From a virus (taxonomy: Duplodnaviria; Caudoviricetes): a stretch of 43,632 bases of DNA. The stretch covers positions 1-43,632 of the IMG/VR virus record IMGVR_UViG_3300029822_001168. The stretch is one strand, 5' to 3'. Below the pieces are notes generated by a model, which saw nothing but the letters and a program-made list of their open reading frames with translations, ran no database searches and was not told the origin of the DNA. A program made the translations under genes and the position numbers. The number at the start of each line of letters is the position of its first letter. The first letter of the stretch is position 1. Below, in pieces: positions 1 to 43,632 of this stretch.

Positions 1-30
1 TTGGGGATTGAAAAAAAAGAAATTACTGAT

Positions 31-1459
31 ATGTATAACTTGGAATTATTTGAAGAATTAGGTGCATTATTACGCATGGAAAGTAGATATTGTAGTGATG
101 ATGGTGTATTACTGAAAAATGCTATTGTTGAAGATGCACTACAATTAAAACCTGAGCTAATACGATTATTGTTAACTAATGAAAGATTAAAGAATAATTT
201 TTTTAAGGATATTGACGGGATAACTATTTTTGATAAGGTAAGATTTCAAAAGTTCGTTATGAATAAACGTTTTTTACCTGATAGTTATACCAGTTTCAAA
301 AATAAAATTGGTCTAATTGGGGATAACGAAGATTTTTTATCTGAAAGTAGAGAAGTTGTTTTATCTTGGCCTTATAAGGATTGCGTTTTAGAGGGTGGTC
401 AAACAAAAGAAGATGCTAAACGTAATGAGATATTTTGGAATGAAATACTTGCACCCGACCAAATAACAAGGCTTACAGAGCCAAAAGTTTTATCTAATTT
501 CAAAAAGTATTCAATAGAAGGCGAAGAAACAATATCAGAAATTTCAAAAGAAGATAACCTAATAATAAAAGGAAATAATCTCTTAGCTTTACATTCTCTA
601 GCAGGCAATAATAAATATAAAGGACAAGTAAAGCTAATATATATTGACCCTCCATATAATACAGGAAGTGATAGTTTTCAATACAATGATAATTTTAATC
701 ATTCTTCATGGTTAACATTTATGAGGAATCGATTAGAGGTTGCAAAAGAACTTTTAAGAGAAGATGGAATTATTTTTGTTCAATGTGATGACAACGAACA
801 GGCATATTTAAAAGTAATAATGGATGAAGTGTTTAAAAGTAATAATTTTATTAATACACTTGTTGTAAGGTCATCAACGCCAAGTGGTACAAAAACGGCA
901 CATAGAGAAAAAACTATTATTAAGCAAAAAGATTATATTCATATTTATAAAAATGATGGAATAATAAAATTAAACCCACAATATATAAAAAAAGACAAAT
1001 GGGATACTCATTATTCTTTAATCCTAGAAAAAAAAGATAATAAATATATACTTTTGAATTTAATTGATGCTTTAATTAATGAAAACATATTAAAAGAGGG
1101 AGATTCGTTAAAGGATATAAATATTAATGATGATAGATTTAAAAAATATTACTTAGCCAACAAAAATAAAATATGCCGTCTTCAATCTCATAAAAATACT
1201 AAAGCCGAAGCTGAATCAAGAAAGTTAAATAATGAAATTTATGAACATTTTGATGAAAATTCAGAAAGTAAAGGATTATTTTATAATGGACAAGTAATAA
1301 CCCAACTTTCACAAAGTATAAATAAGGTTTATGATAATCAAACTTTCACAAATGATTTAAGTATGCTATTATGTGATTTATGGAATGATATTGATTTTCA
1401 AAACACACAAAATGAAGGTGGGGTAAGTTTTCCTACCGCAAAAAAACCCGAGATTTTAC
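31..1459 (+). pseudogene. mod: Type III R-M methyltransferase (Mod), 5' part, interrupted by IS
   Basis: IYIDPPYN catalytic motif and NLIIKGNNL motif; frame runs into the IS left end at KKPEIL; likely start ATG at 31. Confidence 0.9.
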
Positions 1460-1489
1460 GGCTCAGATGAAATATTTGGGGATTAGTTT

Positions 1490-1497
1490 TATATTTG
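1490..1497 (+). promoter_or_regulatory. Bacteroidetes -7 promoter element for IS transposase
   Basis: TATATTTG matches TAnnTTTG, 14 nt before the orfA start. Confidence 0.55.
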
Positions 1498-1511
1498 CAT
1501 AAAAAATAGAA

Positions 1512-1895
1512 TTGGAAAAAGCACTAATAGGTTATTTTTTGCCAGAAGGGTTACTTGAGCATTTTAAGATAACGAATGTAGAAGAATTAGGGGAAGTATC
1601 TACCAAAAGAATGGTTATTCAAGTAGAATTAGAGGAGATAAATACTATCCCCAAATGTTATGATTCATCATTATATGAATCTAAAGGTTTCTATCCTATA
1701 ACCATTGTTCAAGACTTTCCTATTCGAGGGAAGGCAGTTTATTTAGCAATCAAACGAAGGAGATGGCGTCATAAAGAACATAAGAATGAAATCATTCATA
1801 ACGATTACACTCTTATTGCCGAAGGTTCAAGAATAACGCAAGAACTTTCGGATTTTTTAAAAGCTACAGGTAGAGACCCGAGCAGATACCATTAG
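1512..1895 (+). CDS. ISL3 transposase N-terminal ORF (orfA)
   Basis: QDFPIRGK..YL..KRRRW motif typical of ISL3 N-terminus; inside the IRs. Confidence 0.85.
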   Translation: MEKALIGYFLPEGLLEHFKITNVEELGEVSTKRMVIQVELEEINTIPKCYDSSLYESKGFYPITIVQDFPIRGKAVYLAIKRRRWRHKEHKNEIIHNDYTLIAEGSRITQELSDFLKATGRDPSRYH

Positions 1896-2850
1896 CAATA
1901 TAGCCAGTTACTATGCTGTTCCAGCAGATAAATTACAAAGGCAATACAAGAAACATAGTAGCGGATATTCAGAATGGAATCAGAAAGAACATGCAGAGAG
2001 CTATTTACTTTTTCCCGAGAATATAGGTGAATATCTAAGTATAGATGAAGTATCCCTATCACAAGGAGAATTGTATACTTTCGTTACCAATAAAAATGGC
2101 AAAGGCAAGAAAGGAACCTTAGTAGCATCAATCAAAGGGACCAAATCAAAAGACATTGTAAATATTCTGGAAAAGTTACCATTAGAATCAAGGTGTAAAG
2201 TAAAAGAAGTTACGTTGGATATGGCAAAAAATATGGAATCCGCAGTTAAACAATCCTTCCCATGTTCTACACTCGTTATAGATAGATTTCATGTAGTAAA
2301 GTTAGCAATAGAAGGATTACAGCATCTCAGAATATCTTACAGATGGGAGGAATTAGACAAAGAAAACAAAGCAATAGACAAAGCCAAAAAGCAAGGAAAG
2401 AAATATACAGCCATTGAATTAGAGAATGGAGATACACCAAAACAACTTTTAGCTAGATGTAGATATATTTTATCTAAAAAAGCATCTAGTTGGACTGCAA
2501 CACAATCGCAAAGAGCTAAACTATTATTTAAACATTATCCTCTCTTAGAGAAAGCATATAAACATATATTGGAATTTAGAAACATATATGAGCTTCATTC
2601 TAGAAGCTATGCAGAGTCTAAACTCTTAACATGGATAGATAAGACAGAGAAATTACAAATGAAAGAATTTAACGCTGTAGCCTATACTATCAAATATAAC
2701 CTTGAAAAAATACTTAACTTCTTTAATAATAGAAACACTAATGCAAATGCAGAGTCATTCAATTCTAAAATTAAACTCTTTAGAGCTAATCTAAGAGGTG
2801 TTACTGATACTCAATTTTTCCTTTTCAGACTTTATAAACTTTTCGCTTAG
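1861..2850 (+). CDS. ISL3 transposase catalytic ORF (orfB), probably reached by frameshift
   Basis: Frame open from 1861; SIDE, TLDM, IDRFHV and TNANAESFNSKIK motifs of the ISL3 DDE domain. Confidence 0.85.
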   Translation, partial: KLQVETRADTISNIASYYAVPADKLQRQYKKHSSGYSEWNQKEHAESYLLFPENIGEYLSIDEVSLSQGELYTFVTNKNGKGKKGTLVASIKGTKSKDIVNILEKLPLESRCKVKEVTLDMAKNMESAVKQSFPCSTLVIDRFHVVKLAIEGLQHLRISYRWEELDKENKAIDKAKKQGKKYTAIELENGDTPKQLLARCRYILSKKASSWTATQSQRAKLLFKHYPLLEKAYKHILEFRNIYELHSRSYAESKLLTWIDKTEKLQMKEFNAVAYTIKYNLEKILNFFNNRNTNANAESFNSKIKLFRANLRGVTDTQFFLFRLYKLFA

Positions 2851-2881
2851 TCCCCAAAAAATTAATGTGAGCCGATTTTAC

Positions 2882-3456
2882 TTTATAGAATAATTGATTT
2901 GGCAACTCAAAAAAATGATATTGTATTAGACTATCATATTGGAAGTGGCACAACTGCTGCGGTTGCACATAAAATGGGACGTAGATTTATTGGAATCGAG
3001 CAAATGGATTATGGTGAAAATGATAGTGTGGTTAGACTAAGAAAAGTAATAGGTAGTAAAGTAAAAGATGGAATGTTTGAAAAAAACATATGGGATAAAT
3101 CTGGAATTTCTAAGGCTGTTGGTTGGAAAGGTGGTGGTTCTTTTGTTTATTGTGAGTTAGCTAAGGCTAATCAAAATTTTGTTGATGAAATAGACAATGC
3201 AGAATCAAAGGAACAATTAAATATTATTTGGGAGAATATTCAAATAAATGGTTTTTTGAGTTGGAAAGTTAACCCTAAAACAATCAACGAAGAAATAAAT
3301 GACTTTTCAGAACTATCAATTGAAGACACAAAACGTTTCCTTATTGAAGTATTAGATAAAAACCTATTATATATACCTCTTTCAGAAATAGATAATCAAG
3401 AATTTAATGTTTCTGTTGAAGATAAACTACTAACAAATAAATTTTACGGAAGATAA
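2882..3456 (+). pseudogene. mod: Type III Mod, 3' part
   Basis: Removing the IS and one TSD restores KKPEILLYRIIDLATQKNDIVLDYHIGSGTT (SAM-binding motif) in frame, giving about 667 aa. Confidence 0.9.
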
Positions 3457-3461
3457 TTTAA

Positions 3462-6113
3462 ATGAATTTACAATATAATGTATTACAATGGGTTGGTAAG
3501 AGGCAGTTTGACAAAACTGAATTACCTTCTTTTTTAATTCAAGGGTTAAATCCAGCTTTAAAACTTAGACCTTATCAAGAAGAGTGTTTTAGATATTTCT
3601 TGAATTATTGGGATAATGATTTTGAGGGGAAGGAATATAAGCCTCATTTATTATTTCATATGGCAACAGGTAGCGGAAAGACATTAATAATGGGTGGTTT
3701 GATGTTGTTTCTGTATGAAAAAGGATATAGAAATTTCTTGTTCTTTGTAAACTCAAATAATATTATTGAAAAGACTAAAGATAATTTCATAAAACAAGTT
3801 TCACAAAAATATTTATTTGCTCCTACAATTCAAATCGGAAACAAAAATATTGAAATTAAGTTAGTTGATAATTTTCAAGGAGTATCGGATGATTGCATAA
3901 ACCTTTGTTTAACTACTATTCAAGGACTGCATGATTCATTAAATAAACCAAAGGAAAACAGTTTAACATATGATGATTTTGAGGATAAACGAATTGTTTT
4001 AATTTCCGATGAAGCTCACCATATAAATACAGCTACAAAAAAAGGAAAGAAATTTAAGGATGAAAATCAAACAATAGTTGATTTTGGAAATGATTATCTT
4101 TCCGATGATTGGGAAACGACAGTTTTAAGAATTTTCAATTCAAACAATAATAATATACTTTTAGAATTTACAGCTACTTGCGATTTGAGTGATTCAAATA
4201 TAGCAGCAAAATATAGTAATAAGATTATTTTTGACTATCCTTTGAAGAAATTTAGAGAAGATGGTTATTCAAAGGATATTGAAGTCGTACAAAGCAATCT
4301 TCAACCCATTGATAGAGCAATACAGACAATTATTTTAAGTCAATATAAAAGAAAGCTCTTTATTGAAATTAGGCAGGATGTTAAGCCTGTTATAATGCTA
4401 AAATCTAAAACGATAAAGGATAATGAAATATTCTATAATTTGTTTAATCAGACCATCAAAGAGTTAAAGGCTGAAGATTTAAATAAAATAAAAATTGGTG
4501 CAAAGGATGATATAAAAGAGGCTTTTACTTTTTTTGAAGAGAAAAATATCACATTAGATAATCTATTACTTGAATTAAAAGAAGATTTTAAAGAAGATAA
4601 TTTGCTATTAGTAGACGGAAATAATATATCTTCCGAAAAACAAAAGATGCTTAACTCGCTCGAGGCTCAAGATAATGAGTTTAGGGTTGTATTTGCAGTT
4701 GATATGTTAAATGAAGGTTGGGATGTGTTGAATTTATATGATATTGTGAGATTATACGAAAGTAGAGATTCAAATCAGAATAAACCAGGGAAAACAACAA
4801 TGCAAGAGGCTCAATTGATTGGTCGTGGTGCTAGATATATGCCTTTTACAATACCCGAAACAGATAAACCAAAAGGAAAAAGAAAATTTGATGATAATAT
4901 TAAATCAAGATTTAGAACAATAGAAAAATTACACTATCATAGCTCTTATAATCCTCGTTATATTTCTGAACTTAATAAAGCTATGGTTTCAACTGGAATA
5001 ATAGCTGAAAAAACAAAAAATATTCACTTAAAACTTAAAGATAGCTTCAAAAAATCAAAATTATATGATAGCGGTTATGTTTTTGTGAATAGTCAAGAAG
5101 CTTATTCTATTAATGAGAATGTTAATTCATTTGGAAATAATATTTTAAACTATACATTTAAAATAAAAATTCATAGTGGAGAAATGAGAAGTAGTTTAGT
5201 GTTTGAAAAAGCAAGTGAGGTCGATATAAATACTAAACAAGTTAATTATAGATTAAAAGAATTTGGTAATAATGTTATTAGAGAAGCAATAAATAGAATT
5301 GATTCATATAAATTTAGTAAGTTAAAAGAAGTATTTCCTTCACTTCCTTCAATTAAACATTTTATTGAATCAGATAATTACTTAGCTAATTTAATGGTTT
5401 CTGTTTATGGTAACGATAGTGATGTAAATAATCTATCTCAAAGAAATAAATTAGGTGTAGTAATTGAAGTATTAAAAGAAATTGAACCTAATCTTATAAA
5501 GTCAACTTATGCACTACGTGGAAAGAAAGAATTTACACCTAAAAATATTAAAGCATTAATATATGATAAGGTATTAAAGGTATCGCTTGATGAAAATTCT
5601 GATCAAGAATTTGGAAGGTCAATGAAAGAACCTACAAATAGTTTTTTAATGATGGATTTAATGCAACACGACTGGTATGCCTTTGAAGATTGTTTTGGGA
5701 CATCTGAAGAAAAACAATTAGTAAAATATATGTACTCTATTTATCCTAAGTTAAAAGAAAAATATGAAGATATATATTTAGTAAGAAATGAAAGGCAAGT
5801 GCGTATTTATGATTTTGAACAAGGAAGAGGTTTTGAGCCAGATTATTTACTATTTGTAAGGAGAAAAGGAGAAAATGAAAGGTTTGAAAATATTCAAATT
5901 TTTATTGAACCAAAGGGAAATCATTTAAAAGATTATGATAAATGGAAAGAAGATTTCTTAATGCAGATAAAAGATGAATCTGAAATTTTATTTTCAACAC
6001 AAGTAAGTGATTTTAGAATAGTAGGTATGCCATTTTATATTTATAAAGAAGTTCAAAGATTTGATAATGCTTTTGAAACAGAATTTGGTGTTTCTGGATT
6101 ATCACATGAATAA
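3462..6113 (+). CDS. res: Type III restriction endonuclease/helicase subunit (Res)
   Basis: FHMATGSGKT Walker A, DEAHH, LNEGWDV, QLIGRGAR and C-terminal PD..IEPKG nuclease motif; directly follows mod. Confidence 0.92.
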   Translation: MNLQYNVLQWVGKRQFDKTELPSFLIQGLNPALKLRPYQEECFRYFLNYWDNDFEGKEYKPHLLFHMATGSGKTLIMGGLMLFLYEKGYRNFLFFVNSNNIIEKTKDNFIKQVSQKYLFAPTIQIGNKNIEIKLVDNFQGVSDDCINLCLTTIQGLHDSLNKPKENSLTYDDFEDKRIVLISDEAHHINTATKKGKKFKDENQTIVDFGNDYLSDDWETTVLRIFNSNNNNILLEFTATCDLSDSNIAAKYSNKIIFDYPLKKFREDGYSKDIEVVQSNLQPIDRAIQTIILSQYKRKLFIEIRQDVKPVIMLKSKTIKDNEIFYNLFNQTIKELKAEDLNKIKIGAKDDIKEAFTFFEEKNITLDNLLLELKEDFKEDNLLLVDGNNISSEKQKMLNSLEAQDNEFRVVFAVDMLNEGWDVLNLYDIVRLYESRDSNQNKPGKTTMQEAQLIGRGARYMPFTIPETDKPKGKRKFDDNIKSRFRTIEKLHYHSSYNPRYISELNKAMVSTGIIAEKTKNIHLKLKDSFKKSKLYDSGYVFVNSQEAYSINENVNSFGNNILNYTFKIKIHSGEMRSSLVFEKASEVDINTKQVNYRLKEFGNNVIREAINRIDSYKFSKLKEVFPSLPSIKHFIESDNYLANLMVSVYGNDSDVNNLSQRNKLGVVIEVLKEIEPNLIKSTYALRGKKEFTPKNIKALIYDKVLKVSLDENSDQEFGRSMKEPTNSFLMMDLMQHDWYAFEDCFGTSEEKQLVKYMYSIYPKLKEKYEDIYLVRNERQVRIYDFEQGRGFEPDYLLFVRRKGENERFENIQIFIEPKGNHLKDYDKWKEDFLMQIKDESEILFSTQVSDFRIVGMPFYIYKEVQRFDNAFETEFGVSGLSHE

Positions 6114-6124
6114 ATAATACATTT

Positions 6125-6241
6125 ATGATTGATATTTTGACAATAATTTTAAGTGGTGTTTTTGCCGCCTTTGTATCTGGTTTTATAAGTATATATCTTT
6201 CAGTCGTGCGGGATTTGTACTCCCGCACTATATTACTATAA
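6125..6241 (+). pseudogene. Truncated membrane-protein gene start cut by repeat copy 1
   Basis: MIDILTIILSGVFAAFVSGFISIYLS runs into the repeat at 6203 and stops inside it. Confidence 0.4.
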
Positions 6242-6335
6242 GGATTTTTAATCCGTAACTTTATTTACAACAATAATCTATCGGATAACATATCCTAATA
6301 ATAAATATCGTGCGGCATAACATATACCGCACAAC
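6203..6335. repeat. Multi-hairpin REP/MITE-like repeat, copy 1 (133 bp, lacks 28-bp insert)
   Basis: Ends GTCGTGCGG...CCGCACAAC; internal hairpins GTGCGGGA/TCCCGCAC, GGATT/AATCC, GGAT/ATCC, GTGCGG/CCGCAC. Confidence 0.9.
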
Positions 6336-6344
6336 GTAACATCG

Positions 6345-6803
6345 TTGATGATTGACATGGTTATTGATATTGATGAAACAATAGAAGAAATTCTGGAATT
6401 ACTTAGAAAAAGACAAATTATTGACGTGAAGCCAGGAACATACGACTTAGCTTATATACCATTATACGAATATGATGAGGAAATAGCAGATAAAAAGAAA
6501 TTTGTTAAGGGCAAACCACACTTAGTTAGATTTAGTCAAGTGAACTATAATCCTTATTTCATAATGAACCACATCCCTGCCCAAAGCCTTATAGATACGT
6601 ATTACGATAAGCTGGCTAATAGAATGCTCGTTAACGCTAAATGTTTACTAGTAGGGTTGCTCTTAAGCGAGAGAGACATAGAGGAATTAGACTTCTTTAC
6701 TCCTATATACTTAAAGCAATTTGGGGCATACTTCTATATAAGCAAGATACGTAATTTTATCGCTGGGGATAGATTAACGAAAGTGGATTTGATAAGGTTA
6801 TGA
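6345..6803 (+). pseudogene. C-terminal fragment of a phage tail-type protein (remnant of another prophage)
   Basis: C-terminus DIEELDFFTPIYLKQFGAYFYISKI...VDLIRL resembles Bacteroidetes phage tail proteins; frame begins at the repeat junction. Confidence 0.5.
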
Positions 6804-6810
6804 GGGTAAA

Positions 6811-6987
6811 TTATAGAAATTCTCCATTTATGCCGTCAATAAAAGGTAACCCGGTTTTACCTCTTTTAGGCTGCTTGGTAGGTAGTTTGTGCTTTATATC
6901 TTTCCAACTAAGAAAAATAGCAGCAATGAATAGTCCTACTATGGCGAAACACACTAAAGCTCCTACTAAATAAATCCAATCTGGCAT
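6811..6987 (-). CDS. Small single-pass membrane protein (58 aa, MPDWIYLVG...)
   Basis: Hydrophobic N-terminal helix; own TATCTTTG promoter element at 7011-7018 on the minus strand. Confidence 0.6.
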   Translation of the reverse strand: MPDWIYLVGALVCFAIVGLFIAAIFLSWKDIKHKLPTKQPKRGKTGLPFIDGINGEFL

Positions 6988-7077
6988 ATAAACGATTATT
7001 AATTTAGTTGCAAAGATACAAAAACAACAATAAAAAACCAAATAAATATGGCAAATAATGAAAAGAAAGTTATAACC

Positions 7078-7239
7078 GTCGTGCGGGATTTCTTGCTGAG
7101 GCAAGCGGCAAGCCGATAAGTACTCCCGCACTATATTACTATAAGGATTTAAAAATCCGTAACTTAATTTACAACAATAATTCAAAGGATAACATATCCT
7201 AATAATAAATTAAGTGCGGCATAACATATACCACACAAC
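7078..7239. repeat. Multi-hairpin repeat, copy 2
   Basis: Near-identical to copy 1 plus insert CTTGCTGAGGCAAGCGGCAAGCCGATAA. Confidence 0.9.
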
Positions 7240-7332
7240 AAAAAAGAGATTAAAGAGTTTAAGGATTTTAAGGTCGTTAAGGTCGTTAGAGTCCTTATGC
7301 ATAAAAAAAAGAACGCAAAATATATTATTTCA

Positions 7333-7493
7333 GTCGTGCGGGATTTCTTGCTGAGGCAAGCGGCAAGCCGATAAGTACTCCCGCACTATATTACTATAAG
7401 GATTTATAATCTGTAACTTCATTTACAACAATAATCTATCGGATAACATATCCTAATAATAAATATCGTGCGGCATAACATATACCGCACAAC
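7333..7493. repeat. Multi-hairpin repeat, copy 3
   Basis: Same sequence family, with the insert. Confidence 0.9.
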
Positions 7494-7563
7494 GTAAAAA
7501 GGTGTTTAAACATCATTTAAATACTTATAAATAGATTGTTGTTAATCTTAGTTTGATTTCTCC

Positions 7564-7723
7564 GTTGTGTGGGATTTCTTGCTGAGGCAAGCGGCAAGCC
7601 GATAAGTACTCCCGCACTATATTACTATAAGGATTTTTAATCCGTAACTTTATTTACAACAATAATCTATCGGATAACATATCCTAATAATAAAAAAGTG
7701 CGGCATAACATATACCACACAAC
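7564..7723. repeat. Multi-hairpin repeat, copy 4
   Basis: Same family, ends GTTGTGTGG...CCACACAAC. Confidence 0.9.
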
Positions 7724-7842
7724 AAAAAAGAGATTAAGGAGATTAAAGATTTTAAGGAGTTTAAGGTCATTATTGTCTATTAAATCTATTAAGTCAATCA
7801 AACAAATAAACGAATAAACAACTCAACAAGCTAAAATAAAGA

Positions 7843-7875
7843 AACGCAAAATATATTATTTCAATACTTTGCGTT
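7843..7875 (-). terminator. Hairpin/terminator downstream of the tRNA 3' fragment
   Basis: AACGCAAA...TTTGCGTT inverted repeat followed by T-rich tract on the minus strand. Confidence 0.55.
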
Positions 7876-7883
7876 CTTGTTTT

Positions 7884-7900
7884 GTGACCTCGGCAGGATT
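7884..7900 (-). other. att-like core: 3' end of a tRNA (probably tRNA-Arg)
   Basis: Minus strand AATCCTGCCGAGGTCAC looks like T-loop end, T-stem and acceptor 3' strand; tRNA similarity stops at 7900. Confidence 0.65.
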
Positions 7901-8030
7901 ATAGGAATGTCGTATAGCTTATTAAGAAAGCAGTTAAATGGGGGGTAAAATGGGGTTTATATTTTGCTCCTTATTCGGTTTAATCGGTTTTTATGGGGTT
8001 TTTTGGTGCGGATTTGGTGCGGGAGGGCAT

Positions 8031-8246
8031 TTACCCGATAGGCATAAAGTCAAGCCTTAGATTTAGAGCCTCTGCTATCTTATGCAGAGTGTCCGCTCCA
8101 ATATTGAATTTCCCTAATTCAATTCTGGAAAGGTTATTTGCCCCTATCCCTACGAGTTCAGATAGCTCATTTTGGCTTAATCCTCTCTTCTCCCTCTCCT
8201 CTCTTATACGTTGCCCTATTCTTAGGCGTTCTTGCTGTGCGTCCAT
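8031..8246 (-). CDS. XRE-family HTH regulator
   Basis: IGQRIREEREKRGLSQNELSELVGI...LSRIELGK HTH_3 pattern. Confidence 0.9.
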   Translation of the reverse strand: MDAQQERLRIGQRIREEREKRGLSQNELSELVGIGANNLSRIELGKFNIGADTLHKIAEALNLRLDFMPIG

Positions 8247-8247
8247 T

Positions 8248-8613
8248 TTAGTTGTTTTTTGATATGTTATTATTCGTTATATCTCTTACTATATTGTTAT
8301 CTTCCCAATCGAGATATTGCTTATACCATTCTATTGCGGGCTCTACAATTTCAGAAAGAATAAGTTCTTTCTCTTCCAATAAGGGTGAATAGTGAACGGC
8401 ACAAATAATTAGTTCTTCAATCCCATATCTATTTATATAGATAAATTGCTTGCTAATTACATTATCCTTAAGCAAGACTTCATCATGGAAAAACTCCAAA
8501 ACAGAAGCAGTCCTTACGTGGAGGAGTACTATTCTGTTTTCTAAAGTGTCGCCTTGTGGGCCGTTTCCGTCCAGGAATGCAAAGGCGGGAAGAGTTAAAT
8601 TAATAGCTTTCAT
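8248..8613 (-). CDS. Hypothetical protein
   Basis: 121-aa ORF tightly packed in a three-gene operon. Confidence 0.7.
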   Translation of the reverse strand: MKAINLTLPAFAFLDGNGPQGDTLENRIVLLHVRTASVLEFFHDEVLLKDNVISKQFIYINRYGIEELIICAVHYSPLLEEKELILSEIVEPAIEWYKQYLDWEDNNIVRDITNNNISKNN

Positions 8614-8614
8614 A

Positions 8615-9031
8615 TTACTTAATATTTATAAAAGAAGGGCAAATGTGGATGAATGAGTTCTTTCCATTAGTTACCTCAATAGTTGTGCTGTCATGAATTG
8701 TTATGTGAGCATAGCCTTTTTTTGAAGCAACTATCCCAAATAACCTTAATTGATCAGGTGTTAATTCACAACTATAACTACAACTCTTTCTTGAACAACT
8801 CCAATTCGCTGTAAGTCTTAATTCTAATCCCACTCTTAATCCCTTAATTTCAATATCCATATATTCAGAATTTTCTTTTTTTATTTTTTCCCAAACATAT
8901 ATAACTTCTTCTGAATTACTTCCAGCATGCCCAGAATGGTTTGATGCTTTTGGCAAAAAGCTATAGTCTATGTTAGAATTAAGGATTTGATTTTGTTTTC
9001 CACTTCTTAGATTATTTATCTGAGTTTTCAT
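8615..9031 (-). CDS. Hypothetical protein
   Basis: 138-aa ORF; TATCTTTG promoter element upstream at 9088-9095 (minus). Confidence 0.7.
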   Translation of the reverse strand: MKTQINNLRSGKQNQILNSNIDYSFLPKASNHSGHAGSNSEEVIYVWEKIKKENSEYMDIEIKGLRVGLELRLTANWSCSRKSCSYSCELTPDQLRLFGIVASKKGYAHITIHDSTTIEVTNGKNSFIHICPSFINIK

Positions 9032-9195
9032 TTTGTTTTCGTCGTTTATTTTCTGTGACCCCAGATTTTGTTTTAATTATTATGTTGCAAAGATACGTAT
9101 GATTTGACGTTAAAACCAAATATTTAACTTTATTTAACACTATTTATTTTATAAAACGCTATAAATCAGCGAATAAAAAACGGCAAAAACGCCAA

Positions 9196-10020
9196 TTAAT
9201 TAGACTTATACATCATAATATCCGTATATCGAGCGTCTTTATTCACTCCGTTGATAACCTCTCTCTTAGTGGCTCCAAAGAATGGGCTTGGAGCGTTTAG
9301 GTTGTGCTCCAGCCAGTCACATAGCTCAACTATGGATGACTTGTTAGAAGTGAAATAGAAGTAAGAAGTGTCTTTAAGCAATAGCAGAACGTCCAGGTAA
9401 TCCTTCAACTTCCAATAGCTCTTATAGCTTGAGCAATCAGTAGACAGATATGGTGGGTCTATCAAGAACACGACGCCAGGAAAGTGTTTATACATGGAGA
9501 ATAAGACCTTATAATCATAATGCACGACTTCCACTCCATCAAGATAACCATCCAAACAATAATCATTAAGTTTAATTCTATTGTAGAAAGTGTCTTTTGT
9601 CATCTCCTTGAAGGTTGTTGCATATTTACCGCTAAAAAGCAACGAAGCAGACAAGGTAATATAATCAACGAAGCCCTCGTCATCAGCCTGCTTTATTCGT
9701 TCTATAATTTTACTTCTTATAGGCTCTTTTATCAATACTTTCCGTTCATAATCGCCTAATATCTCACGAATATCAGCAAGTAAAACATTAGTCTTATCAA
9801 CATTTCTTATCCTCTCGGAAAAGTTGTCATAATCGTTGTAGATAACTCGAGCATCTGGACGCTGTTGTTTTATGCAATGGCTTAGCAATCCACTACCACC
9901 AAATAAATCAACAAATATTGTTGAGTTGTCAAATTCCTGCAATCCCTCTTTGAATAGCTTTAAAAAGGTTCTCTTTTGCCCTTGAAATGGTAAAGGACTT
10001 TGAACATAGTTTTTAATCAT
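9196..10020 (-). CDS. DNA adenine methyltransferase (Dam/D12 class)
   Basis: SPLPFQGQK, DLFGGSG and IDPPY motifs; terminal position analogous to Mu mom. Confidence 0.9.
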   Translation of the reverse strand: MIKNYVQSPLPFQGQKRTFLKLFKEGLQEFDNSTIFVDLFGGSGLLSHCIKQQRPDARVIYNDYDNFSERIRNVDKTNVLLADIREILGDYERKVLIKEPIRSKIIERIKQADDEGFVDYITLSASLLFSGKYATTFKEMTKDTFYNRIKLNDYCLDGYLDGVEVVHYDYKVLFSMYKHFPGVVFLIDPPYLSTDCSSYKSYWKLKDYLDVLLLLKDTSYFYFTSNKSSIVELCDWLEHNLNAPSPFFGATKREVINGVNKDARYTDIMMYKSN

Positions 10021-10055
10021 TTTTCTTTTTGTTTTAGTTATATATTTTGTTTTTG

Positions 10056-10195
10056 TATCTTTGCAATCTCCTACAGATATTTTAATAAAAAAGGTGAATA
10101 CGCACCAACAAAGGCATTGTGCCCTTGTGCTTGGTGCGTATTCACCTTAATCTTTAATTGATGTAGGAGTCAATTAAAGAAGTCAGGGGCTTTTT
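10056..10195 (+). ncRNA. Candidate structured antisense RNA / leader upstream of the methylase
   Basis: TATCTTTG at 10056-10063; 18-bp perfect IR 10091-10108/10131-10148; 11-bp IR 10151-10161/10170-10180; T-run at the end. Confidence 0.55.
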
Positions 10196-10727
10196 ATTTA
10201 CCCCTAAAATATCTCCAATAAATAATCAATCCCAAAGGAACTAACAGCCATAATAGCTGCCAAGGATTGAATTTTGAGCTTATTGTTTTTTTTTTGCTGC
10301 TTTTACTATCAATATCATTAATTATATTAGTCCTGGTACTTGAAGAGCTATCTTGTTTTAATTGCAATTTAGCAGTATTTAAAGACTGATTAATTCCCTT
10401 TATATTCCTTGTTTTCTTTATCTCTGTTTGCTTAATTATAGTTGTCGCATTCCCAATACTATCATTTGTTTTTATGATATCTGTATAAATAATAACCACC
10501 TCTTCAGAGTTAGAAGTGTCAATAGCAAATCCGTTAAGGATATCATAGCTACCCGAATTATTCCCTTTGTAGTTTTCCTCGTAATTGATAATTGATTTAT
10601 CCTTTATATTTTCTTTTAGTTTCTCTGTCTTCTTAACTGAACAACCACTAATAATCAACCCCATTAGAAGCAAGCAACTGCTCATAATGCGTAATTTTGT
10701 CCTGTAACTCCTTAATCTGCTTTTCAT
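10194..10727 (-). CDS. Putative unimolecular spanin (lipoprotein with C-terminal TM helix)
   Basis: Lipobox IISG-C, C-terminal WQLLWLLVPLGLIIYW; in the lysis cassette; true start may be a downstream Met. Confidence 0.65.
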   Translation of the reverse strand: MKSRLRSYRTKLRIMSSCLLLMGLIISGCSVKKTEKLKENIKDKSIINYEENYKGNNSGSYDILNGFAIDTSNSEEVVIIYTDIIKTNDSIGNATTIIKQTEIKKTRNIKGINQSLNTAKLQLKQDSSSSTRTNIINDIDSKSSKKKTISSKFNPWQLLWLLVPLGLIIYWRYFRGK

Positions 10728-11004
10728 ATCTAACCATTTTTTTTGTTTCTGCTTTTAGCTTATCTATTTCAGCCTTGAGTTCCCAAATCTCCTTAATTAA
10801 TTTAGAATTAGTTTCTCTTAGCTGAGAACATTCCTGGAGTAAGTTATCAACTCTTTTCTCCAGCGAATCTACTATCTTCTGCCAGGTAGTAATCGCAGCA
10901 TCAATATTAGCAATATCTTGCTGTTTTCTTGAGAATATCCATGTGGTAAAGCTTGAGGCAAGCCCAGTTCCAAATGCGATTAGAATAGTGATTAACCAGT
11001 CCAT
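10648..11004 (-). CDS. Holin-like membrane-anchored coiled-coil protein
   Basis: N-terminal TM helix then long coiled coil; directly after endolysin. Confidence 0.6.
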   Translation of the reverse strand: MDWLITILIAFGTGLASSFTTWIFSRKQQDIANIDAAITTWQKIVDSLEKRVDNLLQECSQLRETNSKLIKEIWELKAEIDKLKAETKKMVRYEKQIKELQDKITHYEQLLASNGVDY

Positions 11005-11008
11005 ATAT

Positions 11009-11422
11009 CTATAATTTGTTTTCTTTAATCCACAACTTTACATCAAACGAAGGGCAAGCCTTATTAGCAAATTCATTATGTCCATGAATAGTAGCATTAG
11101 AGAACTGCTTCTTCAATTCCTTAACCAAATTAAGTAACGCAACCTTTTGGGCAGGAGTTCTTGTATCTTTAGCTTTCATACTCTTATCACATCCTCCAAT
11201 GTAGCAAACACCAATACTATTGGCATTCTGTCCAACTGTATGAGCACCTACAACATTTATATCTCTACCTTTCCACACTTCTCCATTTAATCCAATTACA
11301 TAATGGTAACCAATACCATTATACCCTTTTTCTCTATGCCACTTGTCAATATCTCTAACAGTAACAGCTCTTCCTTCAGGAGTAGCAGAGCAATGACAAA
11401 TTATTTTATCTATTTCTCTCAT
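11009..11422 (-). CDS. Endolysin, N-acetylmuramoyl-L-alanine amidase (T7 lysozyme-like)
   Basis: ICHCSAT, IGYHY, GAHT, HGHNE..KACPSF Zn-amidase motifs; start MREIDK. Confidence 0.93.
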   Translation of the reverse strand: MREIDKIICHCSATPEGRAVTVRDIDKWHREKGYNGIGYHYVIGLNGEVWKGRDINVVGAHTVGQNANSIGVCYIGGCDKSMKAKDTRTPAQKVALLNLVKELKKQFSNATIHGHNEFANKACPSFDVKLWIKENKL

Positions 11423-11423
11423 A

Positions 11424-11738
11424 TTATCTAAATTCAAAATGCTCATTTTCTTTTACAATCATTGTTGTAAATGGCAACATAGACTTGTTAATTTTTTGTA
11501 TTTGGCTTATCAAGATTTTGCTTCCAGAGAACAATATTCTATTTTCTCCTTCTACCTCTATCTGAAGACACAAACACTTATCATTATTTGATTTCTCAAA
11601 TTTACTTTCGTCAATCTTATAGTCCTTAACTATAACAAGCTTATTAAGTATCTTGCTTATCTTTATCTTCTCTCCACAAAATGGCGACTCAACGTTTATT
11701 CCAAAATCCTTAAATGAGTTCATATTATAAAATTCCAA
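11424..11738 (-). CDS. Hypothetical beta-rich protein downstream of DGR RT
   Basis: 104-aa ORF overlapping its upstream neighbour. Confidence 0.75.
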   Translation of the reverse strand: MEFYNMNSFKDFGINVESPFCGEKIKISKILNKLVIVKDYKIDESKFEKSNNDKCLCLQIEVEGENRILFSGSKILISQIQKINKSMLPFTTMIVKENEHFEFR

Positions 11739-12084
11739 ATTTTAAACAATCCTTTTCTATTTGCTCCTTCATTGCCTTTCTAATAGCAAGAAAATCAATA
11801 TATCTTAACACAAACAGCTCTTCTTGGTCTGCCTCACAAACTCCAAGCTGAACAGAGTTATAATCGTTTATAAGTTTCTCTTCTTGTTGGTTAGGATATA
11901 GAGCATTTAGGACTTCTTTTGTGATTTTTTCTCTCGTTACTGTAGCATATACAGTTACTTCATAACACTCCCAAGACGTTCTTTCTCCTATTACTTTTTC
12001 AATAATCCCCCATCTATAGTACGATAGGCTGTTATCTATTCTTTCATAAGCCATTGGCTTATGATCATATTCGACTTTTTCCAT
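11725..12084 (-). CDS. Hypothetical protein, possibly tail-fibre chaperone
   Basis: 119 aa; overlaps RT 3' end by 20 nt; C-terminal helices. Confidence 0.7.
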   Translation of the reverse strand: MEKVEYDHKPMAYERIDNSLSYYRWGIIEKVIGERTSWECYEVTVYATVTREKITKEVLNALYPNQQEEKLINDYNSVQLGVCEADQEELFVLRYIDFLAIRKAMKEQIEKDCLKFGIL

Positions 12085-13060
12085 AATTTATATTTAATTT
12101 GTTTGTTAAGTTTCTTGAATTACAGTGCCCAGCCCATCCTGTCCATGAACTTATCTTATGAACAAGCTCAATTTCAGAAATACCAGTTTTTCTTAATTTT
12201 GCTACTTTCTTACACATTCTTTGCTTGATAGACTTTCTCATAAGAATGTAATCATGTCTAAATACATAACCAACGAAGTCTAATCCTCTTGCCTCAACTG
12301 GGAATATTTGGTAATTCCCTTTAAGGCATAAATTCAGGTTTTCTGATATATAATTATTAATCTGAACTAATAGACCATGAAGATATTCTTTGCCTGGAGA
12401 AAAAATCACCATGTCGTCTGCATATCTGAAGTAATATTTTACTTTTAATTCTTCCTTAAGCCAATGGTCAAAGTATGTAAGATATAGGTTAGCAAAGTAT
12501 TGACTAAGATAGTTGCCGATTGGAACCCCGATTGTACTATCAATGATTTCGTCCAATAGATCTAACAAATCCTTATCTTTTATCTTCTTTCTTTTTATCT
12601 TCTTTAAAATACAATGATCAATTGAAGGATAATACTTCTTAATATCAAGTTTAAGACAATACTTCGTATTATCTCTATCTTTCAATGCTTTCTTTATATT
12701 TCTTAACACTCCATGTATACCTCTTTTCTTTATGCAAGAATAGCTATCTATAGTAAATGTATTAACCCATATATCCTCCAAAACATTCATTACAGCATGA
12801 TGAACTATCCTATCTGGGTAATAAGGTAATTGATAGATATCTCTTTCTTTTGGCTCATAAATCTTAAACACTCTATATTCAGACGTTTTAAAGTTTTTAT
12901 CTTTAAGTGCGTGATGTAATTTCAAGATATTGCTTTCTTTGTCTTTGTCATGAAGCTTTATTCCATAGGTATTACCTTTCCCCTTCCTTGCTTTTCTATC
13001 AGCAAGTTCAAGGTTCTCAATTGAGATTATTTTTTCATAAAGGTTTCCTACTCTTTTCAT
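12065..13060 (-). CDS. DGR reverse transcriptase
   Basis: LDIKKYY, GVPIGNYLSQ and RYADD motifs; 331 aa with no maturase/endonuclease; adjacent TR. Confidence 0.96.
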   Translation of the reverse strand: MKRVGNLYEKIISIENLELADRKARKGKGNTYGIKLHDKDKESNILKLHHALKDKNFKTSEYRVFKIYEPKERDIYQLPYYPDRIVHHAVMNVLEDIWVNTFTIDSYSCIKKRGIHGVLRNIKKALKDRDNTKYCLKLDIKKYYPSIDHCILKKIKRKKIKDKDLLDLLDEIIDSTIGVPIGNYLSQYFANLYLTYFDHWLKEELKVKYYFRYADDMVIFSPGKEYLHGLLVQINNYISENLNLCLKGNYQIFPVEARGLDFVGYVFRHDYILMRKSIKQRMCKKVAKLRKTGISEIELVHKISSWTGWAGHCNSRNLTNKLNINYGKSRI

Positions 13061-13084
13061 TTTATTTCATTTTATTTCATTTTA
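13055..13084 (-). repeat. 10-bp tandem repeat (TAAAATGAAA x3) at RT start
   Basis: Plus strand TTTCATTTTA three times; the last unit on the coding strand supplies the RT ATG. Confidence 0.85.
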
Positions 13085-13197
13085 ATCTGCTTAAATAGTC
13101 GAGAGCTTTCGTTTTCACTACCAGCACTCTTTTTTAAAGTCATTTTTTGCCGAGAGGCAAGGATTCTGTTCTCTATCACTAAGATATATTTTTATTT

Positions 13198-13318
13198 ATT
13201 AAGCTAAGCTGAGCCCTGATATTCGCATTCGTATTCGAAACCGAATTATTCACATTCGAGTAACGGAAACCCGCATTCGCACTATTATTCGAATTACCGC
13301 CTACAAGAAAAGCCCGAA
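13198..13318 (-). ncRNA. DGR template repeat (TR)
   Basis: 121-bp ungapped match to 13381-13501; ten AAT codons in the VR frame. Confidence 0.96.
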
Positions 13319-13358
13319 AGAACAGACACCCTATTTTTTTCATTTTAAAATCCCCGTG

Positions 13359-15896
13359 CTACGCTATTTCGTTTTTCAGAATTAAGCAGAGCCGAGCCCC
13401 GATAGACGCATGCGTACCCGAAACCGAATGATGCACATTCGAGCAACGGAAACCCGCATTCGCACTATTAGCCGAAGTACCGCCTACAAGAAAAGCCCGA
13501 AGACCGCTACTATCAACAGAAGTATAGTGATAGTCTGCCCAATGAGTATTTGTTCCTGCACCTATCTCTTTAGGTGCGAGATTAGCATTTTCTCCCATCT
13601 GAACATCTTTAACATAACCCGAAGTCAAAGGTAAATCCCCCGCATAAACATAATTTGACGTTATAGTATCAGCGTAGTTCTTTGGGTCATTACAAACGTA
13701 TATTTTGCTACTTGCAACTCCTCCATTATCATCTGCAGACTTTACATCGACAATTACTTGGTCAAGATTCTTGTAAATATGTCCATAAGGTATTTCAACT
13801 GCTCTATATTTATTAACATATACAACTGTTCTTGTTACAGGAGTAAAATAATTAGTATTCTCAATAGCTGTTCCCGCAATGGCATCAGCTATGCATTTAT
13901 ATAAGAGTTGTCCTTGTGATATAAAATTGCCATTAACATAAGCAGTTAATGGGTCATATTCCCCCTTATAATTCAAAAGCCCGCTTGCATCATAACCGAA
14001 TGGCATTGTGTATGCTATCTCTCCACTATTATTCCCTAATGAGTTCGTATAACCGCAAGGCACGAAAGGATTTCTTCCATTCCAGTCTGACCATTTAGTG
14101 GAATTTAAGGTTGTAACCCCCTCCCCAAGACCACCTTGTCTAAATCCATTTGCATCTAACTCCCCATTGAAAGGAAGTTGGAGATTTCTATTAGCATATT
14201 CAACATAAGCAAGCAAAGAAATAACTTCATCTCTTTGTTTGTCTAATATATTCCAGCGAGTATCACCAGTATTAATTTTCCTTGCAGCTATTCTGTAATC
14301 AGCTCTACTTGTGGATGTTCTTGGTCTACCAAGAAATGTATTATCAAGAGTATCTTTAGTTGCGTCATTATTACCGCCTCTATAATCAGGGCTAACATTC
14401 ATCACGCTTGATAGCTCGCCAGTAACATTGTTCATAGAAGCTTCGTAAGCTCCAACGAATGATGCTGGTTGATAAATGAAACCAGGAAGAGGCAATTCGC
14501 TCATCTTATATCTTCTAATATTACCTTCTTCTTCAACTTTATGATAAAATCCAACTAATCTTGCCATTACCTGACCAGCAGAGCCGTCAAGTATTTCTCC
14601 AACCCAAGAGTTTTTCGGTAAAAATCTATTAAATGTAGTGTCTTTATTGACTAAACATCCGACGAATTTAGATTGAATAGGTAAAGTTCTGTGTAAATCC
14701 ATATTACCAATTCTTGTGCATGCAGAAGTGTTAGTAGTAATATCCCATTCTATCCCATACCAATAATTATTAGCAAGAGCTTCTGTAATAAATTTTTGGC
14801 TCATAACTTTTGTTTCATCATTTCCAAGATTTTGAACTATTGATGTTTTATCAATTTTAGCTTCAAATTGAGCTGTTAATCCTGCTATTGTTGCTTGTCT
14901 TGCTTGCTCTTGAGTTTGTCTCGTTCCTTCTTGACTTTGTCTTGTTCCCTCTTGAGATTGACGTGTAGCTTCTGCAGATACACGCCCAGCTTCAGCAGAT
15001 AGTCTTTCTGTTTCTTTGGTTTGTCTTGTTCCCTCTTGACTTTGTCTTGTTCCCTCTTGAGATTGACGTGTAGCTTCTTGATTTTGTCTAATGCCTTCTG
15101 CATTGTGTCTTAAATCTTCCGCATCTTCTCTTAAACCCTCTGCAGTATTAAAAGCATTAGCTCTTGCTGTTTCAGCATTATTAAAAGCAGTTGTGCGATC
15201 AGCTTGATCCGAATTAAAAGCAGAGTTTCTTGAAGATTCATTGGAGTTTCTTAATAATTCAGCAGAATTTCTAAGATTTTCAGCACTGTATCGCCCTTGT
15301 TCTGCTGTGTCTCTAAGATTTTCGGCACTCTCTCTTTCTTGTTCTTGGGTTTGTCTCTTTGACTCTTGACTTTGTCTTGCAGCCTCTGCAGCTGCAAATT
15401 CAGCAATTGCCTCATTAGCCGTTTCAGCAGCATCTTCTGAAGCCTGTTTAAGTGTCTGAAGCCACTCAGATTTTGAACCAACAAATCCCTCTTTAACTGC
15501 AATAGAATAAGCATCCAACCCAGTAATAGTATCACTAATCTCACCAGTTATAATAACATCTTGAATATTAGGACAAACTAACGGGTTATCAAATCTTACT
15601 TTGATAATCTTGTCATAAGCCAAGTCTCCCATTTCGTTATCGGGATAATGCATAATGACATCGCAGTTCAATCTACCTGTTGTAAACTGAGGGGCATTAA
15701 GATTAACCTCCAAATAATCATCAATCATAATACAATTAACCCAGTTACTGCCATCATAAGAAGCAGTTTTAGCTTGCGAAGGATACAACGTCCACACCCT
15801 AATGTCAAATGGAACTAAAGCGGGGGAAACTCTCTGCCCCTCAATAACAAAAGCCAATCTTAGCTTTAAATCATTACCTATTCTATATTCTATCAT
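13359..15896 (-). CDS. Tail fibre / receptor-binding protein, DGR target
   Basis: After baseplate genes; coiled-coil RQSQEGT repeats; C-terminal GG..........AG....IGARL CLec-type ending containing the VR. Confidence 0.88.
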   Translation of the reverse strand: MIEYRIGNDLKLRLAFVIEGQRVSPALVPFDIRVWTLYPSQAKTASYDGSNWVNCIMIDDYLEVNLNAPQFTTGRLNCDVIMHYPDNEMGDLAYDKIIKVRFDNPLVCPNIQDVIITGEISDTITGLDAYSIAVKEGFVGSKSEWLQTLKQASEDAAETANEAIAEFAAAEAARQSQESKRQTQEQERESAENLRDTAEQGRYSAENLRNSAELLRNSNESSRNSAFNSDQADRTTAFNNAETARANAFNTAEGLREDAEDLRHNAEGIRQNQEATRQSQEGTRQSQEGTRQTKETERLSAEAGRVSAEATRQSQEGTRQSQEGTRQTQEQARQATIAGLTAQFEAKIDKTSIVQNLGNDETKVMSQKFITEALANNYWYGIEWDITTNTSACTRIGNMDLHRTLPIQSKFVGCLVNKDTTFNRFLPKNSWVGEILDGSAGQVMARLVGFYHKVEEEGNIRRYKMSELPLPGFIYQPASFVGAYEASMNNVTGELSSVMNVSPDYRGGNNDATKDTLDNTFLGRPRTSTSRADYRIAARKINTGDTRWNILDKQRDEVISLLAYVEYANRNLQLPFNGELDANGFRQGGLGEGVTTLNSTKWSDWNGRNPFVPCGYTNSLGNNSGEIAYTMPFGYDASGLLNYKGEYDPLTAYVNGNFISQGQLLYKCIADAIAGTAIENTNYFTPVTRTVVYVNKYRAVEIPYGHIYKNLDQVIVDVKSADDNGGVASSKIYVCNDPKNYADTITSNYVYAGDLPLTSGYVKDVQMGENANLAPKEIGAGTNTHWADYHYTSVDSSGLRAFLVGGTSANSANAGFRCSNVHHSVSGTHASIGARLCLILKNEIA
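13381..13501 (-). repeat. DGR variable repeat (VR)
   Basis: 15 mismatches to TR, 14 at TR adenines on the coding strand; encodes the C-terminus of the 845-aa target. Confidence 0.96.
14929..15078. repeat. 45-bp perfect direct repeat within fibre stalk
   Basis: 14929-14973 equals 15034-15078 (105-bp offset), within 21-bp period repeats. Confidence 0.85.
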
Positions 15897-15901
15897 ATTT
15901 A

Positions 15902-16261
15902 TTATTTTTTAATGCATTCGAAAATAATCACATCACTACTTTTAGGCACATAATGAACGAATTCAAAACCCTCTTCATCTAACTCAACATAATCAATTTC
16001 AGCAAACATTCTTGCTCCATTCACATATACATTCGAAGAACCCAACACATAAGGACCTATTGTGCCAAATCTTTTATTCACATCATCTTGTTCACCTATC
16101 AATTCCATGATCTCATACTCAGTTATCTTCTCTAAATATACAATTCGTTGCGTTAGACTGTTAATTGTTGCAGTAAACCCATTTACAGCATCAATAACCG
16201 CATTAATTATTCCTCTTACTACAGAGCCACTATCTCCATTATTTATTTTATTAATCGCCAT
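15902..16261 (-). CDS. Hypothetical tail-associated protein
   Basis: 119-aa ORF in tail operon. Confidence 0.7.
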   Translation of the reverse strand: MAINKINNGDSGSVVRGIINAVIDAVNGFTATINSLTQRIVYLEKITEYEIMELIGEQDDVNKRFGTIGPYVLGSSNVYVNGARMFAEIDYVELDEEGFEFVHYVPKSSDVIIFECIKK

Positions 16262-16283
16262 ATAAATACTATTTAATCATTAT

Positions 16284-16577
16284 TTAATCATTCCAAATCT
16301 CACCATCCATCCACACACCCTCATCATTCCAATTACCAGTTGCCAAAATCCAAATTTGACCAACAATCCCTGTAGCAAAAACAACCTTTTCTTGCTTAAA
16401 AACCTTAGCAACATTATTCATATCATCAGGAACAGACAAAGCTGTATTCTTTTCAAAAGTTGCCGTCAGAGGAATAGCATTTGTCCTGGCAATTTTCCAA
16501 GCCATTGTAGCATCACCACAAAATAGCAATGCAATATCAAAAATACTTTGTCCAGATAATGCAACAATCTTTCTCAT
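16284..16577 (-). CDS. LysM-like (gpX-type) baseplate protein
   Basis: GQSIFDIALLFCG...IARTN pattern. Confidence 0.7.
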   Translation of the reverse strand: MRKIVALSGQSIFDIALLFCGDATMAWKIARTNAIPLTATFEKNTALSVPDDMNNVAKVFKQEKVVFATGIVGQIWILATGNWNDEGVWMDGEIWND

Positions 16578-16578
16578 A

Positions 16579-17109
16579 CTAATTACCTATTGCAACAGGT
16601 TCTGTTTGCACTTTTTGATATTCATATATCCTTTTAAGGATTGGATATGCAGAACTATTATTTAATTCAGAAAACCTCCAAGCCAAATCAACCAAATTTT
16701 GATTGAAAGACACATAGCCTTTCCACTCTAAGTGTGCGTTTTTTGTCTTGCTCAAATCCTTATCATACACAGGAGAAGGAGGAGCAATTGTAGCTTCAGG
16801 ATTGAGTGCGAGCACTAAATTATTAGCTTCTTCAGCAGCATTAATTGAAAGCTCTACAGCATCAACAGAATATAAGTTCCCATTATACAAAACAACTCCA
16901 GCACTAACCTCACAAGTTCTTGGTAGTCCAGGCTTATAAGTTGTATCAACTTTTAATCCACTAAGTATAACAGCATCACTCTCCAAATAACCACTCATTA
17001 ACAATATGGCTCCACCCAAAGCTTTGATTATTGCAAAATCCGCCTCGCTAAGAAAACTCAAATCTTTAGGCTGTACTTGTCTTGTACCAACATCAACAAT
17101 TTGTTTCAT
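16579..17109 (-). CDS. Hypothetical baseplate/tail protein
   Basis: 176-aa ORF in tail operon. Confidence 0.7.
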   Translation of the reverse strand: MKQIVDVGTRQVQPKDLSFLSEADFAIIKALGGAILLMSGYLESDAVILSGLKVDTTYKPGLPRTCEVSAGVVLYNGNLYSVDAVELSINAAEEANNLVLALNPEATIAPPSPVYDKDLSKTKNAHLEWKGYVSFNQNLVDLAWRFSELNNSSAYPILKRIYEYQKVQTEPVAIGN

Positions 17110-17129
17110 ATCTTTTTAAAATTAATTCT

Positions 17130-17591
17130 TTATAAATCCACAACAGAAAATCCAACACCTGCAAAGGCATATCTTTTAATAAATACCCTTATCACATCCT
17201 TATCCACATACATTGGAACTCTCACAATAAAATCCTGTCCAACACTTGTGTCTTCGTCATTTATCCCAATAAAAACATCCTCATTCTCTCCAGCAATTAC
17301 CCTGTAATCAACATCCTCATCACCATTACTACACAAACTAACATTACCATCAGTTCCATCCTCTATTTCAATTGTTCTACTTACTGGATCAAACTTATCA
17401 TTCAAAAGTTGAACCATTGCTTGAACCTGTGAGGTATATTTTAAATCTATTATCAGATTTTGCACCCAAGCAAAATCACTATCAAATTTACTCCTGGTAA
17501 CTTTTGTCAAAGCCAGTAAGAATGCAATCAATAGCTTTGCAGCCCTCAATCTTATAGGCAATAATAATTTAATTAGAGAGTCCCAATTCAT
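17130..17591 (-). CDS. Putative baseplate wedge subunit
   Basis: LLLPIRLR...LLNDKFD...FIVRVP; follows J-like gene. Confidence 0.6.
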   Translation of the reverse strand: MNWDSLIKLLLPIRLRAAKLLIAFLLALTKVTRSKFDSDFAWVQNLIIDLKYTSQVQAMVQLLNDKFDPVSRTIEIEDGTDGNVSLCSNGDEDVDYRVIAGENEDVFIGINDEDTSVGQDFIVRVPMYVDKDVIRVFIKRYAFAGVGFSVVDL

Positions 17592-17593
17592 AC

Positions 17594-18391
17594 CTATTCA
17601 ACTTTATATATTAAACCCCATCCTGAAACCTTAACATACCCAGCATTAGGAGTTAACTTTCGTGTCTGCCAACCACCTCCAGCATTTAACTGCAAATTGT
17701 GGACATCAACAACACCTTTCACCCCCTGAATAACATCTACCATTTTGCTTACATATATATCACCGCCAAAAACAATAGAAGCCAAATATTCATCAATTAC
17801 CCTTTTTACTTCAACATCAACACCAGCAACACTAACCTCTCCATCATAATAGATATCAGCAACTATAGTAACATTATCAGCATTATAAGAATAAGCAATA
17901 ACTCTTACGCCTAAAGGCTTAACATCATTCAGATATGACTGGAATCTTGCCAATTCCTCAGCGGTCAAAGAGAATAAATTACCTGCACTACCACAAGCAA
18001 CCCTTAGGTACAATGTTCTTCCTTCCTCTCTAACAGCACAGTAAGTAATCTTTCTTTTAGTTTCATCAATAGTAGCATAACTAACACCACCATCAATTAC
18101 CGAAGTCATATCACCATCCTGCCATGCAAGTGCAATTTTATGCCACCATTCCTTAGTGCCATATCTTGTAGCCAATGCAGTAGCGTCAACGTCTTCTCTC
18201 CAGCTATCAAGAGCAGTTTCTCGCAACCAAACAACATAAGCCACAACATAAAATATAATATTAACAACACTCACAGGTGCAAACACACTATCAAAGGACA
18301 TTCCCGCAACAAACCCAAATTTAGCCTGCACCTCAGGATTGCTCATCCACTCGTCAGTCATCTGTTTCTTTATTTCAGCTAAACTACTCAT
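17594..18391 (-). CDS. Baseplate J-like protein
   Basis: YLNDVKPLGV, IDEYLASIVFGG, IQGVKGVVDV motifs. Confidence 0.8.
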   Translation of the reverse strand: MSSLAEIKKQMTDEWMSNPEVQAKFGFVAGMSFDSVFAPVSVVNIIFYVVAYVVWLRETALDSWREDVDATALATRYGTKEWWHKIALAWQDGDMTSVIDGGVSYATIDETKRKITYCAVREEGRTLYLRVACGSAGNLFSLTAEELARFQSYLNDVKPLGVRVIAYSYNADNVTIVADIYYDGEVSVAGVDVEVKRVIDEYLASIVFGGDIYVSKMVDVIQGVKGVVDVHNLQLNAGGGWQTRKLTPNAGYVKVSGWGLIYKVE

Positions 18392-18662
18392 TCAATGTAA
18401 TATTTATACCGTTACTATCAATTTCTATCTTCTTATAATCTACTCCATTTCTCTTTAAATCTTCCATAATAGGAACCATCAAAGAATCTGTACCACCAGG
18501 AGCATTAATCATATTAACCAAACCAAATCCACTCTGAGGACTCATCTTAAACTCTCCAACACTTGCATACGCCAATCTTTCTATTATATCTTCCGAAGCC
18601 TCACCAACCATAAAGTCTCCATTTTCAACAAGTAAATCATCAGTACATCTAATATCTTGCAT
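18384..18662 (-). CDS. Baseplate wedge initiator (gp25/Mu gp46-like)
   Basis: DLLVENGDF, GEFK.SP..G.G; position between spike and J. Confidence 0.65.
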   Translation of the reverse strand: MQDIRCTDDLLVENGDFMVGEASEDIIERLAYASVGEFKMSPQSGFGLVNMINAPGGTDSLMVPIMEDLKRNGVDYKKIEIDSNGINITLNE

Positions 18663-18667
18663 ATATC

Positions 18668-19159
18668 TTAATGTTTAATTGTTATATCTTCGTAATCATC
18701 TTTATTTAATTTATCAGGAACACTATCTGCTGCACCACTTACACCTGTAGTTCCAACAGCAGGTGCTCCAGAACCTCCACTGACAGCAGTTATAACACCT
18801 GTATGCTTGTGATTTTTACACCAATCTACCAACTCATTAACTTTGTCTGTTAATTCTCGTATCTTTACCAACCCTCCATTTTCTCCTCCATTAATCAAAA
18901 TCTCATCCACTTCATCCACCATAACCACAAAAGCAATAGTATGGGAGTAAAACATAACTACAACATTAGAACCAACCTTTGGCACCTGAACAATACCTTT
19001 TTTCTTATCCCCACAAACCAAAGAAGCAACAACACTATCCTCATCTCCAAAACTAACCTCACAAGTCATTTCTGTTTTATCAACACTTTTAACCTCTCCA
19101 TTCAAACAAGTAGTCTGACCTCCAGCCAATTTCTTTATTGCCTCACTCAACTTACTCAT
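18668..19159 (-). CDS. Baseplate spike (gpV-like)
   Basis: VPKVGS OB-fold motif and HxH metal-binding tip (HKH). Confidence 0.8.
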   Translation of the reverse strand: MSKLSEAIKKLAGGQTTCLNGEVKSVDKTEMTCEVSFGDEDSVVASLVCGDKKKGIVQVPKVGSNVVVMFYSHTIAFVVMVDEVDEILINGGENGGLVKIRELTDKVNELVDWCKNHKHTGVITAVSGGSGAPAVGTTGVSGAADSVPDKLNKDDYEDITIKH

Positions 19160-20144
19160 TATTTAACACCTTTCTTTGTAACTCAATTTTTTGCCTGTAA
19201 CCATTTTGTCCAAATTCAACATTAACCGCTTTCACCTGGTATCTTGCAGGAGTAACCCCCTCAATCTCCAAATCCAAAACATCCATCTTCCTAACAACAG
19301 GCTTACCGAATGTTTCAAATGTCCCATTCAAACCATCCCACTTTAATCTCTTTAATTCATTTTTTACAGCCACCTTCAATTGAGCCATATTCAAATTATA
19401 ATAATTAATGGTTCTCTCGTCACCATCACCCTCACTATACTCAATCTTTTTTCCATTTACAAAAGTACTAACACCCTTAACCCTTATTCTAACATCATCA
19501 GCTCTTTTGTACTCCAAATTATGACTAATAACATTCTTACTTGTCGCAAAAGTGCCACTGACATTTCTCTCCTTAGCAAAGATTGAATAAACATAAAGCA
19601 CAGGAGCACCTTTCTCGTTCAACTCAAAGAAACTTTTAATGTGGCAGTTGTCATATAGCAAAGCCAGTTCTCCAGCCACAGTAGTAGCAGTTGTCCTGTA
19701 ATCTCCAATTTCAATCTTACCACTTGTTTCATATTTTATTCCTGCAGGCAAAATATCTTTCAATAAAGCCCCAACCTCACACTTTCTGTATAATTTCTTT
19801 TTAATTGACTTTTGCCTCAAAACAAACATCATGTCTTCACAGGTTATAACAGTAGGAGTACCAGCCGAAACCTCTTTAACCTTCCCAACAAACCTTTTAT
19901 CCAACTTTTCATTATACCCAAGCCACACAACAACATCATCACCCCTTCTAATAGGAACATTGCCACTGCCAACCCACTTAGCATTTCTTGGCAATTCAAT
20001 TCTGCAAGTATCAGCCAAAGTATCACTATCTCCAGTAATGCTAACATTTGCCACCCTGTCAATATTCCATACAGTCAAAGCATCAGCTCCACTCTCCTGT
20101 ATCCAACTTCTGGTAATTTCAATTTTGCAGCAAACCCTTAGCAT
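19152..20144 (-). CDS. Baseplate hub (gpD/Mu gp44-like)
   Basis: DTCRIELP, GDDVVVWLGY, ITCED, V.FGQNGYRQ.I motifs. Confidence 0.8.
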   Translation of the reverse strand: MLRVCCKIEITRSWIQESGADALTVWNIDRVANVSITGDSDTLADTCRIELPRNAKWVGSGNVPIRRGDDVVVWLGYNEKLDKRFVGKVKEVSAGTPTVITCEDMMFVLRQKSIKKKLYRKCEVGALLKDILPAGIKYETSGKIEIGDYRTTATTVAGELALLYDNCHIKSFFELNEKGAPVLYVYSIFAKERNVSGTFATSKNVISHNLEYKRADDVRIRVKGVSTFVNGKKIEYSEGDGDERTINYYNLNMAQLKVAVKNELKRLKWDGLNGTFETFGKPVVRKMDVLDLEIEGVTPARYQVKAVNVEFGQNGYRQKIELQRKVLNNE

Positions 20145-20146
20145 AA

Positions 20147-20731
20147 CTAATTAATTATATTTTCCTCAATTTCATAAGTATTATCTGAAATTAAATCAAT
20201 CATAATACTTTGATAATTACTCCAAGTCTTAGGAACATGCCTCCAGCTTGTCACCACAACTCTTGAAACATCTAATATTTTATTAATATGTGTCTCATTA
20301 ATACTTAATTCTCTATTAAGCTTTAAGAAATTCATTATTTCAATCAACTCATCAACAGGATAATTCCTTTCTTTGTTAAGAATATTCACCTGTACATTAA
20401 TAATGATATCTCCATTACTAATCCATTCCTTAACAGTTCCATCCTTACCATTAATTGCCGTTTGCACAATTCTCTTAGTGTTTGAAGTGTCAAACAAACA
20501 ATTTTCTAATACCAGTTCTTTACCATTAGCCTTTAAGGTAATTACTCCAGATAACTTTTTACCAATCCCACTCTTAATATTATAAATATTGTCGTACGAC
20601 TCCTTAGCCTCTTCACGAGCAAAAGCCATATCGCTCACGCCAACAACAATTGCTTTTTTAGCTCTGTCAATTATCTCTTCAAAACCAATACGTACAACAC
20701 TATTATCGTTAAAGTTATAATCTCCAGCCAT
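20147..20731 (-). CDS. Tail tube-initiator-like protein (DUF6046-like)
   Basis: KRIVQTAINGKDGTVKEWIS motif; after tape measure. Confidence 0.65.
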   Translation of the reverse strand: MAGDYNFNDNSVVRIGFEEIIDRAKKAIVVGVSDMAFAREEAKESYDNIYNIKSGIGKKLSGVITLKANGKELVLENCLFDTSNTKRIVQTAINGKDGTVKEWISNGDIIINVQVNILNKERNYPVDELIEIMNFLKLNRELSINETHINKILDVSRVVVTSWRHVPKTWSNYQSIMIDLISDNTYEIEENIIN

Positions 20732-20732
20732 C

Positions 20733-22481
20733 TTAGTTTATTTCATTAGTTGCGTCCAATAATGTTTGAACAACAATTCTTTTTATTTCTGCTGCACCTT
20801 CCGTTAATGTAGTGGTTTGAATCACGATATCTCCATTAATCAAATTCTGAATATGAGTAGTAACATTCTTTGCATCACCGCCTCCTCTTCCACTTCCTAC
20901 TGAACTTGTCGCCGCTCCAGAACCACCAGAACTTGAATCGCCAAAAACAGTAGCAGCAGGACTTTTTACCTTTCCTTTTTCTTCAGAATCATTTTCGGAA
21001 GTATCTTTTCCCTCTATTCCTGACAATTTTATTAAAGCATTTAATCGGTTTTTATATTCGTTTGCTTTTTTTGTCTTTTCACTTATAACATAAGAGTCCA
21101 TATTCCACCACCCTCCAGCAGTATTCATAAAGCTCTCATTAGCTTTCATGTCTTCTCTAATTACAAGGACTCTGTCACTATCTTTTTTAGGGAGGTATTT
21201 CTTTTTTCTCCCTACATTGATATATACCCCTTTCTCATCAGTTCCAGATTGTTGCCAATTTGCTCCATATTTTGCAAATATTGCTTTCTGTTCTTTTGAT
21301 AGTTTATCTACTTCTTTTTTTGCTTGTACACTCGTTTCAGCATCATATATATCTTCAGAAACATCTTTATATTTCTCTTGCAGCTTTTCAATTTTTGCAG
21401 AATAAATTGCTAATCTTATTTTTTTCTCATACTCACCATTAGCACCAGCCAAAGCTTCTGTTAATTCATTTACAGTGGCTTTCTCTATGTTGATATTCTT
21501 AAGAAACTCAGGGTATTTTCTCTGTATCTCATCAATTATTCCCTTCTTTCTTTCTTGGTTCTTATTGTTATCAATAAGAGAATTCACCAACAAATTAAGC
21601 CCTGCTTTTTCCTCTGCAATTTTTTCAGCAGTTGGGATTTTCACCCAATCTTCTGTAATTCCTACCCATTTTGTAAAAGCACTAACTCCTGCATCAACGC
21701 TTGGCTTAAGTCTCTCTCCAATTGCTGCACTTAAAGTAAAAATAGCATCTTTGGCATTCGATAGTTTCCCTTCTGTTGTTTCAGCCTGAGAAGCCATCAT
21801 GCCAAAGAAACCTTTTTCTTTCATAATCTTAGGGAGTGCCTTTATCATCTGTTCGGTTGATGCCAACAATTCACCATTCTTAGCCTTTGCTCTTCCTGTT
21901 GCCTTAGTCCAGTCGTCTGTTGAAATCAACAAATCTCTGAACATATTAACAGCTTCACCTTTCTGACCTGTAGCCAATTTTGCATAGGCATTCATCACCT
22001 GTTCCATTGGCTTACCACTTGCAGCAGCTAAGTCTCCAAGCATTTCCAAATTTTCTCTTGAATACCTGCCAATAGCCTGCAACTGGTTTCCAGCTTCCGC
22101 AACCTGGCTCAATTCAAATGGAGTTTTCTTTGCAACATCCAAATACTCCTCCATCCTGTCTCTTGCAGCAGAAGTAGAGCCCAACATTGTCTTTAAAGTA
22201 ACATTATATTTCTCCAATTGAGCAGCAGCCATAACAGCATCTTTACTTAAGTTATAGCCCATTCTAACCGCCACAACTCCTGCAGCAATTAAAGCTGTAC
22301 CCCTTAGAACACTATTAGTCTTACTCCAAGCACTCCCAGCATCATCAGCTCCATTTTTAGAGCCCTTATTAAGATTATCAACACTCCTTTTTGTCTTGTC
22401 CGATTGAACCTCGACTTTTTTAAATGTTCCAGAAGCCTTATCATAAGCTCTAATCTCGTATGTTACATTTTGTTTTGCCAT
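20733..22481 (-). CDS. Tape measure protein
   Basis: 582 aa, helical; AKKTPFEL..V motif; follows chaperone. Confidence 0.88.
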   Translation of the reverse strand: MAKQNVTYEIRAYDKASGTFKKVEVQSDKTKRSVDNLNKGSKNGADDAGSAWSKTNSVLRGTALIAAGVVAVRMGYNLSKDAVMAAAQLEKYNVTLKTMLGSTSAARDRMEEYLDVAKKTPFELSQVAEAGNQLQAIGRYSRENLEMLGDLAAASGKPMEQVMNAYAKLATGQKGEAVNMFRDLLISTDDWTKATGRAKAKNGELLASTEQMIKALPKIMKEKGFFGMMASQAETTEGKLSNAKDAIFTLSAAIGERLKPSVDAGVSAFTKWVGITEDWVKIPTAEKIAEEKAGLNLLVNSLIDNNKNQERKKGIIDEIQRKYPEFLKNINIEKATVNELTEALAGANGEYEKKIRLAIYSAKIEKLQEKYKDVSEDIYDAETSVQAKKEVDKLSKEQKAIFAKYGANWQQSGTDEKGVYINVGRKKKYLPKKDSDRVLVIREDMKANESFMNTAGGWWNMDSYVISEKTKKANEYKNRLNALIKLSGIEGKDTSENDSEEKGKVKSPAATVFGDSSSGGSGAATSSVGSGRGGGDAKNVTTHIQNLINGDIVIQTTTLTEGAAEIKRIVVQTLLDATNEIN

Positions 22482-22493
22482 TGTTTTTTCAAC

Positions 22494-22703
22494 CTACTTC
22501 TTTTTCTTAATGCTCTCACAGAACAGCACATCGTTGTACGCCTCACATAATTGTCTAATACTCATTTTATCAAGTATTTCAGGAGAATAATTAAGCTCAC
22601 ATCTCACTATAGCCCTCATAACCCTATAATCTTGAACAACCTTACGAGCTATATCGTTATATTCTGATGTACTAAGCTTTTTTATCTCTGTGAGAGCTAA
22701 ACT
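22494..22703 (-). CDS. -1 frameshift extension of tail assembly chaperone (gpGT-like)
   Basis: A AAA AAA slippery site at 22703-22709; -1 frame open 69 codons to TAG at 22494-22496. Confidence 0.7.
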   Translation of the reverse strand, partial: SLALTEIKKLSTSEYNDIARKVVQDYRVMRAIVRCELNYSPEILDKMSIRQLCEAYNDVLFCESIKKKK

Positions 22704-22999
22704 TTTTTTAGCTCTCCATCAACAATCTTAATAAGCATTCCGAGCCATTTATACAAGCCAGCCCTATACTCATCCTTTTCAACTAACTCTTTATCTCCAC
22801 CCAGCCAACAATTACTAACCAAAGCCTCCTGAAATTTCAAGTCGCTCTTGCCACTTGCCATTTTGCATGCATCCAAAACTAAAAGAGAAGGAGTATGCAA
22901 ATAGCCTTTCAATTCCTTGCCTTCATCTTTAACAACATATTCATAAATGTCCCCATATTGTTGTTTCCAAAGATCTATTTGTCCAGTATTAATTCCCAT
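22697..22999 (-). CDS. Tail assembly chaperone
   Basis: 100 aa between tube and tape measure; ends ELKKV. Confidence 0.8.
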   Translation of the reverse strand: MGINTGQIDLWKQQYGDIYEYVVKDEGKELKGYLHTPSLLVLDACKMASGKSDLKFQEALVSNCWLGGDKELVEKDEYRAGLYKWLGMLIKIVDGELKKV

Positions 23000-23037
23000 T
23001 TATTTGCTTTTTAAAACACAATTAAACACTCTATCAA

Positions 23038-23472
23038 CTATGCTGTTTTGCCCCATTTAATATATGGAGTAAGCAATGTTAGTTCAACTTCCTCAAAAGT
23101 ATCACCATTTTGCCAATCTCTATCGTTCTTAACAAATTGACAATCTGTAATAACATCAGTAACAACTTTCGAGCTCACTGGATGCATATAACATACCGTG
23201 ATGTCAAAAGGAGCTAAGTCTTGCAATCTACCTGTTGGACTTGCATTTTGTAGTGGAACTATCTCATCCATCAACAAAGTAATAGCAGCTTCACAAGTTA
23301 TCTGACCATCACCATAACCAACCGCATACCTACCACCACCATAAATATTCTCTTTGTTTTCAATGTCAGAATACTTAATAGCTCTTATCCCATTAACAGG
23401 TACTCCGTCAATTCCCAAGCTAATTTGTGCCCAAGAATATAGTCTTCCATTTATATAAGGAATTTCATCCAT
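23038..23472 (-). CDS. Tail tube protein
   Basis: INGRLYSW, YGGG..AVGYG.G, PFDITV motifs; follows sheath. Confidence 0.8.
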   Translation of the reverse strand: MDEIPYINGRLYSWAQISLGIDGVPVNGIRAIKYSDIENKENIYGGGRYAVGYGDGQITCEAAITLLMDEIVPLQNASPTGRLQDLAPFDITVCYMHPVSSKVVTDVITDCQFVKNDRDWQNGDTFEEVELTLLTPYIKWGKTA

Positions 23473-23484
23473 CTTTTTATCCTC

Positions 23485-24678
23485 CTAAATTTGTGTTGTG
23501 TTTCCAATATTAATTTTAATCCTTCTCATCACCCCAACATCAACTTTTCTAACTACGAACTCTACAGTTTGAGTAGTCAAAACAACCTGTTCGGGATCAA
23601 TATCTACAACATAGCCACTTATTTCTCCAGCCTTTTCCATTTGCCTCAAAGCTTGGTTAGCTACATTCTTAAGATTAGCTACAGTATTTGCTCTCATTTT
23701 CCCACTTTTTGCATCCACATAAATAGGAGAAGATAAATAAGGTAAAAGATATGATCTTATACCTCTTACTGCTTTATCCATTGTCCTTTCGTTCTCAATA
23801 AAAGCATAATCAGAAGTAGCCACATCTAATGTATGTGAATCATTCATATAAGAATCACCAAAACCACCATAAGTTACTAAGAATAAAAACCTCTTAGTAT
23901 CCAAACTTTCAACAGTTGCTTTATCTAAATTCTTCAAAAGAGTTCCATCAACAAAAGCAGGAGTAGTAATTCCAGCAGGGAATTTCTGAACCCAACCAAT
24001 AGACTCATGAACCGAAGCCTTTGAAACCATACCTAAAACAATTCCCATAATCCCAACAGCACTTTTAGCAACAGTATTGGAAGCATCAGTATATAACGTA
24101 GCACCTAAACCATCTCCATCTTGACCTATAATCACAGAAACATTTCTTCTGCCAGTTGCTGATACATCAACAGCAGAACTAACATCTGCCACTTTAGGAG
24201 AATAAATAATAGATAAAGGCATATCTTGGCTTTCTAAGGTAGTAGCCACACCCTGCAAAGCAATAATCTCAGCAGCAGCCAAAGCCTTGTCTCCACAGTA
24301 CACCCCAATTTGGCGAAGTCTACCTGAAGCAAAGTTTTGCATTGCTTTTATCTCCACGAAATCATAAGCTGCGGCTGGAGTTTTAAACAACCCAACATAT
24401 AAGCTAATTCCAGGATTAACTCTAAAAGCTTCACTTAAATGATAATGCAACACTTTATGAATCCACTTTGCACTATTTGCTTTTATCCCAAGTTTTTCAG
24501 CCGTTTCTATTGTTGAAACAGCAATAATTCTGTTGCTGACAGAAAAGCCAGTTACTCCAGCATCTGCCGTTGGCAAATCAGCATCTGCCAAATACACCAT
24601 CAATCCAGAAATATGATCTTCACCTGGCAAGGACTTAGGAACACCTCCTTGCCCTCTTATAACTTCAAATCTATTCAT
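23485..24678 (-). CDS. Tail sheath protein (DUF2586-like)
   Basis: DYAFIENERTMDKAVR, GEISGY.V.IDPEQ motifs. Confidence 0.82.
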   Translation of the reverse strand: MNRFEVIRGQGGVPKSLPGEDHISGLMVYLADADLPTADAGVTGFSVSNRIIAVSTIETAEKLGIKANSAKWIHKVLHYHLSEAFRVNPGISLYVGLFKTPAAAYDFVEIKAMQNFASGRLRQIGVYCGDKALAAAEIIALQGVATTLESQDMPLSIIYSPKVADVSSAVDVSATGRRNVSVIIGQDGDGLGATLYTDASNTVAKSAVGIMGIVLGMVSKASVHESIGWVQKFPAGITTPAFVDGTLLKNLDKATVESLDTKRFLFLVTYGGFGDSYMNDSHTLDVATSDYAFIENERTMDKAVRGIRSYLLPYLSSPIYVDAKSGKMRANTVANLKNVANQALRQMEKAGEISGYVVDIDPEQVVLTTQTVEFVVRKVDVGVMRRIKINIGNTTQI

Positions 24679-24691
24679 CTTTTTTATTTAT

Positions 24692-24764
24692 TAAAAAATG
24701 GAGTGCCAAAGGCTGAGTTGCCACTTATCTTCTGCTCACTCGTTCTTGCCTCGGCTACTCCATT
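24692..24764 (-). terminator. Terminator-like stem after capsid gene
   Basis: AATGGAGT/ACTCCATT stem extended by GCC..AGGC pairing, followed by T-run on the minus strand. Confidence 0.5.
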
Positions 24765-24786
24765 ACAAATTATTTATTTATTAATC

Positions 24787-25905
24787 CTAACCGGCTACTC
24801 CAATTATACCAAGAACACCCTTACCATCTTCTCGTCTTGAACGTCCACCTACTCTAAGCAAGAATGAATATACATCACCGTATAATGTAGGATTACCCTT
24901 ATCTTCAAACATCTCCTTATTCCCTAAAGCACGGCTTACGCATGTGTCGCTCCAGAATAATCCAGCCACACAAGCAGTTGTTGCAGCACTTTTCTCTCCC
25001 AGCTCAATCGAAATATAATCCTCAGGTGTGTACAGCTTGTCTGTTCCTCCTGTCCACTGATAATAATTTGTACCAGTAACAGCACTTAAAGGCACGCCTG
25101 TTTCAGCTAAAAAGACAGAGTTTCTCTCAAATATTTCAAAACCCTCTAATTTTTGCAATTGACCTGTAGTTGGATTATAAACTATAGTCAAATTATCTGA
25201 AGAATGAGATTTAACATCATCACATAATTGCTTATACTGGTCACTATCTAACATTACATATCTGCCTGATTTTGCTATACCCCATTTATTGAATATTGTT
25301 TTAGCAGCAACAAAATCACTATAAGTTACACCTGTTCTTGTTCCTGTTCCCCACACCTTATTACCTGCAGCTGCAGTACCTGTTGCTTTGATGTAAAACT
25401 TAGGCTTCCAGTTATAAATCATTGCTTCAGCTGCTAACTGGTCAATGCTTCTTTGGTCCTCAAGCATGCAGGATTGTCTCTTATCGTAAGATAATTCTAC
25501 CTCGTCAATATTAGGAATAAACCTTGGATCAGTTGTTATTTCGTCCAATGCATAAGTTATATCTGTATCAGTTCTTCTTGTGATAGTAGCTGGCAACAGC
25601 TTTCTGTTCCTCTGTGCCTTGCTTGCGGCTCCTGCTTGTGGAATATGCACAACACTTCCTCCAACTACATACATTGACTCGTCTATAGACTTAAGCATAA
25701 ATTCGTTGTTCTTCCATAGGTTCTCAACGATTTCCTTTGTCCAGATTTCCGGCGTTATCGCCATTCTAAAACCTGATACACTTGGAGCACCTAAGGAACT
25801 CAATCCCATTGCCACTATGCCTGCACCTGCTCCAAATGCAGCACCAATTCCAGTTGCGAACAACACCGCAACCATTAAACTAAAAATCAAACTAATTTTC
25901 TTCAC
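24787..25905 (-). CDS. Major capsid protein
   Basis: EIWT..IVENL, VHIPQAG, ELSYDKR motifs; downstream of protease/scaffold. Confidence 0.8.
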   Translation of the reverse strand: MKKISLIFSLMVAVLFATGIGAAFGAGAGIVAMGLSSLGAPSVSGFRMAITPEIWTKEIVENLWKNNEFMLKSIDESMYVVGGSVVHIPQAGAASKAQRNRKLLPATITRRTDTDITYALDEITTDPRFIPNIDEVELSYDKRQSCMLEDQRSIDQLAAEAMIYNWKPKFYIKATGTAAAGNKVWGTGTRTGVTYSDFVAAKTIFNKWGIAKSGRYVMLDSDQYKQLCDDVKSHSSDNLTIVYNPTTGQLQKLEGFEIFERNSVFLAETGVPLSAVTGTNYYQWTGGTDKLYTPEDYISIELGEKSAATTACVAGLFWSDTCVSRALGNKEMFEDKGNPTLYGDVYSFLLRVGGRSRREDGKGVLGIIGVAG

Positions 25906-25934
25906 TTTTTCTATCTCCTATTTTAAATTAATAA

Positions 25935-26339
25935 CTAATCTAATTGAAGTGCTGCTGCAATCGCAACAAACTTGACTCCGTTGTACACAAAATGCTGTGC
26001 AAATGTTTTGCTAATTACCCCAGTAATTCCCCCGCCAAGAAAACCTGTGCCCATCGTCACATCTCTTGCTGTTGTATCGCTCTTTGCAACAACTGTAAGC
26101 TCAGCACCAAGCTCAACATCATCACCAATGGTTAGATTTACAGTAGACGCTCCAGTAAGCTTACCTAAATCTAAAATTGTTTTTTGCCTTTTGATTGTTA
26201 CCGCTTGAGTTGCTGAAAACGTTGGCTCTTGTTTTTCCACTGTAGGAAAAACCACTTCTACTTTCTTATCACTATCTTCCGTGATATTTGGAGCTTTAAA
26301 ATTATAGCTCGCATTATTGTTCATATTAATATGACTCAT
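25935..26339 (-). CDS. Putative head decoration protein
   Basis: 134 aa, beta-rich, between protease and capsid. Confidence 0.5.
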   Translation of the reverse strand: MSHINMNNNASYNFKAPNITEDSDKKVEVVFPTVEKQEPTFSATQAVTIKRQKTILDLGKLTGASTVNLTIGDDVELGAELTVVAKSDTTARDVTMGTGFLGGGITGVISKTFAQHFVYNGVKFVAIAAALQLD

Positions 26340-26352
26340 ATACTTTCCTCCT

Positions 26353-27318
26353 CTATTTTAATTCCTTACCAAATTTTGCTTGATACAATTTTTTGAATGT
26401 ATCAATATCTTCATTCTTTAGCCTAATAAGAGTTCCAGCCTTGTCCATCTTGTCCCACTGTTCTGCAGTAAGCTCAATTGACTGTTGCTTGCCCCCAATG
26501 TTAATAGCTCCTGCAACATCAGCCACAGGTTTAATGTCTGCCAAAACAGTCTCCAAAGCCTCAATGCCAGAATTTTTACCTAAGTTTAGATAGATTTCTC
26601 TTTTGTCTGCGGTAAATTTTTTGTCTGCTATTGCTTTGTCAACCAATTTAGCGATAGATTTTTCTTTGTCTTCCTCGAGTTTAGCCTCAAGCTCATCAGC
26701 CTTAGCAGCCTTAGCCTTCAACTCCTCAATGCTTGCCAATACAACGCTCTCCTCTGTATCATCCTTCAGGTTAAGAGCCTTAAATACATCTTTCATTTTC
26801 TTATCTTCTTTGTTTTCGTTTATACTTATAGCAGGGAAAAAATTACCAGCCCCACTTTTTAATTCAATAACCTTGTCGTTCTCATCGTATAATCTAAGAG
26901 CGTCATCGTTGCTTCCAAGGTCGCAACAACTAACCTCTCTTAGCTTGCTCTTAGTAAGAGTTGAGTTAGTTTGTCCTGGCAACAGAACAGTTCCATCGTC
27001 GCTCCACTCCACACATCTCAATCCTGGCGACACCATTCTCATTGTTCCTTCTTCGTATAGCTTTTCAATCTCCTTAGCAAATGGATTAGATTCCGAAAAC
27101 TTTAGTTCTCCTACTAAATTATCCCCCTCAAAAGCAATATTCTCAACAGTTCCAAGCACTGGATTCTTGCCGCCAAGATAATTAATCTCATCAGCTCTCA
27201 TATGCATATATAATAGTATAGGATTTCTCTTGTATTGAGTTATATCAATACCCGAGGTAAGAACTCTACCTCCGTATGAATTCAAATTGCTATTACTTAT
27301 AATTACTTTAATACCCAT
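26353..27318 (-). CDS. Prohead protease / scaffold
   Basis: NPILLYMH, LREVS..D.GSN..A protease motifs; helical C-terminal scaffold. Confidence 0.85.
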   Translation of the reverse strand: MGIKVIISNSNLNSYGGRVLTSGIDITQYKRNPILLYMHMRADEINYLGGKNPVLGTVENIAFEGDNLVGELKFSESNPFAKEIEKLYEEGTMRMVSPGLRCVEWSDDGTVLLPGQTNSTLTKSKLREVSCCDLGSNDDALRLYDENDKVIELKSGAGNFFPAISINENKEDKKMKDVFKALNLKDDTEESVVLASIEELKAKAAKADELEAKLEEDKEKSIAKLVDKAIADKKFTADKREIYLNLGKNSGIEALETVLADIKPVADVAGAINIGGKQQSIELTAEQWDKMDKAGTLIRLKNEDIDTFKKLYQAKFGKELK

Positions 27319-27353
27319 CTTTAATTAATAGTTTTTTATCTGCGAATCAGTTG

Positions 27354-27463
27354 CAATATTACAACAGTCTTGTTTTAAAATCCTGAAAAGTATGCATGGT
27401 GCGTACTTTTATATGCACCATGCATACTTTTCTCAAAAAAAAAGCCTCTCGAGACTACTTTTG
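27354..27463. promoter_or_regulatory. Divergent late promoters around an 18-bp perfect inverted repeat
   Basis: TAATATTG (minus, 27354-27361), TACTTTTG (plus, 27456-27463); IR 27385-27402/27415-27432. Confidence 0.65.
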
Positions 27464-27485
27464 CATAATTATATATTCAATCATT

Positions 27486-27935
27486 ATGGCAGGCAACAAA
27501 GGAATTCAGAATAAAAAAGACATTGCAAGGCAATTATTCGTTAAGGGCGATTTTACTCAAATCGAAATTGCGGAGAAAGTAGGTGTTTCAAAGGTAACCA
27601 TCAATAAATGGATCAAAGGAGAGAACTGGGACAAAGAAAAGGTTTCAATTTCAGCCACTCGCCAGGAGCAGCTAAAACGATTATACGACCAACTTGCAGA
27701 GATTAATAAGTTCATAGCAGACAAACCTGAAGGGACTCGCTTTGCCTCTCCTGCAGAAGCTGACTCAATGAATAAGATTGCTAAAGCCATTGAGAAGCTT
27801 GAAAAAGAAACATCTTTATCAGATGTTATAACTGTTATCACTGATATCCTTGAATGGATCAGACCACAAGACCTACAAAAAACCAAAGAACTTTCCGGCA
27901 TATTCGACTTATTCATTAAATCGAAATTACAATAA
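27486..27935 (+). CDS. Terminase small subunit (HTH)
   Basis: TQIEIAEKVGVSKVTINKW HTH; overlaps the large-subunit start; likely start MAGNK. Confidence 0.75.
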   Translation: MAGNKGIQNKKDIARQLFVKGDFTQIEIAEKVGVSKVTINKWIKGENWDKEKVSISATRQEQLKRLYDQLAEINKFIADKPEGTRFASPAEADSMNKIAKAIEKLEKETSLSDVITVITDILEWIRPQDLQKTKELSGIFDLFIKSKLQ

Positions 27936-29464
27936 TGAAGCCAGGAGAAAGACAATCATTTCTCTATTGGGAGAAGTATAGAAAGAACCTATTATCCGAC
28001 ACCTATGTTGAGCGTCGTGATTCTGTATCGCTTCAAAAACACAAAGAGTATCTTGAAGCTCACCCAATAGAGTGGTGTAAATTCTTTTTCCCTAAGTTTG
28101 CCAAAGCAGAGTTTGCTCCATTTCATATTAAGTTTTTAAACAGGATTCTTAATAATGCCGAGTGGTATGAAGTAATATCATGGAGTAGAGAGTTGGCAAA
28201 ATCCACATTGGTAATGTTTGCTATAATGTACCTTGCTCTTATAGGTAAAAAAAGGAATATAATATTAGCAAGTAACTCCTGGGATAATGCAGCCAGGCTA
28301 TTGGAACCTTACAGGGCAAATCTTGATTCCAACCCAAGAATTAGAGCCTATTATGGCAATCAAAAAAACCTTGGAGCTTGGGAACAGGGAGAGTTCACCA
28401 CTTTATCCGGAGTAGCTTTTAGAGCTCTTGGTGCTGGGCAATCACCCCGTGGATCCAGGAACGACGAAATAAGACCTGATACGCTTCTTTGTGATGACTT
28501 TGACACAGATGAATCGACTCGTAATCCTGAGACGGTTAAAAAGAATTGGGAATGGTTTGAACAGGCTCTTTATCCTACACGTTCCATTTCTGAACCTTTA
28601 TTGACTATTTGGTGCGGCAATATTATAGCTAAAGATTGCTGTATTACCCGTGCTGGAGCTTTAGCCGACCATTGGGATATCATTAATATTAGAGATAAGA
28701 ATGGCAAATCTTCTTGGGCAGCAAAAAACACCGAGGAACATATCGACAGAGTATTATCCAAAATCTCACTTCGTTCTGCACAGCAAGAGTATTTCAATAA
28801 TCCTGTTGTTGAAGGGACTATATTTAAGGAAATAACATGGGGAAAATGCCCTCGTCCAAATACTATTCCTTATATAATTGTATATGGCGACCCGTCCACC
28901 TCTAATAAAGACAAGGCGACCAAAACAAAGGGAGTATCTTACAAAGCTGTATTAGCTGTGGGTTATGCAAATAATACATATTATATATATAAGGCATTTG
29001 TCGACCAAACTTCTAATTCTAATTTTGTCGACTGGTACTACAGCCTTAATGAGCTATACAGTGGAAGAACCCAAGTATATAACTATATTGAGAATAACAC
29101 CCTGCAGGACCCATTCTATGAACAGGTATTTGTACCTCTCTTTAGAAAGAGAGGAGAGGAAAAAGGACATCTACCAATAAGTGGAGATGACAGAAAGAAG
29201 CCGGATAAGTTCGCACGTATTGAAGGGAATTTAGAGCCATTAAATAGAAATGGTCAAATTATATTCAATATAGAGGAACAGGATAATCCCAATATGCAAC
29301 GCTTAGTTGAACAATTACTTAATATCAATCCACGACTATCCTTCCCTGCCGATGGTGTCGACTGTCTCGAAGGGGCTATTGTAAAAATTAACGAGAAAAT
29401 TAAATCAAACTCTACCAGCTCTTATACTGTTGGTAGGAGACCAAAAAATACTAAACGAATATGA
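27935..29464 (+). CDS. Terminase large subunit
   Basis: SRELAKS, GQSPRG, RPD..LCDD, YGDPS and DGVDCLEG motifs. Confidence 0.9.
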   Translation: MKPGERQSFLYWEKYRKNLLSDTYVERRDSVSLQKHKEYLEAHPIEWCKFFFPKFAKAEFAPFHIKFLNRILNNAEWYEVISWSRELAKSTLVMFAIMYLALIGKKRNIILASNSWDNAARLLEPYRANLDSNPRIRAYYGNQKNLGAWEQGEFTTLSGVAFRALGAGQSPRGSRNDEIRPDTLLCDDFDTDESTRNPETVKKNWEWFEQALYPTRSISEPLLTIWCGNIIAKDCCITRAGALADHWDIINIRDKNGKSSWAAKNTEEHIDRVLSKISLRSAQQEYFNNPVVEGTIFKEITWGKCPRPNTIPYIIVYGDPSTSNKDKATKTKGVSYKAVLAVGYANNTYYIYKAFVDQTSNSNFVDWYYSLNELYSGRTQVYNYIENNTLQDPFYEQVFVPLFRKRGEEKGHLPISGDDRKKPDKFARIEGNLEPLNRNGQIIFNIEEQDNPNMQRLVEQLLNINPRLSFPADGVDCLEGAIVKINEKIKSNSTSSYTVGRRPKNTKRI

Positions 29465-29694
29465 TTAAGATTATTATTAGATTCTGGAATTTTATCAGAG
29501 TAAAGAACGCTATCATTTATGCTAACGAAATGCATAAACTAACCAAAAAGCGTTACTACGTATTGCAGATAGGTGGTAAAATTAGAGTATTAACCAAAAC
29601 ACAAATCGACTACTTAGTAGCTAAGAAGGTACTTCGCAAGTCAATGCAGGAATATCCAGTGCTTGCAAAAATGTGTTTATACCATACAGTATAA
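29461..29694 (+). CDS. Hypothetical protein
   Basis: 77 aa, ATGA overlap with terminase stop. Confidence 0.65.
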   Translation: MIKIIIRFWNFIRVKNAIIYANEMHKLTKKRYYVLQIGGKIRVLTKTQIDYLVAKKVLRKSMQEYPVLAKMCLYHTV

Positions 29695-29699
29695 TAATT

Positions 29700-30116
29700 A
29701 TGTATTTAGAATTAGATGATCTTAGAAAAGGGGCATACGAAGAGACTCTTCGAGTACTCCAACGTGAAGAACAAAATGCAGAACAAGCAATAAATGATGC
29801 AATTGGAGAAATAAAGCCATATCTATCTTCAATATATGACATGGACAAAGAGTTTTCTCTGGTAGGTGAGCAAAGGAATAAGCTAATATTGAAGTTCACA
29901 AGAGATATAGCTATTTACAATATATATTGCATATCACATCCAAGCAGCATGAATGAAACCAGGAGACTTAAATACGAAGATGCAATTTCGTTTTTGCAAA
30001 AAGCCTCTCAACAAAAAGTAATCATTAACGACCTCCCTCGACTTGCAGAACCAATAACTGGTGGCAATTATTCTATAAGTGGAGGGGGAAGAACCAGACG
30101 TTCGAATCATTATTAA
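29700..30116 (+). CDS. Mu gp36-like head-tail adaptor (DUF1320-like)
   Basis: AI.DAIGEIK.YL, DIAIYNI, YEDAISFL motifs. Confidence 0.82.
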   Translation: MYLELDDLRKGAYEETLRVLQREEQNAEQAINDAIGEIKPYLSSIYDMDKEFSLVGEQRNKLILKFTRDIAIYNIYCISHPSSMNETRRLKYEDAISFLQKASQQKVIINDLPRLAEPITGGNYSISGGGRTRRSNHY

Positions 30117-30125
30117 TAAAAGACT

Positions 30126-31367
30126 ATGAGCACAGCAACGATTAAGAAGGGAGATAATAATAAGAAAATCAATCTAACCAACATTAATATAATGTCGGTT
30201 AACAGAAGAACTCAAGATATCAAATCTTGGCGTAACGCTCTGAAAGCCTTTGAGAGTACTCTCAATCCTAATAGAACATTATTATATGACCTATTAGATG
30301 ACGTTCTATTAGATGGTCAGATAGAAGCCACATGGGGTAAACGTCAAGACCAGATTCTTAACAAGGATTTGCTCTTTGTAAAAGATGGTAAAGATGACGA
30401 GGAGATTAATAAGATACTTAATTCTCCGGACATGAGAGGAATAGTCAAAGAGATTCATAACTCCATAGCATGGGGTTATTCGCTTATTCAAATAAACTCT
30501 ATCACTTGGGATGAAGACCAAGAGCAATACAGAATAGATTATGAATTAATCCCTCGTAAACATGTTCACCCAGAGAGAGAATTTGAATGCGTAAGTATTA
30601 ATCAAGGAGTTCTTACTCGTGACTTCCTATACAAAGAAAAGCCAATTTCTGACTATATGATTTGGGCAGGAGAACCGGCCGATAAAGGTCTATTGTTTAA
30701 GGCTGCTCAATATGTAATATATAAAAGAGGAGGCTTTGGCGACTGGGCTCAGTTTGCTGAAATGTTTGGAATGCCATTCAGAGAGGTAACTTACGATGAT
30801 TACGACGATGCCACACGAGTTAAACTTGAGCAACAACTCCAAGATTGGGGTGGATTCTCATATCTACTTCACCCAAAAGGTAGCGAGCTAAAGCTTCACG
30901 AATCATCCTCAGGCAGTGGATCAACAGTATTCAAAGAACTTCACGATACCTGCGATGCTGCAATATCTAAGACTATTCTGGGCAATACACTTACAACCGA
31001 GCAGGGCAATAAGGGAACTCAAGCCCTGGGTATTGTTCACCAGGATGCAGAAAATGAAAAACACCTTAGCGACGCTAAGCTTGTTTTAGGCATACTTAAT
31101 ACACAATTTAAAGCTCTCTTAAAGCGATTTGGTTTCGATACAAAAGGAGGTTCTATCTGGTTTGCAACCCCAGAGAAAGATTGGAATGCATTACAGACTA
31201 AATGGAATGTAATCTATGGCATTGCAAGCATGATACCTGTCGAAGATGATTATATATACGAAGAATTTGACATCCCAAAGCCAAAGGATTATAATGCTAT
31301 AAAAAAAGAGAAAAATCAAAATCTTAAGGAGGACGACAGTTTTTTCGACTTTCCCCCTTTAGACTAA
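30126..31367 (+). CDS. Portal protein (Mu gp29/DUF935-like)
   Basis: WAQFAEMFGMP, ISKTILGNTLTT, ALGIVH motifs. Confidence 0.9.
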   Translation: MSTATIKKGDNNKKINLTNINIMSVNRRTQDIKSWRNALKAFESTLNPNRTLLYDLLDDVLLDGQIEATWGKRQDQILNKDLLFVKDGKDDEEINKILNSPDMRGIVKEIHNSIAWGYSLIQINSITWDEDQEQYRIDYELIPRKHVHPEREFECVSINQGVLTRDFLYKEKPISDYMIWAGEPADKGLLFKAAQYVIYKRGGFGDWAQFAEMFGMPFREVTYDDYDDATRVKLEQQLQDWGGFSYLLHPKGSELKLHESSSGSGSTVFKELHDTCDAAISKTILGNTLTTEQGNKGTQALGIVHQDAENEKHLSDAKLVLGILNTQFKALLKRFGFDTKGGSIWFATPEKDWNALQTKWNVIYGIASMIPVEDDYIYEEFDIPKPKDYNAIKKEKNQNLKEDDSFFDFPPLD

Positions 31368-31373
31368 AGGGGG
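31340..31373 (+). promoter_or_regulatory. Candidate -1 ribosomal frameshift signal
   Basis: T TTT TTC at 31340-31346, 6-nt spacer, hairpin CCCCCTTTA-GAC-TAAAGGGGG at 31353-31373. Confidence 0.75.
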
Positions 31374-32380
31374 TTAATCTTGAAGATAACGATATTCCTT
31401 CTAAAGCAGAACTTGCCGAGCAATATACAGAAAGCTTTACTAAAGGAGTAAAACAAGTATTCAACGCCAATATAGGAGACAAAGACTTCGATCTTCAACA
31501 TCGCCTGCAGGCAAATGTTACTAAATTCGCTTATTGCAAAGCTTCAGAAGCGGAGAAGATGATTGCTAAAACAGATAACTTCGCTAAAAAGCAACATATA
31601 GTAAAAAAACTTGACCTATACCAAAAAACAGAACGCAACACTACTATTGCAAGAGCTCGTTCAGCTAAGCAATACAATACTTTTTTACAAGAGAAAGACC
31701 TTTATCCAAACATCAAGTGGATTCCTTCTCGTTCTGCTGATCCTCGAGAAGCACATCGCTTGTTCTACGGAAAAGTCCTACCAGCTGACCATCCATTTTG
31801 GCAAGAGAACTTCCCTGGTAACCTATGGAATTGCAAGTGTGACTGGACTCATACCGATGAACCTGTTACTTCTTTTCCTCAAGCCAATGTAAAACCACAC
31901 TCAGGACTTGAAGGCAATCCAGCCCTTACAGGTGAGATATTCTCAGAGAAAACAACCTGGTTCAAAAAGGCAGGCAAAGAGGGAATTTGGCAGATTGAGA
32001 AAGAAATAAGAAAGAAATGCACTAAAAAAGCAAAAATAAAACTTATCAATAAACTTATCAATCAATCAATAATTACAAACGGGGGACAAAAGGAAATAAA
32101 GATAGGATTTTCAGCAAGAGGTATAAATCATCTTGAACACGACGGTTTTCCTAACTTAACTTATAAATCTCTATTAATGCCAATATTGGATGAAGTCGTT
32201 AAGATTGCTGTATATGTTGGAACTGATATTAATGATGACATAGAGAACAACCCAATGGTTAACCTGTATCATTATTTTAAAGTAATATTATTAGGAGAAA
32301 AATGGTACTTAAATGTAAGAGAATTAAAGGATGGCAAATTTCTTTTATACTCTTTAACACAAAGAAAAGAAGGTAAATAA
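31346..32380 (+). CDS. MuF (gpF) minor head protein with C-terminal extension, likely expressed as portal fusion
   Basis: KTERNT, PREAH, HPFW....PGNLWNCKC MuF motifs; frame open from 31328 but first start codon at 31559. Confidence 0.8.
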   Translation, partial: RLSPFRLKGVNLEDNDIPSKAELAEQYTESFTKGVKQVFNANIGDKDFDLQHRLQANVTKFAYCKASEAEKMIAKTDNFAKKQHIVKKLDLYQKTERNTTIARARSAKQYNTFLQEKDLYPNIKWIPSRSADPREAHRLFYGKVLPADHPFWQENFPGNLWNCKCDWTHTDEPVTSFPQANVKPHSGLEGNPALTGEIFSEKTTWFKKAGKEGIWQIEKEIRKKCTKKAKIKLINKLINQSIITNGGQKEIKIGFSARGINHLEHDGFPNLTYKSLLMPILDEVVKIAVYVGTDINDDIENNPMVNLYHYFKVILLGEKWYLNVRELKDGKFLLYSLTQRKEGK

Positions 32381-32484
32381 TCCATCACATGTTTCTCTAT
32401 CGGAAAGCAGCTGAAATTATAAACCTTCTTTTCATTTGCAAAGATACAACATAAAACACAAAAAGTCAAGTAAAAAATAAAAAA

Positions 32485-32940
32485 ATGAACCCTGACCAAT
32501 TTAAAAAGCATTTAAATGCTGTTCAAATACAGATTAAAACCTTTGCTAAAAAGGATGCTCCACGCATAGCTGGCAAGGTGGCAATAGACCACTTTAAGGA
32601 GAATTTTCAAAACGAAGCTTTTGAAAAAAAGAAATGGAAAGAAGTTAAACGAAGAAAAAGCAAATACACTAAAGGAGCTAAGAAAATAAGAAAAATACTT
32701 ACAGGCGACACAGGCGACCTTGGTCGCTCAATAGAAAATGCAAAATATTCTAACAATACCGCCACCATCACTTCCGACTTGCCTTATTCTGCAGTTCATA
32801 ACGAGGGGCTTCGAGCAGGTAGAGGTAGAGGGTTCAGAATGCCTAAACGTCAATTTATGGCTCATAGCTCTAAGCTTGCAGAAAAAACAGAAAAAGAGAT
32901 AATAAAGAAATTAGATATAATAATACACAAAACAAAATGA
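32485..32940 (+). CDS. Virion morphogenesis protein (Mu gpG-like)
   Basis: LTGDTGDLGRSI, YSAVHNEG, MPKRQFM motifs. Confidence 0.85.
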   Translation: MNPDQFKKHLNAVQIQIKTFAKKDAPRIAGKVAIDHFKENFQNEAFEKKKWKEVKRRKSKYTKGAKKIRKILTGDTGDLGRSIENAKYSNNTATITSDLPYSAVHNEGLRAGRGRGFRMPKRQFMAHSSKLAEKTEKEIIKKLDIIIHKTK

Positions 32941-33431
32941 AACAAATATTCTTGGACATAAGAGATATAATCTTAGACATTAAAGACTCTAACCACAACC
33001 AAATAATTAAGTATTTTGACCTGTGGAATCGTCAGCTTGAGTTCCTCGCCGAGGATTCTCCAGCCGACTATCCTGCTGCCTATATTGAATTTCTTCCCAT
33101 AGAGTGGCAGACTTTAGGAGAGGGAGTTCAAGACGCCGATTTCGAATTCAGACTTCATATAGTAACTCGTTGGTACGGGCAAACTTATTCAACCGCTCCA
33201 CAAGAAATTGCATCAGAGCAATTAGATTATTTAGATATTCCAAATAAAATATTCAAAGTTCTTCAAGGCTCATGCATAACTAATACCAACAACATTATTA
33301 GAACAAATACAGAATTTGACCACAACCACGAAAATTACATCGAAACAGTAGAGACATATCGTTGTCATATAGTAGACACTCAAGCACAAGCACAACCATT
33401 ACAACTCAACCTTAACCCAATAATAAATTGA
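32937..33431 (+). CDS. Putative tail terminator (Mu gp37-like)
   Basis: DLWNRQ, PAAYIEF..I.W motifs. Confidence 0.65.
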   Translation: MKQIFLDIRDIILDIKDSNHNQIIKYFDLWNRQLEFLAEDSPADYPAAYIEFLPIEWQTLGEGVQDADFEFRLHIVTRWYGQTYSTAPQEIASEQLDYLDIPNKIFKVLQGSCITNTNNIIRTNTEFDHNHENYIETVETYRCHIVDTQAQAQPLQLNLNPIIN

Positions 33432-33448
33432 TAATAAAAAGATACAAA

Positions 33449-33478
33449 AAAAAGGTGAGCAATTTTGCTCACCTTTTT
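33449..33478. terminator. Bidirectional intrinsic terminator
   Basis: AAAAAGGTGAGCAA-TT-TTGCTCACCTTTTT between convergent genes. Confidence 0.88.
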
Positions 33479-33494
33479 CATTTACATTTAATAC

Positions 33495-34070
33495 CTAAAA
33501 CTCATTCTGCGATTCTTTTGCTTTCTCTTTTTCCAAACTATCAATCTTATATTCTATTGGTGCATTAGTGTATCTCATATAAGACTCATCTAAAACAAAT
33601 TGACCAAACTCAATAACCATATTATCTTTAAAATAGTAATAATCTTCAACTTCATCATCAAACAAATTTTTCACTGTATGAAGATAAAAATCTTTATTTT
33701 TTTTCATAAAACCAGCAAAAAGAAATAAATATGTACTTTTATTATCTGAAACATAATAAACTTCATATAAAGTATCATTGTAAAATTTGGGATTAATCTT
33801 AAGTTTAAATTTGTCTATATCATCAACATAATCATAACAATAAATATCCTTTTCGACATAAATTTTGCCAATAGATATAAGAGAATCCATATATCTATAA
33901 TAATCATCTTTAGACATTTCAAAATTAAGACCAAGAAAACACTTTGTTTCTTTAACTTCTGAGAGCTTAGCCTTATTTTCAAGCTCATATAAATATGCCC
34001 AATCTTCTTCTTTCTTATTACATGATACAAGAGCATAAATAACTAAAATTACTAATAATATTCTTTTCAT
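33495..34070 (-). CDS. Lipoprotein moron
   Basis: MKRILLVILVIYALVS-C lipobox; own TATATTTG element at 34093-34100. Confidence 0.8.
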   Translation of the reverse strand: MKRILLVILVIYALVSCNKKEEDWAYLYELENKAKLSEVKETKCFLGLNFEMSKDDYYRYMDSLISIGKIYVEKDIYCYDYVDDIDKFKLKINPKFYNDTLYEVYYVSDNKSTYLFLFAGFMKKNKDFYLHTVKNLFDDEVEDYYYFKDNMVIEFGQFVLDESYMRYTNAPIEYKIDSLEKEKAKESQNEF

Positions 34071-34105
34071 TTTCTTAACTTTTTTAATTCTGCAAATATA
34101 ATAAT

Positions 34106-34372
34106 TTATTCTTTCTGACCTTTTTTTTCTTCCTGTTCTTCTAACTCTGCAATTCGAGCATTTAATGATGGTTCTTCAAGTATACGCCTGAATTGGCTAT
34201 ATGACATTGGATAAATAGGATAAATATGTTTAAAGAACACTCTGATTAGAAGAGTCTCTCCTGGTTCGTGGTATTCCTTTGTCAAGTCTTGTATTTTCTT
34301 ATAATATCTCAACTTGTGAAGTTGTCTGCAAGGACGATTGACTCTTTTTTTCTTATTTTTTTTGTTTTTCAT
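34106..34372 (-). CDS. Small basic putative DNA-binding regulator (late-activator candidate)
   Basis: HIYPIYPMSYSQFRRIL HTH-like motif; last gene of early operon; likely start MKNKKN. Confidence 0.55.
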   Translation of the reverse strand: MKNKKNKKKRVNRPCRQLHKLRYYKKIQDLTKEYHEPGETLLIRVFFKHIYPIYPMSYSQFRRILEEPSLNARIAELEEQEEKKGQKE

Positions 34373-34396
34373 ATATCCCACCAAATAAATTATATG

Positions 34397-34455
34397 TATA
34401 TTTGCAAGTGTTCTACTTCTTTGCTCCATACGATCTATTCGGTGGGGCTTTTTTT
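34397..34455 (+). ncRNA. Candidate short antisense RNA
   Basis: TATATTTG at 34397-34404, GCTCCA...TGGGGC hairpin and T7 run ending at 34455. Confidence 0.5.
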
Positions 34456-34819
34456 ATAATGCTAAGTCAGTTATCATATTCTCTTCTTTCTCCATATTCT
34501 TAATCTCTTCACCTAATATTCTAAGTAAATCTTGAACAAGTATAAAATTTCCATGATCAAACTTATTTTGATATATGCCCTGCTGTATATAACTATATAA
34601 AAGACTATATAATGAAAAACTCACACATGCAACTATTGATGGTGTTTTTTTTGCTTTAGGTAGTTTTTTTATCAACTTAGGATATTCTTCTTTCAGCAAA
34701 ACAAGAGAGCAGTAAGCAATAGGAGTATCAAATTCTTTAACTGTATCAATACTTTGTTTGACTAATAAGCATAAATATTTATAGTCGCTAATACTCAGTT
34801 TTATTTTAATATTTTTCAT
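34454..34819 (-). CDS. Hypothetical protein
   Basis: 121-aa ORF in early operon. Confidence 0.7.
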   Translation of the reverse strand: MKNIKIKLSISDYKYLCLLVKQSIDTVKEFDTPIAYCSLVLLKEEYPKLIKKLPKAKKTPSIVACVSFSLYSLLYSYIQQGIYQNKFDHGNFILVQDLLRILGEEIKNMEKEENMITDLAL

Positions 34820-34831
34820 AGTCCCTTTTGT

Positions 34832-35119
34832 TTATTTAGTCCCTTTTGTCAATGAATTCTTTTTAGGCATCTCCTGAACAGTAAACACGCCTTCACGTCC
34901 ATCCTTACGCAATGATGAAGAGCATATATTAGTGCTGCAAGCACCAGGGAACCTGTCAAACCAGCAATGTCTGCAAGTATTTTTTGTAACCTTATTAACA
35001 GGCTTAAAAGTCGCTGTAATTCCACCATAACTAACAGTGTTCTGATCATCTGAAATAACCAATTCTTTAATGTCCTTAACCTCCTTAGAGTCCTTAATCT
35101 CCTTATTTAGTTGTTCCAT
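34832..35119 (-). CDS. Hypothetical Cys-rich protein
   Basis: CRHC...C...C motif. Confidence 0.7.
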   Translation of the reverse strand: MEQLNKEIKDSKEVKDIKELVISDDQNTVSYGGITATFKPVNKVTKNTCRHCWFDRFPGACSTNICSSSLRKDGREGVFTVQEMPKKNSLTKGTK

Positions 35120-35517
35120 AATTCAGCATTTAGATAAGTTTCTGCATATTTTTTTCGAGTACCTGCAGGAATAGAGGCAAAATACTTTCCAATAAAATAG
35201 AACGCCTTAGTTCTTTCTTCAACAGGCATTTTATCCCATTTTGCCTGAGTCTTCTTCCTGGATGAATTAAGCTTATCGTCGTAGCGGTTCCAAAACATTT
35301 CAAAATCAATAATAAGCTTTTCAAACTTACTATCCGAATTAGGACCGTTAAAATGCTCCATCATGGCAGGTATTCCTTTTTGCATCATTGAGAGAACGAA
35401 TTTTTGTTGACCAACTGTAACCGATGACTCAGTAAAGTTAGCTTGAAGGTTATTACCATCCTTAGTAACAATAACCTTTCCCATAAAGGCTTCTGAAATT
35501 AAAATATATTGTTCCAT
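35107..35517 (-). CDS. Hypothetical protein
   Basis: FEMFWNRYD...KW.KM...KKYAETYLN motif. Confidence 0.75.
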   Translation of the reverse strand: MEQYILISEAFMGKVIVTKDGNNLQANFTESSVTVGQQKFVLSMMQKGIPAMMEHFNGPNSDSKFEKLIIDFEMFWNRYDDKLNSSRKKTQAKWDKMPVEERTKAFYFIGKYFASIPAGTRKKYAETYLNAELWNN

Positions 35518-35527
35518 AACATCCTCC

Positions 35528-36187
35528 TTACGCTTCAGTCATTCCGAGAGGAACATTAACCCATTCACCGTTATCCAACTTCTTTTCAGCTCTCACAAAT
35601 TGTTTTGAAAATATAGGCTTGTAAGCCTCTTTAATTATTCTAACGCCATCTTTGAATAGTTCGCTATCAGATTTGTCTGCAATGTTAGAAAGAGCCACAA
35701 CTTTACCTGGCTTAATATTTCCTTTCTTATCCTTAGCCAATAACTGCAATATGGCATCTACCAACTGCTCTGTTTTCTCATCTTGCGACAAAGATTTAAT
35801 ATATTGCCTTACCTTTTCTACGCCTTCATTAACTGTATCGTCATAATTATCAATAACAGAATAGCCAACACAAATTCTCCTATCTCCCTTAGCATTGGTA
35901 AACGTATGAGTGTTCTGACTATCCTTTGTATCATATAACTCTTTTTTCATAGCGATAGCGGTTGTAAAGCTATCGTATACTCTTTTTTTGCCTCCACCCA
36001 AGCTATGGGCTAAATTCTCAAGCATAGGGAATAGCTCATCAACCATAGAGCTAACCATATTCTTATAATTTTCTCTCTCTTCCAATTGCTTTTGTTTAGC
36101 TACAATAGCTGCTTTTTCTTGTTTCATTTTTTGGAGTTCTGCATACTCATCAGCAGACATTTCCACACTAATTGTTTCTTTACTCAT
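35528..36187 (-). CDS. DUF3164-like protein of Mu-like phages
   Basis: HTFT, YDDTVNEGV, W..VPLGMTE motifs; likely start MSKETI. Confidence 0.78.
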   Translation of the reverse strand: MSKETISVEMSADEYAELQKMKQEKAAIVAKQKQLEERENYKNMVSSMVDELFPMLENLAHSLGGGKKRVYDSFTTAIAMKKELYDTKDSQNTHTFTNAKGDRRICVGYSVIDNYDDTVNEGVEKVRQYIKSLSQDEKTEQLVDAILQLLAKDKKGNIKPGKVVALSNIADKSDSELFKDGVRIIKEAYKPIFSKQFVRAEKKLDNGEWVNVPLGMTEA

Positions 36188-36285
36188 CTTTATACTTTTA
36201 AATATGTTATTGATTATGTTTATCATAAATTTACTTTGTCAAAATTAAAATACGATTAACCTATACATCGAGAGGTAAGTAAGGC

Positions 36286-36654
36286 TTAATCCAAAAGAAT
36301 CCAATCATTGGCTAACATATCAGATTGTGAAGCAAGCCAGCCGTTAACAATTGTGCCGTCAGCAGCTTTTAAGCATAAGTAAGCTGTGAATTTTACTTCA
36401 TCGTCAACGCTTAATTTTTCTTCAGGTATTTCAACTCCATTTTTGTCTAAAATGTCTTGCTTATAATAATCTTTTACAGATTGAGGCAAAGACTTAATGG
36501 CGTTAACAACTTTAGAAATATGAATAGAATCTGCTGGACGCATAAATACGAACATCCCTTTTCCATTCCAACCTTCACGAGCAACTCGTTTTCCTAACTT
36601 TAAGAAGCCTATAGCTTCTCCAAAGTCAAATAAATTTGGTTTGTTTGTTCCCAT
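36286..36654 (-). CDS. DUF2829 / Tad2-like anti-defence protein
   Basis: FGEAI..LK.GKRVAREGWNGKGMF and GWLASQSDMLANDW signature. Confidence 0.85.
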   Translation of the reverse strand: MGTNKPNLFDFGEAIGFLKLGKRVAREGWNGKGMFVFMRPADSIHISKVVNAIKSLPQSVKDYYKQDILDKNGVEIPEEKLSVDDEVKFTAYLCLKAADGTIVNGWLASQSDMLANDWILLD

Positions 36655-36756
36655 AGTGTTTTTGCAATTACCTTATACTATTGCGAGGTTTTTAAATTGT
36701 TATTTGTAAATTATATTGGAACTCGTCTCTTAAAGTAGCGACCTGTTTAATTTCCA

Positions 36757-37026
36757 TTATTTATTCTCGTTTATTAATTTTAATTGCTCATCTATCAATT
36801 TAGGCATATCTTCTGGCGATGCTTCGTATAGCCATAACCTTAACATTAAAACATTCAATTTTGGGTCATTTAGTTCTATAGCTCTTTCTGCTACACAGCC
36901 TAACAAAATTCTAAATTGATTAATGGGCGTCTTAAGCACTCCAAATCCTCTATCTAAGCCACAATCAACTATTTCGGTTAATAACCCAATCGTGTTTACT
37001 GAAAATTGCATATATTTTTTTGCCAT
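36757..37026 (-). CDS. Hypothetical protein
   Basis: 89-aa ORF; VAERAIELNDPKLN motif. Confidence 0.7.
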   Translation of the reverse strand: MAKKYMQFSVNTIGLLTEIVDCGLDRGFGVLKTPINQFRILLGCVAERAIELNDPKLNVLMLRLWLYEASPEDMPKLIDEQLKLINENK

Positions 37027-37032
37027 TGTGTG

Positions 37033-37362
37033 CTATTTATTTGTTTCTAAATCCTCATACCTAACCACCAACCCCAAACGACAAGCAAAATCTCGTTCAA
37101 TTCTTGCTCCTGGTGAGTCAGCCCATCCGTCAAGCATATATATCTCATCACAATGATTAAGAGAAATCAAACAACAAATCATCGCCTTGCCCCAACTAAG
37201 GTTCCCACCAAATTCCTTAACAAATTCATCTGTCACATCAAATGGATTAACAACTTCATAACCTTTGTCTTCTAATTCCTTTTGAATTTTTTTAAATCTT
37301 TCTCTTGTGGCAGTTTCGTCACATCCTGTAATCTTACCACTTATATATATACTTTTCTTCAT
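37033..37362 (-). CDS. DUF4406-like protein (nucleoside deoxyribosyltransferase-like fold)
   Basis: IYISGKITG, VVNP, CDEIYML.GW..S.GARIE motifs. Confidence 0.85.
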   Translation of the reverse strand: MKKSIYISGKITGCDETATRERFKKIQKELEDKGYEVVNPFDVTDEFVKEFGGNLSWGKAMICCLISLNHCDEIYMLDGWADSPGARIERDFACRLGLVVRYEDLETNK

Positions 37363-37700
37363 AAGGCAATTGATTTACCAAGTTCAACAATACTATTCTT
37401 ATAAGAAGGAGCGAACATCCCACAGGTATAAGATATAACCACATCCTGTTTAAAGTCCTTAGAGTCCTTAAGCTCGTTAATCTCCTTAACAATCTCCAAT
37501 CCTTTGCCCACTATATATATAGCAAGGCAATTAACAGGCTTTTTAGGATTAACCATTTCGGACTTAGTCCTTAATTGGAACTCTAAGTTCTTTGGATGCC
37601 TTCCATAACTTATATAAGTCAAATAAACATCCTGTTTTATCTTGGCAGAGTAATTTTCCATTTCCTCCATAGCCAAATCAAAATCTCTATATACTACCAT
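37359..37700 (-). CDS. Hypothetical protein
   Basis: 113-aa ORF coupled to neighbours. Confidence 0.7.
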   Translation of the reverse strand: MVVYRDFDLAMEEMENYSAKIKQDVYLTYISYGRHPKNLEFQLRTKSEMVNPKKPVNCLAIYIVGKGLEIVKEINELKDSKDFKQDVVISYTCGMFAPSYKNSIVELGKSIAL

Positions 37701-37703
37701 TTT

Positions 37704-38141
37704 CTAATTAGTTTTTAAAATGTTTTCCGTTAACTCTCTAACCTGAACCATAGCTTTCTTGTAATGGTTAAAAGCGTTATAAACAGCTCTTAATTTCTCC
37801 ATAGGAATGTCATTAAAATTCCTACATTTACTTGCCCTGCAAGCAAGAGATTTAATTGATTCAGGATTTTCTGCATACCCCATTTCTCTAAGGTATGCCC
37901 CAATACTTGCCATTACTCTTTTGCGTAATCTATCAATTTCAACCAATTGAGGATTCACCATTTTTTCTAAAGCAGTACAGGCTTCTAATAATTCCACGAC
38001 TGTTAAGTCCTTAGAAGAAGTAGCGTTGAAATACGTATTCAACATACTTCTTTTGTCAAACTCGTCCATTCCAGCCTTAGTAAGCAAGGTGTGGAACCTT
38101 TTAATTAACTGGGCTTTTGTTGTTTTAATCGTTGTTGTCAT
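37704..38141 (-). CDS. GemA/Mu gp16-like protein
   Basis: LIKRFHTLL, SSKDLT..EL motifs; position after ATPases. Confidence 0.65.
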   Translation of the reverse strand: MTTTIKTTKAQLIKRFHTLLTKAGMDEFDKRSMLNTYFNATSSKDLTVVELLEACTALEKMVNPQLVEIDRLRKRVMASIGAYLREMGYAENPESIKSLACRASKCRNFNDIPMEKLRAVYNAFNHYKKAMVQVRELTENILKTN

Positions 38142-38154
38142 GATGTATTAATTA

Positions 38155-38787
38155 TTAATTGTTAAATTCGTTTTCGTTTTCTTGCCAATATCTCGATGCC
38201 CCCTCTTCCCATATTGTTAATTGCCCTTTAGAACCTATATATCTACCCTTTGAAAAGGCTTTAAAACCTTCAACCCATATCTTAAGTGTCGCATCATACA
38301 TTACAGATTTTGCACTTCGTCCAGCAGGTTGTTTTCCATCGGCATGGGAAATAAAGATTATCAATTTATTATGGTGCTTTTCCTTAAATGCTATATATTG
38401 TTTGTAACTAATCTGTGCATATTGGAAGCTATCAATTATTATTACATTAGAACTCCTTTGTTTTTCCAGCCTTTGATTAAGTTTTTCGAGAGATTCAGAA
38501 ACAAGCAACATCTTTTTCTTAACCTCACTCATGCCAACCTCTTCAAAAGCCTTGCGAATAGTATGGGAAGAGCCCTCTTCGAGAGAGTTGTAAAGCACCT
38601 TACCAAAATTAGTAAGATACTTAGCCAACTGCATAGTAAAGCGTGTTTTCCCGTTGCCACTATTCCCCCAGATAAACCAAACACCACATCTTTCAGGCTT
38701 ACTAAACGCCTCTTCCCATTCATCCTTAAAGTCAAAGAGCTTATATTTTTTGTTAAGTATATCGTTAATAGTAAATGCTCGTTCCAT
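38155..38787 (-). CDS. P-loop ATPase (RecA/RadA-like)
   Basis: GNSGNGKT, YNSLEEG, IIIDSFQ. Confidence 0.85.
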   Translation of the reverse strand: MERAFTINDILNKKYKLFDFKDEWEEAFSKPERCGVWFIWGNSGNGKTRFTMQLAKYLTNFGKVLYNSLEEGSSHTIRKAFEEVGMSEVKKKMLLVSESLEKLNQRLEKQRSSNVIIIDSFQYAQISYKQYIAFKEKHHNKLIIFISHADGKQPAGRSAKSVMYDATLKIWVEGFKAFSKGRYIGSKGQLTIWEEGASRYWQENENEFNN

Positions 38788-38820
38788 AGTCTATTTAGTC
38801 GTTTTAGTCCCTTGAGTCAA

Positions 38821-39768
38821 TTAATAGTTAAAGCCGTTAATCTTCATTACAAGTTCATAACTCAAAGGCTCTCCCAATCTTTCAGCCTCACGTTTGGCAG
38901 GTTCCAAAACATCATGCAACTCACCATAATTCTCACAATTACCACGAAGCCACTTAATCAACTCTCTATCTTCAATATCAGCAAGAAATTCATTATATCT
39001 CTTATCAATGTTTGGAATATACTTAATACCAAATTTAATTCGCCTGTACAGTTGAGGAATACCAGTCTTATTTTTATTTTTAAGTCTGTCATAATTTCTA
39101 AGGATCTGCTCAGTTCCAACCATAACAATACCACAAACCCCGTTAAGCATATCATACATACTTTTAATAGCACATAAAGCCACGTGCGACATATATTCAG
39201 CCTCGTCAAAAATCACCAGCGGTTTCAAGTTTCTATATTTCATCATCAAAAGAGCATAAGAAACCTCCTTTAATTTCGCACTCCTTGACATAGTTCCAAG
39301 CTTCAAACCAATTGCATCTGCCAACTTATCAACTATATCTCCAATATTATCAAGACTTCCAATAACAATTTTATAACAGGCAACTGGATTTTTCTTCATA
39401 AACAACTCTTCAATAGTAAAAGACTTCCCACAACCAGTTTCTCCAACAATAGTAATTGTTCTGCCGTCTTCCTTAGCTTCCTCCAATGCTGCCAAAATAG
39501 CCACCATCTGAGGAGTTTGCTTTATCTCCCAATACTTCTTATCAACCTCAATACCCAATAATCCAGCAATCTTTTTCCAATACATGTCAGAAATAATACT
39601 TTTCCCAACTTTGTCCTCTCCATTCACAATGGCACTTACATAAGCTGCATTAATGCCCAATTTCTTAGCCACTTCATTTTGTGACATTACAAAACTTTCA
39701 GAATTAGCTTGCGTGTAAGCTATCAAAGCTTGTCTGATTTGTTGTTTTTGTTTTTGTTCTACTTTCAT
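38821..39768 (-). CDS. MuB-like transposition AAA ATPase with N-terminal HTH
   Basis: SQNEVAKKLGIN HTH, GETGCGKS, IFDEAE; directly after transposase. Confidence 0.88.
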   Translation of the reverse strand: MKVEQKQKQQIRQALIAYTQANSESFVMSQNEVAKKLGINAAYVSAIVNGEDKVGKSIISDMYWKKIAGLLGIEVDKKYWEIKQTPQMVAILAALEEAKEDGRTITIVGETGCGKSFTIEELFMKKNPVACYKIVIGSLDNIGDIVDKLADAIGLKLGTMSRSAKLKEVSYALLMMKYRNLKPLVIFDEAEYMSHVALCAIKSMYDMLNGVCGIVMVGTEQILRNYDRLKNKNKTGIPQLYRRIKFGIKYIPNIDKRYNEFLADIEDRELIKWLRGNCENYGELHDVLEPAKREAERLGEPLSYELVMKINGFNY

Positions 39769-39791
39769 TTTAAATATGGTTTAAATGGTTA

Positions 39792-41858
39792 TTATTCTTC
39801 AATTAAATAGCTGTTAACATCAACTTTTCCCTTCATATATTCTAAATACTCCTCTTCCTGTGTTTTAATGTCCTTGATTCTTTCCCTTTCTACTTGTTTT
39901 GCTAATAATTTCTTACCTTTATCAGCAACACCATTTTTCCTATCCTTATGCTGTCCCAAACTATCAGTAATCATAAGTTTGCTGTAAACCTCATTCTCTC
40001 GGTCCTCAATCATTCCTGAAGATCCACTTTCACTCAACATCTTTCTCACATTAGCCAAAGTAGAATAATCCTCAACAGCAACATCCAAAGCATTTTGTTT
40101 TAAAGCATCATTAAACTGATTAAGCCTTGTCAATTCCTCAGCGTCACCTTCTTTTCTATCCCTTAAAGCCATAGGTTGTACATACTTTTCTTCCAATAAA
40201 AACCTCAAACTTCCATCACCATTAACAGCCATAACCTTAGTCTTATCTGCTGGATCAAACATTATCTTCCAATCCACATGACTATTCCTTCTAAATACAG
40301 GCTCAAAGCTATCATACACCCTCTTATCATTATCAATTTGAATAACCAATCCCTCATGAGATAGTCTATTGGTTCTTTCCTTCGTTTCGCAAAGGTTAAG
40401 GAAGTATTCTTGTTCGCTAAGTATCAATCTTTCTTCTTGTGGCAATTCTTGGTAAGCCGTTCTATATGCCTCAACCTTCTTACTTCTTTCAATTGCCATA
40501 ATTGTTTCAAGTTGCTTAATCACACCCTCCTTAGTAGGTATTTCGTGTCTATGGTCATTAATCCACTTAGCATTTGGTTGACTACCTTTCTTTGCAGTAA
40601 CCCCAAAGCCCGACCAGTTTGGCATAAATTGACAATATGTTTTGTTTAAATACTTAAAGTATGGCTCAATAGTCTTAGCTTTTGCATTACCAATTTTTGC
40701 AGGAGTGTAAACATTTGAAACAGCTTCATAGAAAGGAATTATACTTCCTCCTTTACCATAGTTATCTGTTTGCAATTGTCCTACCTTGTGCATCGTTCCA
40801 AATAGTTCTTGAGTATGCTTAACAGCATTCCTGAAAGCTTCACGTATTAATGCAGTACTCTCATGATCGCCGATTGCATAACCAACAGGATACTTTCCGC
40901 AAGGGTCTAAAACCACTACAATAGTCAATCTCTTATGATATGTAGTTGTGGTTCTTTCATTCTTATCAGTACTTGTTTCCTGATAAACAAGTTCGGCCAC
41001 CCAACCATCAGCACTCCAAAATACCATAGGAAGCACAGGAGCGGAGCGTTTCGCTAACATTGTTTTAGTATTATTAAAATCACTAACACCCTTGCTAAAA
41101 GGAGCAGTAACCATATTAAACCTAGTCCTATAATTCCCAGCAGTAGAAGGAGAAATAGCCTTCCAACCCATTTTTTCAGCCAACATATTATATAGAGCAG
41201 CAACCTGTACATTATCTAAATTTGTGTGTATTCTTAGGATATCACGAATAGTAGCCTCCTGCTCAATATCCACAACGTTTGCACTATTTTTGTTCAAGAA
41301 CTTGCCACTAATCAAACACTCAAACCCTTTTTCCTGGTACTCCTTCACTTTTAATCTCAAACGACGTTCATTCTTAGGCAAATCATGTCCCAATTCGAAT
41401 GTCAAATCGCTGCAAGTACTACATATATTTGCCCATAAGTTCTTATTATTGCCACCCAAAGCCTTGACAAATGCCTTGCTATCATTAGTAATCTTAATCA
41501 AAGCGTCCAACACTTCAGCATTACGAGAGTATTTTTCTTGAATATCAAAAGGGAGAAAACGTCCATCAGCCAAAACATAATGAGCAAAGAACTCACGAGC
41601 CTTATAGTTGGTCTCAACAGATTGCCTAAAAACTTCTTTCGTATAATCAACCCTTCCACACACTTCATCAACAGTCTTGCGAATTTCAAAAGGCAACGAA
41701 TTATAATCAATCTGAGCCTCACGACCATTCCCACCAGTTGCAACCTTTCTGATTTTACCCCTATGCACCATCAACTTGTAATTGGAGCTTGTCAATATCC
41801 CTGAACCAACCAGCTCGGAATAACTAACACAGGTAATATTGTTTATAACTTTAGGCAT
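39792..41858 (-). CDS. MuA-like DDE transposase
   Basis: WSADGW, LQTDNY, AKTIEPYF give an intact D-D-E triad; 688 aa. Confidence 0.88.
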   Translation of the reverse strand: MPKVINNITCVSYSELVGSGILTSSNYKLMVHRGKIRKVATGGNGREAQIDYNSLPFEIRKTVDEVCGRVDYTKEVFRQSVETNYKAREFFAHYVLADGRFLPFDIQEKYSRNAEVLDALIKITNDSKAFVKALGGNNKNLWANICSTCSDLTFELGHDLPKNERRLRLKVKEYQEKGFECLISGKFLNKNSANVVDIEQEATIRDILRIHTNLDNVQVAALYNMLAEKMGWKAISPSTAGNYRTRFNMVTAPFSKGVSDFNNTKTMLAKRSAPVLPMVFWSADGWVAELVYQETSTDKNERTTTTYHKRLTIVVVLDPCGKYPVGYAIGDHESTALIREAFRNAVKHTQELFGTMHKVGQLQTDNYGKGGSIIPFYEAVSNVYTPAKIGNAKAKTIEPYFKYLNKTYCQFMPNWSGFGVTAKKGSQPNAKWINDHRHEIPTKEGVIKQLETIMAIERSKKVEAYRTAYQELPQEERLILSEQEYFLNLCETKERTNRLSHEGLVIQIDNDKRVYDSFEPVFRRNSHVDWKIMFDPADKTKVMAVNGDGSLRFLLEEKYVQPMALRDRKEGDAEELTRLNQFNDALKQNALDVAVEDYSTLANVRKMLSESGSSGMIEDRENEVYSKLMITDSLGQHKDRKNGVADKGKKLLAKQVERERIKDIKTQEEEYLEYMKGKVDVNSYLIEE

Positions 41859-41876
41859 TTTTAAATTGTTTTTATT

Positions 41877-41969
41877 TGTTCCTGGCGAGGACTCGAACCT
41901 CGAAGTTGCAGTGAGAGTGAAAAAGCAGTGTCCGCTACTTTTTTACAACTTATAACCATTATCCAGAAA
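41877..41969 (-). ncRNA. tRNA-like structure with aberrant D and anticodon arms
   Basis: Acceptor TTTCTGG/CCAGGAA, T-arm CGAGG-TTCGAGT-CCTCG, extended central arm. Confidence 0.6.
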
Positions 41970-42013
41970 TCTTTACTTACCTTTGTGTCTGCAAACCTTA
42001 ATCAGTAAGTAAT

Positions 42014-42310
42014 ATGACCAATTTTTATCTCGAATACCAATTAGCCGACGGGATGAAACAAGCTAAGCTCATCAAGAGAGACCTTATTTGTCCTATTCAT
42101 AAAAGGAAAGTCCTTATTACTGGGGATTATCTTGACAGTACTAATGTTTACATAACCAAGTACTGCTGTCTTGAACATGCGAAGGTAGTGGCGGCAGCGT
42201 TTATAAACGCTAAGCTCTTTGACCACATATACATCAAAAATCATAACGCAGGAGCCGATTTCATTGTTCGAAACGAATACTTTGAATGTATTATCAATAC
42301 TCCTTCTTGA
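42014..42310 (+). CDS. Hypothetical moron protein, antisense to early operon
   Basis: 98 aa with CPIH and CC; TACCTTTG promoter element at 41978-41985. Confidence 0.6.
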   Translation: MTNFYLEYQLADGMKQAKLIKRDLICPIHKRKVLITGDYLDSTNVYITKYCCLEHAKVVAAAFINAKLFDHIYIKNHNAGADFIVRNEYFECIINTPS

Positions 42311-42421
42311 TGAATGTGTAAAATAAAGATTTGTCGCCTCTTCTCTTGTAAACTCTCTTCCATCATGCCTAAATGCAACTAACATAAGGTGTTTGTAAAA
42401 AATCTCTTCTCTCTTTTTCAT
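42041..42421 (-). CDS. Hypothetical protein (N-terminal part plausible)
   Basis: Shares an upstream leader with the 42908 gene; 3' two-thirds overlaps 42014..42310. Confidence 0.4.
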   Translation of the reverse strand: MKKREEIFYKHLMLVAFRHDGREFTREEATNLYFTHSSRRSIDNTFKVFVSNNEIGSCVMIFDVYVVKELSVYKRCRHYLRMFKTAVLGYVNISTVKIIPSNKDFPFMNRTNKVSLDELSLFHPVG

Positions 42422-42439
42422 TCTACTTCTATTTTTAAA

Positions 42440-42604
42440 TTAATAACTATCAATAAATCCTTTGGCATCCTCAATAGTAGCCAATGTAAACTCTGGGTAT
42501 CTAACCCCAGCAGGTTGCATCAACTCCTCAGGAGTATATAAATCCCACGCCTGTTCCTCAGCATTCCACTGAAGCAACCAACCTTTATATTTAACTCTTT
42601 TCAT
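42440..42604 (-). CDS. Small hypothetical protein (54 aa, MKRVKYKGWLLQW...), not in ORF track
   Basis: ATG at 42604 overlapping previous gene end; TAA at 42440-42442; fills the operon gap. Confidence 0.65.
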   Translation of the reverse strand: MKRVKYKGWLLQWNAEEQAWDLYTPEELMQPAGVRYPEFTLATIEDAKGFIDSY

Positions 42605-42908
42605 AATTCTCAACATTTATAGTTACATCTTCACCCTTAAGGTTAAACATATAATGACCGTAGCGAGTTAAATCGCTCATATCTCCTAAAGTTGTACCCT
42701 CCAAAAACTGATCAATAATTCTAAGAGCTTCCAGTTCATTCTCTGATCCTCCAAATCTTATATAATTAGTTCCAGAATGCTCTTGATTGATTAATTTGAA
42801 TGATAAACTCAAAGCTGCTTTTTCATTGCCTTGTTTTACCAATTTAAAGAATGCTAATTGAAGCAATTCTTTTCTACTCACTTGCTTCGTTTTGTCATGT
42901 GTGTTCAT
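42591..42908 (-). CDS. Hypothetical protein
   Basis: 105-aa ORF in early operon. Confidence 0.7.
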   Translation of the reverse strand: MNTHDKTKQVSRKELLQLAFFKLVKQGNEKAALSLSFKLINQEHSGTNYIRFGGSENELEALRIIDQFLEGTTLGDMSDLTRYGHYMFNLKGEDVTINVENYEKS

Positions 42909-42929
42909 TCTACTTCTATTTAATGTTAA

Positions 42930-43118
42930 CTATTTATTTTTAGGTTCAGTCCATTCAATTTCAAAGCCACCCATTTCCAAAGCAGCCTTTCTAATTCTCT
43001 TAGCAAAATCAGAGTTGTTTTTAAAATTAAGAGCCTCACTAACCGTAACAGTCGTAGTCTCAAACATCTTAGCCAGCTTTATGCCAGTGCCTATTTCTGT
43101 TTTAATTTTCTTTCCCAT
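42930..43118 (-). CDS. Ner/Cro-like small HTH regulator
   Basis: LAKMFETTTVTVSEAL...AKRIRKAALEMGG; first early gene, divergent from repressor. Confidence 0.78.
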   Translation of the reverse strand: MGKKIKTEIGTGIKLAKMFETTTVTVSEALNFKNNSDFAKRIRKAALEMGGFEIEWTEPKNK

Positions 43119-43154
43119 TTTTTATATTTATTAGGTTTTTTTTACTTCTTATTG

Positions 43155-43240
43155 TATCTTTGCCCAAGTTTTAATCTTAAAGACACGGCAAAGATAGGCA
43201 ATATTACCTAATTACCAAATAAAATAGGCATTATTTCCTA
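43155..43240. promoter_or_regulatory. Lysis-lysogeny switch: face-to-face promoters and two operator-like palindromes
   Basis: TATCTTTG plus 43155-43162 and minus 43189-43196; TAGGCA-N6-CCTA at 43195-43210 and 43225-43240. Confidence 0.7.
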
Positions 43241-43269
43241 AATAATTTAGTGGCTAAACAACTAAAGTA

Positions 43270-43632
43270 ATGGAAATCAACGGCATTGAACTAAAAAAAA
43301 TACGTAAAAAATTAAACCTCTCTCAGGAAAAACTCGCAAAAAAAATAGGTGTTAGCGTTAGAACTGTGCGAAATTATGAATCTGGGGAGGTTATTCCTAT
43401 TTCAAAACAGGCAATATTACATGAATTAAAACTTAATAGCGAAAATATAAATCAATCTATTAAAGGAAATAATAACAATGTCATAGGTGGTAATAATTAT
43501 AATAAAGATAGTTTAGAGATAATGGATTTAAAAAACCAAATAAAAGAAAAAGATAAAATAATATCTCAACTTTTAGATGAGCAAAAGAAATTACATGAAC
43601 AAATAAATAAATTAATTGATAAACTTACATAA
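43270..43632 (+). CDS. Prophage repressor (XRE HTH + coiled coil)
   Basis: LKKIRKKLNLSQEKLAKKIGVSVRTVRNYESG. Confidence 0.85.
   Translation: MEINGIELKKIRKKLNLSQEKLAKKIGVSVRTVRNYESGEVIPISKQAILHELKLNSENINQSIKGNNNNVIGGNNYNKDSLEIMDLKNQIKEKDKIISQLLDEQKKLHEQINKLIDKLT

Follow-up and report, generated by a model that had tools for sequence, protein, structure and literature searches.

The portal–MuF junction

The DNA analysed here, which we call the window, is the whole of the IMG/VR virus record IMGVR_UViG_3300029822_001168 (43,632 nucleotides). It holds the Mu-like head module of a transposable phage, identified as such by a Portal_Mu portal, a MuF protein, a gp36 adaptor, a protease gene (minus strand), a neck gene and a Mu-type transposase; the small terminase subunit is also present and the large one was assigned by position. 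The order of the head genes matches that of hankyphage, and the closest relatives that bear a name lie in Bacteroidales genomes. The features on which the argument turns are these:

26353–32940, mixed strands: Mu-like head module (profile matches, gene order)
30126–31367, plus strand: Mu-type portal gene (DUF935/Portal_Mu), the 413-aa zero-frame product (PF06074 at residues 54–383; phrog_113 portal)
31325–31327, plus strand: TAA closing the −1 frame upstream, which limits the region of a productive shift to 31328–31364
31327–31332, plus strand: AGGAGG, 7 nt 5′ of the heptamer
31340–31346, plus strand: slippery heptamer T TTT TTC in the portal phase (Ser-Phe-Phe)
31347–31352, plus strand: 6-nt spacer from heptamer to hairpin
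31353–31373, plus strand: hairpin of 9 bp (five G-C, four A-U) with a 3-nt loop, the predicted 3′ stimulator
31340–32380, plus strand: −1 frame ORF with MuF domain and tip, 346 aa counted from the heptamer, the predicted C-terminal part of a fusion
31403–31567, plus strand: two MuF helices of the structure model (residues 22–40 and 50–76), nearly all 5′ of the first start
31559–31561, plus strand: earliest ATG in the −1 frame (residue 74), where the gene caller starts MuF
32012–32377, plus strand: variable tip, LPD3-like, with a predicted BECR (RelE/colicin D/CdiA-CT) fold (ESM Atlas, Pfam of homologues, fold search)
39792–41858, minus strand: Mu-type transposase

The portal ORF matches PF06074 with an E-value of 1.3e-72. 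Read in its phase, the junction is AGT TTT TTC GAC TTT CCC CCT TTA GAC TAA, and the stop (31365–31367) supplies the first bases of the 3′ arm of the hairpin. The −1 frame is open from 31328 to 32380. Its ORF matches PF04233 at residues 85–168, and the structure model of that ORF reached a pLDDT of 89.5 and a pTM of 0.88. The original prediction had placed a T TTT TTC near the end of the portal, followed by a 6-nt spacer and a 9-bp hairpin holding the stop, in front of a −1 frame closed by the TAA at 31325, open to 32380 and running for 71 codons before its first start; every one of these coordinates holds. Translation likewise confirms the lengths proposed for the two products, 413 aa for the portal and 751 aa for a portal–MuF fusion, with calculated masses of 47 and 86 kDa. 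Its description of the hairpin as GC-rich is generous, five of the nine pairs being G-C.

The same junction is present in three other assemblies (L001, L164 and L166). In contigs from four runs, each of a different study, there is no indel near it (the indels listed begin at 32200), and strain variation within the hairpin is limited to loop changes and to A-U pairs replaced by G-U.

Is the heptamer conserved?

Relatives were gathered with peptide patterns of the portal core only, the junction itself being left out of the search, and the best 80 matches of each scan were kept. The 243 loci so obtained make 244 with the window: MuF lies in the −1 frame in 167, is fused to the portal in 36, lies in +1 in seven and in the 0 phase in one, was not found in 19, and the portal is cut off in 14. 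Dereplication at 80% core identity left 101 representatives, of which 59 have MuF in −1 (type A), 27 are fused, five are +1, one is zero and nine are without a MuF that we could find. Portals of loci with the same phase relation are 27–100% identical. One locus scored ‘0’ (L005) stands outside the 59; the signal is present there and the MuF frame is broken further downstream.

The end of the portal carries Phe-Phe within 25 residues of the C-terminus in all 120 homologues among the best matches listed, three residues from the end in 104 of them, as against 14 of 1225 control windows from the portal body. A Phe-Phe pair falls within the final 22 codons of the portal in 56 of the 59 type A relatives. 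All 56 write it as an in-phase T TTT TTY, 51 with TTC, where local codon usage would lead one to expect the leading T at 24 sites and TTT as the first codon at 31. Elsewhere in the same genes (44,094 codons) 3 of 28 Phe-Phe pairs read T TTT TTY. An in-phase shifty heptamer of some kind is present in 58 of the 59, two of them having replaced the usual one by A AAA AAG (L122) and C CCT TTC (L046); in L115 the heptamer is lost and a TAATG overlap takes its place. Heptamers of the form H_HH.U_UU.Y are among the most shift-prone and C_CC.U_UU.C shifts at a high level, values determined for E. coli and not for Bacteroidota (PMC4066793, in the part available). The T run is six long at most sites and seven to nine in some relatives.

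A separate Bacteroides sample comprised the best 30 loci of 59 matches, which occurred in 40 of 201 genomes and were not dereplicated. It contained 27 loci of type A, one inverted in the sense described below, one out of phase (L335) and one cut short.

The hairpin

Taken alone, the hairpin of the window has a folding energy of −13.2 kcal/mol and a z-score of −1.7, and 16 of 200 shuffled sequences fold equally well. By itself it is unremarkable in the window, and it is conservation that settles the case. The junction heptamer has the most stable 3′ fold of the 28 TTTTTTC sites on the two strands of the window, two of which pass −9 kcal/mol. At 47 of the 56 type A sites folding is in the top 5% of the same locus (nine miss), with a median energy of −15.1 kcal/mol at the sites versus −5.1 kcal/mol in windows from the same loci, and the dip in folding energy is limited to 0–35 nt 3′ of the heptamer.

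Covariation was measured by an anchored arm-swap test, a gapped DNA alignment having misregistered hairpins of differing loop length. Six-base arms are Watson–Crick paired within their own locus at 61 of 74 sites, representing 30 different arms; arms paired with those of another locus match in 103 of 4908 swaps (2.1%). Exchanges of G-C for C-G occur at several stem pairs. Together with the 56 of 59 T TTT TTY ends, this pairing gives the original prediction the conserved heptamer and hairpin that it expected at portal–MuF junctions.

What is the hairpin tied to? The distance from heptamer to portal stop ranges from 7 to 52 nt while the stem stays at 5–6 nt, the best stem beginning there at 55 of 74 sites; the hairpin is therefore tied to the heptamer and not to the stop. 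A terminator scan labels the hairpin of the window terminator-like. A U-tract 3′ of the stem occurs at 1 of the 74 sites, the window itself, and the hairpin is therefore no intrinsic terminator. Nor did we find a conserved upstream Shine–Dalgarno stimulator of the dnaX/IS3 type: an SD-like motif precedes the heptamer at 2 of 56 type A sites and at 4 of 74 sites overall. Judged from these counts, the AGGAGG of the window is probably incidental.

Where does translation of MuF begin?

The first ATG, GTG or TTG of the −1 frame is the ATG at 31559, 71 codons past 31346, and the near-cognate starts before it are limited to ATT 31394, ATA 31472 and CTG 31505. The helix block of the structure model (residues 22–76) has a pLDDT of 92–98, and the match to phrog_19194 starts at residue 23 of the −1 ORF. 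Over the first 80 codons (31340–31579) the window differs from L166 by eight synonymous and two non-synonymous codons. Judged by sequence and model together, the frame before 31559 is under coding constraint and is predicted to fold as part of MuF; the original prediction had looked for conservation of 31346–31558, and the substitutions and modelled helices bear it out. Initiation at 31559 would remove most of the two helices. The N-terminus of MuF is some 40 residues shorter in the window than in most relatives.

A −1 phase says little by itself, since an ATGA or TAATG overlap leads to it as well. An ATG overlaps the portal stop at 5 of the 56 sites; if every ATG as far as 30 nt beyond the stop is counted, the figure rises to 10, and 46 sites have none. 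Twenty-six have no ATG ahead of the MuF profile, and six lack ATG, GTG and TTG alike. In about one third of the 27 Bacteroides type A loci an ATG lies 39–48 nt past the heptamer, at or adjoining the stop, and in such loci coupled initiation may also yield free MuF, both routes running. The portal gene of the window contains a perfect TTGACA-17-TATAAT at 31267–31295; a promoter-like site is present in 3 of 56 relatives.

In-frame fusions and inverted wiring

In-frame portal–MuF fusions, to which the original prediction had pointed as something to look for in related phages, make up 27 of the 101 representatives. The T TTT TTC and its hairpin are kept in 15 of these, each of the 15 hairpins ranking among the strongest 5% of folds in its locus, and the signal is absent from the other 12. 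Where it is kept, the wiring would be inverted: the zero frame encodes the fusion and a −1 shift would lead to a short portal, the −1 tail running 16–33 codons to a stop. A scan with the MuF protein alone returned 80 loci, 77 of them with a portal, and 75 of the 77 are inverted fusions.

The −1 tail of the inverted type contains Pro-His in 37 of 40 distinct junctions versus 29 of 720 controls, within W-x(1-2)-P-H in 29. It is encoded by all four proline and both histidine codons, and the fusion frame at this point reads seven different dipeptides. Since Pro-His is kept across all of its synonymous codons and the fusion frame varies at these bases, we infer selection for a peptide whose synthesis requires a shift. 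The 40 junctions are close kin; the motif also occurs in distant portals of Solitalea, Parabacteroides and Porphyromonas phage007a. Counts of relatives overstate the number of independent events because relatives share ancestry, and this applies to the 40 inverted junctions most of all.

A third state was found in three representatives, in which the portal phase reads TTT TTT C, the W..PH tail is in the zero frame and MuF is in +1. The hairpins are weaker here, one of three being in the top 5%. UUU_Y is +1-prone in bacteria (PMC5009743, in the part available). Two of the five ‘+1’ representatives have separate MuF starts.

On the portal tree the wirings are intermixed, the inverted type requiring eight changes of which at least six are forced. 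The tree is a quick version with 71 rows, from which portals cut by contig ends and short-flank loci lacking MuF were omitted. Exchange of the MuF module at the junction can explain the intermixing as well as repeated indels can.

Must MuF then be kept at low copy number? The inverted wiring and the 12 fusions that lack the signal lead us to conclude that this is no general need. The signal-free fusions, the separate starts and the 9 of 101 representatives in which no MuF was found show that the switch is dispensable in general, and a low copy number likewise. The shift may be close to balance; if it is not, the portal ring must tolerate MuF over a wide range. For the window a minority fusion fits, because SPP1 gp7 enters the head in few copies (PMC6316719, PMC5576092, as far as available). 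The original prediction had supposed that recoding sets how many portal subunits bear MuF. Conservation of signal and frame supports the shift that it inferred; its rationale of few subunits is not general.

The variable C-terminal tip

MuF in the window consists of a MuF domain and a variable C-terminal domain, the architecture of the MuF polymorphic toxins. The tip differs even from that of L001, whose portal is 99% identical. Compared with LPD3 clusters in the ESM Atlas it scored 0.93, with a recognition value of 2031 that lies below the 2300 mark of the tool. Close homologues of the tip match PF18798; a Pfam search of the tip of the window itself gave no match. Folded alone, the tip has a pLDDT of 94. 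BECR RNases (CdiA-CT, BrnT, colicin D, MqsR, RelE/ParE) account for almost every one of its best fold matches, which are weak, with Z at most 5.1 and an rmsd of 3–4; the best Foldseek match is likewise weak, at an E-value of 0.023. Searches with the whole MuF model returned generic helical matches with no solved MuF relative listed among them, which does not in itself make the fold new.

No residue is invariant among 20 tips. Nor is there an immunity gene next to MuF, the 104 nt between its stop and the neck gene holding no same-strand ORF of at least 40 aa. Among 53 scanned ORFs the tip families are LPD3 (16), CdiA_C (4), Gln_amidase (3) and PBECR2 (2), and the rest gave none; the tip of hankyphage is a predicted glutamine deamidase. 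From the weak likeness to LPD3 and BECR, it is plausible that the tip of the window is an effector.

A portal ring of two isoforms?

What the sequences show directly is a signal, a −1 frame that is open and in which MuF lacks a usable start, and conservation of these three features. The junction thereby combines an in-phase X XXY YYZ heptamer, a structure 5–9 nt downstream that is conserved as structure, a −1 ORF under coding selection without a start of its own, and bases conserved beyond what the protein needs, which are the marks of a −1 frameshift site. Our reading, to which we give a probability of roughly 0.86, is that U UUU UUC and the hairpin would make some ribosomes slip by −1, the products being the 413-aa portal and a 751-aa fusion of portal, MuF and tip. 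With translocation slowed by the hairpin, the two tRNA-Phe would let go of UUU UUC and pair again with UUU UUU. Portals are usually regarded as rings of identical subunits, with MuF proteins riding separately and bound to them; here the short and long subunits would co-assemble into one ring, and MuF and its tip would enter the head tethered to the portal and not, as SPP1 gp7 does, by binding to it. The trait under selection seems to be the production of both forms.

How else might such a junction arise? MuF might have an initiation event of its own, either coupled to termination of the portal or at an internal codon (ATG 31559, ATT 31394). Overlap coupling does give the −1 phase and is seen at the five overlapping sites, in several Bacteroides loci and in L115; ATT 31394 precedes the first helix, and the perfect promoter-like site is a further point in its favour. 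Against this, the great majority of sites have no ATG shortly after the stop, a start at 31559 loses most of two modelled helices and the promoter-like site is rare among relatives. Separate translation also leaves unexplained why T TTT TTY is fixed at synonymous sites, why the hairpin covaries and why both survive in fusions, and we consider it improbable. The hairpin might instead be a terminator, an attenuator or an RNA-processing site that lowers MuF, with Phe-Phe a motif of the portal protein and no recoding at all. The amphipathic segment ending in FF is indeed conserved in portal tails, and the terminator-like score of the window hairpin agrees with such a role, but the T run precedes the stem, the A's follow it on the opposite strand and a U-tract is practically confined to the window; a protein motif leaves the synonymous bases unfixed, and MuF would still have no start. 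This account is only about half as probable as separate translation.

Slippage of RNA polymerase on the T run, adding a U, would give the same two products by transcriptional realignment. Runs of seven to nine T in some relatives and the A-run variants in Peternella_1 and fF4 are in its favour; however, the run is mostly six T, ends in C (51 of 56) and is held in codon phase, and the hairpin sits at ribosome spacing where, we infer, it is not yet transcribed when the polymerase reads the run. We rate polymerase slippage as improbable too, between the two preceding accounts. Least credible is a sequencing error or a recent mutation that broke an in-frame fusion. In-frame fusions are common and homopolymers are error-prone, but the same junction is present in L001, L164, L166 and four independent studies and the phase relation persists at portal identities from 27 to 100%; the conserved phase and the unchanged junction refute this explanation.

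A wider form of the frameshift reading is that Bacteroidota transposable phages deliberately build their portal ring from two isoforms, governed by one switch whose polarity has flipped repeatedly (fusion by −1, short form by −1, fusion by +1), and that MuF cargo, including that of hankyphage, is for the most part produced and loaded as part of covalently extended portal subunits. We advance this tentatively, rating it a little below an even chance. Were it true, what is annotated in this group as ‘minor head proteins’ and MuF toxins would be mis-started fragments. The frameshift reading itself would bring corrections to many annotations, and a single signal used in both directions constitutes a natural experiment.

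Relation to known systems

The mechanism is of a known type. A frameshift at a portal–MuF junction was not reported in the literature searched, which covered PMC5009743 in part and did not extend to the supplements of PMC4066793 or to the GeneTack clusters; within that scope, the statement of the original prediction that it knew of no such mechanism described for portals stands. Frameshifts are on record in phage genes for the capsid, the tail tube and the tail chaperones, as are constitutive portal–MuF fusions. PRFect comes close, in proposing that genes fused in some genomes (MuF-like with VIP2) may frameshift when split (PMC10885494, in the part available).

Frameshift-extended virion proteins include the major capsid protein of T3/T7, head and tail proteins of Lactobacillus phage A2, proteins of Listeria A118/A500/PSA and gp17.1* of SPP1 (PMC5009743, PMC6316719, as available). 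As in these, one portal gene would give short and long structural subunits with a common N-terminus, the shift being predicted to set the share of extended subunits. Those genes encode capsid or tail tube proteins, to which the shift adds an Ig-like surface domain in most cases; the present gene encodes the portal, and what would be added is a head protein that otherwise occurs free, with a variable tip predicted to lie inside the head.

The tail chaperones gpG/gpGT arise by a −1 frameshift in lambda and most long-tailed phages, and SPP1 17.5 has a putative UUUUUUC (PMC5009743, PMC6316719, in part). In both systems the first ORF has a heptamer close to its end and is overlapped by a −1 frame, with a ratio that is fixed in the chaperones and predicted to be so here, and the heptamer is identical to that of SPP1 17.5. 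Unlike the portal, the gpG/gpGT chaperones are absent from the virion. The window has a G/GT-like site of its own at 22709–22703, and the portal site is therefore second and independent. In dnaX the heptamer is A AAA AAG with an upstream Shine–Dalgarno sequence, and we know of no switching of its polarity between lineages. The inverted wiring resembles E. coli dnaX tau/gamma, in which the −1 shift leads to a quick stop and a shorter product (PMC5009743, PMC4066793, in part); unlike the portal, dnaX is a host replication gene.

SPP1 gp7 and the MuF polymorphic toxins (Bxa, Apk2) are separate proteins targeted by portal binding (PMC5576092, PMC6316719, PMC11699363, in part). They too are encoded directly 3′ of the portal gene and carry variable C-terminal cargo, theirs entering in few copies per head; in the available text of PMC5576092 and PMC11699363 the word ‘frameshift’ does not occur. 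Delivery of MuF toxins is still a hypothesis in these three papers, as far as available, and a recoded portal–MuF, if true, would provide a genetic route for loading cargo and for setting its copy number, which is an open point for MuF toxins. Constitutive portal–MuF fusions are described for Microbacterium clusters EA3/5/8 and EB (PMC7302621) and among portal/MuF-PBECR architectures (PMC5512222), both available in part. They are alike in that a covalent portal–MuF is viable. They are treated as single products with no recoding proposed, whereas many Bacteroidota fusions keep the shift signal.

Cultured phages and virion proteins

The junction extends to hankyphage, a widespread gut phage, and to 28 of 30 Bacteroides portal loci (the best 30 of 59 matches). 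In hankyphage jmh43_hp the heptamer and hairpin are present and the −1 frame is open into the ‘minor head protein’. The same signal occurs in Elizabethkingia phage TCUEAP3, where the −1 frame is likewise open and the annotated MuF start lies 275 nt past the portal stop, and in a Porphyromonas phage. Peternella_1 and fF4, with A-run heptamers and an open −1 frame, are weaker examples. In Mu, lotta8-1 and FPSV-S1 MuF has a start of its own, in +1.

Mass spectrometry of the hankyphage capsid detected 20 peptides of the portal and three of MuF (PMC12135933, S6 Table). MuF was recovered from the 250–85 kDa slice, the range of a 108-kDa fusion, and from both lower slices. This distribution is compatible with a fusion and with free MuF alike, small proteins (Gam, the head–tail adaptor) having been found in the upper slice too.

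Variation at the end of MuF

How stable is the distal end of the MuF ORF among close relatives? The portal of one relative, L001, is 99% identical to that of the window, and its MuF tip is only ~41% identical (region 31943–32475). When contigs of sequencing run X5 were compared with the window, a diverged stretch was found to begin at 31992. These alignments, together with those of run X4, indicate that near-identical phages swap MuF tips within 31943–32475. A domain is predicted at the corresponding end of the hankyphage protein:

L244:4727–6205, MuF ORF of hankyphage jmh43_hp, C-terminal match to PF15644 (E 1e-9)

PF15644 is a papain-fold glutamine deamidase domain; it is likewise predicted in L133 and L227.

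Deviant portal ends

Do all related portals end in the same way? In a single clade (L053–L060, L121, L217–L221) the portal ends directly after its core, lacking both tail and heptamer, and no MuF was found in up to 3 kb 3′ of it. The junction of L335 (G158:C1) is almost identical to that of L333, yet its motif is not in phase with the portal frame, and its hairpin has lost one G from the 3′ arm; sequencing error or decay may account for these differences. In four loci with a separate MuF start (L063, L236, L246, L330) the portal tail contains His or Cys-His (..PHDC.., ..CKH), and Cys and His are also present in several inverted-type tails. From these residues, it is possible that the portal end binds metal.

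Other elements of the window

31267–31295, perfect TTGACA-17-TATAAT, within the portal gene
22494–22999 (−), tail chaperone gene, 3′ end reading CTA AAA AAA GTT TAG
1512–2850, transposase element (phrog_5749 match), inside region 1–3456

Even a looser version of the promoter-like sequence occurs at just 3 of the 56 type A sites, and the sequence probably arises as a side effect of the FDIPKP..Y motif. At the end of the tail chaperone gene lies the heptamer A AAA AAA (22709–22703, −), and the −1 frame is open for 71 codons, reaching the tape measure gene. Judged by sequence, this phage thus has a G/GT-like site of the classical kind in addition to the proposed portal–MuF site. The two ORFs of the transposase element overlap out of frame near TTTTTTAAAAG, and both ORFs flanking the element match phrog_67, a DNA methyltransferase family.
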